Part shown: positions 1 through 64,000 of the stretch, piece after piece | Layout of the letters: each line of letters begins with the position of its first letter | How positions within the stretch are numbered: position 1 is the first letter of the stretch | Sequence record: NC_028847.1 | Source of the DNA: Escherichia phage QL01 | Length of the DNA: 64,000 bases | Direction: 5' to 3' (one strand) | Position numbers and translations under genes: made by a program | The notes under the pieces: model-generated | What the model was told of the DNA's origin: nothing | Database searches by the model: none | What the model saw: the letters and a program-made list of their open reading frames with translations, nothing else

Positions 1-429
1 TGGTTAAAACATAAACCCGAAGATAATAATTGGCTTCCGGAAACTGCATACGGATATTTGTTGAATGGGCTGCCTCTGTTTTGTGACGTTAACAGTCCAT
101 TAGATTATGTTACCGTTGGTGTTAAAGAGAATTACGGCGGTAATGAAGTTGTCGGTTCTATTTTCTACGCTCCCTATACCGAAGGCTTAGATTTAGATGA
201 CCAAGAACACGTCGGTGCTTATAAGGTTATTGTTGACCCGGATTCATTACAACCTTCTATTTCTCTGATGGTTCGTTATGCACTATCAGCTAACCCGTAC
301 ACCGTGGCTAAAGACGATAAAGAAGCTCGTGTTATCGATGCAACCAATATGGATTTAATGGCTGGGCAGAGCAATATGTCTTATCTGGTTGGCGTTAAAC
401 TTCCGGCAATTATTTACGAGGCTGATTAA
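1..429 (+). CDS. 23: Major capsid protein gp23, C-terminal fragment (gene starts upstream of window)
   Basis: Open frame from position 1 to TAA at 427-429; C-terminal ~120 aa is paralogous to the C-terminus of the next gene, as for T4 gp23/gp24; stop overlaps next start (TAATG). Confidence 0.75.
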   Translation, partial: WLKHKPEDNNWLPETAYGYLLNGLPLFCDVNSPLDYVTVGVKENYGGNEVVGSIFYAPYTEGLDLDDQEHVGAYKVIVDPDSLQPSISLMVRYALSANPYTVAKDDKEARVIDATNMDLMAGQSNMSYLVGVKLPAIIYEAD

Positions 430-1709
430 TGTCTAAGATTGTAGACCTAATTAAAGAATCCACATTGACGGCTGCCAGCTCGGTTGGCCGTCCTGCTCTT
501 CTTTCATACACCCAAGCAACTAATAAACGAATCTTTAAAGCCCTAGTTGCTGAACAAAAAACAAATCAACCGGTTGCTGCTCTGTATGGGGTACGTGTAC
601 TGAATCCTGACGACAAAATGACTTATCTTGGTGGAGCAACATTTGCGGGCCAGATTGGTATGACGGAACGTGAAAATATTCCAGAATTTACTGATTCATC
701 TACAGCTTATGCGGTCGGTGATATGTTCCAGTTTGAAAGCGTAGTGTTTAAAGTTCTAGAAGCATCTCCTTTCGCCGGAACCACAGAAACCAACCTCAGC
801 GAAGTTATTTCTGAAGCAGTGGCAGCCGGCCATATCCGTATGGTGTCGGATGCTGCTATTACTTCTAAATTTGAACAGGGCCATCCTGAAATTGCTGAAA
901 CCGGATTCCGTATCGACAAATGGCAATCTGAAGTTAAATCACGTAAACTGAAAACTTCATTGACAGTCGAATTAGCCCAAGACCTAGAATCTAACGGGTT
1001 TAATGCTCCTAATTTCGTTGAAAATCTGCTAGGCATTCAAATGGCAGAAGAAATTAATAAGGATGTATTACAGTCATTAATTACCGTGAGCTCTCGTTTT
1101 AAAGTCCAGGGTGTTTCTGAAAAGGGTGTATTAGACCTTACCAACCCTCGCTACGATAATGCCCAGGACCGTGCTCGCACATTATATTATTATATGTGTG
1201 AGATGAACTCTGCCGTCCAACGACAGACTTCTTTTGCCGGGACTTATGCAGTAGCTAGTTCTCGTTGTGCTGCTATTCTCGCCGCCTCTGGTTGGGTTGA
1301 GAAAAAGGAAGACCAGGACGAATTGGCTTATGGTATATTAAAGAATGGCCTACCACTTTATGCTGATATGAATAGTCCATGTGATTATGTTATTGTTGGT
1401 GTAAATGCCCAGATGGGTGAAGGACAGACGGTCGCATCTTTATATTATGCGCCTTATACGGAAGGTTTGAATGTGGTTGACGAAGAAGGTGATACTTCAG
1501 TTGGTGAATTTAAGGTTATTGTTGACCCGGAAAGCTTACAACCTACAGTAGCATTGCTTGCTCGTTATGCATTGACTGCAAACCCTTATACCGTCGCTAA
1601 GGACGATAAAGAAGCCCGCATTATTGATGGTTCTGATATGGACAAAATGGCTAATCAAAGTCAATTGAGTTCTTATCTCGGCGTAAAATTACCGCCTTTA
1701 GAAAAATAA
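429..1709 (+). CDS. 24: Head vertex protein gp24
   Basis: 426 aa (T4 gp24 is 427 aa); gp23 paralogue; immediately downstream of gene 23; followed by hairpin terminator. Confidence 0.85.
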   Translation: MSKIVDLIKESTLTAASSVGRPALLSYTQATNKRIFKALVAEQKTNQPVAALYGVRVLNPDDKMTYLGGATFAGQIGMTERENIPEFTDSSTAYAVGDMFQFESVVFKVLEASPFAGTTETNLSEVISEAVAAGHIRMVSDAAITSKFEQGHPEIAETGFRIDKWQSEVKSRKLKTSLTVELAQDLESNGFNAPNFVENLLGIQMAEEINKDVLQSLITVSSRFKVQGVSEKGVLDLTNPRYDNAQDRARTLYYYMCEMNSAVQRQTSFAGTYAVASSRCAAILAASGWVEKKEDQDELAYGILKNGLPLYADMNSPCDYVIVGVNAQMGEGQTVASLYYAPYTEGLNVVDEEGDTSVGEFKVIVDPESLQPTVALLARYALTANPYTVAKDDKEARIIDGSDMDKMANQSQLSSYLGVKLPPLEK

Positions 1710-1736
1710 AAGGGACCGTAAGGTCCCTTTATCGTT
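1708..1736. terminator. Bidirectional hairpin terminator between convergent genes 24 and rnlB
   Basis: GGGACC-GTAA-GGTCCC perfect stem flanked by A-run and T-run. Confidence 0.6.
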
Positions 1737-2743
1737 TATTTGGATACTAGTTCAATCCATACATGTCTTAATGTTTCTTTTACGCACTCAACGAGCTGCT
1801 TTTTAACTTCAACGGGATTTTCCGCATCAGTTAATTCCAATTCTTCACGGGCGGCTTCTTCAAGGATATCCTGGACTGTCAAGCCCATCACCTTTCCGAA
1901 ATCCTTCGGCGATACTTCGCCAATCTTACTGATGACATTGTTAATGCGGTTAACAGTCACATAATCGGTGAATTGCCACATCAAATCCATATCGTCTTGG
2001 GACAATACCACTGCAACTTTAATAGGCTTATCAGACTTTTTCTTCTCGCTGAATTTAGAGTTCTTACATTTAATCGCCACACGATTTCCGTTTGGAAGCC
2101 AGAGCGGATAACAAGGTTTTAATACGTACCCTTCAGCGGTAAATACTTCACCTTTTACTTCAGCATTCCACACATAGGCATTAGCTTCAATTAGCCCGAC
2201 GTTATCTACCATAAAATTATAATCAGGAAGGACGGAATCTAAATCATTTGGCAATTTAATAAGGTCTTCAAATTTACCACGTCCTAAAAGTGGAGCCAGT
2301 TTAAATCCAAAGGTCTTACAAAATGATTCCATCATATAATCATCGACATAGGTCACATCACCACTTTCGGTGGTAACAATAATGTCAAATACATAAAAAT
2401 CTTTAGCACCGTAATCAACATTCTTCTGAATGCCTGTTCCAGCGAATTCACCGAAAACTTGATAAGATACAGCTGCCGAAGTTTCCATAATATCTTGTAC
2501 GGCTTTAATAGAATCGGCATAGTTCTTAAGTACAATTTCATAGCCATAGAAATCTTCAGCAGGGAGGATAGGGCCAGTGCGCTTGGCGCATGTGACTGCG
2601 TCACGTTCTATGATTAAACTAAAGTTGGTTCCATGAATCTTCTCACGTGCTACCCATTCACCACCAGTCAAACCATTAGTACGGAGTTTTTCGATAAACT
2701 TACTGTTGTAGTGGTTTTCGAGACTGCTATATTTCTTGAACAT
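1736..2743 (-). CDS. rnlB: RNA ligase 2 (Rnl2)
   Basis: 335 aa; N-terminus [20 protein letters not shown]...EKIHGTNFS closely matches recalled T4 Rnl2 including the ligase KxHG(T) motif. Confidence 0.9.
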
Positions 2744-2857
2744 AAATCACCATAATAAATATAATTAAATAGAAGAGCTAGTAGTCTTCTGTCACCAAGC
2801 CAAATGGTTTAACGGAAGGACCTAGACCCATTATATCACACCTAAATTTAAAGCATA

Positions 2858-3106
2858 TTACTTTGAACTAGAACGCGCTTTGCGCCGAACCTTGTTGTTC
2901 AATCTTTTACGATAAACAACCTTTTCTTTCGCTTTAAATTTGGCCTTGGCTTGTTCTACATCAACCCATGCTTTGGCCATGTCCTTAGCGGTCCCGCCCA
3001 TTTTTTTAGCAATTTCTATAAAATTCAACCCAGATTCGTGTAAAAAATGTACTTTAACCTTATCCATAACAATTCTCTCGTTGAGTTGGTAAACCCATCT
3101 TAACAT
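2858..3106 (-). CDS. Small basic protein with helix-turn-helix-like segment; start uncertain (alternative ATG at 3067)
   Basis: 82-aa ORF between rnlB and hoc; GLNFIEIAKKMGGTAKDMAKAW looks HTH-like; lysine/arginine-rich C-terminus. Confidence 0.4.
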   Translation of the reverse strand: MLRWVYQLNERIVMDKVKVHFLHESGLNFIEIAKKMGGTAKDMAKAWVDVEQAKAKFKAKEKVVYRKRLNNKVRRKARSSSK

Positions 3107-3145
3107 AGAATTTTTAACTTGTAAACAGGAATTTTGTACTTTAAT

Positions 3146-3169
3146 GCAAAATGGGCCTTGCGGCCCATT
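3146..3169 (-). terminator. Rho-independent terminator downstream of hoc
   Basis: ATGGGCC-TTGC-GGCCCAT stem followed by U-run on the minus strand. Confidence 0.5.
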
Positions 3170-3170
3170 A

Positions 3171-4019
3171 TTAATAAATGTAATCGTATATAATACCAGC
3201 TTCTAAAGCGGTGCGATGAATAATTCGACCATTACGAGATTCTTGTACATCAACCTCTGAATAGTCGGTAATCATTTTTTGAAGTGTATATCGGTGCAAA
3301 TAATACGGGCTATCCGGGTCATCTGTTTTCCAGTCTTTGCCTTCAAGAGTCATTTTCTGGATTTCATCCATAACCCACCAACCAACCCAAATATATGCTG
3401 AATTACGAACAGGGAGTGGATGAACGTAAGGTAATTCGCCATCCAGAACCGGTGCGACTTTAGCCGTGACTGTTACATTACCGGTTTTTGTGACAGTCGC
3501 CGGGTTATAATCAGTCGCCGAAACCACAACAGAAACTTCAATAACCTGTGAACCTTCAGTGCTTGTATCGATTGCTAGAGTATCCGTGGTGCCAACTACA
3601 GGAGAACCGTCTTTCTTCCAAGAATAGGCAAAAGTAGCACCAGCAGGAGCGCCGACCACATCCGCTTTAAAAGAAGCTGGAGTGCCTTCCGGAACATTAA
3701 TCGAAGCTGGGGTTAATGTCACAGAAACACCAGTCATAGTTTTATTCTGGATAGTTAAAGTCGTCTCAGCTTCAGCAGTTTCCGGTTCGCCGTCCGCTGG
3801 TGTAGTTGTTGCAACAACTTTAATAGTCTTGCTGCCTGCTGGACCAACAGCAACATAATCCATTGCAGCAGTCACAGAAGATTGAGGAACGCCATCAACA
3901 GTCCAGACAAATGATTCAGTACCTTCAGCTGCAGCACCGGAACCGGTCGCAGTGAAATTGGTTGTTGCTCCAATAACGGCCGTAGCCGCCGAAGGAGAAA
4001 TATCTACGGTATAAGCCAT
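3171..4019 (-). CDS. hoc: Hoc outer capsid decoration protein, short form
   Basis: 282 aa; Ig-like repeats and a C-terminal ~100 aa (GELPYVHPLP...WVMDEIQKMT..GKDWKTDDPDS.YYLHRYTLQKM) closely matching recalled T4 Hoc capsid-binding domain; T4 Hoc is 376 aa. Confidence 0.85.
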   Translation of the reverse strand: MAYTVDISPSAATAVIGATTNFTATGSGAAAEGTESFVWTVDGVPQSSVTAAMDYVAVGPAGSKTIKVVATTTPADGEPETAEAETTLTIQNKTMTGVSVTLTPASINVPEGTPASFKADVVGAPAGATFAYSWKKDGSPVVGTTDTLAIDTSTEGSQVIEVSVVVSATDYNPATVTKTGNVTVTAKVAPVLDGELPYVHPLPVRNSAYIWVGWWVMDEIQKMTLEGKDWKTDDPDSPYYLHRYTLQKMITDYSEVDVQESRNGRIIHRTALEAGIIYDYIY

Positions 4020-4028
4020 AATAAACCC

Positions 4029-4700
4029 TTATTTTAAAGTGACAAAAGATGAGTTACGAGTTTCTCGTACTAGAACAGACCCATTACGATTGATGTAATA
4101 AATCAAGCTGAATAGTGTTTGGTGTGCGGTAGGATGTTGGAAACTGGTTGGACGTTCTTTCCAATCCGGAGTCTCAGAAATCCATTGGTAAATCCACCAA
4201 GGAACGGTGCAATAACCTGGGTTCTTACCGATAAGCAAAAGATTAGGACTGAAGTTTTCAGGTAAAGAGAATACAGGTTTTTCAGATTCAACAACCTTGG
4301 CTATAGCCCCTTTGAATTTCTCTTCGTCAAATGGAACATCCTCTTCGATAATCTCTACCTTAGGAAGTTCGGCTACCTCAACGACTTCTACTGCAGCCTC
4401 AGGGGCATCGAACAACAGGGTGGCTTCTTCTTTAGCTGGTTCAGCACCATCAACAAATTCGTTAGCACCTGTAAGTTCGTCGGCAGCATCAATCAAATCA
4501 GAAATGGACAACCCTTCGGTTTCTGGGAGTGGTTCGTCAGCCAAGGCTTTAAGGCCTTCAGAGATATCGATAATCAAATTATCAAACGAACGGGTTTTCT
4601 TAAGTTTTAAACCGAACTGTTCGCCGTATTCGATTAACTTAGCTTTAGCTTCTTTTTTATCTTCGAGTGCACGAAGCTCTTCAATATATTGAGTATCCAT
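4029..4700 (-). CDS. inh: Inh-like inhibitor of prohead protease
   Basis: 223 aa (T4 Inh is about 226 aa); position between hoc and uvsW. Confidence 0.55.
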   Translation of the reverse strand: MDTQYIEELRALEDKKEAKAKLIEYGEQFGLKLKKTRSFDNLIIDISEGLKALADEPLPETEGLSISDLIDAADELTGANEFVDGAEPAKEEATLLFDAPEAAVEVVEVAELPKVEIIEEDVPFDEEKFKGAIAKVVESEKPVFSLPENFSPNLLLIGKNPGYCTVPWWIYQWISETPDWKERPTSFQHPTAHQTLFSLIYYINRNGSVLVRETRNSSFVTLK

Positions 4701-4719
4701 AATTAGTCTCTTGTTGGTG

Positions 4720-4727
4720 TATAAATA
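4720..4727 (+). promoter_or_regulatory. T4-type late promoter TATAAATA for uvsW
   Basis: Exact TATAAATA about 29 nt upstream of uvsW ATG. Confidence 0.55.
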
Positions 4728-4733
4728 TAACTA

Positions 4734-4741
4734 TATTTATA
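4734..4741 (-). promoter_or_regulatory. T4-type late promoter TATAAATA for inh/hoc (divergent from the uvsW promoter)
   Basis: Exact TATAAATA on minus strand about 34 nt upstream of inh ATG. Confidence 0.5.
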
Positions 4742-4755
4742 ACTGAGAATTACTT

Positions 4756-6252
4756 ATGCAAATTCAAGTACATTTTGATAATTTTAGTCATGTCCGTATT
4801 GAATGCGATGAATCTACATTCTACGAACTCAGAGACTATTTTAGCTTTGAAGCTGATGGATATAAATTCAACCCTAAATTTCGTTATGGTCAATGGGACG
4901 GACGTATTCGCCTTCTGGATTACAACCGTAAACTTCCTTATGGATTGGTCCCTCAAATTAAAAAGTTCGCTGAACAATTTGAATACTCTCTGTGGATTGA
5001 CCCACGTATTCTTGAACAGGAAGATATTTCTCGTGAAGATTTTGATTCATGGGTGGCTTCTCAAGAAATTTATTCAGGGTCTACCAAGATTGAGCCTCAT
5101 TGGTATCAGAATGAAGCCGTATACAACGGCCTGACAAAACGTCGCGCAATTCTGAATTTACCTACATCTGCAGGTAAATCATTAATCCAGGCACTCCTGA
5201 GTCGATATTACGTTGAGAACTATGAAGGTAAAATCCTCATCTTAGTTCCTACTACTGCACTTGTCGACCAGATGATTAACGACTTCATCGATTATCGTCT
5301 GTTCCCTAAAGCCGCAATGCTTGGTATTCGTTCAGGTACTGCTCGTGATTCCGATGCAATGATTTATGTTTCAACTTATCAAACCGCTATCAAGCAACCT
5401 AAAGAATGGTTTGCTCAGTTCGGTATGTTTATGAACGACGAATGCCATTTGGCTACAGGTAAATCTATTTCTACTATCATCGAAGGCCTAACCAACTGTA
5501 TGTTTAAATTCGGTTTGTCTGGTTCTTTAAAAGATGGTAAAGCTAATTTAATGCAATATATGGGTTTGTTTGGTGATGTGTTTAAGCCAGTATCCACCTC
5601 CCAGTTAATGGAAGAAGGACAGGTTACTGACCTTAAAATCAACAGTATTTTCCTTCGATACCCAGACGAATTCACGGTTAAAATGAAAGGTAAAGATTAC
5701 CAATCAGAAATCAAGGTCATTACTAAGGCTACTCGTCGTAATAAATGGGTTGCTAATTTAGCTGTTAAACTCGCTAAGAAAGAAGAGAACGTATTCCTGA
5801 TGTTTAAAAACATCGAACACGGTAAAACTCTTTTTGAAATGGTTAAAGAGCAACATAAAGAAGTTTATTACGTATCAGGTGAAGTTAATACCGAAACGCG
5901 TAATGCTCTGAAAGTAATGGCGGAAAATGGTAAGGGTATTATTGTTGTGGCAAGTTATGGTGTGTTCTCTACTGGTATTTCCGTTAAGAACCTTCACCAC
6001 GTTGTATTTGCCCATCCAGTAAAATCTAAAATCATTGTACTCCAGACAATTGGTCGTGTACTCCGTAAACATGCCTCTAAATCAACAGCACAGGTGTGGG
6101 ATATCATCGACGACATGGGTGTTAAGCCTAAATCAGCTACGGCTAAAAAGAAATATGTTCATTTGAACTATGCCCTCAAACACGCTTTAGAACGTATTCA
6201 ACGTTATGCTGATGAGAAATTTAATTACGTAATGAAACAGGTGGATTTATGA
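4756..6252 (+). CDS. uvsW: UvsW DNA/RNA helicase
   Basis: 498 aa; near-identity to recalled T4 UvsW across the length (HWYQ, LNLPTSAGKS, MNDECH, VLQTIGRVLRKH motifs). Confidence 0.95.
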   Translation: MQIQVHFDNFSHVRIECDESTFYELRDYFSFEADGYKFNPKFRYGQWDGRIRLLDYNRKLPYGLVPQIKKFAEQFEYSLWIDPRILEQEDISREDFDSWVASQEIYSGSTKIEPHWYQNEAVYNGLTKRRAILNLPTSAGKSLIQALLSRYYVENYEGKILILVPTTALVDQMINDFIDYRLFPKAAMLGIRSGTARDSDAMIYVSTYQTAIKQPKEWFAQFGMFMNDECHLATGKSISTIIEGLTNCMFKFGLSGSLKDGKANLMQYMGLFGDVFKPVSTSQLMEEGQVTDLKINSIFLRYPDEFTVKMKGKDYQSEIKVITKATRRNKWVANLAVKLAKKEENVFLMFKNIEHGKTLFEMVKEQHKEVYYVSGEVNTETRNALKVMAENGKGIIVVASYGVFSTGISVKNLHHVVFAHPVKSKIIVLQTIGRVLRKHASKSTAQVWDIIDDMGVKPKSATAKKKYVHLNYALKHALERIQRYADEKFNYVMKQVDL

Positions 6253-6476
6253 AAACCTTTAAAGAAGTTATTCAAGAAGCATCTATTGAAAGCTTCATGG
6301 CTAAAATTGGTTCTTGTCAGACTATGGATGGTCTGAAGGAATTGGAAAAGTATTACAAAACTCGTAGTAAGGAAGCCGAACTTCGTGATTCGGATGATAT
6401 TAGCGTGCGTGATGCATTGGCTGGTAAGAGAGCTGAATTGGAGTCGATGGACGACGAGGAAGAGGAAGATTTCTAA
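6249..6476 (+). CDS. uvsW.1: UvsW.1 small acidic protein
   Basis: 75 aa; ATGA overlap with uvsW stop, as in T4. Confidence 0.7.
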   Translation: MKTFKEVIQEASIESFMAKIGSCQTMDGLKELEKYYKTRSKEAELRDSDDISVRDALAGKRAELESMDDEEEEDF

Positions 6477-6480
6477 ACAA

Positions 6481-6510
6481 AAAAGGCCCAACCTTTCGGA
6501 AGGGCCAATA
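6481..6510 (-). terminator. Hairpin terminator downstream of the uvsY operon; also follows uvsW.1 on the plus strand
   Basis: GGCCC...GGGCC stem with U-run on minus strand. Confidence 0.5.
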
Positions 6511-6535
6511 ACCATAAATGGCTATACACACTAGA

Positions 6536-6703
6536 CTAAAGTAGTAATTGGGTTTCGTTCAGCTGTTCTTCAGTGTTTTCCGTAACCGGCAAGCTTTGAA
6601 CGTAATTATAGCATGAGCCCGGATGAACCGGACCTTTTTCTGTTTCAACAACCAATGCAGCATCGATTGGAGTTTTACAGACAACGCAAATCTTATCTGA
6701 CAT
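6536..6703 (-). CDS. Small Cys-rich protein in the uvsY.-2 position
   Basis: 55-aa ORF MSDKICVVCKTPIDAALVVETEKGPVHPGSCYNYVQ... with strong SD (AAGGAG); not in ORF track because under 60 aa. Confidence 0.5.
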   Translation of the reverse strand: MSDKICVVCKTPIDAALVVETEKGPVHPGSCYNYVQSLPVTENTEEQLNETQLLL

Positions 6704-6731
6704 GATTGTCTCCTTAGTTTAACTTACATAC

Positions 6732-6830
6732 CTATTTATTACTTGCTAAAGCAGCATTAATGAATTCTTGGAGAAGTTTCATCTTATCGGCATCTACTTT
6801 AATGGGTTTGGTATTTTTAGTACGTCTCAT
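6732..6830 (-). CDS. Possible 32-aa ORF in the uvsY.-1 position
   Basis: ATG overlaps uvsY stop (TAATG); MRRTKNTKPIKVDADKMKLLQEFINAALASNK; weak. Confidence 0.3.
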   Translation of the reverse strand: MRRTKNTKPIKVDADKMKLLQEFINAALASNK

Positions 6831-7264
6831 TATTTACCCGCCTCAAATTGTCTCATCTCATGCATGGTCTTAAGGTTAAAACCACGCGCCTTAATAGCAT
6901 CAAGTGCTGAACTACAAAAGTCTTGTAATAAAGCCCAATACTGAATTGATGTGTCGATTTTAATTACACTAGAATCCGCAGCCATAACGGTCTTTAATTC
7001 AGATTTCTCATATTGGTCCATACAAACCTCATCACCAGGCTCTCCACGTCCCGTGTAGAAATCTAATCGCTTCTTAAGTGAGGTCTTTTTCTGGATTTCT
7101 AATCTCATTATTTCTTTCTTACAATTCGTATACAGCCTTAGCCATTTGCTGTGCAGCAAAACGTTGTTCTGTACTTCATATTGTAAACGAGTTCCATCAA
7201 TCTTTAAATCCTCGTCTAATGCGTCCTGGAATGATTCTAACTTATATTCAATCTCTTTACTCAT
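6830..7264 (-). CDS. uvsY: UvsY recombination mediator
   Basis: Strong similarity to recalled T4 UvsY (LQYE..NNV.L.SKWL...QKK..LK.RLD.Y.GRG...YEKSE.KTV..AD...K.DTS.QYW..L.DFCS.ALDAIK.RGF); start set at internal ATG with SD AGGAAA to give ~144 aa. Confidence 0.85.
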   Translation of the reverse strand: MSKEIEYKLESFQDALDEDLKIDGTRLQYEVQNNVLLHSKWLRLYTNCKKEIMRLEIQKKTSLKKRLDFYTGRGEPGDEVCMDQYEKSELKTVMAADSSVIKIDTSIQYWALLQDFCSSALDAIKARGFNLKTMHEMRQFEAGK

Positions 7265-7293
7265 CGCATGTTTCCTGTGTAATAACCATAGGA

Positions 7294-7325
7294 CCATTAT
7301 ACACTATTCATTTGAACAGCAATTA
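7294..7325 (-). promoter_or_regulatory. Candidate MotA-dependent middle promoter for uvsY
   Basis: Extended -10 TGTATAAT with upstream TTGCTGTTCA resembling a MotA box at about -30. Confidence 0.35.
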
Positions 7326-7712
7326 ACCACTCTGTGAGAGCTGGATTCTAATTTGCTCTAATGTATCTGGGTCATCAACGATACTAAACTGAACGGTCAC
7401 GATAATCGAGTTATCATCGTACACAGGTGTCACACCTACAGCTAGAGCAGAAATTCTGGGTTCGAAGTTCCGCACTGCGGAAACTATATTACGCTTAATG
7501 GTATCCGTGATTAATGGAGTAATATTCTCAAACAATTGGTTGCTGATGTCACAACCGAATTCAGGCATAAAAGGGCGCGAACCCTTGCGAGTAGTAATAA
7601 TGCCTAACAAACTATTTTTTACTGCGCGAGCACCTGTAGCTTTAGCGACGTCTCTATTCCAAGACGTCCTCATTTCAGGGTCTAAATCTGAATACATTTT
7701 ATTGATATTCAT
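7323..7712 (-). CDS. 25: Baseplate wedge protein gp25
   Basis: 129 aa; near-identical to recalled T4 gp25 (LLGIITTRKGSRPF.PEFGCD.S.QLFEN). Confidence 0.9.
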   Translation of the reverse strand: MNINKMYSDLDPEMRTSWNRDVAKATGARAVKNSLLGIITTRKGSRPFMPEFGCDISNQLFENITPLITDTIKRNIVSAVRNFEPRISALAVGVTPVYDDNSIIVTVQFSIVDDPDTLEQIRIQLSQSG

Positions 7713-8335
7713 TACATCACCTTAAAGAACTCTTTAAGTCCCTCAATAACGTGGACGGTGTGTTCACCACATTCACAAGAAATAGGTATAGCCAAAATAG
7801 GCTTAGGGGCGACTAGTGCATCATAAACTTCTTTTATATCTTTTTCTGTTATCACAGAATAAAGGTCATCAAGTTCCGCATCGCTTAAATCGGAAAGAAA
7901 AAGCTTTTCACCTGCAGAAGTTAAAATATAATCGATACACCCGGCGACCATCATAGCTCTATTTTTATCTTCAAAGAGTTTAGGATATCTGAAAACAATT
8001 TTAAAGTTGCCAAAGTCTTTAATAACATCCGGCTCTTTACCCAATGTTGCTCGAGTTAGTGTCATAGGGACAACCTGTGAGCGACCACAACTACAACTCC
8101 ACTCACGTTCTATATTCACTTCAGCTAATGAATGGGCCCACAGGTTTATCACCAGGAGCTCAGATTCTTGCTTGTTTAAATCACGGGCATCTGTGCAATT
8201 CGAAATGAGTTCATTGATAAAGGACTCTATTCTGCCTTCTAATTTAGCTTGGAGCAAGTCCTTATATTCTCTGAGGGTAAATGCTCTGCATTTTATGGTT
8301 TTGTTTTTAATTTTTACGTCAAAAGTATAATTCAT
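7712..8335 (-). CDS. 26: Baseplate hub protein gp26
   Basis: 207 aa (T4 gp26 is 208 aa); position between 25 and 51; strong SD. Confidence 0.8.
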   Translation of the reverse strand: MNYTFDVKIKNKTIKCRAFTLREYKDLLQAKLEGRIESFINELISNCTDARDLNKQESELLVINLWAHSLAEVNIEREWSCSCGRSQVVPMTLTRATLGKEPDVIKDFGNFKIVFRYPKLFEDKNRAMMVAGCIDYILTSAGEKLFLSDLSDAELDDLYSVITEKDIKEVYDALVAPKPILAIPISCECGEHTVHVIEGLKEFFKVM

Positions 8336-8353
8336 TGTCTTCTCCTTTAAGCT

Positions 8354-8365
8354 TATTTATAAATA
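8354..8365. promoter_or_regulatory. Overlapping divergent late promoters (TATAAATA on both strands) for gene 51 (+) and genes 26-25 (-)
   Basis: TTTATAAATA contains TATAAATA on plus strand and, offset by 4 nt, on minus strand. Confidence 0.5.
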
Positions 8366-8385
8366 CATCAATAAGAGGACACCCT

Positions 8386-9138
8386 ATGGCTAATATAGTA
8401 CGTTGTGAAATGCCTGATGGAGTCCACCGATTTAAACCTTTTACAGTAGCTGATTATCGTGATTTTATTTTGATTCGAAATGACATGAATAATAAATCGC
8501 CTGAAGAGCAAAAACAAATTTTAGATGAGTTACTGGAAGAATACTTCGGTGAATATCCTATGTCATGGCGCCCATATATGTTCATTGAACTTTATACGTC
8601 ATCACTCGGCAAGACCAAAATTCCTATCCGATACACTTGTAGTAAGTGTGAAAAGGATAGACAAGTTTTATTCAATTTGAAACAGACCAAGTTAGATAAT
8701 CCCACAATTGAAGTGGCCGGCTTGAAGCTAACATTCAAATTTCCGGAAATAGAATATCAAGACAAATCCGAATTGATTCTGAACACCCTCCAAACCGTGG
8801 AAGATGAAAACGGGAAATATAATTGGACTGACCTTTCTGAAGAAGACCAATTAGCCGTAATAGATGCTATAGACTTATCCACTTTAGAGGATATAGTCAA
8901 ACAAACTAGCCCTATTAATTTTGAACTAAAATATGGATGCTGTAATCGTAGAACAATTACGTATACCGATATTTTAGAGGTGTTTAAGCTTATAGTCAAC
9001 CCGGATGAGATATTTTTATTTTACCAAATAAACCATTTATTGGTAAAGAACAATTATTCATTAGAAAGCATTATGCAGATGATTCCAATCGAACGCGGTA
9101 TTGCTTTGTCTTTGGTTGAAAAGGACCTTAAGAAATGA
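8386..9138 (+). CDS. 51: Baseplate hub assembly protein gp51
   Basis: Track ORF begins at a TTG; first ATG at 8386 has SD AAGAGGA; ~250 aa matches T4 gp51 size. Confidence 0.8.
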
Positions 9139-10304
9139 GTTCAAAAACTATGCAACGTGAAGGCTTTCCTAATATTAGTATACGCCTTTACGAAGATTAT
9201 GACGCCTGGTTAGAGCATCGTTTTGTTGAACTAGGCGCGACATTTACTACTCTAACAATGCGAGATGGGCTTTACGGTAGTAATGAAGGGTTGCTTCAGT
9301 TTTATGATGCAAAGAACCTTCATACTAAAATGGATGGTGAGCAGATTATTCAAATTTCTGTTAAGAATGCTAACTCTGAACGTACCCAATCAAGAATTTA
9401 TGGAAGTAAACACTTTGCTGTAGGAGTGGATTCGAAGGGCGACAATATCATAACAATACAACTCGCCCCAATCCACTTTTTAGAGAATCTTAAATTTAGT
9501 CGTATGTTCTTCCCGAGTGTTCAAGAAACATTAACTGAAATGATTGGTGTTATTTATCAAGACCGTCCGCTTCTTGCTCCTCCTTTGAACGGGATAAACG
9601 TTTACGTTCCTAATGTTCCTTGGTGTGATTCAATGGACCGTTATATGGAATTTGTACGAGAAGTAGGTATGGCCGTTGAATCTGATAAATTTGTATTTGT
9701 CTGGGAAGATATAGATGGTATTTCTATCATGGACTACGAATTTATGGTTAACCAAGAGCCTATTAATTTTGTAGTGGGTGAACCGCGATTAATAGGTCAA
9801 TACGTTCAAGATATGGATACACCTATCGCATTTGATTTTGAATGGTTAACTAAAGCCAACCAACATTCCAGAAAACCATATGAAAACGCTACTGTATACG
9901 CCCACTCTTTCTTAGACAAAAACGCCACACGAATTACTTTTGGTGACGGGCAAAACAGTATATTGGTTTCTCGCTCCGGTGGATATTCTGATTATACCTA
10001 CCGAAACGGTTTTGAAGAAGCCGATAGATTAGTTACTATGGCCCAATACGATGGATACGCTCATTGTAAGGTATATGGTAACTTTGAACTAACTCCAGGC
10101 GATAAGATTAATTTCTATGACCCTAAAAACCAATTCCAGTACGATTTTTATGTAGACGAAGTTATTCATGAAGTGAGTAACAATACATCAATTACAAACC
10201 TTTATATGTTTACTAATGGTAAGCCTATTAAGATTGAAGAACCGCCGAAGGTTAAAAATGAACTTAAAACTGATACTCCCGATCAAGAAAATAACGCTGG
10301 GTGA
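9135..10304 (+). CDS. 27: Baseplate hub protein gp27
   Basis: 389 aa (T4 gp27 is 391 aa); ATGA overlap with gene 51. Confidence 0.9.
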
Positions 10305-10785
10305 CAAAGAGATTTCCATTCCTAAATTGGGTCTTAAACACCAGAAATTGGTTAAAGATGAAAAGGACCCTTACAAGGCCCTCTATATGACAATGGAATC
10401 TATTTGTAAAGGACTGTCTGCAGCAGAAACAGATTTTGCTGCTTTACACCTTTTAGAATTCAACGGACGATTAAAAGAAAAAGTAACTAAAGATGGATTC
10501 ACATATAATTTAAATGACCTTTATATTTGCCAACGACTTGAATTCCAGTTCCAAGGTAAAACGTTTAAATTTAAATCACATGAACCATTTCAAACATTTG
10601 GTCCTGTTGATAGTGTACTACAATCTCTTTATCTTGGTGATGATGTACCAGATTTTCTGGATATGCCTGCCTTTGTTGCTACATGGGCCGACGATATAAC
10701 TTCTACTGTAGCTATCCCTGGTCCTAATGGTCCTATCAAAGGATTGCTTAAAATCATGGATATCTTAAATGAAGAACGAATCTAA
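10258..10785 (+). CDS. 28: Baseplate hub distal subunit gp28
   Basis: From internal ATG: [16 protein letters not shown]...LHLLEFNGR...[13 protein letters not shown] matches recalled T4 gp28; overlaps 3' end of gene 27. Confidence 0.8.
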
Positions 10786-12505
10786 TCAGAATAGTTTTCG
10801 TCGCAATAAACTGATTGAAGAAATGGCTCCTCAGCGTCGTGCTGAGGCGCTAGCCCAAACTCAGAACGACGAATTAGGAAATATATCAGATGTTTTATCC
10901 GATTCCCAGGCGGCGTCTGAATTGCTCTCTGAAGTTGTTGAGACAAAGTCTAACCAGATTATTAATTCTGTAGACCGAGTAGACAAAAGCGTCCAAGATG
11001 TTGTCGCTGGAACAGAATTAACGGCCGAAGCCATATCAGAACAAACCCAACAGTCTAAAGCTCTTTCGGATGCATTAAACGAAAAGATTAATAAGCTTTC
11101 TAATATGTTGGAGGCTAAATTTTCTGGTATTTCTATTCCACCGGAAGGGAGCTCATTAAAGGTTATTGAAGACTCTATTCCAGAAGAACCTAAGGCCGAA
11201 ACTCCTAAAGTTCCTGCTGTTGTTGAAGATATTCTTCCACCTGAAGATAATAAACCTGACGCCGAATTTATGCCTGAGCCTCCTAAAAATTCAGATGAAG
11301 GTAAAGAAGGTGATAAGACTTCTCTTTCCGAGAAAATCGAAGCCCTTACTAAAATAACTGAAAAGGGATTTAAAGCTTCTATAGGCGTCGCTGATAGAAT
11401 TTCAGGCATGCTTTTTAAGTATACCATTACCGCTGCCGCTGAAGCTGCTAAACTCGCAGCAGGTTTAGTCCTTTTAATATTTGGTATAGATGCCATTCGC
11501 GTATACTTCCAATATTTCATGGACCAATTTGAGTCAGGGTGGAAAGAATTTAACGATAAGTTTAAAGAGTGGGGACCATTACTTGAAGGGCTAATGACAT
11601 GGGCCAAGAATGCTGAAGCCATGTTTAGTGAAGGAAACTGGTTAGGTCTGGCTGAAGCTATTATTCGTGGTATGGTTAATCTTACCAAAAATATGGCACA
11701 ACTTTTAATGCTTGGTATTTCTAAGTTGATTTCTGCTATTTTAAGTAAAATACCTGGTATGGGTGATTTAGCTGAAAACGTAGAGGCTTCTGCTTTAATG
11801 TCATATCAGCAAAATACCGGAGCCACTTTGGACGATGAAGACCAAACTAAAGTGGCCAAGTACCATGATAGACGTTCAGCCGAGGCTTTAGAAACAGCCG
11901 AGAAAATGAATAAGAAGTATAAGGATAAACCTGAGCTTATAAACCAGGCAGAGAAATACGGTAATCTTACTAAAGAACAAGCCGACCAATTACGCGCAGG
12001 TGGAATTGACACAAGCTTCCGTGACCTCCCTGAAGAAGAACGTTTAGAGTATTTCAAGAAACGTGATAAAGCTCAGGCTGATATTATTCGTTTGACACAA
12101 ACCGCTGATAATATAATGAAGCCAGATTCTAAAGATATCGAAAATGCTAAAGCATTTAAAGCTGATATCGAGAAACAATTGGCAGACCCTATTATGGCTA
12201 AAGGTGGGGCACCGAAAGACCTTAATATCCAGCAATTACTCGATAAGATGAATAAATCTTTAGAGAAATTTAATGAAGCTGAAAAGCCTAAACCTGCTTC
12301 TGTAGCGGAATCTCCTGAAAATACCCAGGTTAAAAAGGTTGATGAGCAAATGAGAGCAAAGGAAAATGCTAAATATAGTCAGCAAGCTCCAACTCAAATA
12401 AATCAGCAAACGAATATCAAGAAAACGAGTAAGACAAGCTATAATATGCCCCCACAGTCCTCTACTCCGGCCCCTGGTATGCGTCAAGCTACTAAAGTTA
12501 ATTAG
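10769..12505 (+). CDS. 29: Baseplate hub / tail length determinant gp29
   Basis: 578 aa (T4 gp29 is 590 aa); coiled-coil-rich; position. Confidence 0.85.
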   Translation: MKNESNQNSFRRNKLIEEMAPQRRAEALAQTQNDELGNISDVLSDSQAASELLSEVVETKSNQIINSVDRVDKSVQDVVAGTELTAEAISEQTQQSKALSDALNEKINKLSNMLEAKFSGISIPPEGSSLKVIEDSIPEEPKAETPKVPAVVEDILPPEDNKPDAEFMPEPPKNSDEGKEGDKTSLSEKIEALTKITEKGFKASIGVADRISGMLFKYTITAAAEAAKLAAGLVLLIFGIDAIRVYFQYFMDQFESGWKEFNDKFKEWGPLLEGLMTWAKNAEAMFSEGNWLGLAEAIIRGMVNLTKNMAQLLMLGISKLISAILSKIPGMGDLAENVEASALMSYQQNTGATLDDEDQTKVAKYHDRRSAEALETAEKMNKKYKDKPELINQAEKYGNLTKEQADQLRAGGIDTSFRDLPEEERLEYFKKRDKAQADIIRLTQTADNIMKPDSKDIENAKAFKADIEKQLADPIMAKGGAPKDLNIQQLLDKMNKSLEKFNEAEKPKPASVAESPENTQVKKVDEQMRAKENAKYSQQAPTQINQQTNIKKTSKTSYNMPPQSSTPAPGMRQATKVN

Positions 12506-12513
12506 GATTAATA

Positions 12514-13602
12514 ATGAAAGTAAAAGAACTTGACTTTGATGTAGCCTCCTTGTTTAAAGGAGGTTCAAAGACCTCCGCAGGTCAATCTAAAACACCAGCA
12601 ATAAAAACCACGGTAACCGCTCAGTATCCAGCTGAGCGTGCTTCAGGTAATGATACCTCAACCGATATGGTATTAAACGACCTCTATAAAAACGGATTGC
12701 TTTTTACTGCATATAATTTTAGTTCTCGTGTATCTCCGGATTTGCGTAACGACCGTTCGAGTCAAATGACTAAAAAGTTCTCAAGTGCAGCCAACAAATT
12801 AACAGGCAATAGTGGAACATATAGTGCTGTTAAAAACTTATTTGGTGGAAATACTAAGGGCGTTAAATTTGATACCCAAGCCTTAGCTAATATCCTTTTA
12901 CCTCGTTCTAAATCTGATGTGGATTCCGTATCACACAAATTTAATGATGTTGGTGAGTCCTTAATTACTAAAGGCGGTGGTACTGCTACAGGTATTTTAA
13001 GTAACGTTGCTAGTACCGCGGTATTTGGTGCATTAGAATCTGTGACTAACGGCGTAATGGCTGATTCAGGCGAACAGATATACACTACAGCTCGTAGTAT
13101 GTACGCCGGTCCGGATAACCGTACTAAGGTATTCACTTGGGAAATGACTCCACGAAATGCCCAAGACCTTATCCAGATTATTAAAATATACGAAATCTTC
13201 AACTATTATTCTTACGGCGAAACGGGTAATTCGGCTTTCGCAGGTGAATTAAAAGAGAAGATTGATACTTGGTATCGTTCTACATTTAAAAAAGAAGCTA
13301 TTGACAAGTTTGATGGTAAGCTATTAGGGGAAAGTATTACAAGCTTCCTTTCTAATGTTATTGTGGTAAGTAACCCAACCATTTGGTATATCCGAAACTT
13401 TGGTGATAGCAGTTCATATGATGGTCGTGAAGATATTTTTGGCCCATGCCAAATCCAGAGTATCCGTTTTGATAAAACTCCGGACGGCCATTTTAACGGA
13501 TTGGCTATTGCTCCTAACTTACCATCTACGTTTAGTTTAGAAGTTACTTTCCGTGAAATTATTACTCTGAACCGTGGCTCACTTTATACGGAAGGATTCT
13601 AA
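12514..13602 (+). CDS. 48: Baseplate tail tube cap gp48
   Basis: 362 aa (T4 gp48 is 364 aa); position. Confidence 0.85.
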   Translation: MKVKELDFDVASLFKGGSKTSAGQSKTPAIKTTVTAQYPAERASGNDTSTDMVLNDLYKNGLLFTAYNFSSRVSPDLRNDRSSQMTKKFSSAANKLTGNSGTYSAVKNLFGGNTKGVKFDTQALANILLPRSKSDVDSVSHKFNDVGESLITKGGGTATGILSNVASTAVFGALESVTNGVMADSGEQIYTTARSMYAGPDNRTKVFTWEMTPRNAQDLIQIIKIYEIFNYYSYGETGNSAFAGELKEKIDTWYRSTFKKEAIDKFDGKLLGESITSFLSNVIVVSNPTIWYIRNFGDSSSYDGREDIFGPCQIQSIRFDKTPDGHFNGLAIAPNLPSTFSLEVTFREIITLNRGSLYTEGF

Positions 13603-14555
13603 TGTATACTTTACAAGAATTTCAGAATCAGGCAATTAATATTGACCTACAAAGGAATAACCTGTTTAGTGTGGTATTTGCCACAGTTCCTTCTTCTAAA
13701 TCTCAGACGCTCCTCGACCAGTTCGGTGGAGCTTTATTTAACAATATCCCATTGAATAGCGATTTGTTTGGTATTACACAAGGAGAGTTGACCCAAGGTG
13801 TTACGACATTAGTGACAGCGGGCACTCAGAAGTTGATTCGTAAGTCAGGCATAAGTAAATATTTGATTGGAGCTATGTCATCCAGGGTTGTGCAGAGCTT
13901 ACTAGGAGAGTTTGAAGTAGGTACATATCTGATGGATTTTTTCAATATGGCCTATCCTACGGCAGGTCTTTTAGTCCACGCCGTTAAAATCCCGGATAAT
14001 ACTTTGAACTATGAAATGGATTTGAACCACAACTCACCTAACATCAAAATTACCGGAAGAGAATATTCTCCATTAGTATTAAGCTTCCGTATGGATTCTG
14101 AAGCTGCTAACTACCGTGCTTTTAATGATTGGGTTAATAGTGTTCAAGACCCTATTACACAATTAAGAGCATTACCCGAGGATGTTGAAGCCGACATTCA
14201 AGTCAACCTTCATTCTCGTAATGGATTACCCCATACAGTAGTAATGCTTAATGGTTGTGTTCCTGTTGGTGTTTCGTCACCGGAATTATCCTACGACGGT
14301 GATAACCAAATTGCTTCATTTGATGTTACATTTGCTTATAGAAGTGTACAGACGGGTGCAGTTGGTAAACAAGCTGCTTATGAGTGGTTGGAAGATAAGA
14401 TTATTAAAGGCGTCGCTGGGCTAAGTGAGAGCAATTCGCTGAGTTCTTCAGTGGCCAAATTAAGTAGACTTTCAGGAGCTTCTAGTGGATTAACAGGATT
14501 GGTTAATACATTTGGTGGGCGTGCTATTAATAATGGAATATCGAGGCTGTTATAA
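13602..14555 (+). CDS. 54: Baseplate tail tube initiator gp54
   Basis: 317 aa (T4 gp54 is 320 aa); TAATG overlap with gene 48. Confidence 0.85.
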   Translation: MYTLQEFQNQAINIDLQRNNLFSVVFATVPSSKSQTLLDQFGGALFNNIPLNSDLFGITQGELTQGVTTLVTAGTQKLIRKSGISKYLIGAMSSRVVQSLLGEFEVGTYLMDFFNMAYPTAGLLVHAVKIPDNTLNYEMDLNHNSPNIKITGREYSPLVLSFRMDSEAANYRAFNDWVNSVQDPITQLRALPEDVEADIQVNLHSRNGLPHTVVMLNGCVPVGVSSPELSYDGDNQIASFDVTFAYRSVQTGAVGKQAAYEWLEDKIIKGVAGLSESNSLSSSVAKLSRLSGASSGLTGLVNTFGGRAINNGISRLL

Positions 14556-14556
14556 C

Positions 14557-14584
14557 AAAAAAGGAGAGCATATGCTCTCCTTTA
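14557..14584. terminator. Bidirectional terminator between gene 54 and the convergent alt block
   Basis: AAAAAA-GGAGAGCATATGCTCTCC-TTT perfect 18-nt palindrome. Confidence 0.65.
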
Positions 14585-14589
14585 GGGGT

Positions 14590-14880
14590 TTATTTACGGA
14601 ACGAAATGAAACCTGCTGCAGTCATTAATGGCTGCTTTTTAACAAAGACCGTGATAGAAATAGGAGCTTCAGATTCGAGTTGTCCTGTCACTACACCGTT
14701 AAAAATGTTTTCGGTTTGTTCTGGATAAGAAAAATTCTCAACAGGTCGGATATCAAACTGTTTGTCTTCACCGAAAACTCGACGTAATTCATTACCTACG
14801 GCACTGTCAAACTCTTCGGAAGCAGGGATAACGTTTTCAACTACCAGTTCTTGACCATTAAAACGGAATGCAGATTTCAT
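14590..14880 (-). CDS. Hypothetical protein downstream of the alt array
   Basis: 96-aa ORF with SD GAGGAG and its own upstream early-promoter-like element. Confidence 0.6.
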   Translation of the reverse strand: MKSAFRFNGQELVVENVIPASEEFDSAVGNELRRVFGEDKQFDIRPVENFSYPEQTENIFNGVVTGQLESEAPISITVFVKKQPLMTAAGFISFRK

Positions 14881-14908
14881 AATGTTCTCCTCATGTTTGT
14901 GTAAGGTA

Positions 14909-14938
14909 ATAGTACCACATCCTTGTGGTGTTGTAAAC
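14909..14938 (-). promoter_or_regulatory. Early-type promoter (GTTTAC, ~18-nt spacer, TACTAT) for the 96-aa gene
   Basis: Matches T4 early promoter pattern; -35 overlaps stop of alt paralogue A. Confidence 0.45.
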
Positions 14939-17061
14939 TACATTTTGAATTTATTTGATAAAGAAGAGATATCCAAAGACGCGGCAAGGATTTCCATAGC
15001 TTCGTTGCTTTCAGAAACGGATTCATTAACCAAGAATTGACTAAATCCATCCATCAGGCGAACTTCACCAGTTTCCATCAAATGGTCACCATCGTAAACA
15101 GATTCGCTGAGCTCTGAAGGAGGCGTTACGGTAGCTTCCATAAGGTATTTGTGAGATACTCTATCATTCATGGCAAAAGCCGCTACTTTATCAACCTTCA
15201 ACAATAATCCACGCGGAAGGATAATTTCTGCTTCTTCGGCATATTCTGTAAGGTCACCAGGAGCGATAACTTTAACTGCTTCAGCACCTCGAATAACCAT
15301 ACCAATTTCAGCAATTCTATCTGCAGGACCTTCAGGTGCAATTGGATTACCAAACTCGTCTTCTTCCCATTCTACCTCTTCGTCATCGACTTCACCCACA
15401 TCAGATGAACTACCACTAGCCAATTTAAACAACTCATCAGCGGAGGACAAAGAACCTTCACCACCAACAAAAACGGCTTGGTTGTCGAGGGCCATATAAT
15501 TTTTACCGAATTCACCAAAGATGTTAGGCTTTAATGAGGCTGACACAAAGTTCTTAAAGTAAAATGTTTTGTTATCGATATTATGGCGCAGAATTTTGTA
15601 TGGCAAATCCTGACCACGATACAAAATAGTACCCTTAGGAAGTTTAATACCCTTAGTAAATGCTGAGTCTAAATCCTTAATCAATTTAATAGCCGTTGTA
15701 TTGTTTTCGGATTCAGGTTTACCTAAAAGGAATAAGTTCATAGGAGCATATTCAGCCGCGCAATATTCAATAATAGCATTGCTTTCGTCTTTGGTTAGGT
15801 CCTTAGGTTTAATGAGCTCGCCTGAATAAGCATATGCATCACTAATAGAATCGTTAACCAGTTTATAAACGGCTTCCATAGCGAAAGCAATTCTAGATGC
15901 TTTCTCTGAAGGGGAACCCTTAAAACGGGTACTCAGGTTATTAACAATTTTCTTAATAATATCCAGACTATTGGTTGTATTGATTTGCGAAAGGCCACTT
16001 AAAAGTCTATCGACTTCTGTATTAAAAAATGCCATATTATTAGAGTAAATTTCAAACCCTTGTTTATCTCTATTAGCATAATTTAGTTTAAATTTACTAT
16101 CAGTCATTAAAGCGTGTGTGAGAGCAATAGTGTATCTAAAGTTGGCAAGGTCCTCGCTCTTAGATTTAAACTGAGAAGCCTGACGCATTTTAGTAATGGC
16201 ACCTTTTTTAAAGTTCTGACTAATCTGTTCAATACCTTCGTTCTCAGGGCCTTCAGCCGTGTGAACCGGTACAGAAGCTTCAAACTCGTTATAAACCTGC
16301 AATTCTTTAGGGGACAAAGTTTCAGGCTCAGCAGTAGAATACTGCGCGGCCGCAGCCATACGACGCGAAATCTTAGTACGAGAGATAACGGCCTTATCAG
16401 TACGTTTCTCTTCAACTTGTGCAATAGATGCCGCTACGGCTTCTACTTTACTTACGGCCTGGCCTGTTTTCTTAGAAACATACACTTCGCCAACTTTAGA
16501 CTCAACTTTAGTATAAAGATCGGCATTAATTTCAGGCATACCCTTGATATCTTCAATATTAGCACCGCGACGTACTAAAAGAACGTAGGTATGTTTTCCG
16601 CTGAATTGGAACATGTCGTCAACAACTTTAAACTTACCACCGGTACGAGCCATAGCCAAACGAGCTAATACGCGCTGAACGGTAGGACCTTTACCTTTCA
16701 TTTTCTTAGTAGGGAAACGGAATAAAACCGCGTCCATTTTAAGTTTGATTATTTGTTCATATATGGTATCGAAAATGGTGTTCAGTGTACCGAGTGGATC
16801 GGTACCCAAACCACCCTTGAGTTCTGCCGGAGCGCCTTTAGCAGATAAACTCATTAAGATAACATGGACGTACTTATCGCCATTTTTAACCATCTTAATA
16901 GCGTCGCCTTCGGACGCATAAGATACCATACGTGCTACTAAATTGTCATTACCAGGAGCATGTACCGCAAAAATCTGCGGTACGCCTGAGCCAGGTTTAA
17001 GATTTGTTACCGGATAGTTTTTAGCGGAATCGCTATCAAAAACTTCGTTTAAATTTTCCAT
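14938..17061 (-). CDS. alt: Alt-like ADP-ribosyltransferase paralogue A (707 aa)
   Basis: Conserved ~230-aa N-terminal domain with LNE near N-terminus; C-terminal R-S-E motifs (LYRGQ, FVSASL, EAEIILPRG); acidic insertion in catalytic domain. Confidence 0.85.
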   Translation of the reverse strand: MENLNEVFDSDSAKNYPVTNLKPGSGVPQIFAVHAPGNDNLVARMVSYASEGDAIKMVKNGDKYVHVILMSLSAKGAPAELKGGLGTDPLGTLNTIFDTIYEQIIKLKMDAVLFRFPTKKMKGKGPTVQRVLARLAMARTGGKFKVVDDMFQFSGKHTYVLLVRRGANIEDIKGMPEINADLYTKVESKVGEVYVSKKTGQAVSKVEAVAASIAQVEEKRTDKAVISRTKISRRMAAAAQYSTAEPETLSPKELQVYNEFEASVPVHTAEGPENEGIEQISQNFKKGAITKMRQASQFKSKSEDLANFRYTIALTHALMTDSKFKLNYANRDKQGFEIYSNNMAFFNTEVDRLLSGLSQINTTNSLDIIKKIVNNLSTRFKGSPSEKASRIAFAMEAVYKLVNDSISDAYAYSGELIKPKDLTKDESNAIIEYCAAEYAPMNLFLLGKPESENNTTAIKLIKDLDSAFTKGIKLPKGTILYRGQDLPYKILRHNIDNKTFYFKNFVSASLKPNIFGEFGKNYMALDNQAVFVGGEGSLSSADELFKLASGSSSDVGEVDDEEVEWEEDEFGNPIAPEGPADRIAEIGMVIRGAEAVKVIAPGDLTEYAEEAEIILPRGLLLKVDKVAAFAMNDRVSHKYLMEATVTPPSELSESVYDGDHLMETGEVRLMDGFSQFLVNESVSESNEAMEILAASLDISSLSNKFKM

Positions 17062-17064
17062 TAT

Positions 17065-19110
17065 TTACCCTTGGATGAATTTTTCTGGCGTTTCGTCAAA
17101 ATTAATACATGAAGCTAAAATAGGCATTATATCCACCTTGGTCGATTTGACGAATGAATCAAAAGACACAGGGTTGTCGGTCTCTGTTTCTACGCCTTGG
17201 TAAACAACCAATTCGCCGGTTTCCATCAATGCATCACCATCATAGATAACCGCATTTTCTGCTAGTTGGTCTGTGGTCTGGATATCAGCTTCCAATAATT
17301 TGGTGTTGTAGTTTCCTTTATATGAGGCATCTGTAATTTTAGTAATCTTAACAGTAGTTCCACGTGGAAGAATAACCTCTTGTTCTGTTGGAGAACCTGA
17401 CAATTTACCTGGCACAATTACGTTAATAGAGTCTGCACCGGAAATTTTCCAACCGATGTTCATCATTGTATTTTCGGAACTCGTCAGCATACTTGGAAGA
17501 ACAATTTCATTATCGCCTTGGAAAGATGTCCCAGCGCGATAGTCCTGATGAACTGCGGCCATTGCGACGTTTGATACCCAGCCGCCAAAGATAATCGGCT
17601 TAAGGGACGTTGATACATAGTTCCTGAAATAAAACAATTTTGAGTGTTTGATTTTATCAAAAGTGTTAACATTTAAATATTGACCACGCCAAAGTGTAAT
17701 ATCAGGTGGCAATTTATGGCCAATTTCAAATGCTGCATCCATATCATTAATTACTTCAATTACACGATAACTATCAATAAATTCTGCATCCTCTTCATAA
17801 TAATTACCCAACAAATAATTATTAACATCGGTATAATATTGGCCACAATAAGAAGAAATAGCCTCACGCTGCTCATACTCAAATCGATTATCGCTATAAC
17901 TGGCTGTAAAATGCATAACACTTTCTGACGCTTCATTAGCAAAGTCGGTAACAGCAGCACTTATACGTTGAGCATACTCTTGTTCCCAAAGCTCTGCTGC
18001 ATATTCTGCCGCATCCATATTAGGAGGAGCCTCATTCATTTTTCTTTCAATAAATGCAGCTTTGCGAAGGTTAAGAACCTCTGCACATGATTCGGCAAAA
18101 ATCTGCATCTGCTTCATACTGCCGACAGGAGCACGTTTAAGTTCACGATGCATACGGTTAAAAATTGGGTCAGAGTCTTCGACTCGAATTTCTTCTTTCC
18201 AAACACCGTTTGCTCGCATAGCCATATCTGCCGCGCGCATACGCTCCATAGTATTCGTTTCAGAAGGTTGAATAAAAATTTCTAGTTCTTCATAATCATC
18301 GATAAGTTCCGCTGTTGCTGGGGCACTAAATTTTGATGCCTCTGCATCAATCTCATTCCAACCTTCCGGAACTTCATCTCGAGGAGAATACTGGGCTGCG
18401 GCTACAGCACGCCTAGAAATCTTAGTAGTAGTAATAACGGCCTTATCCGTACGTTTTTCTTCGACTGCCGCTATACTAGCAGATAGTGCTTCTATTTTGG
18501 TTACCGATTGGCCTGTTTTCTTGGATACATAAACCTCACCAACTTTAGACTCAACCTTAGTGTAAAGGTCTGCATCAATTTCAGGCATACCTTTTATGTC
18601 CTCAATATTAGCTTGTTTACGGACCAGTAAAACGTATGTATGTTTGCCTGTAAATTGATACATATCATCGACAACTTTAAACTTGCCGCCAGTACGAGCC
18701 ATCGCCAAACGTGCCAATACACGTTGAACAGTAGGACCCTTACCTTTCATTTTCTTGGTAGGGAACCGGAAAAGAACTGCATCCATTTTAAGTTTGTTTA
18801 CTTGTTCGTATACAGTATCAAAAATGGTATTCAGCGTACCAAGTGGGTCAGAACCTAACCCACCTTTCAACTCGGCTGGGCTACCCTTAGCAGACAAACT
18901 CATCAAAATAACATGAACATATTTGTCGCCCGGCTTAACCATTTTAATAGCGTCTCCTTGAGACGCATAAGATACCATACGAGCAACCAGATTATCATTA
19001 CCTGGTGCTTGGATAGAGAAAATCTGTGGAATACCGGAACCCGGTTTAAGATTTGTTACTGGATAGTTTTTAGCGGAATCACTATCAAAAACCTCATTTA
19101 AATTTTCCAT
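17065..19110 (-). CDS. alt: Alt-like ADP-ribosyltransferase paralogue B (681 aa)
   Basis: N-terminal ~230 aa nearly identical to A; divergent middle; ART motifs LWRGQ, YVSTSL, EQEVILPRG. Confidence 0.85.
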   Translation of the reverse strand: MENLNEVFDSDSAKNYPVTNLKPGSGIPQIFSIQAPGNDNLVARMVSYASQGDAIKMVKPGDKYVHVILMSLSAKGSPAELKGGLGSDPLGTLNTIFDTVYEQVNKLKMDAVLFRFPTKKMKGKGPTVQRVLARLAMARTGGKFKVVDDMYQFTGKHTYVLLVRKQANIEDIKGMPEIDADLYTKVESKVGEVYVSKKTGQSVTKIEALSASIAAVEEKRTDKAVITTTKISRRAVAAAQYSPRDEVPEGWNEIDAEASKFSAPATAELIDDYEELEIFIQPSETNTMERMRAADMAMRANGVWKEEIRVEDSDPIFNRMHRELKRAPVGSMKQMQIFAESCAEVLNLRKAAFIERKMNEAPPNMDAAEYAAELWEQEYAQRISAAVTDFANEASESVMHFTASYSDNRFEYEQREAISSYCGQYYTDVNNYLLGNYYEEDAEFIDSYRVIEVINDMDAAFEIGHKLPPDITLWRGQYLNVNTFDKIKHSKLFYFRNYVSTSLKPIIFGGWVSNVAMAAVHQDYRAGTSFQGDNEIVLPSMLTSSENTMMNIGWKISGADSINVIVPGKLSGSPTEQEVILPRGTTVKITKITDASYKGNYNTKLLEADIQTTDQLAENAVIYDGDALMETGELVVYQGVETETDNPVSFDSFVKSTKVDIMPILASCINFDETPEKFIQG

Positions 19111-19113
19111 TAT

Positions 19114-21198
19114 TTACCCTTGGATGAATTTTTCTGGGATGTCATAGAGGTCTATGCATGAAGCCAAAAGAGGCAGTACATCAAACCGTGTAGATTTAAC
19201 AAATGAATCAAAAGATAAGGGGCTTTCGGAAGTATCGAAGTCATCTTGATATACGACCAACTCGCCGGTTTCCATTAGTACATCACCATCATATACCACA
19301 GATTCTTGAAGCTCATCTGTTGTCATAACTTCAGCTTGAATGAGTTTTGTATTACTAGATGTTGTTCCATCATTATTAGAAGCATCTGTTATTTTATTAA
19401 CTTTGACCATTAATCCACGCGGTAGAATAACTTCGGCTTCAGTTGCTATTCCGAGATTTCCTGGATATACGACATTAACTTTATGGGCCCCATCAATAGC
19501 CCATCCTATTTGAACTTTAACATAATCAGGATTTTCTTTATATGCTCTTATTTCATTAGGATTAATAGTTATTCCTTCTTCATTTTTATCGACTGTCAAT
19601 TCATTGCGAACTTCAGGTTCTAAAAGACCGATACCAGCGTGCGTAACACCAAAACGTCCGAAAATTATAGGGGTCAATGAAGTGGATACAAAATTTCTAA
19701 AATAAAACACTTTATTTTTAACTAGTGCTTCGTATATAGGAGCAGTCATACTCTGGGCACGATAAACTGTGATGCCCTCTGGTATACGGTCGCCATTTTC
19801 AAAAGCAGAATCCAAATTATTAACTGCAGATTCGATATCTTTTTCGCTCATAACCTCATAGTTCTGAGGATTATAACGTCCTAAAAGAAGATTATTTATG
19901 TCTGTATATCCTGAACCACAATATTCTCTGATACCACGCTTTTGTGATGGAGTATATTTAGAACCCTCACGAGCAATAGTAATATCGACCATAATACCGC
20001 CACCTACACCAGCAAAACTATACACGCGTTTTTTAATGAACTTGGTCTTGGCCGCTTTCCACTTGGCCTCTGTCAATTCGTTCCAAAGGTCATCAGGTTG
20101 GCCTTTACGGGTTCTGTTATGAATAGCCAGCCACTCGCCTTTGTATTCTTCGAAAATGGTATTAATAGTAGAGGCATATTTTTCTAGGGCTTTAACAGAT
20201 GTCAAAGGTTCGTTTTTGATGGCCGTAAGGATTTTCTCTTTAATTTTCTCTTGGATTTCGCCAATACCGTGAAGTGGGAACAATTTGTAATCGTAATGCA
20301 ATTCTTCAGCAGTGCCTTCAGCCACTATATTAGCAACCTTATTTTTAGCCGCAGGAGAATTGTTATTAGTAACCATTTCCTGAGCCTCAGGGATTAATGG
20401 AACTGTTGCCGGTTTATTAAAATCTACTGCAGTAGCTTCATATTTCTTAAACAGCTCACTTTCATTACGATAAGATTCTAACGATTGACTTGCTGCAATG
20501 GCACGTCGAGAAATCTTAGTCTTGGTTATAACCATTTTATCAGTGCGACGTTCTTCAACCTTAGCAATACTACCGGCAATAGCAGTTTCTTTAGTAACCT
20601 GCATGCCTTCTTTTTTGGAAATATAAACTTCGCCGACATCAGAATCTACCTTAGTATACAATTCAGCATTAATTCCAGGCATACCTTTGATATCTTCTAT
20701 ATCAGCTTGTTTACGAACTACCAGGATGTAAGTATGTTTACCGGTAAATTGGTACATAGCCGGAACTACTTTAAAACGTCCACCTGTTTTCTGTGCTACC
20801 AAACGTTGGATAATCCGTTGAACGATAGGGCCTTGACCTTTCATTTTCTTAGTAGGGAAACGGAACATCACGGCATCCATACGAAGCTTTTTAACTTGGT
20901 CATAAACCACATCAAAAATAGTATTAATCGCATCTACGGGAGTAGGGCCTAGGCCACCTTTAAGTTCGGCAGGCGAACCTTTAGCTGAAAGGCTCATAAG
21001 GATAACGTGGGCATATTTATCACCCATCTTAACCTGTTTAATAGCATCACCTTCAGAAGCGTAGGATACCATACGCGCCACTAATTGGGATTCTGCGTCA
21101 CCAATCTTCCAAATCTGGGGTACTTTAAGTTTTGGGTTCAAGTTTACTGTAGGCAGTGTGCCTTCGGACTCAAACACTTCATTTAATTGTTCGGTCAT
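19114..21198 (-). CDS. alt: Alt-like ADP-ribosyltransferase paralogue C (694 aa)
   Basis: Same architecture; ART motifs VYRAQ, FVSTSL, EAEVILPRG; C-terminal tail shared with B (SFDSFVKST...PEKFIQG). Confidence 0.85.
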   Translation of the reverse strand: MTEQLNEVFESEGTLPTVNLNPKLKVPQIWKIGDAESQLVARMVSYASEGDAIKQVKMGDKYAHVILMSLSAKGSPAELKGGLGPTPVDAINTIFDVVYDQVKKLRMDAVMFRFPTKKMKGQGPIVQRIIQRLVAQKTGGRFKVVPAMYQFTGKHTYILVVRKQADIEDIKGMPGINAELYTKVDSDVGEVYISKKEGMQVTKETAIAGSIAKVEERRTDKMVITKTKISRRAIAASQSLESYRNESELFKKYEATAVDFNKPATVPLIPEAQEMVTNNNSPAAKNKVANIVAEGTAEELHYDYKLFPLHGIGEIQEKIKEKILTAIKNEPLTSVKALEKYASTINTIFEEYKGEWLAIHNRTRKGQPDDLWNELTEAKWKAAKTKFIKKRVYSFAGVGGGIMVDITIAREGSKYTPSQKRGIREYCGSGYTDINNLLLGRYNPQNYEVMSEKDIESAVNNLDSAFENGDRIPEGITVYRAQSMTAPIYEALVKNKVFYFRNFVSTSLTPIIFGRFGVTHAGIGLLEPEVRNELTVDKNEEGITINPNEIRAYKENPDYVKVQIGWAIDGAHKVNVVYPGNLGIATEAEVILPRGLMVKVNKITDASNNDGTTSSNTKLIQAEVMTTDELQESVVYDGDVLMETGELVVYQDDFDTSESPLSFDSFVKSTRFDVLPLLASCIDLYDIPEKFIQG

Positions 21199-21230
21199 AA
21201 TAATTCCTCTTTAATAACCTTATTTATGCC

Positions 21231-21252
21231 AGAAAAGGCCCGAAGGCCTTTA
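21231..21252 (-). terminator. Rho-independent terminator upstream of the alt array
   Basis: AAAGGCC-CGAA-GGCCTTT; on minus strand a CUUCGG-type hairpin followed by U-run. Confidence 0.55.
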
Positions 21253-21435
21253 TTAAAGTACTAACAGCGTACGGTACACTTCAAATTTAGGACCCTTTTC
21301 ATAGCGGTCGAAATTATCTTTAAAATCAGCGAACGCGATTTCATTTTCAAATTCAAGGACAATTTGGGACACTGCAGTGGAGACATCCCCACCTTCTTTA
21401 TATCCAATAACCACGGTTTCTAAATAAGCTTTCAT
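21253..21435 (-). CDS. Hypothetical small protein; start uncertain (alternative ATG at 21471)
   Basis: Track ORF starts at TTG; ATG at 21435 sits 1 nt after ligase stop. Confidence 0.35.
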   Translation of the reverse strand: MKAYLETVVIGYKEGGDVSTAVSQIVLEFENEIAFADFKDNFDRYEKGPKFEVYRTLLVL

Positions 21436-21436
21436 A

Positions 21437-22960
21437 TTATAGACCAGTTTGAGACCAATCACCGAATACATCTTCAAATGTATCAGCTTCTGTTTTATCG
21501 AAACGCCAACCTTTAATAATTGGAAGGAAAATACCTACAGTATCGGTACGTCCTTTAGAATGAACCCAACCATTACATTCACAGTCGGCAATACGGCCAA
21601 TCAATTTACCTTCACGAGCTTGTTTCATAAGAAGTTCACGGTCTAAATCAGGCCGGTCTTCCAATGGAATCAATACCTTTTTACCTGATTTATCTTTCTT
21701 ATGGGTGGTATCTTTAAAGCCTGAACCACAGTCACTTGTAATTCGACGACAACGTGATACTAATTCAACACCACCAAGTTTGTTAGGGTCCTTCGAGTGT
21801 TCATAATAACCTACTACTTCTAAAGCAATATCGATTACTTCTTTGAACTTGATAAGATTCTTAGAACGGCGGTTTTCCCAGTAGGAGTCCATGTTCTTAA
21901 GGATAATACCTTCCAGACCTTGGTCGACATATTTCTTATAAACGACTTTAGCTTCTTCAAGATTATTAACCCACTGGTTTTCGATAGCTTCAACACGCGT
22001 TGTGCCATGCAATACGACATTATGAGCCACCATAAGTTCTAAGGCTGTAAAGCGTACATCATACTTATCACCTTTAATTTTGCCTTCAGAATACACGACA
22101 TCCAGTGGGACATAATCCCATGCCTGTAATACCATACCAGCGGCTTCAGATGGGGTGATAGTTCCTTGAAGAGCCTTATTAGCCAATCCATTTGACGTAG
22201 AACGATCGGCGACAGTTTGGAATTCTTTGGCTTTACTTAATTCAGGAAGTTCCTCGTCAAACATACTAAACAAATCATTAGATGCTTTAGGTTCAACTTT
22301 AGGAGTATGGTAAACTAATTCGCCATCAATCATAACGCCATTAGGATGACGTTGACGAGCTTCTTCGGTCATCGCCATTAATTCAGCAGCTAAAAGATGA
22401 AGCCCTTGGTATTCATTACCACCACGAGTAAGGAATGTCACACCATCGTTACGAACTTCGGCAAAACAACGAGCACCATCAGCTTTTAATTGAGCAAACG
22501 CTGGCCATTTAATATTTTTCTTAATCAAAGCTTCATCATAAGAACTCGCCAACATCTGCTGTTGTTCAGGGATTAAACCTTTCCAAACCTTGTTAGCAAT
22601 AGAAATCGATGCACCACATTCAAGGTCGCGCATCATTACACGACGTAATACCTCGGCATCCGGGGCCTTAGCATCAGCAATGATTTGAGCCAGTTCTTCA
22701 ATAGCCGCATTACCCGTAATCTTACGTGTGGCTAATGTGAATTCAGCGAAATCAAGAAGGTCCTCAAGAGTAATCATACCAAAGGATTGAGATGTAAATC
22801 CAGGTTCTGGCCACTTTTTAATACCGTAGTTCAGACGACGGGTATAAGCCATACGATAAACACGTTTCAGAAGCTCATTGTCCTTTTCACGAGCAATAAT
22901 GGCTTCTTTAGCTTTAGTAGAATCAATAGCAGCAATTTCGTTTAAAATATCTAAAATCAT
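21437..22960 (-). CDS. 30: ATP-dependent DNA ligase gp30
   Basis: MILDILNEIAAIDSTKAKEAI... matches recalled T4 ligase N-terminus; KADGAR adenylation motif; start at internal ATG with SD GAGGTGATT. Confidence 0.9.
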   Translation of the reverse strand: MILDILNEIAAIDSTKAKEAIIAREKDNELLKRVYRMAYTRRLNYGIKKWPEPGFTSQSFGMITLEDLLDFAEFTLATRKITGNAAIEELAQIIADAKAPDAEVLRRVMMRDLECGASISIANKVWKGLIPEQQQMLASSYDEALIKKNIKWPAFAQLKADGARCFAEVRNDGVTFLTRGGNEYQGLHLLAAELMAMTEEARQRHPNGVMIDGELVYHTPKVEPKASNDLFSMFDEELPELSKAKEFQTVADRSTSNGLANKALQGTITPSEAAGMVLQAWDYVPLDVVYSEGKIKGDKYDVRFTALELMVAHNVVLHGTTRVEAIENQWVNNLEEAKVVYKKYVDQGLEGIILKNMDSYWENRRSKNLIKFKEVIDIALEVVGYYEHSKDPNKLGGVELVSRCRRITSDCGSGFKDTTHKKDKSGKKVLIPLEDRPDLDRELLMKQAREGKLIGRIADCECNGWVHSKGRTDTVGIFLPIIKGWRFDKTEADTFEDVFGDWSQTGL

Positions 22961-22970
22961 AATCACCTCA

Positions 22971-23249
22971 TTAGTCATGGATTCTATTATAAGCCACATC
23001 AGCCAAAAGCAAGTCTAATCGCTTATGATAAGAGAACACAAATCTCATTCGCCCATCAGATTTGAACTTGGACATAAAGTGGACATAAATGAATCCCTGT
23101 TCGACGCATTCGCGCCAAACAGGATGGTCTTTAGCCGGATTTACATCAAATGAGTAATCATGATTCACATGACGAATAAACTGGTTTACATGACCATAAT
23201 CCATTGTAGTGGTAGGACCATAGTCTGAAATTGTATGAACTACAAACAT
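22971..23249 (-). CDS. Hypothetical protein (30.1 position)
   Basis: 92 aa from ATG with SD GAGGT immediately after upstream stop. Confidence 0.5.
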   Translation of the reverse strand: MFVVHTISDYGPTTTMDYGHVNQFIRHVNHDYSFDVNPAKDHPVWRECVEQGFIYVHFMSKFKSDGRMRFVFSYHKRLDLLLADVAYNRIHD

Positions 23250-23250
23250 A

Positions 23251-23889
23251 TTAACCTCGAGCAATCCATTCAACTGCGGCATTATTACGAAGGGATTCGA
23301 TTGCTGCGATATCGTCCCATGAATTAACCTTTACGGCCAAATTAGGTTTAAAGTCACGTTCACCACGAGCCAACCAATAAACTTGGATATCCATGAGAAC
23401 ATTAGATGCGGCATCACAGTGGTGAGCCAAATCATCAACATAAAACTTAATACGTTTACCGTACGTATTTTTAGCTCTTATGAAGAGGTCTTCTTTTGAT
23501 TCTGAATGACCACACATCAGAATCTCCTTGAATGCGCCAGGGAACAAAGCATTCAAATTGAATTGTCTATTCAGCAGTGCATCAATTGAGTCGCCTAGCG
23601 CAGTCACGGCTACAAAATCGAAGTCTTTTTTGAGCTTGTTGATATGTTTTAATGCGTCCATGTAAGGAGACAGATAACGAATAAAATCTGACTGATTGTA
23701 CTTCTCGATTAAACGAGCGCCTAATTCATTATCACAATTAAACAGCTCACCAGGAGATAAGAAACGTTCGTCCTGAATCATATTCAAAATATGTTCTAAA
23801 GGCAAATTATATTTCTGTGCGAAATAAGGCAAGCCGGACTGCCAACTTAAACATACTCCATCGATATCTGTTAAGATAACTGGTTTCAT
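23251..23889 (-). CDS. HAD-superfamily-like hydrolase (30.2 position)
   Basis: 212 aa; N-terminal ILTDIDGV resembles HAD motif I (DxDG[TV]); ATGA-coupled to upstream gene. Confidence 0.55.
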   Translation of the reverse strand: MKPVILTDIDGVCLSWQSGLPYFAQKYNLPLEHILNMIQDERFLSPGELFNCDNELGARLIEKYNQSDFIRYLSPYMDALKHINKLKKDFDFVAVTALGDSIDALLNRQFNLNALFPGAFKEILMCGHSESKEDLFIRAKNTYGKRIKFYVDDLAHHCDAASNVLMDIQVYWLARGERDFKPNLAVKVNSWDDIAAIESLRNNAAVEWIARG

Positions 23890-24344
23890 AATAAATCTCT
23901 CAATTTGTTTAGGATGTCGATAAACTCTTTTTCAGTTAGTATTGTATCACATTCTGTAAGGTGGCTCGCCATCGAATGCTTTAAAACTTTGCCCTTTGTA
24001 GCTTGTAATGCGTCGCGGAATCCTTTGTTTTGGAGCGCTGCTTCAAAATATGCATTTGTATACAACTCTTTCCATGATGTAGAGTATCTTGAAAAGGGAA
24101 TTCCAAGCCAGAAAAGCGTCCCACGGTCCGCAGCTCTTGCATAAGCTCTTCCAGTTTGTTGTGCGGCCAGACCGGACATCCCAAATATACGTTTTTGTTG
24201 TTCATGATTTCTCACCTTACACCCTTGGAGGAATCCTTCGAGCCCTCCAAATTGGATACCATCCATAACGAAAGGCCATTTAGCAAAGTTACTTAATGCA
24301 CATGATGGCCATGGAAAATTGCTTCTTATTTCTAACTCAGACAT
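23886..24344 (-). CDS. NADAR/YbiA-like protein (30.3 position); start uncertain (track start is GTG at 24353)
   Basis: CALSNFAKWPFVMDGIQFGGLEGFLQGCKV resembles the NADAR core block (FSNF..WP..vDG..w...EhyFQA.Kf) recalled from E. coli YbiA. Confidence 0.55.
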   Translation of the reverse strand: MSELEIRSNFPWPSCALSNFAKWPFVMDGIQFGGLEGFLQGCKVRNHEQQKRIFGMSGLAAQQTGRAYARAADRGTLFWLGIPFSRYSTSWKELYTNAYFEAALQNKGFRDALQATKGKVLKHSMASHLTECDTILTEKEFIDILNKLRDLL

Positions 24345-24549
24345 CTTTGACACTTATAATTTCGACATCAGCCCAATGACCATAACCAGGTAGACGGTCT
24401 TCAATAGATAATCCGCCATCAGATTTCAGCATTTTAATTGTTTTAGTATATGGTTCATCTTGTGGATGCACAGGAGATAAATCAGTTACACGATAAGTCA
24501 CTTCGACCATTTCCGTACCTAATAATTTCTGAATCAATTTCTTAAACAT
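24337..24549 (-). CDS. Hypothetical small protein
   Basis: 70-aa ORF, tightly packed. Confidence 0.5.
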   Translation of the reverse strand: MFKKLIQKLLGTEMVEVTYRVTDLSPVHPQDEPYTKTIKMLKSDGGLSIEDRLPGYGHWADVEIISVKDV

Positions 24550-24550
24550 A

Positions 24551-24745
24551 TTATCCTCGCTTTAAACATTTGATTACAGACAGTTCACCGCCCATGCGAA
24601 CGTCTTCAGTTCCATCGACCCATAAGACGGTGTAGGCTTCTTTAATAGTAACATTACCTAATTTAAAAGCAGGTAGAACCTTGGAAATCATTCCAGGAAT
24701 ACCTACACCTTTTAACTGAACCGTTTGCGATAAGAATAATTTCAT
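24551..24745 (-). CDS. Hypothetical small protein
   Basis: 64-aa ORF. Confidence 0.5.
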   Translation of the reverse strand: MKLFLSQTVQLKGVGIPGMISKVLPAFKLGNVTIKEAYTVLWVDGTEDVRMGGELSVIKCLKRG

Positions 24746-24746
24746 G

Positions 24747-25043
24747 TTAGCCTCGGTATTTCATTTGGAAGCAATGCTGCTCGTCACATTCAATAAAGAA
24801 CTTGCGGTCTGCAGCAGAAATAATAATTCGTTCATCTTGACGGGCGTCCGTTTTGATAGATTTCATATCATAAGACACTTTATCATACGGTATATAGATT
24901 TTATACACGTCGCCATTCTGGGCGAAATCAACACGGAATAGCTCTAGACCTATTAAATCAGTTACAAGACTGTTTATAGCATAGAACCCGTCAAGCTGGC
25001 TAGTAGGCAAACAGTACCATTTACCTTCAATAAACTCTAACAT
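24747..25043 (-). CDS. Hypothetical protein
   Basis: Track ORF begins at TTG; first ATG gives 98 aa (MLEFIEGKWY...). Confidence 0.5.
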   Translation of the reverse strand: MLEFIEGKWYCLPTSQLDGFYAINSLVTDLIGLELFRVDFAQNGDVYKIYIPYDKVSYDMKSIKTDARQDERIIISAADRKFFIECDEQHCFQMKYRG

Positions 25044-25051
25044 AATTAACC

Positions 25052-25339
25052 TCAATATCTCATCTGAAAGCCGTGTGATTTAACATTACCACCATAGATG
25101 TCAGAGGTATTGACTTCACGGGCGACACTTGGGTCGATATTGATATCATGGTTGAGCTTAGTGATTGCTAGGGTATCACGACCATTAACAGTACGGAATT
25201 CTACCGGGCATACAACATCAGCATAGGCCTTAATAGATTCACGAGTGGGTTGTTTGTCGGCAGGAACGTCTTTACCTGCTTTAGAGAAAACAACTTCACA
25301 GAAATTTTTACGAGTATCAAAATAAGTGGTCATAAACAT
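25052..25339 (-). CDS. Hypothetical protein
   Basis: Start at internal ATG preceded by SD GAGGAAAATATT; the upstream in-frame ATG lies inside an intercistronic hairpin. Confidence 0.5.
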   Translation of the reverse strand: MFMTTYFDTRKNFCEVVFSKAGKDVPADKQPTRESIKAYADVVCPVEFRTVNGRDTLAITKLNHDINIDPSVAREVNTSDIYGGNVKSHGFQMRY

Positions 25340-25354
25340 AATATTTTCCTCAAA

Positions 25355-25370
25355 GGAGGCCGAAGCCTCC
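25355..25370 (-). other. Intercistronic CUUCGG-tetraloop RNA hairpin
   Basis: GGAGGC-CGAA-GCCTCC (minus strand GGAGGCUUCGGCCUCC) between a stop codon and the next RBS; identical copy at 63002-63017. Confidence 0.6.
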
Positions 25371-25380
25371 ATTTTTAAGA

Positions 25381-25746
25381 TTAGATGTCGAATTCATTCA
25401 GAACTACATCAAAGATTGCTTCCAGGTGTTCAGGTTTAGCTCGGTTGCTCAGGATGTGACGAATCCAAGTTTTAACCAGAAGCTTACGATTAACACCGTT
25501 CCAGCAAGGATGGGTACCTAAATCACGTTGACGGAAATCATCATCTAAAGCGATTTTAAAAGTAGAACCTTCCATTGTGATTGAAACCGTAATACCATTT
25601 TCAAAGCGCATATAAACGTAGTTAGGAGTCATGCACTGTTCGATTTCGCACACCGCGCCGTTGTTGTGTTTCCACAGGCAAATAACTTCAGAAGAACCAG
25701 CGATACCGTTAGAAACATATTTACGTTCGAAGTTGATGTAGTTCAT
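25381..25746 (-). CDS. Hypothetical protein
   Basis: 121-aa ORF; SD GGAGAATAAA; preceded by promoter/stem-loop cassette. Confidence 0.55.
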   Translation of the reverse strand: MNYINFERKYVSNGIAGSSEVICLWKHNNGAVCEIEQCMTPNYVYMRFENGITVSITMEGSTFKIALDDDFRQRDLGTHPCWNGVNRKLLVKTWIRHILSNRAKPEHLEAIFDVVLNEFDI

Positions 25747-25776
25747 TTTATTCTCCAGTTTGTTTTCGTATTATTT

Positions 25777-25817
25777 GGTACAGGTCTATAATAACACAAC
25801 CTGTACCAAAGTAAAAC
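25777..25817 (-). promoter_or_regulatory. Promoter-early-stem-loop (PeSL)-like cassette
   Basis: 9-bp inverted repeat GGTACAGGT/ACCTGTACC whose loop carries a -10-like TATTAT, with GTTTTAC -35-like element 17 nt upstream. Confidence 0.45.
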
Positions 25818-25819
25818 AT

Positions 25820-26152
25820 TTATTTCACAACATTCCAATTTTTCATATCAAGTTTACCAACTTTTTTCATCTGAGCAATCAGACGTTCAGCACGTGTACG
25901 GGCATTAACATAATAGAATTCACCATTTTTGTTTTCTTCAATACGACCAGTAATTACAGTTTTCAGTTCATAAATCCAACCTGTAAAGAAGTTGTGAAGC
26001 TCGATGGTGAATGTAAAATCAGTACCCATACCTTCAGTTGTTTCAACTTCGATGATATCACCTTCAACTGCAGTCAGGACCCACATGGTTTCTTGATATT
26101 CACCGTTGAAACATTTAGCTTTAACAGATGCATTCAGATTTACAGTTTTCAT
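25820..26152 (-). CDS. Hypothetical protein
   Basis: 110-aa ORF; 5' leader nearly identical to that of the gene at 25381..25746. Confidence 0.55.
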   Translation of the reverse strand: MKTVNLNASVKAKCFNGEYQETMWVLTAVEGDIIEVETTEGMGTDFTFTIELHNFFTGWIYELKTVITGRIEENKNGEFYYVNARTRAERLIAQMKKVGKLDMKNWNVVK

Positions 26153-26193
26153 TTTATTCTCCAGTTTGTTTTAGTATTATTTGGTACATGTCT

Positions 26194-26222
26194 ATAGTAT
26201 CATGCCTACCGGAGATGTACAC
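26194..26222 (-). promoter_or_regulatory. Early-type promoter (GTGTAC, 17 nt, TACTAT)
   Basis: Spacing matches T4 early promoters; directly downstream of a terminator hairpin. Confidence 0.45.
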
Positions 26223-26244
26223 CCTTTTTTAAAGATTTAGAAAC

Positions 26245-26270
26245 AAAAATGGGACTCCGAAGAGTCCCAT
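26245..26270 (-). terminator. Rho-independent terminator after the 53-aa basic-protein gene
   Basis: GGGACTC-CGAA-GAGTCCC; minus strand hairpin followed by AUUUUUGUUU. Confidence 0.6.
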
Positions 26271-26273
26271 AAC

Positions 26274-26435
26274 TTATGCCTGAGGCTTACCAAAGCAAGC
26301 AGCATCTGCACGCAATACTGCACGAGCACGAGCTTGAAGCTTATCAACTACCTGATTGATACGCTTGTTGGACGCACGCTTGTAACCAGCGCGTTTAGAG
26401 GTACCGTCAACTACTTTAACTTCTTTCTTAGCCAT
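26274..26435 (-). CDS. Small highly basic protein (53 aa)
   Basis: MAKKEVKVVDGTSKRAGYKRASNKRINQVVDKLQARARAVLRADAACFGKPQA; own promoter, long leader and terminator; under 60 aa so absent from ORF track. Confidence 0.5.
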   Translation of the reverse strand: MAKKEVKVVDGTSKRAGYKRASNKRINQVVDKLQARARAVLRADAACFGKPQA

Positions 26436-26590
26436 TTTAAATCTCTTAAATTAGGATGCAGGACTTATTGGCGTTGCCTGCGCAAGCCCTCAAGGGGAAC
26501 ATAGGTTTCGGATATTTAACGACAGGATAACCATAAACCTCGTCATCATACCAACCACGACTTAGACAGATAACCTTTTTCTGACGCGTG

Positions 26591-26609
26591 ATAGTACAAA
26601 ATACATTCA
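26591..26609 (-). promoter_or_regulatory. Early-type promoter (GTGTAC, 17 nt, TACTAT) heading a ~150-nt leader for the 53-aa gene
   Basis: Same hexamers and spacing as the promoter at 26194-26222. Confidence 0.4.
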
Positions 26610-26697
26610 AGAGGTACACCGTAAAACTGTTGGGGTCTTAAAACTATAATGATTCGCAAATCATTAATCAAACAGTTCGACGGCTCCTCGATTTAAC

Positions 26698-26946
26698 TTA
26701 CTTCAGGGTAATAATAAAATGACGTACTGCTTTACGAGCTGCTGAAGCCAAAGGCTTAGCAAATTTCAGTTCATCTTTAGCTTCCAGTTCAGCAGCCAGA
26801 GTAGCCTGAGCAGGATTCAGATGTTTGAAATAACGCAGGATTTCCAGTGCTTCGGCCTCAACATCAATAGATGCGCCGTAGTTTTCGTGACCGTTGTTCC
26901 AAGCGTTGCGTTGCAGTTCAAGAGCGTGATTCAATTGTTTGTTCAT
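26698..26946 (-). CDS. rIII: rIII lysis-inhibition accessory protein
   Basis: 82 aa (T4 rIII is 82 aa); immediately upstream of gene 31 as in T4; sequence not independently recalled. Confidence 0.55.
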   Translation of the reverse strand: MNKQLNHALELQRNAWNNGHENYGASIDVEAEALEILRYFKHLNPAQATLAAELEAKDELKFAKPLASAARKAVRHFIITLK

Positions 26947-27092
26947 TTTAGTTTCTCAATTCGAGATAAAGATTGGTGGACACGTTCTTCTGAATTTCAC
27001 TTCCTTTCGGCAAGTCTCTCAGTTGTAGTCCACCGCTTAGGATTCTCCGGTTAACTAACTAGTCCGGCAGCCAATCCATATTATTATTTATA

Positions 27093-27416
27093 TCACTTAT
27101 AAAGGCAAGGAATAGCTTTATAGTGACAGGTAACGAATTTTTGTTTAATTTCTTTAGGTTGTTTAATACCCAATGCAACCAACGGATGAGGCACGTTAGC
27201 AATCTTACCAACAGGAAGTGGAGTCAAATCGCCTACTTCACAAAAATCTTCAGGGACATCAGGTCCTACAGAATAAATTTCACAAAGTTCAGGGATTTCA
27301 CCTTGATGAAGTTTGCCAATAACGATACCAGATGCAGTAGTTTCTTCATCACCGGCTTGTTTTGGTTCGGAAACGAGAATAACATATTCTCCGACCGCTT
27401 TAATAGGAAGTTCCAT
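27093..27416 (-). CDS. 31: Co-chaperonin gp31 (GroES-like)
   Basis: 107 aa (T4 gp31 is 111 aa); GroES-like N-terminus; position. Confidence 0.8.
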
Positions 27417-27474
27417 ATTTAATCCATATTGTTTTGTTGATAGATTAATAATAACACGCTATTCTTAAAGCATA

Positions 27475-27774
27475 TTACAGGACAAGCAGAGTTTCAGTCT
27501 GAAGGCCGTTAATAGAAATCAGCTTATCGAAACGGAATGAGCGCCAATCATTAACCTTGGTATCAAATACTCTGATATAATTAACAGGTTCTTTATTGGC
27601 TTCTGGCCCAGGGGCCTGGACTTCTTTATACGGCAGCAGGTCTAAGTCGCGAGTACAAGTCATACGACGGGCACTACCATCAGCTTTTTCAAACAGGACT
27701 TCGTGAAAACCAACAGACAAAATAGTCTTGACTTTTTCACGGAGACGAATAGTTTCTTGTTCGGTTAAAATCAT
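27475..27774 (-). CDS. Hypothetical protein (31.1 position)
   Basis: 99-aa ORF. Confidence 0.55.
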   Translation of the reverse strand: MILTEQETIRLREKVKTILSVGFHEVLFEKADGSARRMTCTRDLDLLPYKEVQAPGPEANKEPVNYIRVFDTKVNDWRSFRFDKLISINGLQTETLLVL

Positions 27775-27776
27775 AA

Positions 27777-28010
27777 TTATTCCAGAATAGTTTTGATAGT
27801 GGTTGCATTACGCTCTTTTAGAGCTCTTAATAGGCTATGGCAATTATCAAGAATAGGCACCGTTTTATATTTCATTTCAGCGCGAACCCACTCGGATTTA
27901 TAGTACGATTTCCAACGAGAGAAAAAGTACTTTTTATATTCTACTGAATAGGCTATCAGGTTTTCACCTTTTGAGTTCAGACCTGAAAATTTAACTAGAC
28001 GAAATTTCAT
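27777..28010 (-). CDS. Hypothetical protein (31.2 position)
   Basis: 77-aa ORF; start overlaps cd stop. Confidence 0.5.
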   Translation of the reverse strand: MKFRLVKFSGLNSKGENLIAYSVEYKKYFFSRWKSYYKSEWVRAEMKYKTVPILDNCHSLLRALKERNATTIKTILE

Positions 28011-28555
28011 TATTCACCACAATAGTTTTGAATTGATTCCCAGTTCAAAGAACGGAGACCTGTACGATTATACTGGATAACTTCGATGCCTGATTCACGG
28101 AGGATATCGTCCCACCCTTCAGGATTTCGGTCATAGAGCTCAGCATAAACCAATGTTTTAATTCCAGACTGCGCAATAGACTTAGCACAATCGGCGCACG
28201 GAGATAATGTCACGTACATCGTAGCGCCATCAATAGAACTTCCGGTACGAGCTGCAAACAAAATAGCATTCAGTTCAGCATGGATTTCATTTTTAGATGA
28301 CCATGCAGCGTGAGCCATGCGGTGTTCTTTAAGAAGAACAGATTTATGCGACATCCGCGCTGGGTCATACACAACACGGGTCCAGTCTTGTTCCACAGCA
28401 TGGTCACAACAGTTAACACCGCCGGACGGTGAACCGTTATAGCCTGTAGAGATAATGCGACCATTCTTTTCGATAACCGCACCCACTTTCCATGAACAAC
28501 ATTTTGATTCTTGAGAAATCAGATATGCAATCTGAAGGTATGTGCTTGCTTTCAT
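28010..28555 (-). CDS. cd: dCMP deaminase
   Basis: 181 aa; zinc motifs H(A)E...PCxxC (HAELNAILFAAR...LSPCADCAK). Confidence 0.9.
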   Translation of the reverse strand: MKASTYLQIAYLISQESKCCSWKVGAVIEKNGRIISTGYNGSPSGGVNCCDHAVEQDWTRVVYDPARMSHKSVLLKEHRMAHAAWSSKNEIHAELNAILFAARTGSSIDGATMYVTLSPCADCAKSIAQSGIKTLVYAELYDRNPEGWDDILRESGIEVIQYNRTGLRSLNWESIQNYCGE

Positions 28556-28785
28556 TCTATGAACACTCGCTGCGCTTCGACCAGACCATCAGAACCAAGT
28601 TTCAACTGGGTAATCTGGCCGCCATTTTTAGGATTAACGATAACCAATACCGCACGTGGTGATTCCTGAATTACTCGCAGAGTTGCGTCAGGAAAACGTA
28701 CAGAAACCTTATTAATCAGGGCCTGGGCAAATTCTTTAACTTTAACTTGGAACTGCTCTACAGTAATAGGTTGTTCGCTCAGCAT
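28552..28785 (-). CDS. Hypothetical protein (cd.1 position)
   Basis: 77-aa ORF, ATGA-coupled. Confidence 0.5.
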   Translation of the reverse strand: MLSEQPITVEQFQVKVKEFAQALINKVSVRFPDATLRVIQESPRAVLVIVNPKNGGQITQLKLGSDGLVEAQRVFIE

Positions 28786-29339
28786 TAGATGGTCTCCAAC
28801 TTAAGTTGTTTGGTAGTGGTAGCTTGGGTAACGTCGCCTTTAACAATATAACACACTTGTTGGAACGACTTAGTCAAAAGCTCTTCAGCCTGACGATCGG
28901 CTTGTTCCTTTGTGTTATGGCGAGAATGAACTTCAATCTTACCATTTTTAACAATAAGCACTTTCCAATCGGCCGTAGCTTTTACTGGCTTAGGTTCTGG
29001 CTTTACAGCAATACTCGTAGTAGCCAGTGGACGTACTACTTCAATAAAGTATTCGAATTCATGGGCAAAGGCGCCTACTGAATTAAAAAGAACACTAGTT
29101 GCATCATCGGGATTACCTGTGATTTTGCTCAGGTCAACAAACATCAACTCATCGTATACACGAATTCGGCTTACACGTGGCTTCCCGTTATGGTAATCAA
29201 TTTCAACTTCAAACGGGTTCATACCTACATACTTGGCAAAAGCTGTATTGAGGCCGTAAGCGCCGTTATTAGTGAATTTGTTTTTAGTGTATTCACCAAC
29301 GAACTTATAAAACTTACGCTCTTCAAAGAACTGGCTCAT
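28785..29339 (-). CDS. Hypothetical protein
   Basis: Start at internal ATG with SD GAGGAAATCGAA directly downstream of a PeSL cassette; 184 aa. Confidence 0.55.
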   Translation of the reverse strand: MSQFFEERKFYKFVGEYTKNKFTNNGAYGLNTAFAKYVGMNPFEVEIDYHNGKPRVSRIRVYDELMFVDLSKITGNPDDATSVLFNSVGAFAHEFEYFIEVVRPLATTSIAVKPEPKPVKATADWKVLIVKNGKIEVHSRHNTKEQADRQAEELLTKSFQQVCYIVKGDVTQATTTKQLKLETI

Positions 29340-29360
29340 TTCGATTTCCTCATTTGTTTC

Positions 29361-29399
29361 GGTAGGACTACTATACCACAGTCCTACCATAGTGTAAAC
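29361..29399 (-). promoter_or_regulatory. PeSL-like cassette (GTTTAC, 18 nt, TATAGT; 9-bp inverted repeat)
   Basis: GGTAGGACT/AGTCCTACC stem; -10 in loop. Confidence 0.45.
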
Positions 29400-29401
29400 A
29401 C

Positions 29402-29680
29402 TTAAATTGCTTCGACAACTACCGTTTGTTTCTGGAAGTCCATTTTGCATGAAATAGTCAAAATGTGGTTATCAATTTTAAATGGAACGATTGCAAATGC
29501 TGCACCTGGCGTGAGTTGAACAGTGATTGCATCAACTGCATCCGGGAACATGATTTCCAGAATAGCAGACAAACGACCGTGCACTTTTAGTTCAGTCGAC
29601 GTGTCGACGGTTTCGTATAGATAATCAGATACAATCTGACTAAAAACTACTTTAACAATTTCAGAATAAGTAGGGAACAT
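29402..29680 (-). CDS. Hypothetical protein
   Basis: 92-aa ORF. Confidence 0.5.
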   Translation of the reverse strand: MFPTYSEIVKVVFSQIVSDYLYETVDTSTELKVHGRLSAILEIMFPDAVDAITVQLTPGAAFAIVPFKIDNHILTISCKMDFQKQTVVVEAI

Positions 29681-29687
29681 AATTACC

Positions 29688-29900
29688 TCAGTGTACTGTA
29701 TGGACCTTCACGTTAACAATAAACCGGTCAACGACTTCAGTCAGAGGAACAAACTCAACATAGTACTCGCCTTTGTAACGTTCATTGAGGTCATTACGAA
29801 GGGCCGCTAGTGAGTTAATGAGGGTAGGAGACATATTCTGACCTACCAGTTTCTGAAGCTCTTTATAAGCTTCTTCTTCAACTTCATGGTGTTTGTTATA
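29688..29900 (-). CDS. Hypothetical protein; start uncertain
   Basis: Chosen ATG overlaps upstream stop; longer track ORF would overlap neighbour by ~110 nt. Confidence 0.4.
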   Translation of the reverse strand, partial: YNKHHEVEEEAYKELQKLVGQNMSPTLINSLAALRNDLNERYKGEYYVEFVPLTEVVDRFIVNVKVHTVH

Positions 29901-30093
29901 CATAATGTTCTTCCAAGAAGGCAAGGAGTTCAGGAGCGGATTTAAAAATACCACCATCGACCTTGTCTTCATCTTTATAGTCCATAACATCCAGGCCAAT
30001 ACGTCCATCAGTTAAAGGCCATACGCCAAAGAAAAAGCATTTACGTTTTTCAATTTCTTCGATTGTACGAAAAATCTTTTCAATGTTATTCAT
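29896..30093 (-). CDS. Hypothetical protein
   Basis: 65-aa ORF. Confidence 0.4.
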   Translation of the reverse strand: MNNIEKIFRTIEEIEKRKCFFFGVWPLTDGRIGLDVMDYKDEDKVDGGIFKSAPELLAFLEEHYV

Positions 30094-30282
30094 AGGTTTT
30101 CCATGGTAATGGGATTTTAGTTTGCTTTACTGTTAATTCAATACCTGGGTTCTTGGCTTTTAATTTAAGGCATTCTTCCCAGGCTTTAGATTGACTAGTG
30201 AATACACAGAACTGCCCATTGTTAGTTCCGACTAAACCGCCGTCCACATGAACAACGGCCCAGGTTTCATGGTGCCAGGCCA

Positions 30283-30283
<1 letters not shown>
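30086..30283 (-). CDS. Hypothetical protein
   Basis: Track start is GTG; internal ATG overlaps pseT stop (TAATG). Confidence 0.45.
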
Positions 30284-31483
<1,200 letters not shown>

Positions 31484-31487
<4 letters not shown>

Positions 31488-31966
31488 ACACCAAGTTCCT
31501 TATAAAGTTCTTCACGGCAAGTTTTAAGGGTTTTACCTGATTCGTAAGCAACACTTTCAGGAACATCACCGAGGGTTACTGCGGATTGCATTTGTCCATG
31601 GCGTTTAGCCGCATATTCAAAACTTTTTACTAGCTCGCGAATACGTTCTTTTTCATTGTACTCTTCAATGAATTCAGGGTATTCCCAAACCGGGCGCATC
31701 ATACGATACCACTGTTGGATGGTGATATAATTACTTCCATTCAAATTAATAATCTGCGAAGGCTCAATAGACCCTGGAGCATAAAAAGTTACCTGTCTTA
31801 CTACATCAATACCGTCCACAATAGCCCAAGCAAAATTGAAAGTTGCCTTCTTTTCAAGCGGTGTACTTGCACAGGACCCTAATTTTAAGAGCTTTTGTAA
31901 TACAGGAGATTTAACGCCTGAAATGTATTCAGGCTTAGCCACAAAACTGTTATCACGTAAAGTCAT
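31484..31966 (-). CDS. Hypothetical protein
   Basis: Start at internal ATG with SD GAGGAAATTATT; 160 aa. Confidence 0.5.
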
Positions 31967-32133
31967 AATAATTTCCTCAAATTTTATAATCCGTAGGAGC
32001 ATTATACTCTGCTCCCAAGAGTTTGTAAACTACTTTCCGAAAAGACCGCCAATACATATACTAATCAGAATTCCAAAACAAAAGCAGACAAAACCAAATC
32101 TAACAATATCCCATCCATCAGTACACGCTTCAA

Positions 32134-32424
32134 TCATTTGCACTTCTCCTCTTTTAGACCGGAACGATAATAACATAACATGGATTTCTGGTCTTGTACA
32201 TATCTTTTTACGTCATTCAACCAAATACGATGTTCTTGGGAATCTTCAAATGGCATTCCAACCCAAGCTTTACCATCGATTACCTTAACCTGCCATTTAA
32301 CATTATGTTTGGCAATAGGTTGTGGCCATGAAGGATGTAGTTGTTGCTTAGGCACTACAGGGATGTCCTGGGCACATCCAACTAACAAGCCAATAGATAA
32401 TACTACCACAGATAATTTAATCAT
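32134..32424 (-). CDS. o-spanin (outer-membrane lipoprotein)
   Basis: Signal peptide with lipobox LLVGC; adjacent to i-spanin, not embedded; corresponds to T4 pseT.2. Confidence 0.7.
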   Translation of the reverse strand: MIKLSVVVLSIGLLVGCAQDIPVVPKQQLHPSWPQPIAKHNVKWQVKVIDGKAWVGMPFEDSQEHRIWLNDVKRYVQDQKSMLCYYRSGLKEEKCK

Positions 32425-32774
32425 TCTGTAATGCTCCTGAAGTCTTCTGTAAAGGAATCGAAGGACTTGTTGATTTGTTTTTCGACCAATCCTGGCTTAC
32501 TTGCCACCACGTGCGCCTTCTTCGAATCTTTACGGAGCTTTTCATTTTCTACCTTAATTTTATCCATTCGGGCATTCATTTCAGTAGTACGGAATTCAAT
32601 ATCAGAGTATTGGCCACGTAGGTCATCTACGGCTTCGGCATTCTGTTTAGCCGTTTGCTGGGTTGTTTTCAGTTCTTCAGTAAGGGTATCAATACGACTT
32701 GATTGATACGAAATAAAACCATAAGCACCTACTGCAATGGCTCCAGCTAAAAGGTAAATACTTAATTTAGACAT
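32421..32774 (-). CDS. i-spanin (inner-membrane subunit)
   Basis: N-terminal TM helix followed by coiled coil; ATGA-coupled to o-spanin; corresponds to T4 pseT.3. Confidence 0.7.
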   Translation of the reverse strand: MSKLSIYLLAGAIAVGAYGFISYQSSRIDTLTEELKTTQQTAKQNAEAVDDLRGQYSDIEFRTTEMNARMDKIKVENEKLRKDSKKAHVVASKPGLVEKQINKSFDSFTEDFRSITE

Positions 32775-33262
32775 TTGGTAATAATCTCGATGATGTCATC
32801 ACGTGACAGGGAATTAATAAGAACCGTTTTAGGATTTTCACACTGAATTTTATACGTTTCAAACATAAAACATAATTCTTCAGCAGTATGGTAAGGACTT
32901 GAAATGCCAAGGCGATTAAACTTGTCGCTTAATGGGTCGCAAATCAAATAGAACGTGATGCCTGAGATTTTAACATTAGGTTGGCTAATATTAATAAACA
33001 CCTCGGCATCGTATTTGGAAAGGTTGTTTTGGAGAAACTCGACCATAGAGTTAACAGCTTGAGGCATTGCTTCACGCTTTTCTTCAGCATAACGGGTAGA
33101 GTATTCTTTTTGCTTGATTTTCTTTTTAGCATTTTTAGCTAAAGTAACACGAAGATCGGTCAGGTAACCTACTGCACGAGAACCTTTAAAAACTTGGATG
33201 CCGTCAGTAGAGTCACCAAAAGCCTTAACAACCATTTCGTTAGTAATCATTTGCATATTCAT
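32762..33262 (-). CDS. alc: Alc-like host transcription terminator
   Basis: 166 aa (T4 Alc is 167 aa); position between spanins and rnlA; sequence not independently recalled. Confidence 0.5.
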   Translation of the reverse strand: MNMQMITNEMVVKAFGDSTDGIQVFKGSRAVGYLTDLRVTLAKNAKKKIKQKEYSTRYAEEKREAMPQAVNSMVEFLQNNLSKYDAEVFINISQPNVKISGITFYLICDPLSDKFNRLGISSPYHTAEELCFMFETYKIQCENPKTVLINSLSRDDIIEIITKCLN

Positions 33263-33292
33263 TTTGTTTTCTCCTCATTAGTTGGTAAGTCT

Positions 33293-33321
33293 ATACTAAC
33301 ACGTCATGAGGAGATGTAAAC
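33293..33321 (-). promoter_or_regulatory. Early-type promoter (GTTTAC, 17 nt, TAGTAT) upstream of alc
   Basis: Canonical spacing. Confidence 0.45.
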
Positions 33322-34469
33322 TACTCTACCACAATTTCTTTCAAATATTTTTCAGGGATTTGGGCCTTATGATTTTTCAAGAACACAGAGTTAATCTGGT
33401 CCATGACCGTATCATAATTAATACCGCCTACGTACGCCTGCATAAGAATAGAGAACAACCCTGGGAAGTCCTTAAGGATTAGCTGTCCAGTAACGGCATA
33501 GTCTTTACGGTCGCGACCTTTGAGTTGAGAGTAAGCTGCTTCTAACAAGGCTAATGATTGTTCTAGGTAATCTAAATGGATGCGTTCAAAGGCATCGATT
33601 TTCTCGATAGCAAAGGAATCTGTACTGAACAGACCACGAAGGTCATCAGTTCCACCAGCCACTACAACTTCAAACAAACGTTCGTTGTTGTTAATGGAAT
33701 CTTTGGTATGATGCAGTGCACTGTACCAGGCGGTTTTGAGTTTAAAGAACGTACCATCTTTCAGTACAAAGATGAAACCTTCAATACCTTCTTGTTTACG
33801 GATGTTTTCTACGAAATCACCTTCAGCGAGGTCATAGCTTTCAACCAAATGCTTACGCAGGGCCCCATCTTTAAACAATTCAGCATACGGAATATATTCA
33901 CCTGTTTCATTATTACGAACGTTTAACAGGATGAGGTTTGTTTCTTGGTAAGCCAGCACGATACGGTTGGTAGGTGCTACATATTCAAGGTTGCAGGTAT
34001 ACCCAGCTTTGGTGATTTCTTCTAGACGTGCGGCAAAAGCCTCGTTCTCAGGGAGACGAAGGAACCGTAAAGAATCATGCACCATTGATGAATGGATAGA
34101 GCCTTTAGATTTAACAGAAAGATACTGTCGGTCCATGAATGTAGAAATCAGAGAACCATCTTCCTTAGCCATTACGAGGTCGATATTTTCTGGCGACAAA
34201 TCCAGACCGATAGTCATAGGGTTTTCGTCGAGGTTAAAGAACTTTTGCATAGGACGAGCGGCAATACGTACAGGACCTTTCTCGTCCATTTCAAACATAA
34301 TGCCTCGGCACTCTAGTGCGCCGTCTTCCAACCAATCACTGTATGATGCGTAGTTATAACTAAAGATGCGATAGTTGACTCCTAGAGCACTCTGAAAGTC
34401 TTTAAAGAAGAACTTAGATTTAGTCGAGTTTTTAACCAGGGCCATCAAGTTATCATATAATTCAATCAT
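33321..34469 (-). CDS. rnlA: RNA ligase 1
   Basis: 382 aa; RIFSYNYASYSDW..ALECRGIMFEMD matches recalled T4 Rnl1. Confidence 0.9.
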   Translation of the reverse strand: MIELYDNLMALVKNSTKSKFFFKDFQSALGVNYRIFSYNYASYSDWLEDGALECRGIMFEMDEKGPVRIAARPMQKFFNLDENPMTIGLDLSPENIDLVMAKEDGSLISTFMDRQYLSVKSKGSIHSSMVHDSLRFLRLPENEAFAARLEEITKAGYTCNLEYVAPTNRIVLAYQETNLILLNVRNNETGEYIPYAELFKDGALRKHLVESYDLAEGDFVENIRKQEGIEGFIFVLKDGTFFKLKTAWYSALHHTKDSINNNERLFEVVVAGGTDDLRGLFSTDSFAIEKIDAFERIHLDYLEQSLALLEAAYSQLKGRDRKDYAVTGQLILKDFPGLFSILMQAYVGGINYDTVMDQINSVFLKNHKAQIPEKYLKEIVVE

Positions 34470-34879
34470 TGCTTTATCCTATGTTGGGTATTCCAAGGTG
34501 GATTAAATTTCTTTATGAACATTGGCTCTTCAAGAGACATGGTCTCAACTGACATAGTTCCAAGTTCGTTAGTCATCGACAGATTAAAGCACTGCCGTGC
34601 ATAGAACTCCACCTTTTTACCTGCCATTAATGCTTCATGAATCAGAATGGACTTAGTCGAATCCGACGTTTGGTCCTTACGATTAATAGCGGTTCGGTAG
34701 TAGTTGATGCGCTTACGAAGATTTTTAGTCTTCCCGACGTAGACTAGTATATCATCAACCGCTATAGCATATATGACATTTTGTTTATTTGGTACTGTGA
34801 GTGGAGCTATGGTGGCGTCATCTTGGAGTTCTAGGGTGACGTACTTGATAAAGCTAAATTCGTCTGCGATTTCTTTCAT
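34466..34879 (-). CDS. denA: Endonuclease II (GIY-YIG)
   Basis: From internal ATG: MKEIADEFSFIKY...VIYAIA...YVGKTKNLRKRINYYR matches recalled T4 EndoII. Confidence 0.85.
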   Translation of the reverse strand: MKEIADEFSFIKYVTLELQDDATIAPLTVPNKQNVIYAIAVDDILVYVGKTKNLRKRINYYRTAINRKDQTSDSTKSILIHEALMAGKKVEFYARQCFNLSMTNELGTMSVETMSLEEPMFIKKFNPPWNTQHRIKQ

Positions 34880-34887
34880 AGCAATAA

Positions 34888-34901
34888 GGGGCCGAAGCCC
34901 C
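34888..34901 (-). other. CUUCGG-tetraloop hairpin between nrdB stop and denA start
   Basis: GGGGC-CGAA-GCCCC sits between an AAGGA Shine-Dalgarno-like element and the denA ATG. Confidence 0.5.
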
Positions 34902-34906
34902 ATTCC

Positions 34907-36085
34907 TTAAAAATATTTCTTGTACGATGCCATTACTTTTTCATCGACATCGTTATCAATTTGTGCTACAAGGTAAGAACTGATTTCCACTTCCTGAGGA
35001 GCAGCCTGTACAGCATCAGAGTTCAGGTATTCGCGAATCCAAGGATAAGGATGGCGGGCAGGAGCATCAGTAATAGGACACGGTAAGCCACATTGCTTCA
35101 TACGAGAAACTGTCAGGTAATCGACAAAAGCACCCATGTTCTGAGTATTTAATCCAGGGCAAGTACCATCTTTGAACAGGTGAGCAGCCCATTCTTTTTC
35201 TTGACGGTTAACTTCCATGAAAATATCAACTGCTTCTTGTTCACACTCTTGAGCAATTTTAACCCATTCGTCACCGTCAGTACCAAGTTGGAGTTGACGA
35301 ATAATGTACTGAGTACCTTTAAGGTGAAGCTGTTCATCACGTGCAATGAACTTCATAATCTTAGCATTACCTTCCATGATTTCCATGTTTTTATGGAAGT
35401 TAAAGGTGCATGCGAAAGATACATAAAAACGAATAGCTTCCAATGCGTTGATTACATGAAGGCAAAGGTAAAGGGATTTCATTAGCTCACGCTTCCAATA
35501 CATCTCATGCTCAATAGCATCTTCAATATCGTCTTCGTCTGCATTAATTTCTTTTTGGTATTCGATATCAGCTTTAGCATTCTGCCAATAGCGAGTTTTC
35601 TCAATAACGTCGTCGTAATAACGACCAATAGATTCAGCACGTTTCATAATAGCGTCATCTAACAGAATTTCATCAAATACCTTTGACGGGTCTGTATAGA
35701 GGTTACGCATGATATGGGTATATGAACGAGAGTGAATAGTCTCACTAAAGGTCCATGTAGCCACCCATGTATCAAGGCTAGGGTCTGAAATCAAGGCTTG
35801 AAGTGCAGCAGAAGGAGCACGTCCTTGGATACTATCCAGAAGTGATTGATACTTCAGGTTATTGGTAAAAATATTTTGTTGGAATTGTGGAAGCTTATTA
35901 AATTGAGCAGCATCCATCATCAAGTTGACTTCTTCTGGACGCCAGAAAAAACTCAACTGCTTTTCACAAAGCTCTTCGAATACTTTATGACGTTGGATAT
36001 CATAACGGGCAATACCCAATCCTGAACCAAAGAACATCGGCTCGACTAAAACATCAACTGGGGTGGTATTAAAAACTGTAGACAT
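34907..36085 (-). CDS. nrdB: Ribonucleotide reductase small subunit; alternative start at 36115
   Basis: MSTVFNTTPVDVL...FFWRPEEV... matches recalled T4 NrdB; one uninterrupted ORF. Confidence 0.9.
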   Translation of the reverse strand: MSTVFNTTPVDVLVEPMFFGSGLGIARYDIQRHKVFEELCEKQLSFFWRPEEVNLMMDAAQFNKLPQFQQNIFTNNLKYQSLLDSIQGRAPSAALQALISDPSLDTWVATWTFSETIHSRSYTHIMRNLYTDPSKVFDEILLDDAIMKRAESIGRYYDDVIEKTRYWQNAKADIEYQKEINADEDDIEDAIEHEMYWKRELMKSLYLCLHVINALEAIRFYVSFACTFNFHKNMEIMEGNAKIMKFIARDEQLHLKGTQYIIRQLQLGTDGDEWVKIAQECEQEAVDIFMEVNRQEKEWAAHLFKDGTCPGLNTQNMGAFVDYLTVSRMKQCGLPCPITDAPARHPYPWIREYLNSDAVQAAPQEVEISSYLVAQIDNDVDEKVMASYKKYF

Positions 36086-36138
36086 ATTATTCTCATTTGT
36101 TAGTGACTCATCCATGAGTCAATTATAATCAGATTTTA

Positions 36139-38394
36139 TTAAAGCTTACATGCTGCACAATCGTCGGCTTTAGGAGTTTCGATTTCGTAGTCATCAGTAC
36201 CAGAGCCATCACGGGTGTTATGATAGTAAAGGTTCTTACCGCCGTAGTACCAGAAATACAGCAGGTCATCAAGCATTACCGACATCGGAACTTTTCCTTT
36301 TGGAAAAATCTGTGGGTCATAATATGTATTAGCTGATGCCGATTGACACACCCATTTCAACGCTATTGCCACTTGGGTAAGATAAGGTTTATTACCTTTC
36401 TTAGCGAGGCTCCAAGCGTAATCGTAGAGTCCTTGGTTATGTTCTACATTAGGAACTACCTGACGGAAGTTACCTTCTTTAGATTCTTTAATACTTACCG
36501 GACCACGTGGAGGTTCGATACCGTTTGTAGAGTTGGAAACCTGGCTGCTTGATTCACACGGCATAAGTGCTGATAATGTGCTATTACGGATGCCATGTTT
36601 AGCCAAGTCTTCCCGCAACGACGTCCAGTCACAAACATAGTTAGGGGCTGCGATTTGGTCAATCTTTTTATTGTACCAGTCGATAGGTAATTCGCCTCGA
36701 GACCATTTAGTGTCTGAATAATACTCGCAATGTCCTTTTTCTTCGGCCAGCTTGATGGATGCTCGGATAAGTCCATATTGTAATCTCTCAAACAATTCAT
36801 GAGTTAAATCGTTAGCGTCTTCATAAGAAGCAAAGTTGCTTGCTAACCAAGCGGCGTAGTTCGTAACACCAACACCCAGGTTACGACGTTTCTTAGCCTT
36901 CAGAGCTTCAGGAACAGGATAATCTTGATAGTCCAACAGGTTATCAAGTGCACGTACTTGTACTTCAGCCAGCTCGTTGATTTTGTCTTGGTCCTGCCAA
37001 TCGAAGTTATCCAATACGAATGCAGACAACGTACACAAACCAATTTCAGCGTCAGGACTATTCACGTCAGTAGTCGGGATAGCAATTTCACAACACAAGT
37101 TGCTCTGACGAATAGGAGCTTTTTCACGAATAAATGGTGTGAAGTTGTTAGTGTTATCAACGAACTGAGGATAAATTCGTGCAGTGCCTGAACGTTCAGT
37201 CATGAACAATTCGAAAAGGTCGCGTGCCTTAATACGTTTCTTACGAATACTAGGGTCTTTTTCTGCGGCTTCATACAATTCACGGAAACGGTCTTGGTCT
37301 TCGAAATAAGAATAGTAAAGCTCACCACCCATTTCATGAGGACTAAACAACGTGATGTAATCATTTTTACCGAAACGTTCCATCATAAGGTCGTTCATCT
37401 GGATTCCGTAGTCCATATGGCGAATACGGTTCTCATCGACACCTTTGTTGTTTTTCAGAACGAGCAGATTTTCAACTTCCAAATGCCAAATAGGATAATA
37501 AGCAGTAGCAGCGCCGCCACGGATTCCACCTTGTGAACATGATTTAACAGCAGTCTGGAAATGTTTCCAGAATGGAATAACACCGGTATGCTTGACTTCG
37601 CCCATGCCAATACGAGAACCTTCAGCACGAATCATACCAACGTTGATACCAATACCGGCACGTTTAGAAATGTATTCAATTATTGAGTTAGCAGTTTTGT
37701 TAATAGATTTCAGTGAGTCGCCTGCTTCAATAACCACACAAGAACTAAATTGACGGGTTGGTGTACGTGCTCCAGCCATAATAGGAGTTGGTAATGAAAC
37801 CTGACGGGTACTTACAGCATCATAAAAACGAATAATATGTGCTAAACGATTACCTGGCTCGTCTTGGTGTAAGGCCATACCAATACACATGATAGCGAAC
37901 TGAGGGGTTTCGTAGATTTTACCGGTTGTTTTATCTTTAACCAGATATTTCTCTTTAAGCTGCATCGCACCAGCATAAGTCAATTCGAAATCGCGTTCAT
38001 GCTTTATATGAGATTCTAAGAAAGTAATTTCTTCTGCAGAATATCGAGACAACAATTCAGGGTCATATTTACCTTCGTTAACACAATAGGAAATATGGTC
38101 GATAAAGCTACGTGGTTCGAACTGCCCATAAACTTCTTTACGCAGTGCAAACATCAATTCTTTTGCAGCAACATATTGGTAATCAGGCTCTTCAACCGAG
38201 ATAAGGTTGGCTGCTACCTTAACAGTCAGATTTTGGATATCTTTGGTAGTCATACCGTCACGAAGATGGGATTTGATTTCTTCGTATAATTCATAGGGGT
38301 CGATTTGGGTTCCTTCACAGCCCCAAGTCAGAACTTTAATAATTTTTTGTGCGTCAAAATCTTGGGATACACCACTACTTTTTTGTACTTGCAT
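36139..38394 (-). CDS. nrdA: Ribonucleotide reductase large subunit
   Basis: 751 aa (T4 NrdA is 754 aa); only 23 nt from nrdB. Confidence 0.95.
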   Translation of the reverse strand: MQVQKSSGVSQDFDAQKIIKVLTWGCEGTQIDPYELYEEIKSHLRDGMTTKDIQNLTVKVAANLISVEEPDYQYVAAKELMFALRKEVYGQFEPRSFIDHISYCVNEGKYDPELLSRYSAEEITFLESHIKHERDFELTYAGAMQLKEKYLVKDKTTGKIYETPQFAIMCIGMALHQDEPGNRLAHIIRFYDAVSTRQVSLPTPIMAGARTPTRQFSSCVVIEAGDSLKSINKTANSIIEYISKRAGIGINVGMIRAEGSRIGMGEVKHTGVIPFWKHFQTAVKSCSQGGIRGGAATAYYPIWHLEVENLLVLKNNKGVDENRIRHMDYGIQMNDLMMERFGKNDYITLFSPHEMGGELYYSYFEDQDRFRELYEAAEKDPSIRKKRIKARDLFELFMTERSGTARIYPQFVDNTNNFTPFIREKAPIRQSNLCCEIAIPTTDVNSPDAEIGLCTLSAFVLDNFDWQDQDKINELAEVQVRALDNLLDYQDYPVPEALKAKKRRNLGVGVTNYAAWLASNFASYEDANDLTHELFERLQYGLIRASIKLAEEKGHCEYYSDTKWSRGELPIDWYNKKIDQIAAPNYVCDWTSLREDLAKHGIRNSTLSALMPCESSSQVSNSTNGIEPPRGPVSIKESKEGNFRQVVPNVEHNQGLYDYAWSLAKKGNKPYLTQVAIALKWVCQSASANTYYDPQIFPKGKVPMSVMLDDLLYFWYYGGKNLYYHNTRDGSGTDDYEIETPKADDCAACKL

Positions 38395-38412
38395 AATTTC
38401 CTCAATATGTTA

Positions 38413-38440
38413 GGTTCTATAATTATTCTATCATAGAACC
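38413..38440 (-). other. Stem-loop in nrdA upstream region
   Basis: GGTTCTAT-N12-ATAGAACC inverted repeat with TAGAAT in loop; TATAAATA-like element on minus strand at about 38458-38465. Confidence 0.35.
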
Positions 38441-38460
38441 TGTTAAGCATGGACTGATAT

Positions 38461-38754
38461 TTATAGGTCTTCTAATGAGAACGTGTCTTTGAAAAGTTTG
38501 TTAACAACCAGGGCTATCACATCCCCATGACAGTCCTTAGGTTTACAGGTACACGCTATACGCATACCTCTAAGGGTTTCAAGATGTTCTCTTTTAATTT
38601 CGCCCGATTTTATTTTAGCAATAAAGTATTCTTTAAAGTTCTTGATATTTTCCTCGCGGGTTCCATCTTTAAATGGATTACCCCACATAGTTCCACGTTG
38701 GATATTGACATCAAAGTCTTCTTTATACTTGTTAACAACTCTGCAAACTCTCAT
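38461..38754 (-). CDS. DUF4326-like protein; start uncertain (track ORF extends to 38880, overlapping td)
   Basis: VVNKYKEDFDVNIQRGTMWGNPF....RE..I..F.EY.......LRGMRIACTCKPKDCHGDV matches recalled DUF4326 pattern (WGNPF...C.C.P..CHGDV). Confidence 0.5.
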   Translation of the reverse strand: MRVCRVVNKYKEDFDVNIQRGTMWGNPFKDGTREENIKNFKEYFIAKIKSGEIKREHLETLRGMRIACTCKPKDCHGDVIALVVNKLFKDTFSLEDL

Positions 38755-38815
38755 TATAGCACCAAATTCAGCCCAACCATAATAACCAAAAACAGAGTAC
38801 AGATTATTTGAATTT

Positions 38816-40501
<1,686 letters not shown>

Positions 40502-40521
40502 TTTATTCTCCTTAGTTGATA

Positions 40522-40556
40522 AGGCTATAGTATCACTACCATAGCCTGGTGTAAAC
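40522..40556 (-). promoter_or_regulatory. PeSL-like cassette (GTTTAC, 18 nt, TACTAT; AGGCTAT/ATAGCCT stem)
   Basis: Early promoter hexamers with inverted repeat spanning the -10. Confidence 0.45.
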
Positions 40557-40784
40557 TTATTTTTGAATTAAGCCCATATAAAATTTAGCGTCTTCCGGGT
40601 GCATACCGTCACAATACTCGTCAGCCATAAAGCGGGTAAGGTCTTCAAGAGGACCTTGGACTTCAATTTGCATACTACAGAATTGGGTATCTTTAATATG
40701 GGTCATAACTAAAGAAGGATAACGATTACGGATAACTTCGTAAGTGTATTCAAAATCAACGATATCAATATTAACCTTAGCCAT
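40557..40784 (-). CDS. Hypothetical protein
   Basis: Start at internal ATG after SD GAGGAAAATAAA; 75 aa. Confidence 0.5.
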
Positions 40785-40816
40785 TTTATTTTCCTCACTC
40801 ATTAGTTGATAGGTCT

Positions 40817-40845
40817 ATAGTATCATGTTTAAAGGCATTGTAAAC
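40817..40845 (-). promoter_or_regulatory. Early-type promoter (GTTTAC, 17 nt, TACTAT)
   Basis: Shares the conserved AGACCTATCAACTAATGAG leader with other copies. Confidence 0.5.
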
Positions 40846-40847
40846 AC

Positions 40848-41108
40848 TTATTTTTGAATTTTATCAAGCCATTTACCAAGCTTAATCATTTCTTTGGTAG
40901 CTTTTTCCATACTTCTAAATTTAACCAGTAAAGGTTGGGCATCAACACCCATAACTAAGGTGGTTACAAGACTATGTTCACCTACAAGCCATAATGAATA
41001 AGTTTGGATATCGAGCCCGTAATTTCGGTCTTTATGAACTCGTACACCCATCACTTCAAATTTCTCACTGGCTTTTTCTACTGCATCCAGGAAATCATCT
41101 TTAGTCAT
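40848..41108 (-). CDS. Hypothetical protein
   Basis: Track ORF begins at TTG; internal ATG with SD AAGG just after upstream stop; 86 aa. Confidence 0.45.
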   Translation of the reverse strand: MTKDDFLDAVEKASEKFEVMGVRVHKDRNYGLDIQTYSLWLVGEHSLVTTLVMGVDAQPLLVKFRSMEKATKEMIKLGKWLDKIQK

Positions 41109-41109
41109 A

Positions 41110-41499
41110 TTAGGCCTTAAAAGTTTTTTGCAAAAGTTCAATGATTTGGTCAACGTTCTGTTCGGTGACAATGCAATGGATTTGAGTCACACCGGCCTTA
41201 GCAATAGGCTCATCGATTTCTTTATCTTCCACAACATATTCACGGAAGCAATAGAACTCGTCTTCATGCAACTCAAAATAATTTGGCACCAACCCAACTT
41301 CATTATAAATCTCGCCGTTAGCGCATTCGATTTCAGTCACAAATTTGTCGCCATCCATAGTCACCATATCCTTTACTTCAAACCAACCGCCGTTGTCTTG
41401 GATAAGGCCGACCATGCTTTTATTATTTTCATATTCGTCCATTTCAATAAAGTCTTTAATGCATTCAGGACGAAGTTCATAAGTTTTACCGATTTCCAT
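41110..41499 (-). CDS. Hypothetical acidic protein
   Basis: 129-aa ORF; SD GAGGAAA; preceded by early promoter. Confidence 0.55.
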   Translation of the reverse strand: MEIGKTYELRPECIKDFIEMDEYENNKSMVGLIQDNGGWFEVKDMVTMDGDKFVTEIECANGEIYNEVGLVPNYFELHEDEFYCFREYVVEDKEIDEPIAKAGVTQIHCIVTEQNVDQIIELLQKTFKA

Positions 41500-41529
41500 T
41501 TTTATTTCCTCATGTAGTTGATAGGGCCT

Positions 41530-41558
41530 ATAGTATCATGTTTAAAGGCGTTGTAAAC
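41530..41558 (-). promoter_or_regulatory. Early-type promoter (GTTTAC, 17 nt, TACTAT)
   Basis: Near-identical to the cassette at 40817-40845. Confidence 0.5.
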
Positions 41559-41610
41559 CATTAAATGCCAAAAAGGGAAGACCGAAGTCTTCCCATTATA
41601 AATCAATAAC

Positions 41611-42516
41611 TTATAGACCAGCTAACAGGTCGTCCAGACCATCGTCATCAGAAGGACTTACTGACGGCTCAGGAGTAGTGGAACGAGTCGGTGTAGATGG
41701 TTTAGAATCATATGCATCAAGGTCTGCACTGAATGCGTCCAGGTCATCACCAATCTTATCAGCGGCTGCAGAAGCTTTAGCGGCAGCACCACCAAGAGCA
41801 GCTGTACCAACAACTTTCTTAAACTTGGCTTCGTTAGTTTCGAATGATTTGAAATCGAGCAGTTTAGAAAGGTCGTGCATTTCTTCCATCAATTTAGCTT
41901 GGTAAGCTTCATCATTGATGTTAGGAATTTCAGACTGACCCATGAATTTGGAATCGTCATAGTTCTTGAAGTCGCCAACTTTCTTAGATTTCAGTACGAA
42001 GTTCGCACCATCAAACGGACATGTTACGTCAACCGGCACTTCACCAATATCGGTATCAACTTCAACCATCTGGTTGATTTTATCCATAATTTTCTGACCG
42101 AAACGGAATTTAAACACTTTACCTTCGTTAGCAGGCACTGCACTATCCTTAATAACAAGGATGTTAGCCCAGAAGGAAGTTTTACGTTTCATCAGTTTGT
42201 ATTCGGCATTATTAGTATTAAAGGTATCATTCTGGTTCATGTATTTACATACAGGACATGAATCGAAATCACCGTGTGTAGACGTACAGTTTTCAATGTA
42301 CCATTGACCATTTTTCTTAAAGCCGTGGTTAACGAGCTTAATGAATGGAGATGGATTTTCTTCGTTTTTCGAAGGTAGGAAACGAATTACCGCAGTACCA
42401 ACGCCATTGTCATCTTTCAATTTCCATTCAGCTTTATCATCGGAAGAGAAAGAAGAACCACCTTTCATTGCAGACAGTTGAGCAGCCAGTTGGGAAGGGT
42501 CTTTACGTTTAAACAT
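41611..42516 (-). CDS. 32: Single-stranded DNA-binding protein gp32
   Basis: 301 aa (T4 gp32 is 301 aa); FLPSKNE, zinc ligands, acidic C-terminus ...DDLLAGL. Confidence 0.95.
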
Positions 42517-42605
42517 ATTATTTACCTTAGCAGATTTAGCAGTTATATTTTATTAACAGTTTTTAACAGATTGAGTTAGTATATTAACACAGTTGGTTTG
42601 AAGCA
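42517..42605 (-). promoter_or_regulatory. Gene 32 5' leader, putative autogenous translational operator
   Basis: ~90-nt A/U-rich leader with repeated UUAAA/UAAA motifs; by analogy to T4 gp32 autoregulation. Confidence 0.4.
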
Positions 42606-43259
42606 TTAAAACTTACAAGATTTGATAGTTTCAATGAACAATTTACGAGCTTCTAAATTATCGATTATAAGAATTTTCTTATAAGCATTTAATTTAGTCG
42701 AATACTTAGACCATACTAAATCGTTGGTCTGTTCATCATGTTTATTTATTATATCCATAAATGAATCAAGCAAAATAAACGTTTCGAATGAAATCACATT
42801 CGATTGAAGGAGCTTAAAAATATAGCTCGAGTTAACTTTTTTATTATAATCAAAAATTTCAGAAAGCGCTTGAACTTCCACTTTCTTACTAAAATAATAA
42901 ATGTTTTTGATATCATCCTCAAAAACTTGTTTTATTCTTTTAAGTCTACCGATATATTCTCGGTAAAAGACTAAGGCGTCAGCATCACTGATGTCGCCAA
43001 TCCATGCGTCTTGGTTAGCCACCAAGTTACTCATGAAGATAAGAGCAAGCTCTTTCAAAGTGTATTTATCACTCAATTTCTCAAAGAAATATTTGTCACG
43101 ACGTTTTTGATAAGCCGTATCAGAGATTCGCATGACCCAGTTATATTTTATAACGTCGTATTTGGCATTGAAGTGATGTTTGAGCATTAAGTATAGTGAA
43201 TATACGCTCTTACCATTCACCATACGGTTATTGTTTGGTGGCATGCGAATCTTAATCAT
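42606..43259 (-). CDS. 59: Helicase loader gp59
   Basis: 217 aa (T4 gp59 is 217 aa); position directly upstream of gene 32. Confidence 0.9.
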   Translation of the reverse strand: MIKIRMPPNNNRMVNGKSVYSLYLMLKHHFNAKYDVIKYNWVMRISDTAYQKRRDKYFFEKLSDKYTLKELALIFMSNLVANQDAWIGDISDADALVFYREYIGRLKRIKQVFEDDIKNIYYFSKKVEVQALSEIFDYNKKVNSSYIFKLLQSNVISFETFILLDSFMDIINKHDEQTNDLVWSKYSTKLNAYKKILIIDNLEARKLFIETIKSCKF

Positions 43260-43558
43260 AACAAGAAATCCAGAGTATTAGTTTTTTGCGTTCGAGCCAT
43301 TGAAGGTCGAAGCAAGTTATCATCAATGGCTTCGTTCATAATTTTATCAATAATTCCTGCAGGCAAATAACGAGCAAAGTTACCTTCAGGGATGCTATTC
43401 TCTTCCAACCATGCGGTAGCCGCTTCGAGGTAACTACAACCTTCAGCTTCAACAAAGGCCTCAATATCAAGACCGTTCTGTTGTTTGTTTACGAGCACAT
43501 GGACAGGTTCGGAAGCGGTATTAACCGCTCCATCAAAATCATTCAAAGATTGTGTCAT
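43256..43558 (-). CDS. 33: Late transcription co-activator gp33
   Basis: 100 aa; C-terminus ...LLRPS..R..KTNTLDFLL matches recalled T4 gp33. Confidence 0.85.
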   Translation of the reverse strand: MTQSLNDFDGAVNTASEPVHVLVNKQQNGLDIEAFVEAEGCSYLEAATAWLEENSIPEGNFARYLPAGIIDKIMNEAIDDNLLRPSMARTQKTNTLDFLL

Positions 43559-43808
43559 ACAGTTCTACCACTTCAGTTTTTTCGTCTTCGAAACGTTCAC
43601 GAGTGCCTTTATGGTACAGAGAGAACAGTTGGTTAAACATTTTACCGTCTACACCAAGTTCAGTCTTAGCACGGTCTTTGATATCTTTAATTTCGTCACC
43701 GTAAGCTTCCATTTTTAATTTAGTATCGGAAGCAGACTTAATCAGTTGTGCCAATGTGTTGCCATGTTCTTCTTGATTGAATTCAACTTTCACTTTTTCT
43801 TTAGCCAT
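43539..43808 (-). CDS. dsbA: DsbA-like dsDNA-binding late transcription enhancer
   Basis: Track start is GTG; first ATG gives 89 aa, the T4 DsbA size; position between 33 and rnh. Confidence 0.65.
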   Translation of the reverse strand: MAKEKVKVEFNQEEHGNTLAQLIKSASDTKLKMEAYGDEIKDIKDRAKTELGVDGKMFNQLFSLYHKGTRERFEDEKTEVVELYDTIFE

Positions 43809-43818
43809 TATATTCACC

Positions 43819-44766
43819 TTAATAAAAATCAGCTACTGTAGCGGTTAGTTTAGACAAACCCGATTTAACGAAATAAGGATAAACTTTAGATTTCGAAGGT
43901 TTGTTATACGTATTATATCTTTCAGTAATTAAAGCAACAATATCATCCGGAATAAAGTCCATATCAATTAAGATTTGGTTTTCACAGAAACGTTCATATT
44001 GTTCTTCAGTAAGAAGTGTTTTAATTATATCATGGTCATAATAATTAAGAGCAATTGCTTCAAGTTCCTTGGCACGAGTGCTAGGAGTACGCTCGCCTTC
44101 AACCATGGTCAACCAATAATCACCACGAACTTTAATACTCGCGACGTTATCTTTACGGTCACCTTTAACAACCTTAGTCACGCAATCAAGCAATGCATCA
44201 CCAGATTTTGTTTTGACGAATTTTTTCTGCATTGGGGACCATTGTTTTACACCAGGGAATTTATGAAGTTGGGTAAAGTCACCATCAGAAGAACCAATCA
44301 TAACAGGGTGGCCTAAAGCCGTAAGGATTCGGGTTAAAACAGCAATATGGTCGTCAGCTTCGATTGTATCGATATTCATAACAATATAAGGCATGTTTTG
44401 TTCCAGTTCATCAACAATAATATGCATTGCTGTGAATAAACCTTCCCAATCAAATGGTGATTCGTCACGAGCCTTAGCACGGTTTTTCTTATAATAAGAA
44501 GAATAACGACGACGCCAATAACCTGATTTGGAGTTATCAACACAAATAATTAATTGGTTGTAACCTTGTTTACGGAAGTCTTTAATGTTTTTCTTAATTG
44601 AATTCAACACGAGGTGTCGAAGCATTGCGGTAGTTACTTTAGGAAATCCAGCATTCTCACCAAACTCTTGGAAAGCCGCAGCCATAATGATTTGGCTGAA
44701 ATCTAGGAGTAAAAATCCATCTTTTTGTTGGTCTTCTTCAGGAAGTAAAAAATCTAAATCGTTCAT
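43819..44766 (-). CDS. rnh: RNase H (5'-3' flap exonuclease)
   Basis: 315 aa; matches recalled T4 RNase H (WSPM.KK.VK.KSG, DDHIAVL). Confidence 0.9.
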   Translation of the reverse strand: MNDLDFLLPEEDQQKDGFLLLDFSQIIMAAAFQEFGENAGFPKVTTAMLRHLVLNSIKKNIKDFRKQGYNQLIICVDNSKSGYWRRRYSSYYKKNRAKARDESPFDWEGLFTAMHIIVDELEQNMPYIVMNIDTIEADDHIAVLTRILTALGHPVMIGSSDGDFTQLHKFPGVKQWSPMQKKFVKTKSGDALLDCVTKVVKGDRKDNVASIKVRGDYWLTMVEGERTPSTRAKELEAIALNYYDHDIIKTLLTEEQYERFCENQILIDMDFIPDDIVALITERYNTYNKPSKSKVYPYFVKSGLSKLTATVADFY

Positions 44767-44797
44767 ATGAACCTCTGTTCAAGTAGTTGAGAGGTCC

Positions 44798-44826
44798 ATT
44801 ATATCATGGGTTTTAAGGAAGTAAAC
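44798..44826 (-). promoter_or_regulatory. Early promoter for rnh (GTTTAC, 17 nt, TATAAT)
   Basis: Perfect -10 and T4-type -35 with 17-nt spacer. Confidence 0.55.
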
Positions 44827-44833
44827 ATCTTGC

Positions 44834-44841
44834 TATAAATA
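44834..44841 (+). promoter_or_regulatory. Late promoter TATAAATA for gene 34
   Basis: Exact TATAAATA about 33 nt upstream of gene 34 ATG. Confidence 0.55.
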
Positions 44842-44873
44842 GTTCTATACCCTGAAAACGAAAAGGAAATAAA

Positions 44874-47800
44874 ATGGCCGATATTTTAAAACCTGCCTTC
44901 CGTGCTACATCCGGACTCGATGCTGCAGGCGAGAAAGTTATCAATGTTGCCAAAGCCGATTACAATGTATTAGACGACGGCGTCAACGTTGAATTCTTTA
45001 TAGATGAGAACACCATCCAGGCGTACGACGAGACGCGCGGATATAAGAAAGGGTTTGCCGTAATCCATGACCAACGTATCTGGGTTGCTCAACGTGATAT
45101 CAATGCTCCAGCAGGAACCTTTGTACCTGGTTATTGGACTGCTACCCGTACTGACCCTAAATGGATTACCGTAGCATCTCCTACACGCCAGCTGGCTTCC
45201 GGTGAATATATTGCTGTGGATTCTGCTGCTAGCTTTACTACATTTACCCTGCCTCCGAACCCTACTGATGGTGATACCATCGTAATCAAGGATATTGGTG
45301 GCCGTGTAGGTTATAATGAAATTAAGCTCCAGTCTAGTTCTGCTCCAGGTGGTGGTAATCAGAAAATTGTCCGTTTCGGTAACCAGTTCACTGAGACCTT
45401 AATTACGAAGCCTTTTTCCTATAATATGATTATCTTTGCCAACCGTTTATGGCATTTCTGGGAAGCAGCTAATGAAGAACGTGGTATTCGTGTAGAACCG
45501 AACACCGCCCAGTTCCAATCACAAGCGGGTGATAACGTTTTACGTCGTTATACTTCAGGTGCAGTAATTAAGTTTACTCTTCCTAAGTATGCGAACCAAG
45601 GTGATATTATTAAAACCGTTGATATCGATGGTTTAGGAAGTAAATTCCACTTAATCGTTGAAACATTTGATGCGTCATCTTCATTAGGTAAGCCTGGCCA
45701 GCATAGCATGGAATTCCGTACTTCAGGTGATGGATTCTTTGTTTATAACTCTACCGAAAAATTATGGTATGTTTGGGACGGCGACCGACAAACTCGTTTA
45801 CGTGTAATTCGTGACGATGTTGAACTCTTGGCTAACGAAAGTGTTATTGTTTTTGGTCCTAATAACACGACACCCCAGACAATTAATATCACATTACCTA
45901 CCGGTGTGGCCCAGGGTGATGTCGTTAAGATTGCTCTGAACTATCTCCGTAAAGCTCAGACAGTAAATATTAAGGCTGCCGTAGGAGATAAGATTGCTTC
46001 ATCCGTCCAGTTGCTTCAATTCCCTAAACGTTCAGAATATCCACCAGAAACCGAATGGGTATTGAATGACGTACTGACCTTTAATGGCAATATAAGTTAT
46101 ACTCCGGTTATTGAACTGAGTTATATCGAAGACACCACTACAGGTGGCAAATATTGGGTTGTTGCCCAGAACGTTCCTACTATAGAACGTGTGGATTCTA
46201 AAGATGATTTAACTCGTGCTCGTTTAGGTGTTATTGCCCTTGCGTCCCAGACTCAAGCAAACGTTGACCATGAAAATAATCCTGAAAAAGAACTTGCAAT
46301 TACTCCACAGACTTTAGCTAATCGTGTAGCGACTGAATCTCGTCGTGGTATTGCTCGTATTGCTACTACTGCTCAGGTGAACCAGGACACAACCTTCGCA
46401 TTCCAGGACGATTTGATTATTTCTCCTAAGAAATTAAACGAACGTACTGCAACCGAAACCCGCCGTGGTGTTGCTGAAATTGCTACGCAAGTTGAAACTG
46501 ATGCTGGTATAGATGATACTACAATCATCACTCCTAAGAAGCTACAAGCGCGCCAGGGTTCGGAAAGTCTTTCAGGTATTGTAACATATACCTCTACTGT
46601 AGGAACCACTCCTGCGACTGCTAGGGACACCGTAGGTACTAACGTTTATAATAATAACGTAGGCAATTTGGTTATTTCTCCTAAAGCTCTTGACCAGTAT
46701 AAAGCTACCCAAGTTCAACAGGGTACGGTATATCTTTCTAACCAATCTGAAGTTAACGCAGGCCAATCGGCAAGTGGATTTGCCAACAGTGCTGTTTCTC
46801 CGGAAACATTACATGCTCGTGTGGCTCTTGATACTCGTACAGGGTTAATTGAAATTGCTACGCAACAGGAAACTGATACTGGAACAGATTATACTCGTGC
46901 GGTAACGCCTAAGACGTTAAATGATAGGAAAGCTACGGAAGGATTGACTGGTATTGCTAGAATTGCAACACAGGTAGAATTTGATGCAGGTACGTTAGAT
47001 AATGTTATTTCAACTCCGTTGAAAATTAAAACAAGATTTAATGATACTGCTAGAACTTCTGTCTCAGCAGCCAGTGGTTTGGTTGAATCAGGAACCTTAT
47101 GGAACCATTATACACTAGATATTAGAGAAGCAAATGAGACACAACGTGGTACTGCTCGCCTGGCAACCCAGACCGAAGTCAACGTTGGTACTGATGACAA
47201 AACCATCATCACTCCTTTGAAATTACACTCTAAAAAATCTACTGAAAGTTCTGAAGGTATTATTCGTGTTGCAACCAATACCGAAACAACCGCAGGAACT
47301 TCTAAAGTTTTGGCTGTAAGCCCTTCTGGTTTAAAATATGTAGTACAGACCGAAACTACTTGGGAAGCTACTGCACTTCGTCGTGGATTTGTTAAATTAA
47401 CCGAAGGTGCTTTAACCCATTCAGGAAATAAAGTTACTGGTTCTGGTGTTAAATTCAACTCAGGTACAGGCCTTTATGAGAACGATGATACTGTTCTGAA
47501 CGCAGCGAACTATCCTAAAACGGGTTATGCGGTTTCATCTTACGAGATGAATAAAACTTTACAGAACTTTTTACCTATAAATGCTACGGCTGTGAACTCC
47601 GAGAAATTGGATGGCCTAGATTCACTCCAGTTCATTCGTAGAGACGTCGATCAAACGGTTAATGGTTCTTTAACCCTGACCAAACAATTGAACCTGGCAG
47701 CTCCTCTAGTGTCTTCTAGTACTGCTAATATTACCGGCAATACTATTTTAGGTTCTCTGGAAGTAACCGGAAATTCTACTTTTAAAAATGATGTATCTGT

Positions 47801-48926
47801 TAGCTCAGGTAAATCTATTAAATTTGTAGGACCCCAGTCTGGCGCAGGTTCTTGGGATTCTCAGGCAACTAATTTTGCACCTATTTTCTCTGAGATAAAT
47901 TCTACTGTTGATGCTAGTTATCACCCTATTGTTAAGCAACGATTAGGGCAGGGTACTTTCTCTTTAGGTACTTTAAATGACGGTTCCGGCGATTTTAAAA
48001 TCCATCATATTAGCAGTGCTTCTGGTGCTTTAAAATCTTCCTACTGGACCTTTAATACGACCGGTGATTTTGCTGTTAATAGTGGTTCTATTAGTATTTC
48101 TAAGAATGCTAATATCACAGGTATAACCACTTCTAACGGTGTTTCTACAACCACACTAAATGCTTCTGCTCTGTCTTCGTTGCAAAACGTAACTACTTCA
48201 GGTACTATCGTTTCCACCGGACAGGTATCGGCAAATAATGGTTTGGTTGCTCAAAAATACGTCCGTTCTGTTGGTGTTAAACCTACATTAGCATCCCAGG
48301 CCCCTACTGCAGAAACAGTTGGCTTCTGGTCTGTTGATATCAATGATTCGGCCACATTTAACCTGTTCCCTGGTTATTGGACGATGAAAACGAAACGCCA
48401 GGTTAATATCGATACGGTCCAAACTAAACCTGCCGGTGTTTCTGATGAGATATGGAATGCTTCTGGTTGGTTGACAGAAACAGGTGCATTTAGTTCTCCG
48501 GCTATTCGTTATCGTAACGAAGACGGTAGTTTTGGTGACGAAGTTCTCGGTACGTCAGGTCAGAAATTACGTGGTACTTGGTTTGATTATTCTGTTCGTG
48601 ATAAGGAAGTTAAATATCCTGGTACGTTAACCCAGTTTGGTAATACATTGGATTCATGTTATCAGGATTGGGTGTGCTATCCTACAGGACTGAATGGTGG
48701 TACTATTCGTTATACACGTACCTGGCAGAAAAATAAAAACGCATGGACTACGTTCTCTATGGTCTATACGGCAGATAACCCTCCTTCTGCGGAAGAGGTT
48801 GGTGCATTGCCTGCTGATAACGCCACAATGGGTAACATTACAATCCTTGATTGGTTACGTATTGGTAACGTTCGTATTATTCCTGACCCGGTCACTAAAT
48901 CCGTTAAGTTTGAGTGGATTGAATAA
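44874..48926 (+). CDS. 34: Long tail fibre proximal subunit gp34
   Basis: 1350 aa; internal repeats (RRG.A.IAT....). Confidence 0.9.
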   Translation: MADILKPAFRATSGLDAAGEKVINVAKADYNVLDDGVNVEFFIDENTIQAYDETRGYKKGFAVIHDQRIWVAQRDINAPAGTFVPGYWTATRTDPKWITVASPTRQLASGEYIAVDSAASFTTFTLPPNPTDGDTIVIKDIGGRVGYNEIKLQSSSAPGGGNQKIVRFGNQFTETLITKPFSYNMIIFANRLWHFWEAANEERGIRVEPNTAQFQSQAGDNVLRRYTSGAVIKFTLPKYANQGDIIKTVDIDGLGSKFHLIVETFDASSSLGKPGQHSMEFRTSGDGFFVYNSTEKLWYVWDGDRQTRLRVIRDDVELLANESVIVFGPNNTTPQTINITLPTGVAQGDVVKIALNYLRKAQTVNIKAAVGDKIASSVQLLQFPKRSEYPPETEWVLNDVLTFNGNISYTPVIELSYIEDTTTGGKYWVVAQNVPTIERVDSKDDLTRARLGVIALASQTQANVDHENNPEKELAITPQTLANRVATESRRGIARIATTAQVNQDTTFAFQDDLIISPKKLNERTATETRRGVAEIATQVETDAGIDDTTIITPKKLQARQGSESLSGIVTYTSTVGTTPATARDTVGTNVYNNNVGNLVISPKALDQYKATQVQQGTVYLSNQSEVNAGQSASGFANSAVSPETLHARVALDTRTGLIEIATQQETDTGTDYTRAVTPKTLNDRKATEGLTGIARIATQVEFDAGTLDNVISTPLKIKTRFNDTARTSVSAASGLVESGTLWNHYTLDIREANETQRGTARLATQTEVNVGTDDKTIITPLKLHSKKSTESSEGIIRVATNTETTAGTSKVLAVSPSGLKYVVQTETTWEATALRRGFVKLTEGALTHSGNKVTGSGVKFNSGTGLYENDDTVLNAANYPKTGYAVSSYEMNKTLQNFLPINATAVNSEKLDGLDSLQFIRRDVDQTVNGSLTLTKQLNLAAPLVSSSTANITGNTILGSLEVTGNSTFKNDVSVSSGKSIKFVGPQSGAGSWDSQATNFAPIFSEINSTVDASYHPIVKQRLGQGTFSLGTLNDGSGDFKIHHISSASGALKSSYWTFNTTGDFAVNSGSISISKNANITGITTSNGVSTTTLNASALSSLQNVTTSGTIVSTGQVSANNGLVAQKYVRSVGVKPTLASQAPTAETVGFWSVDINDSATFNLFPGYWTMKTKRQVNIDTVQTKPAGVSDEIWNASGWLTETGAFSSPAIRYRNEDGSFGDEVLGTSGQKLRGTWFDYSVRDKEVKYPGTLTQFGNTLDSCYQDWVCYPTGLNGGTIRYTRTWQKNKNAWTTFSMVYTADNPPSAEEVGALPADNATMGNITILDWLRIGNVRIIPDPVTKSVKFEWIE

Positions 48927-48934
48927 GAGGTATT

Positions 48935-50056
48935 ATGGAAAGATTTATGGCAGAATTTGGACAAGGATATGTCCAGGTTCCTACATTATCTGAAAACAAT
49001 GCTGTAAGGTATAAACTTAGTATAGCGGGTAGTTGTACTAAGTCTACCACAAAAGCATATGTTAAATTTCAAGATGGGAACTTCGGTTCCCAGAATTTTC
49101 AAAATGGATTAAACCTTATAGAAATCGATGTTAGTGCTGAACCCAAAATAGTGGCTAACAAAACTTATAGTTTTACAAAAGATTTTGATGTTATTTCTGA
49201 AGCTTTTATAACGTATATAAATTCTATACCAGCCAATAGAATAGTTTGTTTAGTATCTTCTGGTAGATTAAATGCTTCACAAAAACTTATCGATTGGTTC
49301 CATGCAGCAGGAAGTACCGCATTTCCATCTAAATGGCTAATAGACCGCTTCGAGCCGTCTTATTCAGCATTTTATGTTTCAGGAAGGAATGCTATAGTAA
49401 TGGAACATGTGCTTTATAATGATGGGGTATTGGTCGAAGATGTTTCTACTCCATTGGAAGTGGTATTTGACGATATCAGTGATGTTGGCGGTACAGGATA
49501 TCCTGTCAGAATTGTTGAAGATGAAAACACTTATCTAAGCAATGAGGGAGATGAAATTAAGCGATTTCCTACAGAATCTCCTACCGCCCCATTAACAGAT
49601 TATAATATGAAACCAGGTGAATTCTTTTATCTTAAGTTTCAATTAATGTGCGACCAAGCTTTAAAAGATGTCGGGACTTCTCAGATGTCTGTTAGATTTT
49701 TTAACGCCTCAGGTGCTTTAACTGGGACAGTTAATATGGACGTTCCTTCCAACGTTCCTGCCGGTGCATGGATGACATTTGAACGGGTAGTAATGGTTCC
49801 TGAAGGTACTACAGACTTTACCCTTTATGCCAGAAAAACAGCTTCGGCTGGCCAAGGCGGAGTTCGAAATGTTATGTTCGGTGAGATATCTGAATCAGAA
49901 CCTCAGCCAAAACCTGCTGAATTTGGTGTTAACGGTATTCGTATGAACTTTGGTACGGAAACTAAAAATATGGGTACTACCATAGCCCAGCTATATGATA
50001 AAACAGGCACTAAACCTGGTCAGGTTTGGGTCGCTGAATTTAGAGAAAAATATTAA
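48935..50056 (+). CDS. 35: Long tail fibre hinge gp35
   Basis: 373 aa; MERFMAEFGQGYVQ... matches recalled T4 gp35. Confidence 0.9.
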   Translation: MERFMAEFGQGYVQVPTLSENNAVRYKLSIAGSCTKSTTKAYVKFQDGNFGSQNFQNGLNLIEIDVSAEPKIVANKTYSFTKDFDVISEAFITYINSIPANRIVCLVSSGRLNASQKLIDWFHAAGSTAFPSKWLIDRFEPSYSAFYVSGRNAIVMEHVLYNDGVLVEDVSTPLEVVFDDISDVGGTGYPVRIVEDENTYLSNEGDEIKRFPTESPTAPLTDYNMKPGEFFYLKFQLMCDQALKDVGTSQMSVRFFNASGALTGTVNMDVPSNVPAGAWMTFERVVMVPEGTTDFTLYARKTASAGQGGVRNVMFGEISESEPQPKPAEFGVNGIRMNFGTETKNMGTTIAQLYDKTGTKPGQVWVAEFREKY

Positions 50057-50085
50057 GGAACCTTCGGGTTCCTTTTTCGTTTTCT
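50057..50085 (+). terminator. Rho-independent terminator after gene 35
   Basis: GGAACC-TTCG-GGTTCC followed by TTTTTCGTTTTC. Confidence 0.6.
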
Positions 50086-50131
50086 ACGGCCATAAATATA
50101 TAAAAGGCTATAACTCCCAAAGGAAACTCAA

Positions 50132-50779
50132 ATGGCAGATTTAAAATTAGGTTCTACAGCAGGAGGTTCAGTATTATGGCACCAAGGTAATTTTCCCTTA
50201 ACGCCTGTATCAAACGACCTTCTTTACAAAACATATAAAGTTTACACTGAATATAATAAACCACAAGCCGCTGATAACGACTTTGTTTCAAAAGCAAATG
50301 GTGGTAATTATAAGAATAACGTGTATTTTGAAAAAGGGCTGACCTTTAATGATACCAATGGATATGGTATTAAATTAGGAGCAAGAACCGGCGGAGCACC
50401 GTTCACGGCTTCTTTCCGTATTAAAGGTGCTTTTGGATATGAAACGGAAGATGGTACTCCGTTCATGATATTCGACCCAAGTACAGTAGTAGGTGCTAAA
50501 CGCCTCACAGTAATGGGTGATTCATTATTCCGTCAGGTATACGATGAATCTGGCCGCGTATTCAGCCCAGGCAACACCCCTACTAAAGCCCAAGTAGGAT
50601 TATCGTTAGTAGATAACGCAAAACAAGTCCAAATAAATAATACTAACATGCAAACAATGACCGGAGTACTTGCTGCTCCTAACTTTATTTCGCTGAATCC
50701 GGCCTCTGACGCAGGACACGTTCCTCGTTTTGACCAGATTGTTATTAAAGATTCTATTCAAGATTTTGGTTATTATTAA
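50132..50779 (+). CDS. 36: Long tail fibre subunit gp36
   Basis: 215 aa (T4 gp36 is 221 aa); position. Confidence 0.85.
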   Translation: MADLKLGSTAGGSVLWHQGNFPLTPVSNDLLYKTYKVYTEYNKPQAADNDFVSKANGGNYKNNVYFEKGLTFNDTNGYGIKLGARTGGAPFTASFRIKGAFGYETEDGTPFMIFDPSTVVGAKRLTVMGDSLFRQVYDESGRVFSPGNTPTKAQVGLSLVDNAKQVQINNTNMQTMTGVLAAPNFISLNPASDAGHVPRFDQIVIKDSIQDFGYY

Positions 50780-50787
50780 GAGGCATT

Positions 50788-53700
50788 ATGGCTACTTTAA
50801 AGCAAATCCAATTTAAAAGAAGTAAAGTAGCCGGTGTACGTCCGGCACCGGCCCAGTTGGCTGAAGGCGAACTGGCTATTAACTTAAAGGACCGTTTACT
50901 TTTTACTAAAGACGATACTGGAGCGATTATCGACCTTGGCTTTGCTAAAGGCGGTAATATCGACGGAAACGTTATTCATAACGGTAACTACACTCAAACC
51001 GGTAATTATAATCTGTCTGGTACTTTTACCCAAACAGGTAGTTATACGACATCCGGAAGTATAACAGCAAATGGTGATATTACTGCAAAATCTCGCCTAA
51101 TGACGGATATGGGCGAAGTTTTGGTACGTGGCAATGGTACCGCACATGTTCGATTCCAGGATTTAGCTGATGCGCGCGAAAGAGCTATAATTTATTCTCA
51201 AAACCGTACTGGGGATACCAAGCAAATCTTGAACGTTCGTGTTCAGGATTACACTAATTCGACATCTAATATTTTTGCATTCAACGGCGACGGTTTATTT
51301 TATGCTCCGTCTATTTCCGCCGGAACATCAGTAAAATCTCCGGTAATTTATACTAATACTGTTAATACAGACAGTAAGAATATTGGCGATTATGATATAT
51401 CTTCATTAGCAAATAATAATTCTGCCACGGATAAAAACTATTTGCGCGTTGTACGTACCGACCCAGCGTCTGCAATACTTCATGAAATTTGTGAAAATAA
51501 CGGTATCAGTTGGTATTCTGGTTCAACCCCTACTGATTATATGTTGTCTTTTGCTTATTCCGGTGGTTTTCAAGCAGGTCATTCGATTGCAGTAGGTATG
51601 GAATCAGGGCCTTTGACATATTCAACCTTAGGTAAAGGTTCTATTGTTCTTGGTGATAATGATACCGGGTTTAAATGGAAACAAGACGGCCTGTTCTATA
51701 CAATTAATAATGGAGCTTATACTTTACTTACAACTCCAACTGAAGTTACAAGCCTTAAACAGTTAGTTGCGGGTTATTCAACCAACGGTTCTGATTTAAT
51801 TCTTCCTACAACTCAAAACTATCCATTAGTTATTGTTAATACTACTAATGATAAAAACAGCTTCGGCGACGGTCAAACTCTTTTAGGTTATCACCAGAGC
51901 GGCAAATATCACCATTATTTTCGTGGCAAAGGTGTAACAAACGTTAACACCGCCGGCGGGTTGTTGGTTACTCCTGGTAACGTTGAAGTCCGGGGCGGTT
52001 CGGTTAATATTGATGGTCTCAGTAATGCTTCTACAGTGCTTTTTAAAGGAAATACTACAGGATATAGTTCAGTCGATAATATAGAGCTCAAAGTTTGGGG
52101 TGACACTTTTAATACGGTAGGTGGTTCTCGTAAAAACGTAATGGAAACATCTGATGCTACTGGCTGGATGCATTATATTCAACGAACTACAGAAGGTAAA
52201 GTCGAATCCTATTTAAATGGTACCATGAATGTAATTGAAGGATTGACTGTCAATCAAGATACATCCTTAAAACGTAATCTGTATGTTTCCAATGAAATTA
52301 AAGTTCGCGCTGCTAGTGGTCTTCGTATTTGGAACGATAAGTATGGTGTTATTTTTCGAAATTCGGAAGACCAACTGCATATTATTCCGACCAATGCCAA
52401 TGCCGGCGAAAGTGGTGGATTGGGCCCATTACGACCGTTAAGTATTACATTAGACACCGGCATAGTTAAAATTCCTAACTTAGCAGCCAACCAGGTTTCT
52501 TTTAGTAGCACAGGTGTATTGGAATTCATCGCCGGTAACGGTTCATCTTATGCTAACCAGAACACAACTAAAGCTCCATTGTATCAAACGCTTGGTTCTG
52601 CGACTCAAGCATTCTATCCTATTACTAAGCAGAAAAATACAGTTTCTAACGTAACTGTTACTCAAGGTATGGACCGAGCTACGAGCGAATACCGAATTGT
52701 TGCTCAAGGTGATTTGCTTGGTGATGGTGATGCTACAGGATTGCAATACTGGCGATTTACCAAAGAAGGTAACTTTATAACTCGGAACCGCTTATATGCC
52801 GGTACAGCTTTCATGAATACCGATGGTAATATTGCAGGTTCTATTTGGAACAAGTATAGCGGTGCTACTAACCTTGATGCTGCAGTGAATACTCGTGTTG
52901 GTAAAGGCGGCGATACAATGACTGGCAAATTAATCGTTAAAAGAGGCTCTGACGCTATTAACATTGCTGCCGATGAAAATGATTCTGCTTATTTACTTGG
53001 AACATCGGGTGGAGCGAATTCGTGGTACATCGGTAAAGGCGGAGCAGATGACACTGCTTCATTTTATAATTTCAAAACTACCGCAGGAATTACTCTTAAT
53101 AGTGTAGGCGATATTGATTTTAATGTTAAAAAACAATCTACTGCAGCTTCATTAAATTTTTATCGTTTATATTTAAACGGAAGACAGTGGACAGCTACTC
53201 AAGGCCACGGATATAATAATCAATGGCAAACAGAAGCCCCATTCTTCGTTGACTTTGGTGAATCTGTTCCGAAAGATAGTTATATGCCAATTATCAAAGG
53301 AAAAAGCCAAATCATTAACGAAGGATATGCCACAAAGGCAGATTTTGGTATTATTAGATTGGGCGGAGATGCTACTTGGGGAAATGCAGTAATTCGTGTT
53401 GGTTCTGCGGAAAGTGGAGATAGCAGTCATCCTAATGCAATATTTGTGTTTCAGGCTAATGGCGATTTTAAAGCTCCGGCTGGTCTTCGCGCTGGTGTTA
53501 ACTTGGGTGTCGGTACAATTCCAGCATGGGGCGGAGCATCTATCGCCATTGGGGACGATGACACCGGCTTGGTCCATGGCGGTGACGGCCGAATTAATAT
53601 GTATGCCAATAGTATGCATATTGCAAGCTGGGGAGCTGGTTACCATATCCATGAAGGTCTTTGGGATACCACTGGTGCCTTGTGGACTGAAACAGGAAGA

Positions 53701-54111
53701 GCTATTATTTCTTTTGGTCATTTAGTCCAACAAAACGATAGCTATTCAACATTTGTTCGTGACGTTTATGTTCGTTCTGATATTCGTGTTAAAAAAGACC
53801 TTGTTAAATTTGAAAATGCTTCACAGACACTTTCAAAAATTAACGGTTACACTTATATGCAGAAACGTGGCCTGGATGAAGAAGGTAATCAGAAATGGGA
53901 ACCTAATGCCGGTTTAATTGCTCAAGAAGTTCAAGCTATTTTACCTGAATTGGTTGAAGGCGACCCTGACGGTGAAGCTTTACTTCGTTTAAACTATAAC
54001 GGTGTAATTGGTTTAAATACAGCTGCAATCAATGAGCACACTGCAGAAATAGCAGAATTGAAATCAGAGATTGAAGAACTTAAAGCACTAATTAAATCAT
54101 TGTTAAAATAA
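50788..54111 (+). CDS. 37: Long tail fibre distal subunit gp37
   Basis: 1107 aa; C-terminal coiled-coil-like tail ...[18 protein letters not shown]. Confidence 0.9.
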
Positions 54112-54142
54112 TAAGAGGGGCTTAGGCCCCTTGGAGGTTTAT

Positions 54143-54940
54143 ATGGCAGTTGAAGGACCGTGGGTTGGATGGTCTGCAGTAGTTAATACCGGGCAAAACT
54201 GGATGGGCGGCGCCGCTCAACGATTGAGAATGGGTATTCCGTTTTGGATGAGTAATATGAACGGTCGGTCTGTTGAAGTAATTCACACAATAACAGCAAA
54301 CCATAACTTTAATGGCCAGTGGTTCCGCGACCGCTGTTTTGAAGCAGGCAGCGCACCTATTGTGTTTAATATCACAGGCGATATAGTATCTTACGACCGT
54401 AATGTTCCATTGTTCTTTATGAATGCCGACACACCTAATGAATATGTCAATTTGACTATTCATGGAGGCGTGCATATGTGGGGCCGAGGCGGCCACGGTG
54501 GGTGGACCCATTCAGGTGGCGACGGTAACGGTCAATGGGGTGGTGATTGTATAGTCAACCATATAGGTCATAGACTACGTATTTGGAACTATGGGGTTAT
54601 CTGTGGCGGTGGCGGTGGCGGTGGTGGCATTGCGTATCGTCCTCACTCAGGTGCTAACTGGCAAGATATCGGTGGTGGTGGTGGACGTCCATTTGGTCCT
54701 GGTGGCGGTGGTGGATACTCCGGTGGTGGTGCTTCTTATGAAAGCCCTGGCGGTGGATACGATTATGGTAATGCCCACTCAGGTCGTGGCGGTGATGCTG
54801 GCGGCGCTGGCGGCAACGCATGGAATGATGGTGGTAAAGTTCTTAAAGTTGGGGCTGGAGGCGGTTCTGGGGCTGCTGTTGCCGTTTCTGCTCCTGCATG
54901 GGGCGCGACAGGTACGATTTACGGTCCTTGGCTTAGTTAA
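54143..54940 (+). CDS. 38: T2-type gp38 receptor-recognising adhesin
   Basis: Start at ATG after GGAGG SD (track ORF begins at TTG); [20 protein letters not shown]...[27 protein letters not shown] matches recalled T2 gp38; poly-glycine motifs separate variable segments. Confidence 0.8.
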
Positions 54941-54945
54941 GAATT

Positions 54946-54953
54946 TATAAATA
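54946..54953 (+). promoter_or_regulatory. Late promoter TATAAATA for holin t
   Basis: Exact TATAAATA about 19 nt upstream of t ATG. Confidence 0.55.
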
Positions 54954-54971
54954 TCTTTAAAGGAGAAAAGT

Positions 54972-55625
54972 ATGGAACCAAAAGTAGGAATATCATTATC
55001 AGACCTACTTTTTGGACTTCTTGATAGAATTTTTAAAGATACTTCTTCCGGGAAAGTTGTTTTTTCCCGGGTCCTAGTCGTAATATTATTGTTCTTTATG
55101 GCATTGGTTTGGTATAAAGGCGAGTATATTCTAAACTTTTATAAAGAGACTACTTATGCCTCTTATACTGAAATGATTAGACAAGACCAGGACAATAGAT
55201 TTAAAATTGCGGCTATCGAGCAGCTCCGAATAGTGCATTCTTCTTCAGGCGCAGACTTCACAGCAATATATTCTTTTAGACCGACCAACATGAATTATTT
55301 TGTGGATATGGTGGCTTACGAGGGTAAATTACCGGAAACGGTAGACGCAAAAAACACGGGAGGGTTTCCAATTGACAAAACGTCAGTAGAATATATGGCG
55401 GGAGTTAACGGGAACTATTTTGAATCAAGTACCGAAACTGTGTTCCTTCCTACAAAGAAGAAAACACAATTCACGTATATGTTTTCGTGCCCGTTTTTTA
55501 ATTTGGATAACGTCTACGCCGGCTCGATATCGTTGTACTGGTATGATATCAAACCGGATTTAGGATTTCCTAGACTTTCGTCTATGTGCGGTCAGGCTGG
55601 GAGGACATTAGGTCGAACACGTTAG
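54972..55625 (+). CDS. t: Holin T
   Basis: 217 aa (T4 T is 218 aa); single N-terminal TM segment; matches recalled T4 T (FKD..GKV..SRV.VVILLF, YSCPFFNLDN.YAG). Confidence 0.9.
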   Translation: MEPKVGISLSDLLFGLLDRIFKDTSSGKVVFSRVLVVILLFFMALVWYKGEYILNFYKETTYASYTEMIRQDQDNRFKIAAIEQLRIVHSSSGADFTAIYSFRPTNMNYFVDMVAYEGKLPETVDAKNTGGFPIDKTSVEYMAGVNGNYFESSTETVFLPTKKKTQFTYMFSCPFFNLDNVYAGSISLYWYDIKPDLGFPRLSSMCGQAGRTLGRTR

Positions 55626-55897
55626 AAATTGGAGGTATACATCATTAAGTAACGGTGTATATCTTCATACCCTTCATTAAATTGCTCAATAAGAGTGTCA
55701 CGTTCATCTTCAGTTAATGACTTAAATAATTTGTTATAAGACAAACCATTAAGTTCCTTTCCATGTTCATTACGAATACCCAACTCATTCAAAAAGGCAA
55801 TAAACTCATCACGACGTTGCATGATGTCTTCACAATCCGTTTTAATCAAAATGGAAACAATAGTAGCAATTTCGGAAACAATTTCAATTTTAGTCAT
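55622..55897 (-). CDS. asiA: Anti-sigma-70 AsiA
   Basis: 91 aa; ...IAFLNE.G.....K.LN..S..K....LT.E...TLI..FNEG.E....YL.MYT matches recalled T4 AsiA. Confidence 0.85.
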   Translation of the reverse strand: MTKIEIVSEIATIVSILIKTDCEDIMQRRDEFIAFLNELGIRNEHGKELNGLSYNKLFKSLTEDERDTLIEQFNEGYEDIHRYLMMYTSNF

Positions 55898-55938
55898 AAT
55901 ATTCTCTTCAATTCAGTACGTCATTATCTGATAGGGCT

Positions 55939-55967
55939 ATACTAACATATCCTTAGGGATTGTAAAC
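55939..55967 (-). promoter_or_regulatory. Early promoter for asiA (GTTTAC, 17 nt, TAGTAT)
   Basis: Canonical spacing; -35 overlaps end of upstream small ORF. Confidence 0.5.
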
Positions 55968-56111
55968 ATGTCCTTCGTTCTTTTTAACATATTCTTGATA
56001 CATCTCTTCTATTGGTTCCTGGAACTTAAAATCAGCTCCCAGGAATTCCTCAAAGCACTCCTGATCACGCGTACGCATGCCTGTTACGGTATTCTCTAAG
56101 TTATGACTCAT
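55953..56111 (-). CDS. Possible small ORF (52 aa)
   Basis: MSHNLENTVTGMRTRDQECFEEFLGADFKFQEPIEEMYQEYVKKNEGHVYNP; under 60 aa; no strong SD. Confidence 0.3.
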   Translation of the reverse strand: MSHNLENTVTGMRTRDQECFEEFLGADFKFQEPIEEMYQEYVKKNEGHVYNP

Positions 56112-56200
56112 AGCCTTTACCCTTATGTTTCTGTTTACGTTTAGACTCTTTAAAGTTTTTCTTCTTATCCTTATGGACAGAAGCCTTATTGAAATCGTGC

Positions 56201-56482
56201 TTAGCTACCAGATTGTTCACGTAATTTCCTTAATTGATATTCAAGAGAGCTGATAATTTCTTTATTAGTTGCAATATACATATCACGTAGGAACGGCTTC
56301 AACCCTTCCATATTACCATGGATTGTCTTAGAACTAATATTCTTTATATATTCGTGGTCTAAGGCATCCCAAGCCGGTTGGTTGACATAAGTTCCCCAGT
56401 TGTCTTCCACCATGACATTAAGACGTTTAACATGATTAATATGGGCTTCGATTGCATCAATCTGGAGTTGTTTAAGATTCAT
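56201..56482 (-). CDS. Hypothetical protein
   Basis: 93-aa ORF coupled to upstream gene. Confidence 0.5.
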   Translation of the reverse strand: MNLKQLQIDAIEAHINHVKRLNVMVEDNWGTYVNQPAWDALDHEYIKNISSKTIHGNMEGLKPFLRDMYIATNKEIISSLEYQLRKLREQSGS

Positions 56483-56970
56483 TAGTAAAGGTCCTCAGAG
56501 TAAAGTTCTTTTTCACTGCCACCACGTTCAATACGAACTTGATTAGCATAAGTCGCAATAATCATTGCTTCTTCGCGAGTCCAATAGTTTGAATATTGGT
56601 CAATAAATCCTTGGTCATCACCACAAACATGGTCTGATACAAGTTTATCACTTACCTGGTCGAGAACTTCAGCCATATCTTTAGAATAATGACGAGCACC
56701 AGGAATAACCAGAGTCCCACCGTCTTTTAACTTAAAGCGGTTGGCTGCACACACAATCCGACGCTGATATTTTTCATTGTTGTTCCAATGAGCAATCTGC
56801 CAACAGATTTCAGGAACCTCTTCCAGAACATCCTCTTCCGTATATTCGGTGTAGTCGCCATAGGCCTGTAATTTAGCTGCTAGACTTTCGGGCGTCTCAC
56901 GAGAAAGTGCTTTATCTAATAAAGCCAGACGGTGTTTAAAGGATAATTCTTTAGCTTTTAATGGATTCAT
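56482..56970 (-). CDS. Hypothetical protein
   Basis: 162-aa ORF. Confidence 0.5.
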
Positions 56971-57125
56971 TTGGATTCCTCGACACTTTTGATTTTTATA
57001 GCTTTTTCGGAACTTTCAAAGCATTGACAATATACCCTTACCGCATCAAATTGGTTAGCCGCTTTAAGATGGACCACCACACCTTCGCCGTTATAAAATT
57101 CTGCGACAATTTTAAATGTTTTCAT
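56967..57125 (-). CDS. Small ORF (52 aa) bridging two genes
   Basis: ATGA overlaps at both ends; [52 protein letters not shown]. Confidence 0.4.
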
Positions 57126-57451
57126 TTGAACCATCCTTTAACACGTTGCCATAAAGTTTTCTGTTGAGCTTTATTAACACCAATTGAACGAATAACAGGT
57201 TGTGATTCCTGGTATTCTTTGTAGTCCGCTTTATAGACTTCATAAGCGGCTGGAATAAAGGTGCTGATTGCCGCCATAAAGTTTTTACGAATTCCCATAG
57301 AAGCTTCAGTACCACCACGGATGATTAGGTATTTACCGGCTTTAATCTTAACAATAGTTCCAAGATAAGCGCCATGGTACCAAATATCCCAACCTTCTTG
57401 AGTAGGTTCTGCACAACGACGAAGTTCATTAACAATATTCAGCTTGTTCAT
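57122..57451 (-). CDS. Hypothetical protein
   Basis: 109-aa ORF immediately downstream of motA. Confidence 0.5.
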   Translation of the reverse strand: MNKLNIVNELRRCAEPTQEGWDIWYHGAYLGTIVKIKAGKYLIIRGGTEASMGIRKNFMAAISTFIPAAYEVYKADYKEYQESQPVIRSIGVNKAQQKTLWQRVKGWFK

Positions 57452-57461
57452 AATAATTTCC

Positions 57462-58094
57462 TCAGATTGCGTTGGTTACGGTTTTGATAACTTCAGATGA
57501 TACGTTTTGGAAGTCGATATAAGTATTCTTACCACCAGTCTTAATCTTAACATCAAGATTCAAGGAAGTAAACACTTGTTTTTCTTTATCAGTCATATTA
57601 TAACCGAAGATACGCATCATTCCATCACGACGGACTTCGATTTGACGAATACCGTTGGTACGTTTAGCGAATCGAACTTCAAGGTTGCTACGGTTTTCAG
57701 CAATTTCACGAATCTCGATACGGTCTTCTAATAAAGCTTTAACTTCATCAGCCAGTGTTACCATTTCAGGAGTAACACCACGTGAACTACGCGTTTTACG
57801 TTTTTCCAACATCTCTGGAGCATTTTCAGAAGCGAACAAGTCAGCAGCTTTTTGAACTAGGTCCATTGCTTCACCTGTAGCCACTAGTCCGTCACCAGAT
57901 TTTTCGATGAATCCTTTCTTAATTAATACACCGATATTAGAGTTAACTACCGCAGCACTAAATTGCTCACTCAGGGCTTCACGGACTTCGCCTGAAGTGA
58001 TGAAGTTATGCTTGATGATATGTACTAAGATCGAAGCCGTTTTTTCATTCAGGGCGTCTTCAGAAGCTTTGATGATATAAGTAATTTTAGACAT
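57462..58094 (-). CDS. motA: MotA middle-transcription activator
   Basis: 210 aa (T4 MotA is 211 aa); MSKITYIIKAS...VNSNIGVLIKKGF.EKSGDGL matches recalled T4 MotA. Confidence 0.9.
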   Translation of the reverse strand: MSKITYIIKASEDALNEKTASILVHIIKHNFITSGEVREALSEQFSAAVVNSNIGVLIKKGFIEKSGDGLVATGEAMDLVQKAADLFASENAPEMLEKRKTRSSRGVTPEMVTLADEVKALLEDRIEIREIAENRSNLEVRFAKRTNGIRQIEVRRDGMMRIFGYNMTDKEKQVFTSLNLDVKIKTGGKNTYIDFQNVSSEVIKTVTNAI

Positions 58095-58128
58095 TTTAAT
58101 CTCCGATAACCATTTATTTGATAGGTCT

Positions 58129-58157
58129 ATAGTACCATGTTTAAAGCAGAAGTAAAC
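58129..58157 (-). promoter_or_regulatory. Early promoter for motA (GTTTAC, 17 nt, TACTAT)
   Basis: Canonical T4 early promoter spacing. Confidence 0.5.
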
Positions 58158-58174
58158 TCTTTTTGCACTAAACC

Positions 58175-58200
58175 CAAAAAAGGAACCCGAAGGTTCCTTA
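58175..58200 (-). terminator. Rho-independent terminator after gene 52 and the small membrane ORF
   Basis: AGGAACC-CGAA-GGTTCCT; minus-strand hairpin followed by UUUUUU. Confidence 0.6.
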
Positions 58201-58302
58201 CTTTTTAAAGTTGGCTGCTATTAAACCTATAGCTAAGCCTGTCGCCAGGCCTAGGATAACAGCAAAGATACAGAGTAACAAGAACTCGACTCCAAGGCTC
58301 AT
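58198..58302 (-). CDS. Possible 34-aa hydrophobic peptide
   Basis: ATGA overlap with gene 52 stop; MSLGVEFLLLCIFAVILGLATGLAIGLIAANFKK. Confidence 0.4.
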   Translation of the reverse strand: MSLGVEFLLLCIFAVILGLATGLAIGLIAANFKK

Positions 58303-59627
58303 AGAGCCTCCAAATCTTTAACATACTCGGTTACAACATCAGTGGTTTTCCAATATTGATGCTCTTCTTTCTTAGCCTTGGCTTCCAAAGCCAGTTTCTT
58401 GGCTTCATCAGAAGTGATATGGAAAATGTTCATGGCCACTAGTTTATCGGCATATTCGCCATAGACTTTATTACCGGTCAATTCTTCGGTTAAAACCTTA
58501 CGGGTCTTACCTTGGATAACCACTACACCATCAATAACATCTTTGATAAATGTGGCTTTAGCCAATGCCAGTTTGAAAGCTTCTTCAGTTTCGATGATTT
58601 TACCATCAATACGTTTCTGTACAAAGGTCTTACGGACCTCAACGAAATCACGAATCAGTTCAACTGCATCTTCGTAAACCTTAAGTTTACCTTTTTCATT
58701 AATGACAGTCAGGTTTTGTGAACGACGTTCGATTAACCCGAAGTCCTTCATGATTTTTTCATGCTTCTTGTTTTCATCAGTAGGCAATTCGTATTCTTTA
58801 CGAATCTTAACCTTGAAGCCGAAACCATTCTCATCACAATCATCATCGTATGTGATATACCCTTTGTCTTCCAGAGGGTCTAATACCTTAGCCACATATG
58901 TTTCACGGTCGTATTTGTATGGGATTTCCGTGATATGCATTTGGGTTCGGGATGTGAACTTATACGTTCCACGAATCTCATAACTACCAGGTTCAATCTC
59001 AACAACTTCACCACGGAATTCAGGATAAGCCACTTTGGGTTTGGTTACTCGTTTTTCCTGAAGAACTTGCAGTACAGCTTTCTTAACAGAATCAAAACTA
59101 TGAGGAAGAATATTAGTTGCATAACCAGTTGCAATACCGGAAACGCCATTAAGAAGAACAGTAGGAATAATAGGCAGATAAAAAGCCGGTGGCTTATGTT
59201 CAACATCCGCATGAACCGGAGCATATTCTGTGTCCTTATAAACTTTTGCAAAGTTACTTCCAATACGAGCAAAAATATAACGAGAGGCTGCAGCTTTTTG
59301 AACCAATCGGGAACCAAAGTTACCTTGACCGTCTAACATTGGATAGTTGTTGTTCCATGTGTTAGCCATCAAAGCCCCTGCTTCCTGAGCAGAACCTTCA
59401 CCGTGGTGATATCCGAGGTCGGCTACACCACCAGCGATAGAAGCCAGTTTGTGGAATTTTTCTTTATTACCACGAGCCATATCAAGACAACGAGCCACTA
59501 CAAAACGTTGTACAGGTTTAAAGCCATCAATCATATTTGGAATGGCTCGGTTTTCGACAGTATACATTGCATAAGCCAATGCTTCGTTGTCGATAATACT
59601 TTTTAAACCACGAGATGTTAATTCCAT
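58299..59627 (-). CDS. 52: DNA topoisomerase II medium subunit gp52
   Basis: 442 aa (T4 gp52 is 442 aa); GyrA-like N-terminus. Confidence 0.95.
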   Translation of the reverse strand: MELTSRGLKSIIDNEALAYAMYTVENRAIPNMIDGFKPVQRFVVARCLDMARGNKEKFHKLASIAGGVADLGYHHGEGSAQEAGALMANTWNNNYPMLDGQGNFGSRLVQKAAASRYIFARIGSNFAKVYKDTEYAPVHADVEHKPPAFYLPIIPTVLLNGVSGIATGYATNILPHSFDSVKKAVLQVLQEKRVTKPKVAYPEFRGEVVEIEPGSYEIRGTYKFTSRTQMHITEIPYKYDRETYVAKVLDPLEDKGYITYDDDCDENGFGFKVKIRKEYELPTDENKKHEKIMKDFGLIERRSQNLTVINEKGKLKVYEDAVELIRDFVEVRKTFVQKRIDGKIIETEEAFKLALAKATFIKDVIDGVVVIQGKTRKVLTEELTGNKVYGEYADKLVAMNIFHITSDEAKKLALEAKAKKEEHQYWKTTDVVTEYVKDLEAL

Positions 59628-59631
59628 AATT

Positions 59632-59772
59632 TTACCATACTAGTGAATGAATAGCCATAATAACATCGGAAATAAAAAGCACAACTTGGATAAGTCCGAA
59701 CATTACTCCGTAATACAGCGCTACTAATAAAGCAGCAAGGGCTAACGAGTAGCCCAGGATTTTATTAATCAT
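59632..59772 (-). CDS. Possible small membrane protein (46 aa)
   Basis: Track ORF starts at TTG; internal ATG overlaps end of upstream small ORF; one TM helix. Confidence 0.4.
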   Translation of the reverse strand: MINKILGYSLALAALLVALYYGVMFGLIQVVLFISDVIMAIHSLVW

Positions 59773-59926
59773 TTTTAATCGTCTTAAGTAAACCGACAAA
59801 AGTAGAAAGAACCCAACCAATAAGCAGAAAACTTAAGAATATCGGACCAGGGGCCCACACACCTAAAAAGAAGCAAACTGAACAGACTATAGCCATAATA
59901 AGTTCAATAAAAACTAGGATAACCAT
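59765..59926 (-). CDS. Small membrane protein (53 aa), possibly ac-like
   Basis: MVILVFIELIMAIVCSVCFFLGVW...; SD GAGGAAAAT; lies between stp and gene 52 where T4 has ac. Confidence 0.4.
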   Translation of the reverse strand: MVILVFIELIMAIVCSVCFFLGVWAPGPIFLSFLLIGWVLSTFVGLLKTIKND

Positions 59927-59936
59927 ATTTTCCTCA

Positions 59937-60014
59937 TTAGCGTCCGAAGACGCCTTTAGTTTTAAGATTGTTACGATAGAACTGCATCACATGCTCGTTA
60001 TGGAAATTACTCAT
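59937..60014 (-). CDS. stp: Stp peptide (25 aa)
   Basis: [25 protein letters not shown] matches my recollection of T4 Stp except for the last residue; ATG overlaps ndd stop (TAATG); coding sequence contains a GCGUCUUCGGACGC hairpin. Confidence 0.8.
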
Positions 60015-60463
60015 TAGTAAGCCTGCAGGATGAATTTAAAGTTATCAGCCAACATACGGTTCATTTCTTCCAGTGTCTGGAGGTCGGAACTATGATTACG
60101 AGTGAAAGCCATTGCAATTTGACCCTTACCAAAACCTGTAGTCAGGGGTTTCATCTTAGAAGCCGGTACATAAAGAACTTCATACACAACACCGTTCACT
60201 GCCATAGTGCGAGCTGATTGAGAACGTTTCTTACGAATGTTAGCCACGATACCGTCGAGCCCTTGGGCCGAACGTTGATTACCGACATAAAAACGAGCCG
60301 CTACGACACGAGAATCAGCGCCGCCTTTAACAAAGAAGTAGAAGCCTGGCTGAGCAGAGATTTCTTTAGAAGGTTTACCATTTTGGTATTCACCGTTCTT
60401 AACATAAGCAACAGTAGTAGCACCAGCAGACAGAACGTTACGGCGAGTCATATAAGTATTCAT
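60014..60463 (-). CDS. ndd: Nucleoid disruption protein Ndd
   Basis: 149 aa; ...[12 protein letters not shown]......[58 protein letters not shown] matches recalled T4 Ndd. Confidence 0.85.
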
Positions 60464-60540
60464 ATCAATTTCCTCAGTAGATTAATGTTTTGTTATCCGG
60501 TCAACGAGAACCATTATAACATGATTCTCGAGGTTGTAAA

Positions 60541-60885
60541 CTATTTTTGTAGCTGTTCTAAAATAAATCCGCTGGTGTAAAGGCTTGCATTATACAGGCG
60601 GTCAAGAGACAACGAATCCAATCCATAAGCTTCGCGAATTGCATTGATAGCACTCTCATAACTTGTATAATAAACATCGCGATAATCGCGGTCCATAGTC
60701 ATGCGGAACTTAATAAATTTGTAGAAACCAGTTTCAGGGTCCTGATAGAATGCAAATTCTGCAGACGCTAAATTTTTAAGGTTAACAGCTTTTGTGTCGC
60801 CTGAATAACTTAAATCAAATGTTTCTGACATGCTAATCTGTTTAAAGAACATAATGTTGCGATTACCAAAAAATAATTTAGACAT
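60541..60885 (-). CDS. Hypothetical protein
   Basis: Start at internal ATG after SD AAGGAAAATATT; 114 aa. Confidence 0.5.
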   Translation of the reverse strand: MSKLFFGNRNIMFFKQISMSETFDLSYSGDTKAVNLKNLASAEFAFYQDPETGFYKFIKFRMTMDRDYRDVYYTSYESAINAIREAYGLDSLSLDRLYNASLYTSGFILEQLQK

Positions 60886-60895
60886 AATATTTTCC

Positions 60896-61108
60896 TTATT
60901 CAGCGTCAACAGAAATAGCCATCAGTTCATCAACAGTAAGGCATTGCACACTAGGGCCTACACAAAAACGCTTAGTTGAATCATAAAGGTCTGTAGCATT
61001 AACAGGTTGTAATTCAGTCCCAACTTGCAAAGGAGAAATGCGAATCAGTTGTTGGCCATTATGCAATACAAAGCTCTCGCCGACTACCACATCTTTAAAA
61101 AGTTTCAT
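60896..61108 (-). CDS. Hypothetical protein
   Basis: Start at internal ATG after SD GAGGAAAATATT; 70 aa. Confidence 0.45.
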   Translation of the reverse strand: MKLFKDVVVGESFVLHNGQQLIRISPLQVGTELQPVNATDLYDSTKRFCVGPSVQCLTVDELMAISVDAE

Positions 61109-61374
61109 AATATTTTCCTCAGAAGTTAAAGAATACACGTACATGGTCAATCATAAAAACGATTGGGAAAATGCTCAATACCATTAACAACACAAACATG
61201 TTCCAAATTGCTTTAAGTAAGTTTTTCATAATCATCTCCATTAGTTGATAGGTCTATAATATCATGATTAATGGAGATGTATACTGATTTATGCCAATTT
61301 CCACAACAATAAACTAAAACATACGCAAATCACTGGGATACAGGCCATCCAAATAAGGCACCACATTTTGCTAC

Positions 61375-61641
61375 TCAAAACACCACCTCTTTTATCTCAA
61401 TTAATCCCCTGTGCAATGCAGTACGAAGGTCATAAAGAATATCTATGCCGTCAACATTATCCAGTTTTCCATCAATAAGCTTTTCTAAATCTTCCTTTGA
61501 TGCGATTAAGGGACGGAGAAATTTACATTCAGAAAGAGATAACTCTGTAGTAACATCACCACCTTCACCTGATGCATCATACATAGCGGCAACAACCATA
61601 CCTGTAACTTTGTGTTTAGCGTAATATAATTTGATATCCAT
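61375..61641 (-). CDS. Hypothetical protein
   Basis: 88-aa ORF with SD GAGGAGAACAAA. Confidence 0.5.
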   Translation of the reverse strand: MDIKLYYAKHKVTGMVVAAMYDASGEGGDVTTELSLSECKFLRPLIASKEDLEKLIDGKLDNVDGIDILYDLRTALHRGLIEIKEVVF

Positions 61642-61697
61642 TTTGTTCTCCTCATTAGTTGATAGGAAGATAGTAACACCATCCGTGGCATTATAAC

Positions 61698-61925
61698 TTA
61701 AGCAACAGAATGTTTTGGATGCTGTTTAGCCCAACCTACTAAAAATTCCCAATACTTTTCGATAGAACCGTAAAGATTAATTACTGTAGGAGTGGTAACT
61801 TCAGTCCAATCTTTTTGAACATTACCCGTTTTAATATTGGTAAGCTTGTGAAACACTTTACCATTCTCAAATTTATATTCTTCGATTTTACGATTGATTG
61901 CTTTAACATAAGTAATAGAAGTCAT
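61698..61925 (-). CDS. Hypothetical protein
   Basis: Start at internal ATG after SD GAGGAAAATATT; 75 aa. Confidence 0.45.
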   Translation of the reverse strand: MTSITYVKAINRKIEEYKFENGKVFHKLTNIKTGNVQKDWTEVTTPTVINLYGSIEKYWEFLVGWAKQHPKHSVA

Positions 61926-62000
61926 AATATTTTCCTCTCGTGTAGTTGATAGGAAGATAGTAACACCATCCATGGCGTATGTAAATACTATTTTAAAAAT

Positions 62001-62558
62001 TTATAAGGCGAGATACCAGCCGTTGTAATTACTCTTACGGACTAGCTTTGTGATGGCTTCTCTGTCACCAGAGAACTTAGGAGTGAACAGGACGTCGCCT
62101 GCCTCATTTACTGAAGTGTCGAATATAATTATACAGTCTGCAACTTTATGATTCAGGAGCGGTCCCAGGTTAATCCCTGTTCCATAAGGGAAGTCACCAG
62201 AGTATCCTGTAGTGCAGGAAATCCACTTAGAATCTGATTGGTGGGTCTTAACCTCTACACGAAGTCCACAGTACATAGGATGCGCTAAAACATCCCAGGC
62301 ATAGGTATAAGGGTCATCATGGTCTTCCAGACCACTGTTAACGTATCCTTTCAACCAATCAGCCACCATATACTCGGCATACGTTGCAATGACACACCGA
62401 GTCAATACTTCTTTCTTATCTTGGGACGGGTCTTGGCTTAAGGAATACAATACGGTGTCCTTAATCTTGACCTTCATTTCGCCTGTTAAATCAGATGTCT
62501 TCAGGGTAAATGTCGGCATCGCTGCCAATCGGAGTAGTCCCGGGTTCGTCTTCACCAT
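62001..62558 (-). CDS. Possible DenB-like endonuclease IV
   Basis: Track start is GTG; first ATG gives 185 aa, the T4 DenB size; position between ndd block and rIIB; sequence identity not confirmed. Confidence 0.4.
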   Translation of the reverse strand: MVKTNPGLLRLAAMPTFTLKTSDLTGEMKVKIKDTVLYSLSQDPSQDKKEVLTRCVIATYAEYMVADWLKGYVNSGLEDHDDPYTYAWDVLAHPMYCGLRVEVKTHQSDSKWISCTTGYSGDFPYGTGINLGPLLNHKVADCIIIFDTSVNEAGDVLFTPKFSGDREAITKLVRKSNYNGWYLAL

Positions 62559-62799
62559 AAATGCCTCGAATATGAAGTTCACCGTAATAAATTCGGTCGT
62601 CGGGTTCTAAAGTATCAGAATCTGCTAAAGGAAATTCGCCTTCGACCACCTCATCGCATTCTAGAAAAGCGTAATGAACATCACCCGGGTGTTTAACGAG
62701 CTTAGCACAATAAACAGTACCTGCTTTATGGAATCCACGCAAATTAGAAATCTTGATATCACGTTCACCGACATTCAGGTAATTAATCATTTTACTCAC
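62491..62799 (-). CDS. Hypothetical acidic protein
   Basis: 102-aa ORF; 3' end overlaps start of downstream gene in another frame. Confidence 0.4.
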   Translation of the reverse strand: MSKMINYLNVGERDIKISNLRGFHKAGTVYCAKLVKHPGDVHYAFLECDEVVEGEFPLADSDTLEPDDRIYYGELHIRGIYGEDEPGTTPIGSDADIYPEDI

Positions 62800-62989
62800 C
62801 GAAATAAGAAATACGAACCTCTAAACAATGAGCATAAGCGCCCATCGCATCCAGTTGTGCAATCAGTAACCCTTGTTGACGGATATCAAGAGTTTCAAAA
62901 ACACCACCTTCAATAAAGGTTTCTAGTGCGTTAATTTTAAGAACCAACTGGTCGTATTCTTCAACTACACGTGCTTGGTAACCTAACAT
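62792..62989 (-). CDS. Hypothetical protein
   Basis: 65-aa ORF; SD GAGGAATT; preceded by CUUCGG hairpin. Confidence 0.45.
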   Translation of the reverse strand: MLGYQARVVEEYDQLVLKINALETFIEGGVFETLDIRQQGLLIAQLDAMGAYAHCLEVRISYFGE

Positions 62990-63001
62990 AATTCCTCATT
63001 A

Positions 63002-63017
63002 GGAGGCCGAAGCCTCC
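63002..63017 (-). other. Intercistronic CUUCGG-tetraloop hairpin, identical to the copy at 25355-25370
   Basis: GGAGGC-CGAA-GCCTCC between rIIB stop and the next RBS. Confidence 0.6.
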
Positions 63018-63026
63018 GTTATTGAT

Positions 63027-63992
63027 TTAGTATTTGTATTCGTTTGCGAACTGTTCGGTGACGTCTTCCAGAACTTCATAATAACATACACGCATTTTAG
63101 CATCACCGTAATCGACCGGAATACTAACAACATCACGTGGGTTAACTTTACATGAAACTACTTTACAGCTTGAGTTGCCAAAATGACCGATATAACTACG
63201 AGAGCAAACGTGCAGACCACTTGAACAAGTTACTTCGTCGTCATCATTCACACGTGAACGAGGCATTTTAACCGGTTTGCCTGGTGAGTTATCAAACGTA
63301 CCGGTACGACAGTCGGTGTAATCAGAGTTAACTACCTTCCACGTAATAAAGTGGCCATCTTCAGTAATTTTGATGTCGTTTGCCACCAGGAAGTCGAACA
63401 GACGCTGTACAGCTTTTTCGCTTGGGTTTTCTAACAGGTTTTCAAGGAACGGCAGGTAGAATTCGAAGTCTTCACCATTTTCCATTGAAGTGATAATACG
63501 GTCAATCAACCCTGAACGCAATTCAATGCCTTGGTAAACCAGACGTCCACCTTCAATACGAACGTTGCCTTTAACAAATGCCTTAACGGCTTCTTTAATA
63601 GAAATCAGTTTAATCGCGTCGTCGAAACGAGATTCTTTAAGAGCCTGTACGATGGCATCAAAATGTTTATTTTTATTAGTGGCGTTCCATACTGTACGAC
63701 CTTCAGTGATGGATACGAATTTAGAACTAGCATTCCAGATAATTTCTGGACGAGAACCACCAATAGTGGCTTCAACAGGAACAACCAGCAGGTTAGGAAC
63801 TGTTACCGTAACATTTCCGGTAATAACCACTTGAGAACGTTTAGCTTCTTCATCATTTTTCAGAACTTTACGAATGGTATCAACCGAAACACCATACCAG
63901 TCAGCTAGTTCTTGCTGAGTATAATTACCGGATTTATAGAGGGAAACTACTTTCTCTTGTTCAGATTCAGATAGACATTTAATATTGAACAT
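63027..63992 (-). CDS. rIIB: rIIB
   Basis: 321 aa; near-identity to recalled T4 rIIB N-terminus (M.NIKCL...EQ...V.LY.SGNYTQQELADW.GVSVDTIR.VLKN.EEAKR) and C-terminus. Confidence 0.85.
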   Translation of the reverse strand: MFNIKCLSESEQEKVVSLYKSGNYTQQELADWYGVSVDTIRKVLKNDEEAKRSQVVITGNVTVTVPNLLVVPVEATIGGSRPEIIWNASSKFVSITEGRTVWNATNKNKHFDAIVQALKESRFDDAIKLISIKEAVKAFVKGNVRIEGGRLVYQGIELRSGLIDRIITSMENGEDFEFYLPFLENLLENPSEKAVQRLFDFLVANDIKITEDGHFITWKVVNSDYTDCRTGTFDNSPGKPVKMPRSRVNDDDEVTCSSGLHVCSRSYIGHFGNSSCKVVSCKVNPRDVVSIPVDYGDAKMRVCYYEVLEDVTEQFANEYKY

Positions 63993-64000
63993 AATATTTC

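Follow-up and report, generated by a model that had tools for sequence, protein, structure and literature searches.

Three predicted T4-type early-promoter cassettes of the PeSL kind in the 32-frd block of a JS98-like phage, and candidate early promoters with spacers complementary to their own downstream sequence

Escherichia phage QL01 carries three near-identical units of 60 to 80 bp on the minus strand of its 32-frd block, and they are very probably sigma-70-dependent T4-type early promoters packaged as self-contained cassettes of the published PeSL type. The window analyzed here (64,000 nucleotides from NC_028847.1) belongs by sequence comparison to a T4-family coliphage of Dhakavirus, JS98/WG01 group, and Shigella phage PSD9 is 99.9% identical to it across the 32-frd block. 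Roughly 350 Tevenvirinae genomes have matches to the block. Cassette P1 precedes frd.2 and orfX, P2 precedes frd.3, and P3 precedes frd.1; all cassette elements share their strand with the coding sequences of td, frd, and 32 (Table 1). The original prediction of three near-identical elements upstream of small ORFs was borne out by motif search, repeat search, and alignment. The number of ORFs had to be revised: three cassettes serve four ORFs rather than three, with frd.2 and the 86-aa orfX sharing P1.

Table 1. Window coordinates of the 32-frd block features and of the related cassettes
Feature	Position	Strand	Details
Intrinsic terminator after gene 32	41570..41594	-	Terminator scan and RNA fold
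P1 (candidate promoter)	41497..41558	-	-35 GTTTAC 41558-41553; 17-nt spacer AACGCCTTTAAACATGA; -10 TACTAT 41535-41530
P1 leader		-	AGGCCCTATCAACTACATGAGGAAATAAAA; predicted +1 ~41522-41523; ATG 41499 of frd.2
frd.2	41110..41499	-	129 aa; Pfam FRD2; module 1, ORF 1
orfX	40848..41108	-	86 aa; without Pfam match; module 1, ORF 2
P2 (candidate promoter)	40782..40862	-	-35 40845-40840; 17-nt spacer AATGCCTTTAAACATGA; -10 40822-40817
P2 leader		-	AGACCTATCAACTAATGAGTGAGGAAAATAAA; predicted +1 A 40810; true ATG 40784
frd.3	40557..40784	-	75 aa; MAKV start; Pfam Phage_FRD3 1-75/75; module 2
P3 (candidate promoter)	40499..40572	-	-35 40556-40551; 18-nt spacer; -10 40532-40527
Predicted hairpin inside P3	40522..40547	-	AGGCTATGGTA-GTGA-TACTATAGCCT; RNA fold
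P3 leader		-	AGCCTTATCAACTAAGGAGAATAAA; predicted +1 A 40520; ATG 40501 of frd.1
Putative RegB site	40501..40511	-	GGAGAATAAAA; frd.1 Shine-Dalgarno; exact match to RegB/S1 consensus GG*AGRAYARAA
frd.1	40262..40501	-	79 aa; Pfam DUF5417; module 3; followed by frd
frd	40254-39673	-	After frd.1
Related cassette	61923..61986	-	ATTTAC...TACTAT CTTCCTATCAACTA...ATG 61925
Related cassette	61639..61697	-	-10 61675; leader CTTCCTATCAACTAATGAGGAGAACAAA; ATG 61641
Related cassette	61227..61284	-	GTATAC...TATTAT AGACCTATCAACTAATGGAG; ATG 61229
Related cassette upstream of motA	58092..58157	-	TTTAAAC-type spacer; preceded by intrinsic terminator
Related cassette upstream of asiA	55895..55967	-	
Related cassette upstream of alc	33260..33321	-	

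The shared unit runs from an A-rich stretch through GTTTAC, 17 to 18 nt ending in TGn, TACTAT, and AG(A/C)CCTATCAACTA to a Shine-Dalgarno sequence and start codon, which form its 3' end and lie 24 to 35 nt downstream; promoter orientation agrees with that of the genes. TGA precedes the -10 box in all three cassettes (extended -10), and the Shine-Dalgarno region of both P1 and P2 is GAGGAAA. An independent repeat search recovered P1/P2 as a repeat of 39 nt (90% identity), P2/P3 as one of 28 nt (89%), and the upstream A-rich stretch with its stop codon as one of 26 nt (81%); mean column identity in the alignment of the three cassettes is 82% over 83 columns. In P2 and P3, the A-rich stretch before GTTTAC contains a stop codon (ATTCAAAAATAAGT and ATTCAAAAATAA, with gaps between stop codon and -35 box of 2 and 0 nt, respectively), and that of P2 includes the C-terminal codons IQK-stop of orfX, whereas P1 is directly preceded by the gene 32 terminator (GGGAAGAC-TTCG-GTCTTCCC and then TTTTT), the hairpin of which lies 11 nt upstream of the P1 -35 box. 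A terminator downstream of gene 32 was predicted in five of six T4-like genomes (Nolan 2006, PMC1524935). An Rfam scan of positions 39000 to 43000 (E ≤ 1) returned no known RNA family.

With GTTTAC, spacers of 17, 17, and 18 nt, and TACTAT as the -10 box, P1, P2, and P3 have the makeup of T4-type early promoters; GTTTAC is the T4 early -35 consensus and not a MotA box. The reading as early-promoter cassettes agrees with every sequence test that was run (-35, TGn, -10, A-rich positions -39 to -43, and orientation). T4 has homologous promoters at the corresponding places, which we take to be experimentally mapped early promoters, and the T4 frd.1 promoter has the same leader (CCCTATCAAAACTAATGGAG). 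Consensus sequence and homology with T4 together point to promoter activity; a literature search for T4 start-site RNA-seq yielded nothing relevant. We propose that host RNA polymerase would fire at every cassette immediately after infection and that each module of one or two ORFs (frd.2 with orfX; frd.3; frd.1 onward to frd) would obtain its own short-leader mRNA. A cassette would then consist of the last codons and stop of the upstream ORF within an A-rich, UP-like stretch, GTTTAC, a spacer ending in TGn, TACTAT, a discriminator/start region AG(A/C)CCT-ATCAAC, a short A/C-rich untranslated leader, the Shine-Dalgarno sequence, and ATG.

The cassettes are not limited to the 32-frd block. A search of the window with GTTTAC-N15-19-TAYWAT gave eight matches, all on the minus strand, against 0.40 expected, and TACTATAGNCCTATCAACTA with up to three mismatches gave eight against 0.01 expected. 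P1 carries one extra base, and with P1 included the copies total nine (-10 starts at 61962, 61675, 61261, 58134, 55944, 41535, 40822, 40532, and 33298). The six besides P1 to P3, all on the minus strand, carry the same leader, and their -10 starts agree with the related copies originally placed at about 33293, 55939, 58129, and 61240-61990. The consensus search, which had been suggested as a check, was extended to relatives: in IMG/VR, the exact motif occurs almost entirely in contigs of T4-like size, mostly 155 to 173 kb, with a few short-contig matches. A single genome holds at most about 10 copies, the approximate number in JS98, and they share one strand.

To describe the leader, we used 43 candidate early promoters of this phage type, chosen only on -35, TGn, -10, and a downstream Shine-Dalgarno sequence and ATG. 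Among them, C is found at -3 in 34 of 43, at -2 in 32, and at +3 in 29, T at -1 in 34, and A at +1 and +5 in 31 and 32, respectively; the leader positions carry 0.5 to 1.4 bits each, comparable to the -35 box, and A predominates from -43 to -39 (UP-like region). The segment from -3 to +6 (CCTATCAAC) equals the -35 box in information content and therefore counts as promoter consensus; this consensus, leader motif included, extends over the genus and is not a peculiarity of the 32-frd block. The leader is kept for two reasons: (i) its segment from -3 to +6 is one element of the promoter consensus in this phage group, and (ii) the cassettes, being paralogues, trade sequence among themselves. Retention of the TATCA leader through pairing with the extended -10 TGATA was also considered and was rejected, because positions -13 and +2 do not covary (where -13 is T, +2 is T in seven cases, C in four, A in three, and G in one); a TATCA/TGATA helix does occur in the class B folds described below.

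It appears rather unlikely that the leader (ATCAACTA...Shine-Dalgarno) is kept mainly as an RNA signal and not as promoter DNA or through shared ancestry. As such a signal, it would be an unstructured, A/C-rich landing pad for the ribosome and S1 together with a RegB/S1 site, allowing strong early translation and then rapid inactivation. Consistent with this, the leaders have almost no G and no runs of U between +1 and the Shine-Dalgarno sequence. Moreover, the strong RegB/S1 site consensus GG*AGRAYARAA (Durand et al. 2006, as cited in PMC3014915) has four exact matches in the window (P3, 61697, 26222, and 25816) against 0.39 expected, and all four are at cassette Shine-Dalgarno sequences; the putative site in P3 is predicted to be unpaired, and the near-identical phage WG01 encodes RegB. 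However, the most conserved positions, -3 to -1 (CCT), precede the predicted start and would be absent from the RNA, and P1 and P2 carry GAGGAAA instead of GGAG and lack a RegB match. An RNA role could also exist alongside the promoter explanation and is no substitute for it.

The cassettes also bear on gene annotation. The original prediction held that the mechanically called ORFs misplace several start codons; this applies to frd.3 and to three of the nine cassettes in the window, but to only one of the three downstream ORFs within the block. The mechanical ORF of frd.3 begins at ATG 40802 (MSEENKM...), a non-start ATG within the P2 leader. T4 Frd.3 begins with MAKV, Pfam FRD3 aligns over 1-75/75 from ATG 40784, and JS98 has ACG in place of the upstream ATG. 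The gene is annotated in its 228-nt form in JS98 and WG01 and in an over-long 246-nt form in PSD9 and IME08, an annotation that is six codons too long. Where mechanical ORFs are over-extended, an ATG in the leader or even in the promoter spacer has been picked; in the cassette at 61923..61986, the ORF starts at 61973 (..EENIM), upstream of the predicted start site. The cassettes offer a simple rule for start codons and transcription units in JS98-like phages.

Comparison with relatives suggests that the cassettes border exchangeable modules. According to module maps of 19 loci, the order is 32|frd.2 orfX|frd.3|frd.1 in the window phage and 32|frd.3 frd.2|frd.1 in T4. In the relative L011, an extra module (P-frd.2'-P) stands exactly in place of P3, with homology stopping 8 nt before the -35 box and restarting at the Shine-Dalgarno sequence; HSP ends in relative L006 and in T4 fall inside cassettes as well. 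The P2 spacer of the window is identical to the P1 spacer of JS98, and P2 of JS98, L011, L008, and L010 has a hairpin spacer; from these sequences, exchange of spacers between P1 and P2 can be inferred. Because no two of the flanked ORFs share a family (FRD2, none, FRD3, and DUF5417), an origin of the repeats as by-products of gene duplication was ruled out. Diverged paralogues were seen for frd.2 only, in some relatives. As patches of homology of 60 to 80 bp flanking unrelated ORFs, the cassettes would serve as crossover points, and crossover at them would account for the permuted, inserted, and deleted modules among relatives.

The AGGCTAT/ATAGCCT inverted repeat reported earlier is real and longer than was stated, with 11 pairs (40547-40522) including one G·U pair. 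Its 5' arm, at 40547-40537, lies in the P3 spacer and its 3' arm over the -10 box and discriminator, and the predicted minimum free energy is -17.5 kcal/mol in an 81-nt context (z-score of -2.64); none of 200 spacer shuffles and none of 42 chimeras folded as well. Relatives show compensatory variants. The covariation count amounts to four pairs with 13 cells changed on both sides, a score that 0 of 500 shuffles reached; it covers the P3-type register only and was made on paralogues and orthologues sharing ancestry, a relatedness that the shuffle control leaves in. The register is shifted by 1 in the T4 type and by about 6 in WG01b-20442, and hairpins outside the P3-type register were assessed by per-sequence shuffles and chimeras; a single column-wise covariation model for all hairpins was dropped because the register differs between cassettes. 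RNA folding of the cassette gave no internal hairpin for P1. P2 has no stem-loop in the window genome (z = +1.3), but its orthologues in JS98, L011, L008, L010, and L006 do carry a hairpin. The P3 hairpin is not a canonical intrinsic terminator, as no U-tract follows it (AGCCUUAUCAAC) and the terminator scan makes no call.

Because the P3 hairpin ends 2 nt before the predicted +1, it would form only in read-through RNA from upstream or in single-stranded DNA. Cassettes that abut an upstream ORF usually have a hairpin between the spacer and the -10/discriminator region, as in P3, whereas those that follow an intrinsic terminator, such as P1, usually do not. Of the 10 candidates that follow a terminator, 1 is of the hairpin type, compared with 19 of the other 33 (Fisher p = 0.011); terminator classes were assigned by eye, and some of the 43 candidates may not be promoters. 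Since the hairpin is rare behind terminators, we infer that its most likely target is RNA coming in from upstream. Such transcripts could be attenuated, a role carried over from one RB49 construct, or the hairpin could shield their 3' ends after RegB cuts the Shine-Dalgarno site 12 nt downstream.

An action of the cassette hairpins as DNA, in which a cruciform or single-strand hairpin lures recombination proteins or a structure-specific nuclease and so drives exchange, is improbable. The stem-loop was raised as a possible recombination-protein target in a speculation by Arbiol 2010 (PMC2839356), and module breakpoints do fall within cassettes, but the hairpin-less P1 and P2 sit at module borders too. 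In addition, the stems contain G·T pairs, and the sense strand is predicted to be more stable than the antisense strand in 15 of 21 hairpins (p = 0.027), a pattern that fits RNA or a single DNA strand, and the depletion of hairpins where an upstream terminator exists points to incoming transcripts. It is extremely improbable that the elements are MotA-dependent middle promoters or functionless sigma-70 look-alikes left by duplication: a MotA-box-like TGC(C)TTTA does occur in some spacers (P1, P2, the motA cassette, and two WG01 cassettes), but 7 nt separate it from the -10 box and a full GTTTAC -35 accompanies it, whereas middle promoters have the MotA box 11 to 13 nt from the -10 box and no -35 (PMC1524935), a spacing by which a MotA box in the TTTAAAC-type spacers was likewise rejected, and chance or duplication would have to explain nine strand-specific copies, each 24 to 35 nt before a Shine-Dalgarno sequence and ATG (0.01 expected), next to mutually unrelated ORFs.

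Roughly 20 of the 43 candidates, as well as three or more T4 promoters, have a spacer complementary to their own downstream sequence. In class A, the spacer pairs with the -10/discriminator region, as in P3; in class B, it pairs with the leader and Shine-Dalgarno sequence (ATCTCCTGTAG/CTACAGGAGAT, CTCCAGTAG/CTACTGGAG, and CTCCTCATG/CATGAGGAG). The cassettes of alc (33321), regB, and denV belong to class B. Spacer-to-Shine-Dalgarno pairings occur at cassettes 33321, 61284, and 26222: spacer TCTCCTCAT of the alc cassette is complementary to ATGAGGAGA, and spacer ATCTCCAT of the cassette at 61227..61284 is complementary to ATGGAGAT, the Shine-Dalgarno sequence lying inside the latter partner in each case. 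Spacer and partner change together between cassettes, and the orthologous promoters that follow dexA in T4 and WG01 show the same joint change. Transcription is predicted to start inside the loop, so that the helix would exist only in RNA arriving from upstream; since many spacers covary with the -10 region or Shine-Dalgarno sequence of the same promoter, read-through RNA would fold unlike promoter-initiated RNA.

It is quite possible, and we suggest it tentatively, that early-promoter spacers are more than spacers and that a cassette tells its own transcript from a read-through transcript. The former would be open, translated, and cleavable by RegB, and the latter would be folded, with the Shine-Dalgarno sequence masked or the upstream 3' end protected. 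If true, early promoters would follow a logic already known from T4 genes e, soc, 49, and I-TevI, and the unexplained consensus C at positions -27, -25, and -24 of the spacers in T4 early promoters would be accounted for. If functional, the self-complementarity of the spacers would provide a testable account of how closely packed tandem early promoters spare read-through RNA the translation or RegB cutting that promoter-proximal RNA undergoes. The covariation of spacers with their own -10 region or Shine-Dalgarno sequence may be new.

The kind of element to which P1 to P3 belong is already described; its published name, PeSL, was missed in the earlier reading. PeSL cassettes are known from RB49/phi1 (Arbiol et al. 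2010, PMC2839356) and from PST/T4 and nt-1/KVP40 (Comeau et al. 2014, PMC4122927). They comprise a stop codon in an AT-rich region, -35 and -10 boxes, and a Shine-Dalgarno sequence and ATG at the 3' end, with a stem-loop that lies between the boxes or overlaps the -10 box; for Dhakavirus, only "PeSL-like sequences" in the JS98 gene 43 region are mentioned (PMC2839356, PMC4122927). Apart from the stem-loop, which lies inside the promoter in P3 alone, P1 to P3 match this description by sequence, with the same order of parts and the same repetition between small ORFs of a hyperplastic region. Junctions of indels or module swaps between close relatives lie in cassettes in both cases (here, at the L011, L006, and T4 edges), and the RB49 mini-circle crossovers were mapped in the segment from -10 to ATG, which is the most similar segment here. 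Differences are seen as well. (i) The -35 box is GTTTAC, as in T4/PST, and not TTGACA, as in RB49. (ii) The stems are not of the G-tract/C-tract kind. (iii) The motif from -3 to +6 is much more uniform than stated for RB49/phi1, PST/T4, and nt-1/KVP40. (iv) The P2 stem was lost in the window lineage (one of three cassettes), and P2 without a stem-loop therefore conforms to the PeSL definition only in part.

T4 early promoters share with the cassettes the UP-like A tract, GTTTAC, TGn, and a -10 box, whereas frd.2 and frd.3 are swapped behind the promoters and the -10 box is TACTAT in the cassettes and TATAAT in T4. "Additional regions of consensus" have been acknowledged in T4 early promoters, and a preference for C at -3 to -1 was reported for RB69, RB49, and 44RR (Hinton 2010, PMC2988021; Nolan et al. 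2006, PMC1524935). In T4 genes e, soc, 49, and I-TevI, read-through transcripts sequester the Shine-Dalgarno sequence (reviewed in PMC3014915): the promoter lies in the 5' arm, so that RNA started upstream folds and RNA started internally does not. By analogy, the same logic may operate at cassettes 33321, 61284, and 26222, although those of T4 are late promoters of single genes and the present ones are candidate early promoters in many cassettes. None of P1 to P3 sequesters its own Shine-Dalgarno sequence; in P3, the hairpin ends upstream of that sequence, at a distance of about 10 nt. RegB/S1 sites typically lie in early intergenic translation-initiation regions (PMC3014915), and the P3 Shine-Dalgarno sequence is such a predicted site, from which GAGGAAA of P1 and P2 differs. 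The cassette findings leave the basic picture of T4 biology unchanged, and the 32-frd block, a clear additional case, brings to four the T4 subgroups in which regulatory cassettes are seen to border swappable gene modules.

Around the cassettes, a 1.7-kb stretch matches Shigella phage PSD9 at 99.9% identity, WG01 and MX01 at 98-99%, and JS98 at 90%; these phages are all Dhakavirus members of the Tevenvirinae. Pfam assignments were obtained for three of the small ORFs (Table). As the original prediction stated, near-identical elements (GTTTAC, 17-18 nt, TACTAT) precede successive small ORFs: three units of the same plan, P1 (upstream of frd.2 and orfX), P2 (frd.3), and P3 (frd.1), are read on the minus strand, with a mean column identity of 82% in a three-way alignment. 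The window has 8 matches to the bare promoter pattern, where chance predicts 0.4, and every one is on the minus strand; the -10-plus-leader pattern also has 8, against 0.01 expected. P1, which has one extra base, brings the total to nine copies, and in a consensus search of the window the -10 boxes of all nine fell exactly where the original prediction had put them. The P1/P2, P2/P3, and upstream A-rich repeats were also recovered by an independent repeat finder. Both orfX and Frd.3 end in codons (..IQK-stop, ATTCAAAAATAA; 40846-40860 and 40557-40569) that are part of the next cassette's repeated A-rich stretch, so that the cassette sets the C terminus of whatever protein lies upstream.

Table. 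Genes, cassettes, and paired elements in the window and in relatives (L-numbers, fetched relative loci; SD, Shine-Dalgarno)
Feature	Position	Strand	Detail
Gene 32	42516-41611	minus	
frd.2	41499-41110	minus	Pfam FRD2
orfX	41108-40848	minus	86 aa
frd.3	40784-40557	minus	Pfam Phage_FRD3
frd.1	40501-40262	minus	Pfam DUF5417
frd	40254-39673	minus	td next
P1		minus	GTTTAC-17-TACTAT-AGGCCCTATCAACTACATGAGGAAATAAAA-ATG
P2		minus	GTTTAC-17-TACTAT-AGACCTATCAACTAATGAGTGAGGAAAATAAA-ATG
P3		minus	GTTTAC-18-TACTAT-AGCCTTATCAACTAAGGAGAATAAA-ATG
-10 box starts, nine copies	61962, 61675, 61261, 58134, 55944, 41535, 40822, 40532, 33298		
Over-extended ORF start	40802		MSEENKM
Over-extended ORF start	61241		MEMIM
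Over-extended ORF start	61973		MDGV...EENIM; begins within promoter spacer
Hairpin arms, window and JS98			AGGCTATGGTA/TACTATAGCCT
Hairpin arms, T4			AGGGTAGTAGTG/TACTATTACCCT
Hairpin arms, L015 and L016			GGGTTATGGT/ACTATAACCC
Hairpin arms, JS98 P2			GGTCTATAG/CTATAGACC
Hairpin arms, L017			GGTGTAGAGGC/GCTTCTACACC
Hairpin arms, L019			GGTGTAGGAG/CTCTTACACC
Hairpin arms, L006			GGGAAC/GTTCCC
Further hairpin (-35)	29399	minus	GGTAGGACT/AGTCCTACC
Further hairpin (-35)	25816	minus	GGTACAGGT/ACCTGTACC
Further hairpin (-35)	60541	minus	CGAGAATC/GGTTCTCG
SD-pairing spacers, window	33321-33260 (alc), 61284-61227, 26222-26150	minus	
SD-pairing spacers, WG01 (-35)	L038 47084, 40426, 7845	minus	
SD-pairing spacers, WG01 (-35)	L039 8200 (denV), 5599 (regB)		
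SD-pairing spacer/leader pairs			CTCCAGTAG/CTACTGGAG, CTCCTGTAG/CTACAGGAG, CTCCTCATG/CATGAGGAG
RegB/S1 consensus matches	25746-25756, 26152-26162, 40501-40511, 61641-61651	minus	
Block order, window			32 / P1 / frd.2 orfX / P2 / frd.3 / P3 / frd.1
Block order, T4			32 / P / frd.3 frd.2 / P / frd.1
Block order, L006			frd.3 ahead of frd.2'-orfX module
Block order, L011			additional P-frd.2'-P module

The claim that the conserved leader misplaces several start codons holds for 3 of the 9 downstream ORFs, whose mechanical calls are too long. The frd.3 start is the ATG at 40784: T4 Frd.3 begins MAKV, Pfam FRD3 aligns from this codon over positions 1-75 of 75, and the upstream ATG (40802) is ACG in JS98 and ATA in the relative L010. 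The gene is annotated with 246 nt in PSD9 and IME08 and with 228 nt in JS98 and WG01. Compared with window positions 39673-40802, the near-identical genomes of JS98, IME08, and PSD9 differ in annotation; IME08 frd is annotated with 801 nt and overlaps frd.1, and JS98 orf229 overlaps frd.1 by 113 nt.

From the window and the first 80 kb of WG01 (1-80 kb), 43 candidate early promoters were drawn, selected solely for a -35, a TGn, a -10, and a Shine-Dalgarno/ATG farther downstream, with positions -3 to +6 left unused. These positions (CCT-ATCAAC) nevertheless hold 0.4-1.4 bits each, comparable to the -35 hexamer, and the conserved leader is thus a genus-wide part of the promoter consensus. Exact copies of the motif in IMG/VR lie nearly all on contigs of T4-like size (mostly 155-173 kb), with a few matches on short contigs; a genome has up to about 10 of them (JS98 has about 10), always on a single strand. 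Because positions -3 to -1 are the most conserved and yet are untranscribed, the motif is at least partly a DNA signal (discriminator/start-site context). A preference for C at -3 to -1 is known from other T4-like phages (Nolan et al., PMC1524935) and is extended by the Dhakavirus motif. Retention of TATCA through pairing with the extended -10 TGATA was ruled out, as -13 and +2 show no covariation.

The AGGCTAT/ATAGCCT inverted repeat noticed earlier in one cassette corresponds to a hairpin of 11 pairs with a GUGA loop in P3. Since it spans -27 to -2, it is absent from RNA initiated at P3. Pairing is retained in relatives despite differing arm sequences; in an alignment of 15 cassettes in the P3 register, 80.6% of cells are paired, and 4 pairs and 13 cells are changed on both sides. 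The covariation score was reached by 0 of 500 shuffles, a count that is not a probability because the sequences are related, and slid registers all scored far lower. Among the 43 candidates, the native RNA from spacer to ATG is 4.4 kcal/mol more stable than shuffled-spacer versions (Wilcoxon p = 1.6e-6) and 3.1 kcal/mol more stable than chimeras with spacers of other promoters (p = 0.005); about 20 of the 43 fold better than at least 197 of 200 spacer shuffles. The stems include G.U pairs, and in 15 of 21 hairpins the predicted stability of the sense strand exceeds that of the antisense strand (p = 0.027), which points to RNA.

Of the 10 promoters behind an intrinsic terminator, 1 is of the hairpin type, versus 19 of the 33 others (p = 0.011). 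P1, which closely follows the gene 32 terminator, has no internal hairpin, P3, which abuts the frd.3 stop codon, has the hairpin, and P2 of the window lacks a hairpin of the P3 type. This distribution supports the view of the authors who described the promoter-early stem-loop (PeSL) cassettes of T4-type phages and who see the stem as acting on transcripts that enter from upstream. Classical termination is unlikely because the P3 stem has no U-tract. As the P3 Shine-Dalgarno sequence matches the RegB/S1 consensus exactly and RegB is encoded by WG01, the hairpin might possibly shield the 3' end of the frd.3 mRNA, which comes from upstream, once RegB has cut 12 nt downstream. Exact GGAGRAYARAA matches number 4 in the 64-kb window, against 0.39 expected, and all are early-cassette Shine-Dalgarno sequences.

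Three further early promoters carry hairpins of 8-12 bp from spacer to discriminator, with the -10 box in the loop each time; spacer shuffles folded as well in 0 of 200 cases for those with -35 at 29399 and 25816 and in 3 of 200 for 60541. Hairpin-less spacers share (C)TGC(C)TTTAAACATG (window 58157-58135, 41552-41536, and 40839-40823; WG01 locus L038, 48796 and 48484) and are found mostly right after intrinsic terminators. The MotA-box-like TGCTTTA in them was rejected as such, lying 7 nt from the -10 box versus 11-13 nt in middle promoters.

In a second class of spacers (ATCTCC...), the spacer is complementary to the leader and Shine-Dalgarno sequence of its own cassette, and the flanking bases covary, with compensatory differences between cassettes. 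The predicted helix could form solely in transcripts that enter the cassette from upstream. The T4 promoter downstream of dexA (8218 in locus L040) has its own spacer/Shine-Dalgarno pairing with a different sequence. T4 genes e, soc, 49, and I-TevI have a promoter within the 5' arm of a structure masking the Shine-Dalgarno sequence (PMC3014915); the second-class cassettes share this logic, here at early promoters. The PeSL papers (Arbiol 2010; Comeau 2014) link no Shine-Dalgarno or translation role to the stems and describe no spacer/Shine-Dalgarno pairing. Upstream of rnh (44826-44770, minus strand), an early-type promoter has a self-folding leader (GGACCTCTCAACTACTTGAACAGAGGTTCATATG, ACCTCT pairing with AGAGGT) whose predicted structure, unlike those of the other cassettes, would hide both the Shine-Dalgarno sequence and the start codon even in RNA initiated at the promoter itself.

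We retrieved 32 loci that encode Frd.1 relatives; ORFs and cassettes were mapped in 19, and blastn was used for comparison with the window. In L011, homology ends 8 nt before the P3 -35 and restarts at the Shine-Dalgarno sequence, indicating that P3 was substituted by an extra module bounded by that module's two cassettes; for the swapped modules of L006 and T4, homology segments likewise end within cassettes. The same spacer sequence is present in P2 of the window and in P1 of JS98, and P2 of JS98, L011, L008, L010, and L006, unlike that of the window, has a hairpin-type spacer. The simplest reading of these sequences is that cassettes within one genome exchange sequence. JS98 has two tandem frd.2 paralogues (L001/L007, 1131-1889, versus window 41499-41110), of which frd.2a shares 34% identity with the window protein and frd.2b 71%; frd.2a retains the P1 cassette and first five codons, which places the junction just inside the ORF rather than in the cassette. 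In T4 (L005, 143500-148500), the frd.1 cassette (minus strand, about 146.03-146.10 kb) is directly followed by a Shine-Dalgarno sequence, an ATG, and a 22-codon hydrophobic ORF (MFAPYIMAAVMLVCLYLLIKAC) that precedes frd.1, is unannotated in NC_000866.4, and is absent from the Dhakavirus window.

The earlier reading of the elements as early-promoter cassettes agrees with the known anatomy of T4 early promoters (A-rich near -40, GTTTAC, TGn, and a -10 box; Hinton, PMC2988021; Nolan et al., PMC1524935), all parts of which P1 to P3 share; the T4 frd.1 promoter has a nearly identical leader (TACTAT-TACCCTATCAAAACTAATGGAG). In the published account of PeSL cassettes, the upstream gene's stop codon lies in AT-rich DNA, the boxes are sigma-70-like, a stem-loop mostly sits between them or overlaps the -10, and the 3' end carries a Shine-Dalgarno sequence and ATG; the cassettes are located in hyperplastic regions (Arbiol 2010; Comeau 2014). 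Apart from the stem-loop, which P2 of the window lacks, this description agrees part for part with the window units, which can thus be regarded as T4-type early promoter/PeSL cassettes, an already known kind. For JS98, those papers mention only "PeSL-like sequences" near gene 43; the Dhakavirus genus and its 32-frd block provide a new, clean PeSL example, with an unusually uniform start-site motif.

Follow-up and report, generated by a model that had tools for sequence, protein, structure and literature searches.

The gene for the proximal subunit of the long tail fibre of Escherichia phage QL01 raises a question about its central part: does the short motif that recurs there mark a repeated structural unit of the fibre shaft, or does it reflect composition, duplication of the DNA, ligand binding or a function of the DNA itself? 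The window, that is, the whole stretch of DNA analysed, comprises 64,000 nt of the phage genome (NC_028847.1), and the gene occupies the following position in it.

44874..48926, plus strand: gene 34, long tail fibre proximal subunit, 1350 aa (open reading frame list and translation, homology)

Full-length homology and synteny bear out the gp34 label given in the preliminary description. From end to end the gene shares 99.4% nucleotide identity with the 'long tail fiber proximal subunit' gene of vB_EcoM_IME540, and DNA identity with Dhakavirus Bp7 is 94.8%. Its product is a homologue of the PDB gp34 chains 9x3r, 5nxh and 4uxe; phmmer aligned it to chain 9x3r_M ('Long-tail fiber proximal subunit') with E=0 over query aa 5-1174 and 1236-1350, phrog_972 matched it with E=0 across aa 3-1350, and Pfam Gp34_2nd was matched at the C-terminus. 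RNase H Pfam domains (43819-44766, minus strand) precede gene 34, and open reading frames of 373, 215 and 1107 aa and then the gp38 adhesin (PF05268) lie 3' of it. The resulting order, rnh on the opposite strand followed by 34-35-36-37-38, is identical in T4.

Ten repeat units in the central part of gp34

A motif of the form T(E/D)...RG(I/V)A.IAT(Q/T)(V/T)E had been reported to recur at least six times between 46300 and 47320, a span corresponding to gp34 aa 476-816. As written, the motif has no more than one or two complete matches (aa 487-501 and 527-541); under a slightly relaxed pattern it does recur, in six clear units starting at aa 484, 524, 649, 685, 751 and 787. The scarcity of complete matches, and the richness of the region in T, A, G and E, would fit a recurrence arising by chance or from the composition of a T-, A-, G- and S-rich fibre sequence. 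Shuffle controls refuted this reading, to which we assign a negligible probability. In a self dot-plot (BLOSUM62, 15-residue windows, the maximum of 20 shuffles as limit), 110 windows exceeded the shuffle maximum, all of them within aa 474-809, and scores reached 56 against a shuffle maximum of 38. The core pattern G-h-h-x-h-[AST]-[TSNE]-x-x-[EQG] was observed 8 times against 0.03 expected, and the pattern h-h-[ST]-P-x-x-[LI] 8 times against 0.11 (5000 shuffles). When each of the six units was scored against an HMM profile built from the other five, it obtained 31-61 bits, whereas the best domain among 300 shuffled gp34 sequences reached 5.6 bits.

Profile-profile comparison (hhalign, with ten Straboviridae orthologues) extended the array to ten units over aa 447-900, nt 46212-47573. 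The repeat region had thus been located correctly but its extent underestimated, as the array begins ~90 nt before 46300 and stops ~250 nt after 47320; likewise the six units seen earlier stand within a larger number that includes the degenerate or loop-expanded units r1, r4, r5 and r10. All ten matched the repeat profile with P=92-99.5% and E<=5e-7, whereas four control segments from gp34 itself failed to match it (P<0.3%), which again speaks against chance. Orthologue profiles were needed for this result, as the single-sequence HMM of six units misses r4 and is borderline for r5. A six-frame HMM scan of the window placed the units in gene 34 alone. The array, with its one interruption, reads as follows.

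46212..46322, plus strand: r1, aa 447-483, degenerate, TRARLGVIALASQTQ...AITPQTL; HMM 10.8 bits, above all 300 shuffles; hhalign P=93%, E=2.6e-7
46323..46442, plus strand: r2, aa 484-523, loop 4 residues longer; leave-one-out 39 bits; hhalign E=2e-17; T4 aa 476-515
46443..46550, plus strand: r3, aa 524-559, the most canonical unit, TETRRGVAEIATQVE...IITPKKL; leave-one-out 61 bits; hhalign E=1.5e-22
46551..46700, plus strand: r4, aa 560-609, degenerate, expanded loop; single-sequence HMM not significant; hhalign P=95%, E=3.9e-8; T4 aa 552-601
46701..46817, plus strand: r5, aa 610-648, degenerate, QGTVYLSNQSE...AVSPETL; HMM 5.7 bits, borderline; hhalign P=97.6%, E=2.8e-12
46818..46925, plus strand: r6, aa 649-684; leave-one-out 39 bits; hhalign E=1e-20
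46926..47033, plus strand: r7, aa 685-720; leave-one-out 46 bits; hhalign E=7e-20
47034..47123, plus strand: non-repeat spacer of 30 residues, aa 721-750; hhalign P=0.2%, like the four control segments
47124..47231, plus strand: r8, aa 751-786; leave-one-out 53 bits; hhalign E=1e-18; T4 aa 743-778
47232..47339, plus strand: r9, aa 787-822; leave-one-out 31 bits; hhalign E=5e-15; T4 aa 779-814
47340..47573, plus strand: r10, aa 823-900, long loop insertion; hhalign P=92%, E=5e-7; T4 aa 815-876

A Gly at consensus position 9 is aligned in 10/10 units of the window, and an S/T-P pair at consensus positions 43-44, the helix N-cap, is present in nine of them; in r10 of QL01 the cap reads S-S, and not S-P as in T4.

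Conservation of the array and the structure of the shaft

Repeats in gp34 are already known; Cerritelli et al. 1996 and van Raaij et al. 2001 are cited for those in the T4 sequence. Crystal structures cover three T4 units, which form a trimeric, mixed alpha/beta fibrous domain; the T4-type unit spans ~33-47 residues in tandem and has two conserved features, a Gly at consensus position 9, which starts a beta-strand, and an S/T-P pair at 43-44 (Granell et al. 2017, PMC5537660). The QL01 units map one-to-one on those of T4 gp34; from r1 to r9 the alignment is free of indels, and identity per unit is 58-92% (r1, 84% to T4 aa 439-475; r3, 92% to T4 aa 516-551). Units r8, r9 and r10 are the orthologues of the crystallised T4 repeats 744-776, 780-812 and 823-868, and r4 has as its T4 counterpart the 'additional repeat 552-598', which structure-based alignment had revealed to Granell et al. 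(PMC5537660). The solved T4 gp34 chains 9x3r, 5nxh and 5nxf align across the repeat region in phmmer, the alignment of 5nxh_A beginning at query aa 734. In r10 the loop exceeds its T4 equivalent by 16 residues, 858-869 and 876-879 being found only in the window sequence; the T4 loop that matches this insertion forms a 2-nm beta-hairpin (PMC5537660).

T4 gp34 (PDB 5NXH/5NXF; full-length chain 9X3R) thus resembles QL01 gp34 in the protein itself, in the position of the array and in the number of units, and the two share the Gly and S/T-P signature, the loop-expanded fourth and tenth units and a spacer preceding the eighth. They differ in the C-terminal part, where QL01 has 74 extra residues overall, including a 46-residue insertion. 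Identity to T4 outside the array is 54% in the N-terminal part and 41% in the C-terminal part, compared with 58-92% per unit; therefore, the repeat region is the best conserved part of gp34. Unit order and spacing are conserved in 8/9 other Straboviridae gp34 proteins examined, namely those of T4 and of Yersinia, Serratia, Shewanella, Klebsiella, Aeromonas, Acinetobacter and Providencia phages, with KVP40 as the exception.

Repeats of this kind might instead stem from recent tandem duplication of the DNA, or form a recombination-prone array that varies fibre length. Weak in-frame echoes in the gene (families of 17-47 nt with 60-86% identity, at spacings that are multiples of 3) and the range of one to nine units across other fibre families would agree with such an origin, but the sequence of the array makes it highly improbable. 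Tandem Repeats Finder detected no tandem array in gene 34, only two trivial duplications of 10-11 nt. Mean identity between units is 47% in nucleotides and 31% in amino acids, with 39% at third positions and a longest common exact word of 16 nt. Each unit has more amino acids in common with its T4 orthologue (58-92% identity) than with the other units of the array (58% at most), and the number, order and spacer are constant in all but one of the nine other gp34 proteins. In the absence of a DNA tandem repeat we conclude that the repetition is ancient and kept at the protein level; copy numbers of 1-9 among fibre families indicate that the number has changed over deep evolutionary time.

The one-to-one T4 orthology and the T4 crystallography (PMC5537660) uphold the earlier proposal of a repeated structural unit in the proximal fibre shaft, and we confirm that the repeat observation was real and correctly interpreted. 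The region almost certainly encodes a repeat-built segment of the gp34 trimer shaft, with ten head-to-tail units of ~36 residues that arose by ancient duplication and are constrained at the protein level. Taking the three-dimensional fold from the orthologous T4 units (Granell et al. 2017, PMC5537660), each unit would open with a tight turn toward the three-fold axis, and the invariant Gly would bend the chain by 90 degrees into a short outward beta-strand (G-I/V-A-x-I-A-T), to be followed by a short helix (Q-x-E), a loop of variable length and a short strand. The (S/T)-P N-cap would then start the last short helix (P-x-x-L), which together with its two symmetry mates would form a three-helix bundle on the fibre axis. 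Loop insertions lengthen some units to 50 or 78 residues. A stack of ten such trimeric beads would make a thin and rigid rod, stable to heat and proteases, with the N-terminal part of gp34 (aa 1-446) on one side and a C-terminal triple beta-helix with P3-P5 domains on the other. The N-terminal part of T4 gp34 attaches to the baseplate. Constraint acts on the protein fold and not on the DNA, and the number and order of units left by the ancient duplication have been fixed since before the divergence of Tevenvirinae-like Straboviridae.

Units r1-r7 are likely to share the fold of the crystallised r8-r10, and the dimensions given in PMC5537660 suggest a rise of roughly 2.5-3 nm per unit. An AF2 monomer model made from a shallow alignment was of low confidence (mean pLDDT 48.7, pTM 0.17); even in this weak model, strand-helix-loop-strand-helix elements fall at equal positions in nine of the ten units. 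Because the model is poor, profile similarity and the T4 literature are the grounds for regarding the degenerate units r1, r4 and r5 as structurally equivalent.

The units could also be ligand-binding modules, for carbohydrate or for docking to sheath or whiskers, rather than purely architectural spacers. The loops of the fourth T4 repeat and of repeat 823-868 may touch the tail sheath when the fibre is retracted (Granell et al., PMC5537660), and the r4 and r10 loops, the latter with its 16 additional residues in QL01, are the most variable parts of the array. The conserved positions, however, are those of the core (Gly turn, buried strand, S/T-P cap and axial-helix Leu), as expected of a scaffold; according to PMC5537660, gp34 occupies the end of the fibre nearest the phage and the receptor is bound at the gp37 end; and QL01 also encodes a gp38 adhesin. 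We consider ligand-binding modules improbable; at most, the r4 and r10 loops would have a secondary function of this kind.

The spacer and an overlapping homologue of the oriG promoter

The 30 residues between r7 and r8 are not accounted for by the repeat model. They are 80% identical to T4 aa 713-742, the gap between units falls at an equal position in the eight orthologues that share the QL01 layout (all those compared except KVP40), and the low-confidence AF2 monomer model predicts a beta-hairpin here.

Inside the repeat region, the strand opposite to gene 34 carries a sequence homologous to the T4 oriG promoter. Origins of the T4 oriF/oriG type use a MotA-dependent middle-mode promoter with a MotA box at -30 and a sigma70-type -10 element (PMC3016281). 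The annotated T4 oriG falls within gene 34 and corresponds to nt ~47036 of the window; the relevant features in QL01 are these.

46995..47044: most AT-rich 50 nt of gene 34, 78% AT, ~55-105 nt downstream of the predicted start
47107..47132, minus strand: candidate MotA-box promoter, TTTGCTTCT-N12-TATAAT, homologous to the T4 sequence upstream of annotated oriG
57462..58094, minus strand: motA gene

The pattern of MotA box and -10 element on the minus strand is conserved, the last base of the box being T in QL01 and A in T4. Synonymous-site conservation at the promoter showed a modest excess in comparison with T4 (0.73 vs 0.52) and none in comparison with three other phages. An antisense open reading frame within gene 34 (47108-47458, minus strand) was taken as a probable artefact of open reading frame listing.

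The mapped position of T4 oriG, the minus-strand promoter and the AT-rich stretch just downstream of it raise the idea that the DNA itself, or an antisense transcript, has a function that causes the periodic conservation, in place of a structural repeat of the protein. The element is confined to one site, some 100-150 nt at the junction of r7, spacer and r8, and a ten-fold periodicity of 36 codons is beyond its reach. Furthermore, the units resemble one another at the amino-acid level, with their codons scrambled, and gp12 and many unrelated fibre genes contain this protein repeat as well. As a cause of the periodicity the oriG-like element is inadequate, and we give it hardly any credence; it remains as a separate, overlapping feature of the gene that encodes the repeat-built shaft.

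There is a slim chance that the spacer (aa 721-750) and the start of r8 are under dual constraint, from the protein and from a putative replication origin, if the latter is active in the Dhakavirus-like QL01. Such a constraint could help to explain the fixed place of the spacer in the Tevenvirinae. Since the origin is already known from T4, only its link to the repeat architecture would be new.

The repeat unit in gp12 and other fibres

The fibrous repeat domain also occurs in the short tail fibre gp12, and Granell et al. superposed gp12 182-215 on the gp34 repeats (2017, PMC5537660). Consistent with this, the gp12 PDB chains 5iv5_O, 9f4b_FG and 5lye_A matched the gp34 repeat region in phmmer (E=9e-12 to 1e-9), and phrog_910 ('tail collar fiber protein') matched it in 5 stretches. 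The N-terminal shaft of T4-type gp12 (PDB 5IV5 chain O, 9F4B; phrog_910) thus carries the gp34 repeat unit, but gp12 differs from gp34 in having fewer units and its own N- and C-terminal domains (PF14928, PF09089 and a collar domain). The window does not encode gp12, as the six-frame HMM scan places units in gene 34 only.

In a fibre-homologue search with the array, the matches listed were mostly shorter, non-orthologous fibres and not full-length gp34. Units are present, 1-9 per protein, in at least 114 further fibre proteins, where successive units most often start 35-36 residues apart; P0041 (a gp12 homologue) and P0050, which are short or straight tail fibres, have 5 units each. Phage and prophage fibres with a PF12571 tail-collar N-terminus, a PF21882 gp53-like domain or a PF07484 collar share the tandem unit of ~36 residues in one to nine copies, and differ from gp34 in their unrelated terminal domains and varying copy number. 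The module is also found in phrog_15547, 4849, 35342, 30320, 17623 and 8443. Many module-bearing fibres from Endozoicomonas, Aeromonas and Azospirillum are probably prophage or tailocin fibres, since they are encoded in bacterial genomes. To judge from these sequence matches, the repeat is not specific to gp34 and is common to gp12 and many other tail fibres.

Pfam and NCBIfam include generic 'phage tail fibre repeat' families among their curated repeat models. No curated repeat family in Pfam scored above its gathering threshold when hmmscan was run at E<=10 on full-length gp34, on the array and on three pieces of two units each; the repeats gave only sub-threshold edge matches to PF09089 gp12-short_mid (17-20 bits against a cut-off of 25), and no NCBIfam repeat model was found for the gp34 array. 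Automated annotation therefore misses this widespread module of ~36 residues. The repeats mark the rod segment of the proximal half-fibre and have little importance beyond correct annotation; the exact unit boundaries in QL01 would be of use in modelling and in fibre engineering, as junctions for domain swaps or changes of length.

Gene 34 and its neighborhood

The repeats lie within one reading frame, which contains the whole region singled out in a preliminary description of this DNA:

44874-48926, plus strand: gene 34 ORF, 1350 aa

The preliminary description had called this ORF gp34, and homology and gene order bore this out. Its DNA is 99.4% identical, over its full length, to the vB_EcoM_IME540 'long tail fiber proximal subunit' gene, and 94-97% identical to gene 34 of phages WG01 and Bp7, the latter classified in Straboviridae, Tevenvirinae, genus Dhakavirus. 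Against the PDB, the protein matched a full-length T4 gp34 chain (9x3r_M, E=0), a second gp34 chain (9f4a) and crystallised T4 fragments (5nxh, 5nxf, 4uxe). The T4 gene arrangement is kept, with RNase H upstream on the opposite strand; downstream come gp35, which contains an ILEI-like domain, then gp36, gp37 and a gp38 adhesin of the T2 type. Because homology to gp34, in DNA and PDB chains, is joined by a T4 arrangement of neighbors, we regard the identity as secure.

The Pfam ILEI (interleukin-like EMT inducer) match of gp35 (48935-50056) is barely above threshold, in line with a 2026 preprint that reported an ILEI/PANDER-like domain in the T4 knee-cap. The product of gene 37 (50788-54111) carries a C-terminal Peptidase_S74 intramolecular-chaperone domain and an internal Gp34_trimer-like domain. 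Directly after it, gp38 (54131-54940) is a T2-type adhesin with poly-glycine motifs; its TTG start in the ORF listing is probably four codons too early, because an ATG at 54143 matches the start of Pfam Gp38_N.

Significance and extent of the gp34 repeat

A motif of the form T(E/D)...RG(I/V)A.IAT(Q/T)(V/T)E had been described as recurring at least six times across 46300-47320 (gp34 aa 476-816). Taken literally it matches fully only at aa 487-501 and 527-541; slight relaxation yields six clear units, starting at aa 484, 524, 649, 685, 751 and 787, and it is in this form that the count of six stands. Significance was assessed by three independent tests. In 5000 composition-preserving shuffles, 0.03 occurrences of the core pattern and 0.11 of an (I/V)(T/S)P..L pattern were expected, against 8 observed for each. 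The self dot-plot proposed in the preliminary description (BLOSUM62, 15-residue windows) gave 110 windows exceeding the maximum of 20 shuffles, all confined to aa 474-809, at offsets that include 36, 40, 66, 102, 125, 161 and 201. Repeat detection, the other check proposed there, found significant periodicity in the protein: in a leave-one-out HMM analysis each of the six units scored 31-61 bits with a profile of the other five, whereas the best domain among 300 shuffled gp34 copies reached 5.6 bits with the repeat HMM. These shuffle controls exclude chance or a compositional effect as the source of the recurrence. A six-frame scan of the whole 64-kb window with the repeat HMM detected no units outside gene 34.

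Nine other Straboviridae gp34 sequences, from T4 and from Yersinia, Serratia, Shewanella, Klebsiella, Aeromonas, Vibrio (KVP40), Acinetobacter and Providencia phages, were aligned with that of the window. The alignment was sliced at unit boundaries, and each slice was compared by hhalign against a profile built from the strong units minus the one being tested. All ten unit slices matched, with hhalign probabilities of 92-99.5%.

Repeat units of gp34 (residues, strand and hhalign E-value)
r1: aa 447-483, plus strand, E=2.6e-7
r2: aa 484-523, plus strand, E=2e-17
r3: aa 524-559, plus strand, E=1.5e-22
r4: aa 560-609, plus strand, E=3.9e-8
r5: aa 610-648, plus strand, E=2.8e-12
r6: aa 649-684, plus strand, E=1e-20
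r7: aa 685-720, plus strand, E=7e-20
r8: aa 751-786, plus strand, E=1e-18
r9: aa 787-822, plus strand, E=5e-15
r10: aa 823-900, plus strand, E=5e-7

No profile match was found for aa 721-750 or for four control gp34 slices (hhalign probability <0.3%). Because all ten slices match and the spacer and controls do not, the array is, by profile comparison, one of ten units with one spacer, at aa 447-900 (nt 46212-47573); the interval first described lies within it, and the array extends past both ends. The unit consensus is r-x-A-T-e-x-r-x-G-x-x-x-x-A-t-q-x-e-t-x-x-G-t ... a-i-t-P-x-x-L, with the Gly in 10/10 units and S/T-P in 9/10. The conserved 30-residue spacer (aa 721-750, 47034-47123) interrupts the array at one and the same position in every Tevenvirinae-like gp34 compared, and is predicted by a low-confidence AlphaFold2 model to form a beta-hairpin.

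Protein-level repetition and a candidate oriG homologue

Tandem Repeats Finder reported no tandem array in gene 34. In codon alignments between units, mean identity was 31% for amino acids, 47% for nucleotides and 39% at third positions; the longest exact word common to two units is 16 nt, and the short DNA repeat families found in the gene echo, in frame, the peptide that is conserved. Each unit is nearer its T4 orthologue (58-92% amino acid identity) than any sister unit (at most 58%), and r1 to r9 align with T4 without indels. The layout, spacer included, matches in 8 of the 9 other orthologues, KVP40 being the exception in its spacing. Low nucleotide identity and fixed orthologous layout exclude both recent duplication at the DNA level and a cassette for varying fibre length. 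On these comparisons, the repeat is one of protein without a DNA repeat, its duplications ancient and its array fixed. Against T4 it is the best conserved part of gp34, the N-terminal and C-terminal parts being 54% and 41% identical.

The KVP40 gp34 (sequence L007, 40-3810) carries the repeat with a unit spacing and layout unlike those of Tevenvirinae-like orthologues, which suggests that the array was rearranged in Schizotequatrovirus.

The oriG (ori34) annotation of the T4 record lies within gene 34 and corresponds to nt ~47036 of the window, inside the spacer. The corresponding feature is:

46995-47134, minus strand: candidate oriG homologue at the r7/spacer/r8 junction, with a MotA-box/TATAAT pattern and an AT-rich stretch

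The minus strand retains TTTGCTTCT-N12-TATAAT, ending at 47107 (promoter-like site 47107-47132). The site is homologous to the MotA-box and -10 promoter of T4 oriG, in a 26-nt block of perfect identity, although the last base of the MotA box differs. The window contains 4 matches to TGCTTY-N12-14-TATAAT (0.18 expected), and QL01 encodes motA (57462-58094, minus strand). Downstream of the promoter-like site lie the most AT-rich 50 nt of gene 34 (46995-47044, 78% AT). By definition, oriF and oriG combine a middle-mode promoter with an A+T-rich unwinding element (PMC3016281); the window's pattern would fit this definition as a putative origin. Synonymous-site conservation here rises modestly in the T4 comparison, with no such rise in the comparisons with three other phages. 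A DNA-level function is excluded as the source of the periodicity, being unable to yield a ten-fold, 36-codon period with scrambled codons.

Structural counterparts, distribution and proposed role

These repeats are already known, having been described and partly crystallised for gp34 and gp12. T4 gp34 'contains repeating sequences' (PMC5537660, citing Cerritelli et al. 1996 and van Raaij et al. 2001); crystallography resolved three, at 744-776, 780-812 and 823-868, and an additional one was recognised at 552-598 (PMC5537660). Onto these r8, r9, r10 and r4, respectively, map exactly, and the conserved window residues are those named structural in that work, which upholds the earlier description of a repeated structural unit in the proximal fibre shaft. 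The T4 unit opens by turning tightly towards the three-fold axis, and a conserved Gly then bends the chain by 90 degrees into a beta-strand that runs outward. Next come a short helix, a loop that varies in length and is not conserved, and a short strand; an S/T-P-capped helix ends the unit in a three-helix bundle on the axis (PMC5537660). An AlphaFold2 monomer model of aa 447-900 places strand-helix-loop-strand-helix at the same positions in 9 of 10 units at low confidence (pLDDT 48.7, pTM 0.17), as expected when the native form is an intertwined trimer.

The window protein differs from T4 gp34 in several places. The variable loop of r10 is 16 residues longer (aa 858-869 and 876-879; 47445-47480 and 47499-47510), its T4 equivalent being a 2-nm hairpin proposed to touch the tail sheath (PMC5537660), and the S-P helix cap is S-S in r10. 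An insertion of ~56 residues near the C-terminus (aa 1176-1221 and 1227-1236; 48399-48581) lies directly ahead of aa 1237-1298, where Pfam Gp34_2nd matches best, and the C-terminal third, only 41% identical, has several other indels.

The repeat is common to gp34 and the short tail fibre gp12 (PMC5537660), and gp12 PDB chains matched the array (E=9e-12 to 1e-8). Besides phrog_972 (gp34), seven PHROG families of tail or unknown function matched, phrog_910 ('tail collar fiber protein') in 5 stretches. In a large protein collection, at least 114 cluster representatives carry 1-9 units, whose starts are most often 35-36 residues apart. Terminal domains combined with the repeat are diverse (PF12571, PF21882, PF07484, PF14928, PF09089), and some of the fibres, encoded in Endozoicomonas, Aeromonas and Azospirillum genomes, would be prophage or tailocin-like. 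No Pfam or NCBIfam model scored above threshold for the repeat, the only sub-threshold matches being edge matches to PF09089; a widespread repeat of ~36 residues without a matching model marks a gap in these curated libraries.

That the units are ligand-binding modules is possible for the variable loops only; the role of the array is most likely purely architectural. Stacked on one another, ten trimeric beads would form the thin rod of the proximal half-fibre, with the N-terminal part of gp34 on one side and the C-terminal triple beta-helix and its P3-P5 domains on the other. T4 residues 744-1289 are just over 30 nm long, 18 nm of it beta-helix (PMC5537660); from these dimensions we estimate ~2.5-3 nm per unit and ~25-30 nm for the array. 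The longer loops of r4 and r10 may serve secondarily in docking, since Granell et al. suggested that their T4 counterparts could contact the sheath while the fibres are in the retracted state (PMC5537660).

Follow-up and report, generated by a model that had tools for sequence, protein, structure and literature searches.

A predicted T2/S16-type tail-fibre tip adhesin encoded by gene 38 of Escherichia phage QL01, with OmpA as its probable receptor

Introduction

The gp38 adhesins (Riede et al., 1987; Trojet et al., 2011, PMC3157838; Dunne et al., 2018), whose prototypes are the proteins of phages T2 and T6, are known in structure from Salmonella phage S16 (6F45 chain D) and from the RBD of E. 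coli O157 phage PP01 (9V85). Both proteins consist of an attachment domain, a beta-helix and a polyglycine-II sandwich, and in S16 three tryptophans of gp38 dock into pockets of the gp37 trimer (PMC6851490). The receptors differ between members: S16 and PP01 bind OmpC, T2 binds FadL/OmpF, and T6 binds Tsx. The gp38 of T4 (NP_049864.1), on the other hand, is placed in PHROG 105 ('tail fiber assembly') and is described in a RefSeq note as not being a virion component.

Here we describe the gp38 of Escherichia phage QL01 (Dhakavirus ql01, genus Dhakavirus), encoded in a window of 64,000 nt of the sequence record NC_028847.1, to which all coordinates refer. With T2 and T6 gp38 it shares the family, the gene position, and the alternation of glycine motifs with variable segments; with T4 gp38, in contrast, only the gene name and the position between gene 37 and t. 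A first-pass annotation of the window had read the protein as an adhesin of the T2 type, with a conserved N-terminal domain for attachment to gp37, C-terminal glycine runs, and variable loops that would set the host range.

Results

Gene 38 and its surroundings

Gene 38 lies on the plus strand at 54143–54940, as an open reading frame of 798 nt that opens with the ATG at 54143, ends with the TAA stop at 54938–54940, and encodes 265 residues; Pfam, PDB and exact-sequence matches label the product as a tail-fibre tip adhesin, or receptor-recognising protein. It is preceded by gene 37 (50788–54111) and followed by the holin gene t (54972–55625), in the order 34-35-36-37-38-t that is also found in T2 and WG01; the reading frame with its start and stop, and its place after gp37, are as the first-pass annotation had given them. 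A Shine-Dalgarno sequence, GGAGG (54133–54137, plus strand, by reading of the sequence), stands 5 nt 5' of the ATG. An automated list of reading frames had proposed a TTG start at 54131; since MAV... opens every homologue, the true start is the ATG at 54143. Three overlapping reading frames, at 54122–54511 (minus strand, 129 aa), 54591–54950 (plus strand, 119 aa) and 54654–54821 (minus strand, 55 aa), were rejected as by-products of the GC-rich stretch of GGN codons.

All 265 residues agree with those of the 'tail fiber adhesin' in the QL01 record (AKU42909.1 / YP_009202983.1), and gp35, gp36, gp37 and t are likewise exact QL01 proteins, with consecutive accessions (AKU42906–42910). The annotation of gene 38 in that record is already correct, and the protein, being published and annotated, is new neither categorically nor incrementally.

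The 31-nt spacer between the genes for gp37 and gp38 contains a GC-rich hairpin, AGGGGC-TTAG-GCCCCT (54116–54131), recognised in the sequence, which takes up most of the room from the stop codon of gp37 to the ribosome-binding site of gp38. Lacking a T tail on the plus strand, it is no terminator of the classical kind, and it could act in RNA stability or in translational coupling. A scan for promoters and terminators returned nothing exceeding shuffled expectation. On the 3' side of gene 38, 19 nt 5' of t, lies one copy of the T4 late-promoter consensus, TATAAATA (54946–54953, plus strand), and the sole other plus-strand copy nearby is at 44834–44841, 33 nt 5' of gene 34; the count of this motif in the 64-kb window is not above chance, so that it is by position only that these copies are assigned as late promoters. 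No copy lies directly 5' of genes 35–38, which suggests that gene 38 is part of a long late transcript.

Elsewhere in the window, gp35 (48935–50056) has a marginal match to Pfam ILEI (interleukin-like EMT inducer domain, PF15711) over residues 57–130, scoring 28.6 bits where the cut-off is 27; such a label is not what one expects of a tail-fibre hinge protein, and may come simply from a small beta-rich fold that the two have in common. At 56973–57122, about 150 nt without a BLAST match to WG01, KIT01 or LHE83 stand in place of about 330 nt with a 112-aa reading frame (WG01 ORF258), instead of which QL01 has a 55-aa reading frame at 56967–57134 on the minus strand, a minor replacement or indel within the arn/motA early region. 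A search of the whole window (1–64000) yielded neither tRNA nor tmRNA genes.

Family membership and fold

QL01 gp38 matches the full Pfam GP38 profile (PF05268) with E=8.4e-63 and 212.6 bits against a cut-off of 25, and Gp38_N (PF21721) over residues 1–39 with E=3.9e-20 and 72.0 bits against the same cut-off of 25. Among the PHROG families it falls into 2056 ('tail fiber protein; host specificity'; 2.3e-102), and in the PDB its sequence finds the gp38 RBD of PP01 (9V85, E=1.8e-58) and the gp38 of S16 (6F45 chain D, E=2.2e-46, residues 1–264), to which it is about 57% and 48% identical, respectively. An AlphaFold2 (AF2) model of the single chain, built from an alignment of 65 sequences, has a mean pLDDT of 84.5 and a pTM of 0.77, with pLDDT values above 90 over most of residues 50–260; confidence is low over residues 1–45, as expected because this domain folds against the gp37 trimer. 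In a Foldseek search of the PDB the model superposes on the two gp38 structures (9v85_C, E=1.5e-26, with a target-normalised TM of 0.87; 6f45_D, E=9.6e-23), and significant matches are to gp38 structures only, the next match having an E-value above 1. The model thereby reproduces the beta-helix and polyglycine-II sandwich fold. Each defining feature of the family that can be tested by sequence is present, and by sequence and model QL01 gp38 is a full member of the T2/S16-type adhesins. The epithet 'T2-type', as used in the first-pass annotation, is valid for the family; T2 gp38 itself is just 43% identical to that of QL01, and T6 gp38 61%.

The position of the gene, which is the same as that of T4 gene 38, and several GenBank records of homologues that read 'distal long tail fiber assembly catalyst' point to a different role, in which gp38 would be an assembly chaperone of gp37 outside the virion and the tip of gp37 would bind the receptor itself. 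These labels, however, are a legacy of annotation transfer, and the comparison with T4 gp38 speaks against such a role: there is no sequence similarity between the two proteins (BLASTP E=7.5), T4 gp38 has no match to Pfam GP38, and the PHROGs of QL01 gp38 (2056, 1121 and 31734) and T4 gp38 (105, 7290 and 1807) do not overlap. In addition, QL01 gp37 carries an intramolecular chaperone of its own and has a capped tip like that of S16, not a needle tip like that of T4. BLASTP, Pfam and PHROG together rule out a T4-type identity, and we give this role practically no chance. Of the two findings that the first-pass annotation had named as speaking against an adhesin, a better similarity to the T4 chaperone and a lack of the attachment domain, neither is observed: BLASTP gives the value above, and Gp38_N is present. 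Its preference for an adhesin over a chaperone is borne out by Pfam, PHROG 2056, the matches to 9V85 and 6F45, and the modelled fold.

The attachment domain and its gp37 partner

The N-terminal attachment domain comprises residues 1–39 (54143–54259, plus strand), as delimited by Pfam Gp38_N and the conserved tryptophan columns: W7, W20 and W35 align with W7, W20 and W36 of S16, and are kept in all full-length sequences aligned. The conserved N-terminal domain of the first-pass annotation is therewith found. Docking of gp38 onto gp37 through this domain is an analogy with S16, by which the three tryptophans of QL01 would enter the gp37 tip in the same way.

The gp37 of QL01 (1107 aa) offers the corresponding partner, in that its residues 913–1107 match the fragment of S16 gp37 that was crystallised with gp38 (6f45_A, E=7e-44). 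Within this region, residues 913–996 (53524–53775, plus strand) correspond, by the match to S16 gp37 (6f45_A), to the distal tip of the shaft, the platform capped by gp38, and residues 997–1107 (53776–54111, plus strand) to a C-terminal intramolecular chaperone, Peptidase_S74 (Pfam PF13884, 9.4e-12 at residues 997–1056). The chaperone begins with SDIRVKKD at residue 997, which aligns with SDRRIKKD of S16; cleavage at this motif, if it occurs in QL01 as the alignment suggests, would take off 111 residues of gp37 and expose the docking surface for gp38. Drexler et al. are said to have described, in 1986, a C-terminal processing of T2 gp37 by roughly 120 residues, which agrees with the predicted 111. 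S16 and PP01 share with QL01 this arrangement of a gp37 tip followed by an intramolecular chaperone, together with the three docking tryptophans.

The N-terminal domain of gp38 occurs in subtypes. That of QL01 (MAVxGPWVG) is common to WG01, KIT01, AV111 and FL08, which are 89–94% identical to it over residues 1–39, and the gp37 tips of the same four phages are 86–100% identical to that of QL01 from about residue 950. T2 and T6 have another subtype (MAVVGVPGWIG, with a two-residue insertion), and the gp38 of LHE83 has a T6-like N-terminus (MAVVGIPGWIG; 53% identical), combined with a gp37 tip that is only 32–74% identical over residues of about 950–1100. Over residues 913–996 of gp37, WG01 is 100% identical to QL01, AV111 and FL08 are 94–100%, and LHE83 is 32–74%. 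AV111, FL08 and AV119 share both the N-terminal type of gp38 and the gp37 tip with QL01, whereas LHE83 differs in both. The type of the gp37 tip thus co-varies with the N-terminal type of gp38, which supports a role of residues 1–39 in attachment.

In MX01 and LHE83, a T6-like attachment domain is joined to the same OmpA-type specificity domain as in QL01 (97% and 88% identical, respectively). This combination of domains implies recombination inside gene 38, roughly within residues 40–113.

Glycine runs and variable segments

The attachment domain leads into the central beta-helix domain, whose N-terminal part, residues 40–113 (54260–54481, plus strand), has strands over E46–113 in the AF2 model, with a pLDDT mostly above 85, and aligns with the beta-helix of gp38 from PP01 and S16. 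The receptor-specificity domain, residues 114–238 (54482–54856, plus strand), is delimited by glycine runs and columns, segment identities and the fold match, and consists of polyglycine-II sandwich motifs that alternate with variable segments. The protein ends (residues 239–265; 54857–54937, plus strand) with a last glycine-rich motif and with C-terminal strands by which the beta-helix is closed; the AF2 model has strands over E246–260, and columns from G239 to G261 are conserved.

The first-pass annotation had pointed to glycine runs with two stretches of GGGGG, and these are found exactly: a run of eight glycines at residues 155–162 (54605–54628, plus strand), and two runs of five, at residues 177–181 (54671–54685) and 187–191 (54701–54715). 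By alignment with S16, as described in PMC6851490, the run of eight is equivalent to the polyglycine-II (PGII) helix 3 of that protein (151-GGGGGGGG-158). The two runs of five surround a conserved RPFG turn, and the whole stretch they delimit (residues 177–191; 54671–54715, plus strand) is 100% identical across the OmpA type-1 relatives; S16 and PP01 share the helix of eight glycines and the RPFG turn. In addition there are 13 shorter runs of GG or GGG. Glycine makes up 37.5% of residues 114–265 versus 10.6% of residues 1–113, and the GC content is 57% in the C-terminal part of gp38 versus 40% over the window as a whole. In 65 homologues that reach down to 39% identity the glycine columns never vary, while the segments between them do. 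Because these columns are invariant, the glycine runs are a conserved feature, far from chance. A reading as tandem repeats subject to slippage was rejected: TRF sees tiny arrays only (GTGGCG x3.7 and GCTGGCGGC x2), which reflect runs of GGY codons and not a separate repeat element.

Alignment with gp38s that include those of T2, T6 and S16 delimits four variable segments from the segment identities: segment 1 at residues 121–132 (54503–54538), its boundaries being our own and approximate, segment 2 at residues 163–176 (54629–54670), with R166 and H168–A171, which correspond to modelled receptor contacts (PMC12032242), segment 3 at residues 192–215 (54716–54787), and segment 4 at residues 225–238 (54815–54856), all on the plus strand.

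The predicted receptor

The receptor was approached by aligning QL01 gp38 with gp38s of experimentally known receptor and comparing them segment by segment. The closest relatives, WG01 (YP_009323450.1; 99% aa and 98.5% nt identity, the best DNA match in the phage collection) and KIT01 (BBI57602.1; 98% aa and 96.4% nt identity), are likewise members of Dhakavirus, and resemble QL01 in the gp37 tip and the t gene as well, at about 96–97% identity. A further group, AV111 (Mosigvirus), FL08 and AV119 (Tequatrovirus) and LHE83 (Dhakavirus), is 82–91% identical overall. In the specificity domain, residues 114–238, the identity to QL01 is 100% for WG01, 98% for KIT01, 97% for MX01, 93% for AV111, which depends on OmpA and the LPS outer core as judged from deletion mutants (PMC10844046), 88% for LHE83, which uses OmpA (PMC10987938), and 85–86% for FL08 and AV119, which use OmpA as 'type 1' (PMC12032242). 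It is 39–48% for T6 (Tsx), T2 (FadL/OmpF), Bp7 (LamB/OmpC) and S16 (OmpC), and in the same range of 39–48% for M1 and FL18, which use OmpA but belong to other types.

The four variable segments make this separation sharper, being 79–100% identical to the OmpA type-1 relatives versus 0–37% to other types. Segment 1 is 91–100% identical to AV111, FL08, AV119 and LHE83 versus 16–25% to T6, T2, M1, FL18, Bp7 and S16; segment 3 is 79–100% identical to the type-1 relatives versus 20–37% to other types; and segment 4 is 85–100% versus 0–21%. The variable segments of T2 and T6 are 0–30% identical to those of QL01, matching the different receptors of these phages, and the loops of the OmpC-binding S16 and PP01 are unrelated to those of QL01 (0–37% for S16).

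Residues R165 and H167–A170 of FL08 are among those modelled as contacts to OmpA (PMC12032242), and the variable segments of the FL08/AV119 allele class are marked by R165–A170 and D217 in FL08 numbering. Seven of the nine modelled FL08 contacts are kept in QL01 (R166, H168, S169, G170, A171, R182 and D218), and the same residues, R166, H168–A171, R182 and D218, are shared by AV111, FL08, AV119 and LHE83. The two contact residues that differ, P167 and W263 (V166 and R262 in FL08 and AV119), are shared with AV111, which is OmpA-dependent. QL01 and AV111 differ at 8 residues in the specificity domain; dS is about 1.6, which is saturated, and dN is 0.05, giving a dN/dS of about 0.03, which, with synonymous sites so far diverged, speaks for a function that has stayed the same. 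The loops, although called 'hypervariable', are by these values under strong purifying selection within one receptor class.

Since its loops match adhesins of phages whose receptors have been established by experiment, we predict that QL01 gp38 probably binds OmpA, perhaps with some assistance from the LPS core, and that it most likely belongs to the 'type 1' class of OmpA-binding adhesins (Lutz et al., 2025); OmpA has been tested as the receptor in AV111, FL08, AV119 and LHE83, and is a prediction from sequence for QL01.

An adhesin of the same family could instead use another receptor (Tsx, OmpF, OmpC, FadL, LamB or OmpW), or depend on LPS as the main determinant. Single substitutions in variable segment 3 can change the receptor, as in RB51/RB68, where Q206L turns gp38 from OmpF to OmpW (bioRxiv 10.64898/2026.04.02.716166); Bp7, the closest Dhakavirus with a studied adhesin, is reported to use LamB and OmpC (PMC10987938); AV111 needs the LPS outer core as well; and LHE83 has a residual receptor beside OmpA, its adsorption to a BL21 ompA knockout still being about 50% (PMC10987938). 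Against this, the 79–100% identity of all four segments holds for four phages of three genera, each tested independently and found to depend on OmpA, and the 0–37% identity for the adhesins of every other receptor class compared; the specificity domain is under strong purifying selection across a saturated synonymous divergence, and in published phylogenies close gp38 relatives have a common receptor. We therefore hold a receptor other than OmpA to be unlikely, and OmpA remains the predicted one.

Host range among close relatives

According to the first-pass annotation, the host range would be set by the variable loops. This stands as far as the class of the receptor is concerned, which the loops fix, and falls short where close relatives are compared. 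QL01 and WG01 gp38 have the same specificity domain and are told apart only by E4G, W10S and V14A, which all fall in the attachment domain; yet, as reviews summarise Chen et al. (2017), WG01 acquired a wider host range on receiving host-determinant segments of QL01 (PMC13517834, PMC11938639). Because the loops are identical and the grafting nevertheless extended the range, the loops of gp38 are not the sole determinant of host range among close relatives.

The two phages diverge in gp37, which is 59% identical overall: its first 50 residues are near-identical and roughly the last 160 are identical or nearly so, whereas the shaft between them (residues of about 51–950; 51034–53541) is 20–76% identical per block of 50 residues, not only to WG01 but also to KIT01, AV111 and FL08. 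When proteins are clustered at 90%, QL01 gp37 remains a singleton, and among the phage records searched none exceeds 87% identity to the shaft DNA over 80% of its length. QL01 gp37 is a mosaic fibre, and its shaft may matter for the reported difference in host range between QL01 and WG01.

One could accordingly take gp38 as a common OmpA anchor and assign the choice of hosts among close relatives to the gp37 shaft or to other factors (gp12 and the LPS core, or defence systems). The identity of the two specificity domains, with the three differences confined to the attachment domain, and the divergence of gp37 in residues of about 51–950 favour this assignment; on the other hand, in T6-like phages it is enough to exchange gp38 for the receptor to switch completely (bioRxiv 10.64898/2026.04.02.716166), and a binding site on a gp37 shaft capped by gp38 is purely hypothetical. 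We consider it a real contender, at somewhat less than even odds, which complements the account of gp38 as the OmpA-binding adhesin and does not exclude it. A more specific combination appears doubtful to us: that the sub-allele with P167 and W263 (QL01, WG01 and AV111) recognises other loop variants of OmpA or needs a co-receptor, and that the gp37 shaft has a second host-recognition function independent of gp38. If true, such a function of the shaft would explain the gain of hosts by WG01 from QL01 segments despite the identical specificity domains.

Discussion

The family, fold and domain layout of QL01 gp38, and the pattern of its similarity to other adhesins, follow directly from the comparisons above, and they fit a model in which monomeric gp38 caps each long tail fibre, docked onto gp37, and most likely binds OmpA; we put the probability of this account at about 0.9. 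By this model, trimeric gp37 would fold with the help of its own C-terminal intramolecular chaperone (residues 997–1107), which would then be cut off at SDIRVKKD. One gp38 would dock on the exposed tip of gp37 by its N-terminal three-helix domain, through W7, W20 and W35, as in S16. The remainder of gp38 would form a beta-helix, from which two long excursions make a three-layer polyglycine-II sandwich out of the glycine runs, and the short variable segments between the runs would be the distal loops in contact with the receptor of the host, most likely OmpA, perhaps helped by the LPS core. The location of gp38 in the virion, the cleavage of gp37 and the binding to OmpA we infer from relatives, for which antiserum blocking in LHE83 has shown a role of gp38 in the virion and in adsorption (PMC10987938).

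The conservation of the loops inside a receptor class supports the prediction of receptors by similarity; the pair of QL01 and WG01 illustrates that the same loops are no guarantee of the same host range. When cocktails are put together from phages whose receptors do not overlap, it helps to know that QL01 carries a gp38 of the predicted OmpA type, for which resistance would arise through loss of ompA. Recombination within gene 38, of the kind implied by MX01 and LHE83, would re-pair specificity domains with different gp37 tips.

Follow-up and report, generated by a model that had tools for sequence, protein, structure and literature searches.

The stp gene of Escherichia phage QL01 and the C(UUCG)G hairpin within its last codons: a possible mRNA punctuation element

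Background

On the minus strand of Escherichia phage QL01, an open reading frame (ORF) of 25 codons and a UAA stop (ATG to TAA in the ORF list) occupies positions 59937–60014 of the 64,000-nt stretch analysed here (sequence record NC_028847.1; hereafter the window). This locus raises two questions: whether so short a frame is the stp gene known from phage T4, and what role, if any, is played by the hairpin that its last codons can form.

In reviews of the work of Penner et al. (1995), T4 Stp is described as a peptide that binds and inhibits the type Ic restriction enzymes EcoprrI and EcoR124I (PMC3014915, PMC12707154, PMC12409349). According to the same accounts, inhibition of EcoprrI by Stp in prr+ hosts unmasks the latent anticodon nuclease PrrC, which cuts tRNA-Lys; the cut tRNA is healed by Pnk and sealed by Rnl1 (PMC3014915, PMC12707154, PMC12409349). 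Loss-of-function mutations in T4 Stp (suppressors) are summarized as clustering at residues 4–14, and deletion of the eight C-terminal codons as leaving both Stp activities only moderately lower (Penner et al. 1995, via PMC3014915). CUUCGG hairpins are described as abundant and mostly intergenic in T4, and a 5′ CUUCGG hairpin is described as stabilizing the gene 32 mRNA (PMC8948821, citing Tuerk 1988, Gorski 1985 and Loayza 1991; PMC4371310).

Identification of the stp gene

T4 Stp was aligned to the window using tblastn, and the QL01 peptide was found to be identical to it over all 25 residues (25/25; E = 5e-14 in the 64,000-nt window). The terminal glutamine (Gln26) is the sole residue absent relative to the 26-aa translation of the T4 reference gene (NC_000866, 165505–165585). 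With 72.1 bits (E = 2e-20), the peptide also exceeded the 25-bit cut-off of the Pfam family PF08133 (“Anticodon nuclease activator family”), its residues 1–25 falling on profile positions 1–25 of 26, and it matched PHROG 6763 at E = 1.6e-20. Judged by these scores, the Stp match is far above chance level.

The genomic position agrees with the peptide match. The stp AUG shares bases with the stop codon of ndd (UAAUG), and on the early strand the gene has ndd on one side and the ac slot, 52.1 and gene 52 on the other, as in T4 and JS98. After stp, the minus strand carries ORFs of 53 aa (59926–59765), 46 aa (59772–59632) and 442 aa (59627–58299). QL01 Stp thus equals T4 Stp (NP_049878; PF08133, Nuclease_act) in residues 1–25, in the essential segment 4–14, in its position (ndd, stp, small membrane ORF, 52.1, 52) and in the UAAUG overlap, whereas the flanks are far more diverged than Stp itself, QL01 Ndd having 62% identity to T4 Ndd and the downstream gene not being ac. 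Given the 25/25 identity, the Pfam score above cut-off and the T4-like neighbours, the preliminary description was right to name this ORF T4 Stp; its match holds for sequence identity but not for length, which is 25 aa in QL01 and 26 aa in T4.

The N-proximal 18 residues, positions 4–14 among them, are intact. Given that removal of eight C-terminal codons is mild in T4 and that the essential residues are 4–14, we infer that the loss of Gln26 should be harmless for QL01 Stp. Its presumed role, inhibition of type Ic restriction and activation of PrrC, is known for T4 Stp alone and is carried over from the T4 literature. Taken as a whole, the 25-codon ORF is very likely stp, in a T-even phage of Dhakavirus type, and its hairpin, which belongs to a known class, may act as an mRNA punctuation or stability element. 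The identity of Stp, its allele, the hairpin and the synteny are already known from T4-type genomes in public records.

The window also encodes the enzymes of tRNA repair, all on the minus strand. The healing enzyme Pnk (polynucleotide kinase/3′-phosphatase) is encoded by pseT at 30283–31191 (89% identity to T4 Pnk), and the sealing enzyme Rnl1 (RNA ligase 1) by rnlA at 33321–34469 (49% identity to T4 Rnl1 in a full-length match). The rnlB gene (Rnl2) lies at approximately 1742–2743 (82% identity to its T4 homologue, full length). Conserved motifs were found in Pnk (the P-loop GCPGSGKS of the kinase and DVDGT of the phosphatase) and in Rnl1 (KEDGS, the Lys99 motif, and FKLKT); we take GCPGSGKS, DVDGT and KEDGS to be the catalytic motifs of the T4 enzymes. 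The earlier statement that Pnk and Rnl1 are encoded in the same window as Stp is accordingly supported by full-length homologues with intact catalytic motifs, and QL01 carries the complete textbook Stp/Pnk/Rnl1 gene set.

Phage type and stp alleles in relatives

In a megablast search with positions 59600–60500, identities of 99.6% to LQ5, 96.2% to MX01 and 93.1% to JS98 were obtained. On the strength of these nucleotide identities, the source is a T-even phage of Dhakavirus type.

The 25-aa allele is present in GenBank, where it is annotated as stp in RB51 (YP_002854218), and it also occurs in Bp7, dhaeg and PSD2002 and in two IMG/VR sequences (L005 and L018). In all six, stp has the same length and the same GGCGTCTTCGGACGCTAATGAGGAAAATATG tail as in QL01. 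The peptide is identical to QL01 Stp in Bp7, dhaeg, PSD2002, L005 and L018, while RB51 Stp differs from it by L17F and is followed by another downstream gene. Both IMG/VR sequences share the downstream gene family with QL01, and in L005 an extra ORF separates ndd from stp, unlike in QL01.

T4 itself has a UUCG hairpin in the same stp codons and the same downstream Shine-Dalgarno sequence (SD). The T4 codons CAG UGA correspond to UAA UGA in QL01, and the lowest pair of the stem is G-C in T4 and G·U in QL01. JS98-type Stp (orf257, YP_001595386) comes from the same genus and family as QL01; its hairpin contains a U·G wobble (GGUGUC-UUCG-GACGCC), and its peptide differs in the middle (QWHRHNLKLTGVFGRP), with 19 of 25 residues identical to QL01. 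Since the JS98 middle differs in this way, QL01 stp is, as far as allele comparison goes, an allele of T4 type set in a Dhakavirus backbone, which makes the arrangement a mosaic.

Stp-like peptides were found in 797 phage records, siphoviruses among them, and about 50 of the roughly 800 stp loci in the phage collection were read for comparison. The siphovirus peptides (Rtp rtp6, Kagunavirus RP180 and relatives, Bas95, XT34) have a homologous conserved core and a G-V-F/L-G-K tail. Their stp genes differ from that of QL01 in having no hairpin, in a stop codon that overlaps the next ATG (AAAUGA) and in their genomic context.

Operon layout and the downstream gene

A sigma-70/early-type promoter-like site (TTTACA-16-(TG)TATAAT; 11 of 12 matches in a consensus scan) lies upstream of ndd on the minus strand at 60513–60540, where the ndd-stp-...-52 transcript probably begins; the literature yielded no useful transcript mapping of the T4 ndd-stp region. 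It is followed by ndd (60014–60463, minus strand), which encodes the 149-aa nucleoid disruption protein (PF06591). Approximately 100 nt after gene 52, a UUCG hairpin followed by UUUU (AAGGAACCUUCGGGUUCCUU; 58180–58199, minus strand) forms a strong, bidirectional intrinsic terminator that is the probable operon end. From these two signals, the minus-strand operon appears to run from the promoter-like site at 60540 to the terminator at 58199–58180.

The 53-aa ORF (59765–59926, minus strand) contains two hydrophobic stretches and occupies the slot of T4 ac. It belongs to PHROG 9347 (function unknown); a tblastn search with T4 Ac gave no match at 59765–59926, and the ORF had no Pfam match. The name “stp-ac junction” used in the preliminary description therefore does not fit QL01, in which the slot called ac in T4 is filled by another gene family without similarity to T4 ac. 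In T-even phages, the small hydrophobic proteins encoded at this site come from at least two unrelated families. The next gene, a 52.1 homologue (46 aa, DUF7396; 59632–59772, minus strand), has 96% identity to T4 gp52.1 (PF24129) and shares 8 nt with the end of the 53-aa ORF, an overlap also present in T4.

The initiation region of the 53-aa ORF (UGAGGAAAAUAUG; 59924–59936, minus strand) consists of the SD GAGGA (59935–59931) and the AUG (59926–59924). In the alignment, this region is nearly invariant across phages, whichever gene follows.

Structure of the hairpin and evidence for selection

The stp mRNA ends in GGC GUC UUC GGA CGC UAA. Within this end, the 14-nt GCGUCUUCGGACGC (59953–59940) forms five Watson-Crick pairs around a UUCG loop, and a sixth pair, G·U, is predicted between G59954 and U59939, the first base of the stop codon. 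The C(UUCG)G tetraloop hairpin so formed (GGCGUC-UUCG-GACGCU; 59939–59954, minus strand) takes in stp codons 21–25 and the first stop-codon base. In a 43-nt context it reached −9.3 kcal/mol (z = −3.2), and none of 200 shuffles was as stable. When 131 nt of the stp junction were folded, the hairpin was the only element common to the minimum free energy (MFE) and centroid structures; as regards longer-range structure, this fold held nothing beyond the stp hairpin (z = +0.42), and the centroid kept the hairpin alone. That the codons for GVFGR form a hairpin, as had been claimed, is thus confirmed by both structures and by the shuffling result. An Rfam scan of 59500–60500 at E ≤ 10 found no known RNA family, the one match being preQ1-II noise (17 bits against a gathering score of 47 bits, E = 7.5).

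All synonymous encodings of GVFGR were evaluated with weights taken from codon frequencies in the long ORFs of the window. Native stability was reached by 2 of 768 encodings, corresponding to a codon-usage-weighted P of 4.8e-4, a strong result although a post hoc one. Besides GGC, GGA and TTC, the native codons include GTC and CGC, which account for 11% of Val and 11% of Arg codons, respectively. In the siphoviruses (Kagunavirus RP180, Rtp and Bas95 among them), the tails GVFGK, GVLGK and GRLGK are encoded differently (GGA GUG UUU GGA AAA), with −3.8 kcal/mol, z of about 0 and no hairpin. What is conserved in the tail is therefore its amino-acid sequence, and the hairpin comes on top of it in T-even genomes specifically. 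The same siphovirus homologues, which keep the tail without the hairpin, disfavour an origin of the stp tail by read-through into a formerly intergenic hairpin.

Eight distinct GVFGR-type alleles were found among T-even phages, and each retains six of six pairs (48/48 cells). The changes in the stem are limited to GC>GU, CG>UG and UA>UG; three pairs vary, each on one side only, and no compensatory change occurs across the eight alleles, so that the structure is not proven by covariation. All three changes are transitions that give wobble pairs, an outcome fairly often expected by chance. One T-even lineage has a UUUG loop, and in ECP52 the loop is inverted (CGAA) and the peptide tail has become GVRRRQ, with the stem intact. 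T2 and SfPhi01 have another tail (NFGILGFKK) and no hairpin, and the hairpin is therefore not indispensable. Overall, the hairpin has very probably been selected for, as an overlay on the peptide tail.

UUCG hairpins in the window

The window contains 36 copies of the motif CTTCGG (expected number, 19.9 ± 5.0). Stems of at least 5 bp flank 11 of these copies, nine of which are on the minus (early) strand. Six of the 11 UUCG hairpins fall within the 50-nt stop-codon zone, which makes up 3.4% of positions (P = 6e-7, from a crude gene set and in a window that is 93% coding). Four UUCG hairpins, that at 58199–58180 among them, have a U run directly after the stem and are terminators. Three others run straight into an SD and start codon, namely those at 63017–63002 and 25370–25355, both 9–10 nt after the stop codon of the preceding gene, and the stp copy.

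The stp hairpin is an ordinary member of the T4 C(UUCG)G class. It shares with the T4 hairpins the CUUCGG loop, the C:G closing pair, the short G+C stem, the early strand and the location at a gene boundary, its stem reaching into the stp stop codon and the next SD following after 3 nt. It differs in its place, which is inside a coding sequence and not in a spacer. This coding location is its sole unusual trait; the hairpin takes up the last 16 nt of the coding sequence, the least critical part of the peptide.

Possible roles of the hairpin

One account, in which the hairpin is a functionless by-product of encoding GVFGR, is improbable. In its favour, the tail G-V-F/L-G-K/R is conserved at the protein level in unrelated phages, so that the codons are constrained anyway; when G·U pairs are allowed, 7.8% of codon-usage-weighted encodings give a five- to six-pair “stem” in register; and both the missing compensatory covariation and the existence of T2-type phages that live without the hairpin are as this account would have it. 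Native stability, however, requires four rare C-ending or GGA codons and the exact UUCG loop, siphoviruses with the same tail choose other codons, the motif class is enriched and sits at gene ends, and the ECP52 stem survives a change of the peptide. If the hairpin does have a function, it might tune translation of the downstream small membrane gene, through structure at the ribosome-binding site or through termination-reinitiation coupling at the stp stop, which we regard as unlikely. The arrangement would suit such a role: 3–4 nt lie between stem and SD, the next AUG follows the stp stop at a distance of 10 nt (in T4 the stop overlaps the SD, UGAGGA), the hairpin-SD-AUG patch is conserved as a unit and the two further UUCG hairpins named above stand 0–3 nt before an SD. 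Against it, SD and AUG are both outside the stem, and siphoviral stp genes couple by AUGA overlap without any hairpin. The predicted unpaired probability of the segment from SD to AUG was 0.49 for the native sequence and 0.45 ± 0.06 for 150 random synonymous recodings, and these are indistinguishable, 28%–39% of the recodings being as good. A role as insulator or occluder of the ribosome-binding site was rejected on this result, and the earlier suggestion that the hairpin may influence translation of the next gene found no support when the junction was folded, since the hairpin does not change predicted access to the segment from SD to AUG. Termination-reinitiation coupling at the stp stop, independent of the hairpin, is possible.

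Two further alternatives place the hairpin outside translation. That it is a transcription terminator or attenuator, acting on the minus strand between ndd-stp and the downstream genes or on the plus strand against antisense transcripts, is very doubtful, even though at least one GenBank record, that of vB_EcoM_KAW1E185, labels the same hairpin “putative transcriptional terminator, -10.30”. The plus strand is weakly terminator-like, in that the stem is followed there by the weak tail CUUUAGUUUU and the consensus scan lists a plus-strand site. This U-rich tail is missing in JS98-type alleles (..GACACC AGUUAAUUUC), however, so it is not a conserved feature. On the minus strand, the tail UAAUGAGGAAAAUAUG has no U run and the scan made no call, while the genuine terminators of the window have 7–9-bp stems followed by UUUU and a strong bidirectional one is already present at 58180–58199. 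An intrinsic terminator on the sense strand was therefore rejected (tail UAAUGAGGAA without a U run, no scan call). The other alternative, that the palindrome acts mainly at the DNA level as a recombination junction that shuffles small genes beside stp, and is thus a promoter-less relative of the promoter-early stem-loop (PeSL) cassettes of T4-type phages, is a less remote prospect but still a doubtful one. It would explain why stp alleles (FYRNN..KTK or WHRHN..KLT), what precedes them (ndd itself or an additional ORF) and what follows them (genes of at least two unrelated families) assort independently, and why the 31-nt hairpin-SD-ATG patch is 87–100% identical with divergence starting right after the ATG. 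The loop inversion in ECP52 suggests that the palindrome is able to extrude or switch template in DNA, and PeSL stem-loops have been proposed to mediate such shuffling (PMC4122927). Yet any conserved patch acts as a crossover point, which may be a consequence and not what selection acted on; the 5′-most 32 nt of stp show the same degree of conservation; the promoter that the PeSL definition demands between stem-loop and SD is missing; and the preference of the UUCG class for the early strand and for places after stop codons points to a role at the RNA level.

A PeSL is defined as a stem-loop, a sigma-70-like early promoter, and then an SD and start codon (PMC4122927). The stp junction resembles PeSL cassettes (Arbiol 2010, Comeau 2014) in combining a stem-loop with a conserved SD and start codon next to a small ORF that varies, all within a hyperplastic region whose modules assort independently, and differs from them in that its stem-loop is part of a coding sequence and its 3-nt gap holds no promoter. 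Membership in the PeSL cassettes was rejected because the 3 nt between stem and SD contain no promoter-like site. Being the best-conserved stretch amid divergent and reassorted neighbours, the 31-nt hairpin-SD-ATG patch serves as a homology patch, or crossover point, for swaps of the downstream gene, as a secondary consequence.

With the other roles eliminated, and by analogy with gene 32, the reading that we favour is that the hairpin serves as mRNA-stability punctuation in a polycistronic early mRNA; it is a tentative one, held at somewhat less than even confidence. The model for the stp hairpin would be the 5′ CUUCGG hairpin on the T4 gene 32 mRNA. A fast-folding, nuclease-resistant stem would precede the next ribosome-binding site by 3 nt, and cleavage in the AU-rich stretch just upstream of the stem would leave it as a 5′ stabilizer of the downstream message. 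Alternatively, the hairpin could block 3′ exonucleases and so protect the ndd-stp segment. In either case it would neither mask nor notably expose the SD, and it would not act as an intrinsic terminator. The stp stem, at 6 bp, is a modest barrier.

A broader version of this punctuation reading is speculative and, on balance, rather unlikely. In it, the hairpin would be a selected dual-coding cis-element that sets the fate of the early mRNA (through the stability of its segments or their processing, and with it the amount of Stp relative to the downstream membrane proteins), and the hairpin-SD-AUG patch would be a portable docking site for unrelated small membrane-protein genes.

The current understanding of Stp and of CUUCGG hairpins is unchanged by these results. 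The locus is of practical interest in that a peptide tail and an RNA structure share the same codons, which makes it an easy target for synonymous mutations that address the role of CUUCGG in T4 early mRNAs. The junction also recalls the bypass of gene 60, in which a GGA codon, a stop and a UUCG stem are found alike; the geometry differs, and nothing was seen in support of bypassing at stp. In many GenBank records of T-even phages, including those of MX01, KAW1E185, T2 and ECP52, stp has been left unannotated.

The gene after stp

Directly downstream of stp, the position held by ac in T4 was occupied in the window by a 53-aa ORF with two hydrophobic stretches (59765-59926, minus strand), which was assigned to PHROG 9347 and is unrelated to T4 ac. 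Across T-even phages, this slot held at least two unrelated families of small proteins, and every start was located directly 3' of the same TGAGGAAAATATG. Among the stp loci compared with the window (L-numbers), codon 11 of ac was a nonsense codon in the phage T2 record (PV958097.1; L021, ~500-535), and a T2-type stp in metagenomic contig L034 had no stop and ran on into the ac region in a different frame.

Variation and annotation of stp among T-even records

In Escherichia phage ECP52 (ON782582.1; L026, 461-481), the loop of the stp hairpin was inverted, reading GGCGTC-CGAA-GACGCC versus -TTCG-; in this single record the Stp tail became GVRRRQ while the hairpin stem was still intact. The inversion may have arisen by template switching mediated by the hairpin, or it may be an artefact of assembly. 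Many T-even GenBank records (MX01, KAW1E185, T2, and ECP52 among others) left stp unannotated, and in the KAW1E185 record the stp hairpin was labelled a "putative transcriptional terminator".

Stp-like peptides outside T-even phages

Stp-like peptides were spread widely beyond T-even phages, being present in Rtpvirus, Kagunavirus, Nouzillyvirus, and Bas95 (L027, which is phage Rtp, NC_007603, 1-675; also L017, L028, and L029). These copies ended in GVFGK or GVLGK and lacked the hairpin, and the stop of each stp-like gene overlapped the next ATG. In phage Rtp, the stp-like gene was preceded, at a distance of ~450 nt, by a polynucleotide kinase gene. A Kagunavirus-like metagenomic contig, Ga0233370_1000560 (L011, 226-450; L040 is the same contig), carried an in-frame fusion of Stp to the 46-aa protein normally encoded after it, giving a 74-aa product. 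This fusion could be real, or it could result from a sequencing error within an A run.

Other UUCG hairpins in the window

Identical copies of a 16-nt hairpin, GGAGGCUUCGGCCUCC, were located 37 kb apart on the minus strand (63017-63002 and 25370-25355). Both had a stop codon 9-10 nt upstream and a Shine-Dalgarno sequence and start codon 0-3 nt downstream, and their 5' arm was itself Shine-Dalgarno-like (GGAGG). Two copies of the terminator hairpin AAGGAACCUUCGGGUUCCUU (20 nt), each with a U run 3' of it, were present on opposite strands 8 kb apart (50055-50074, plus strand; 58199-58180, minus strand), forming an inverted pair that brackets the intervening block.
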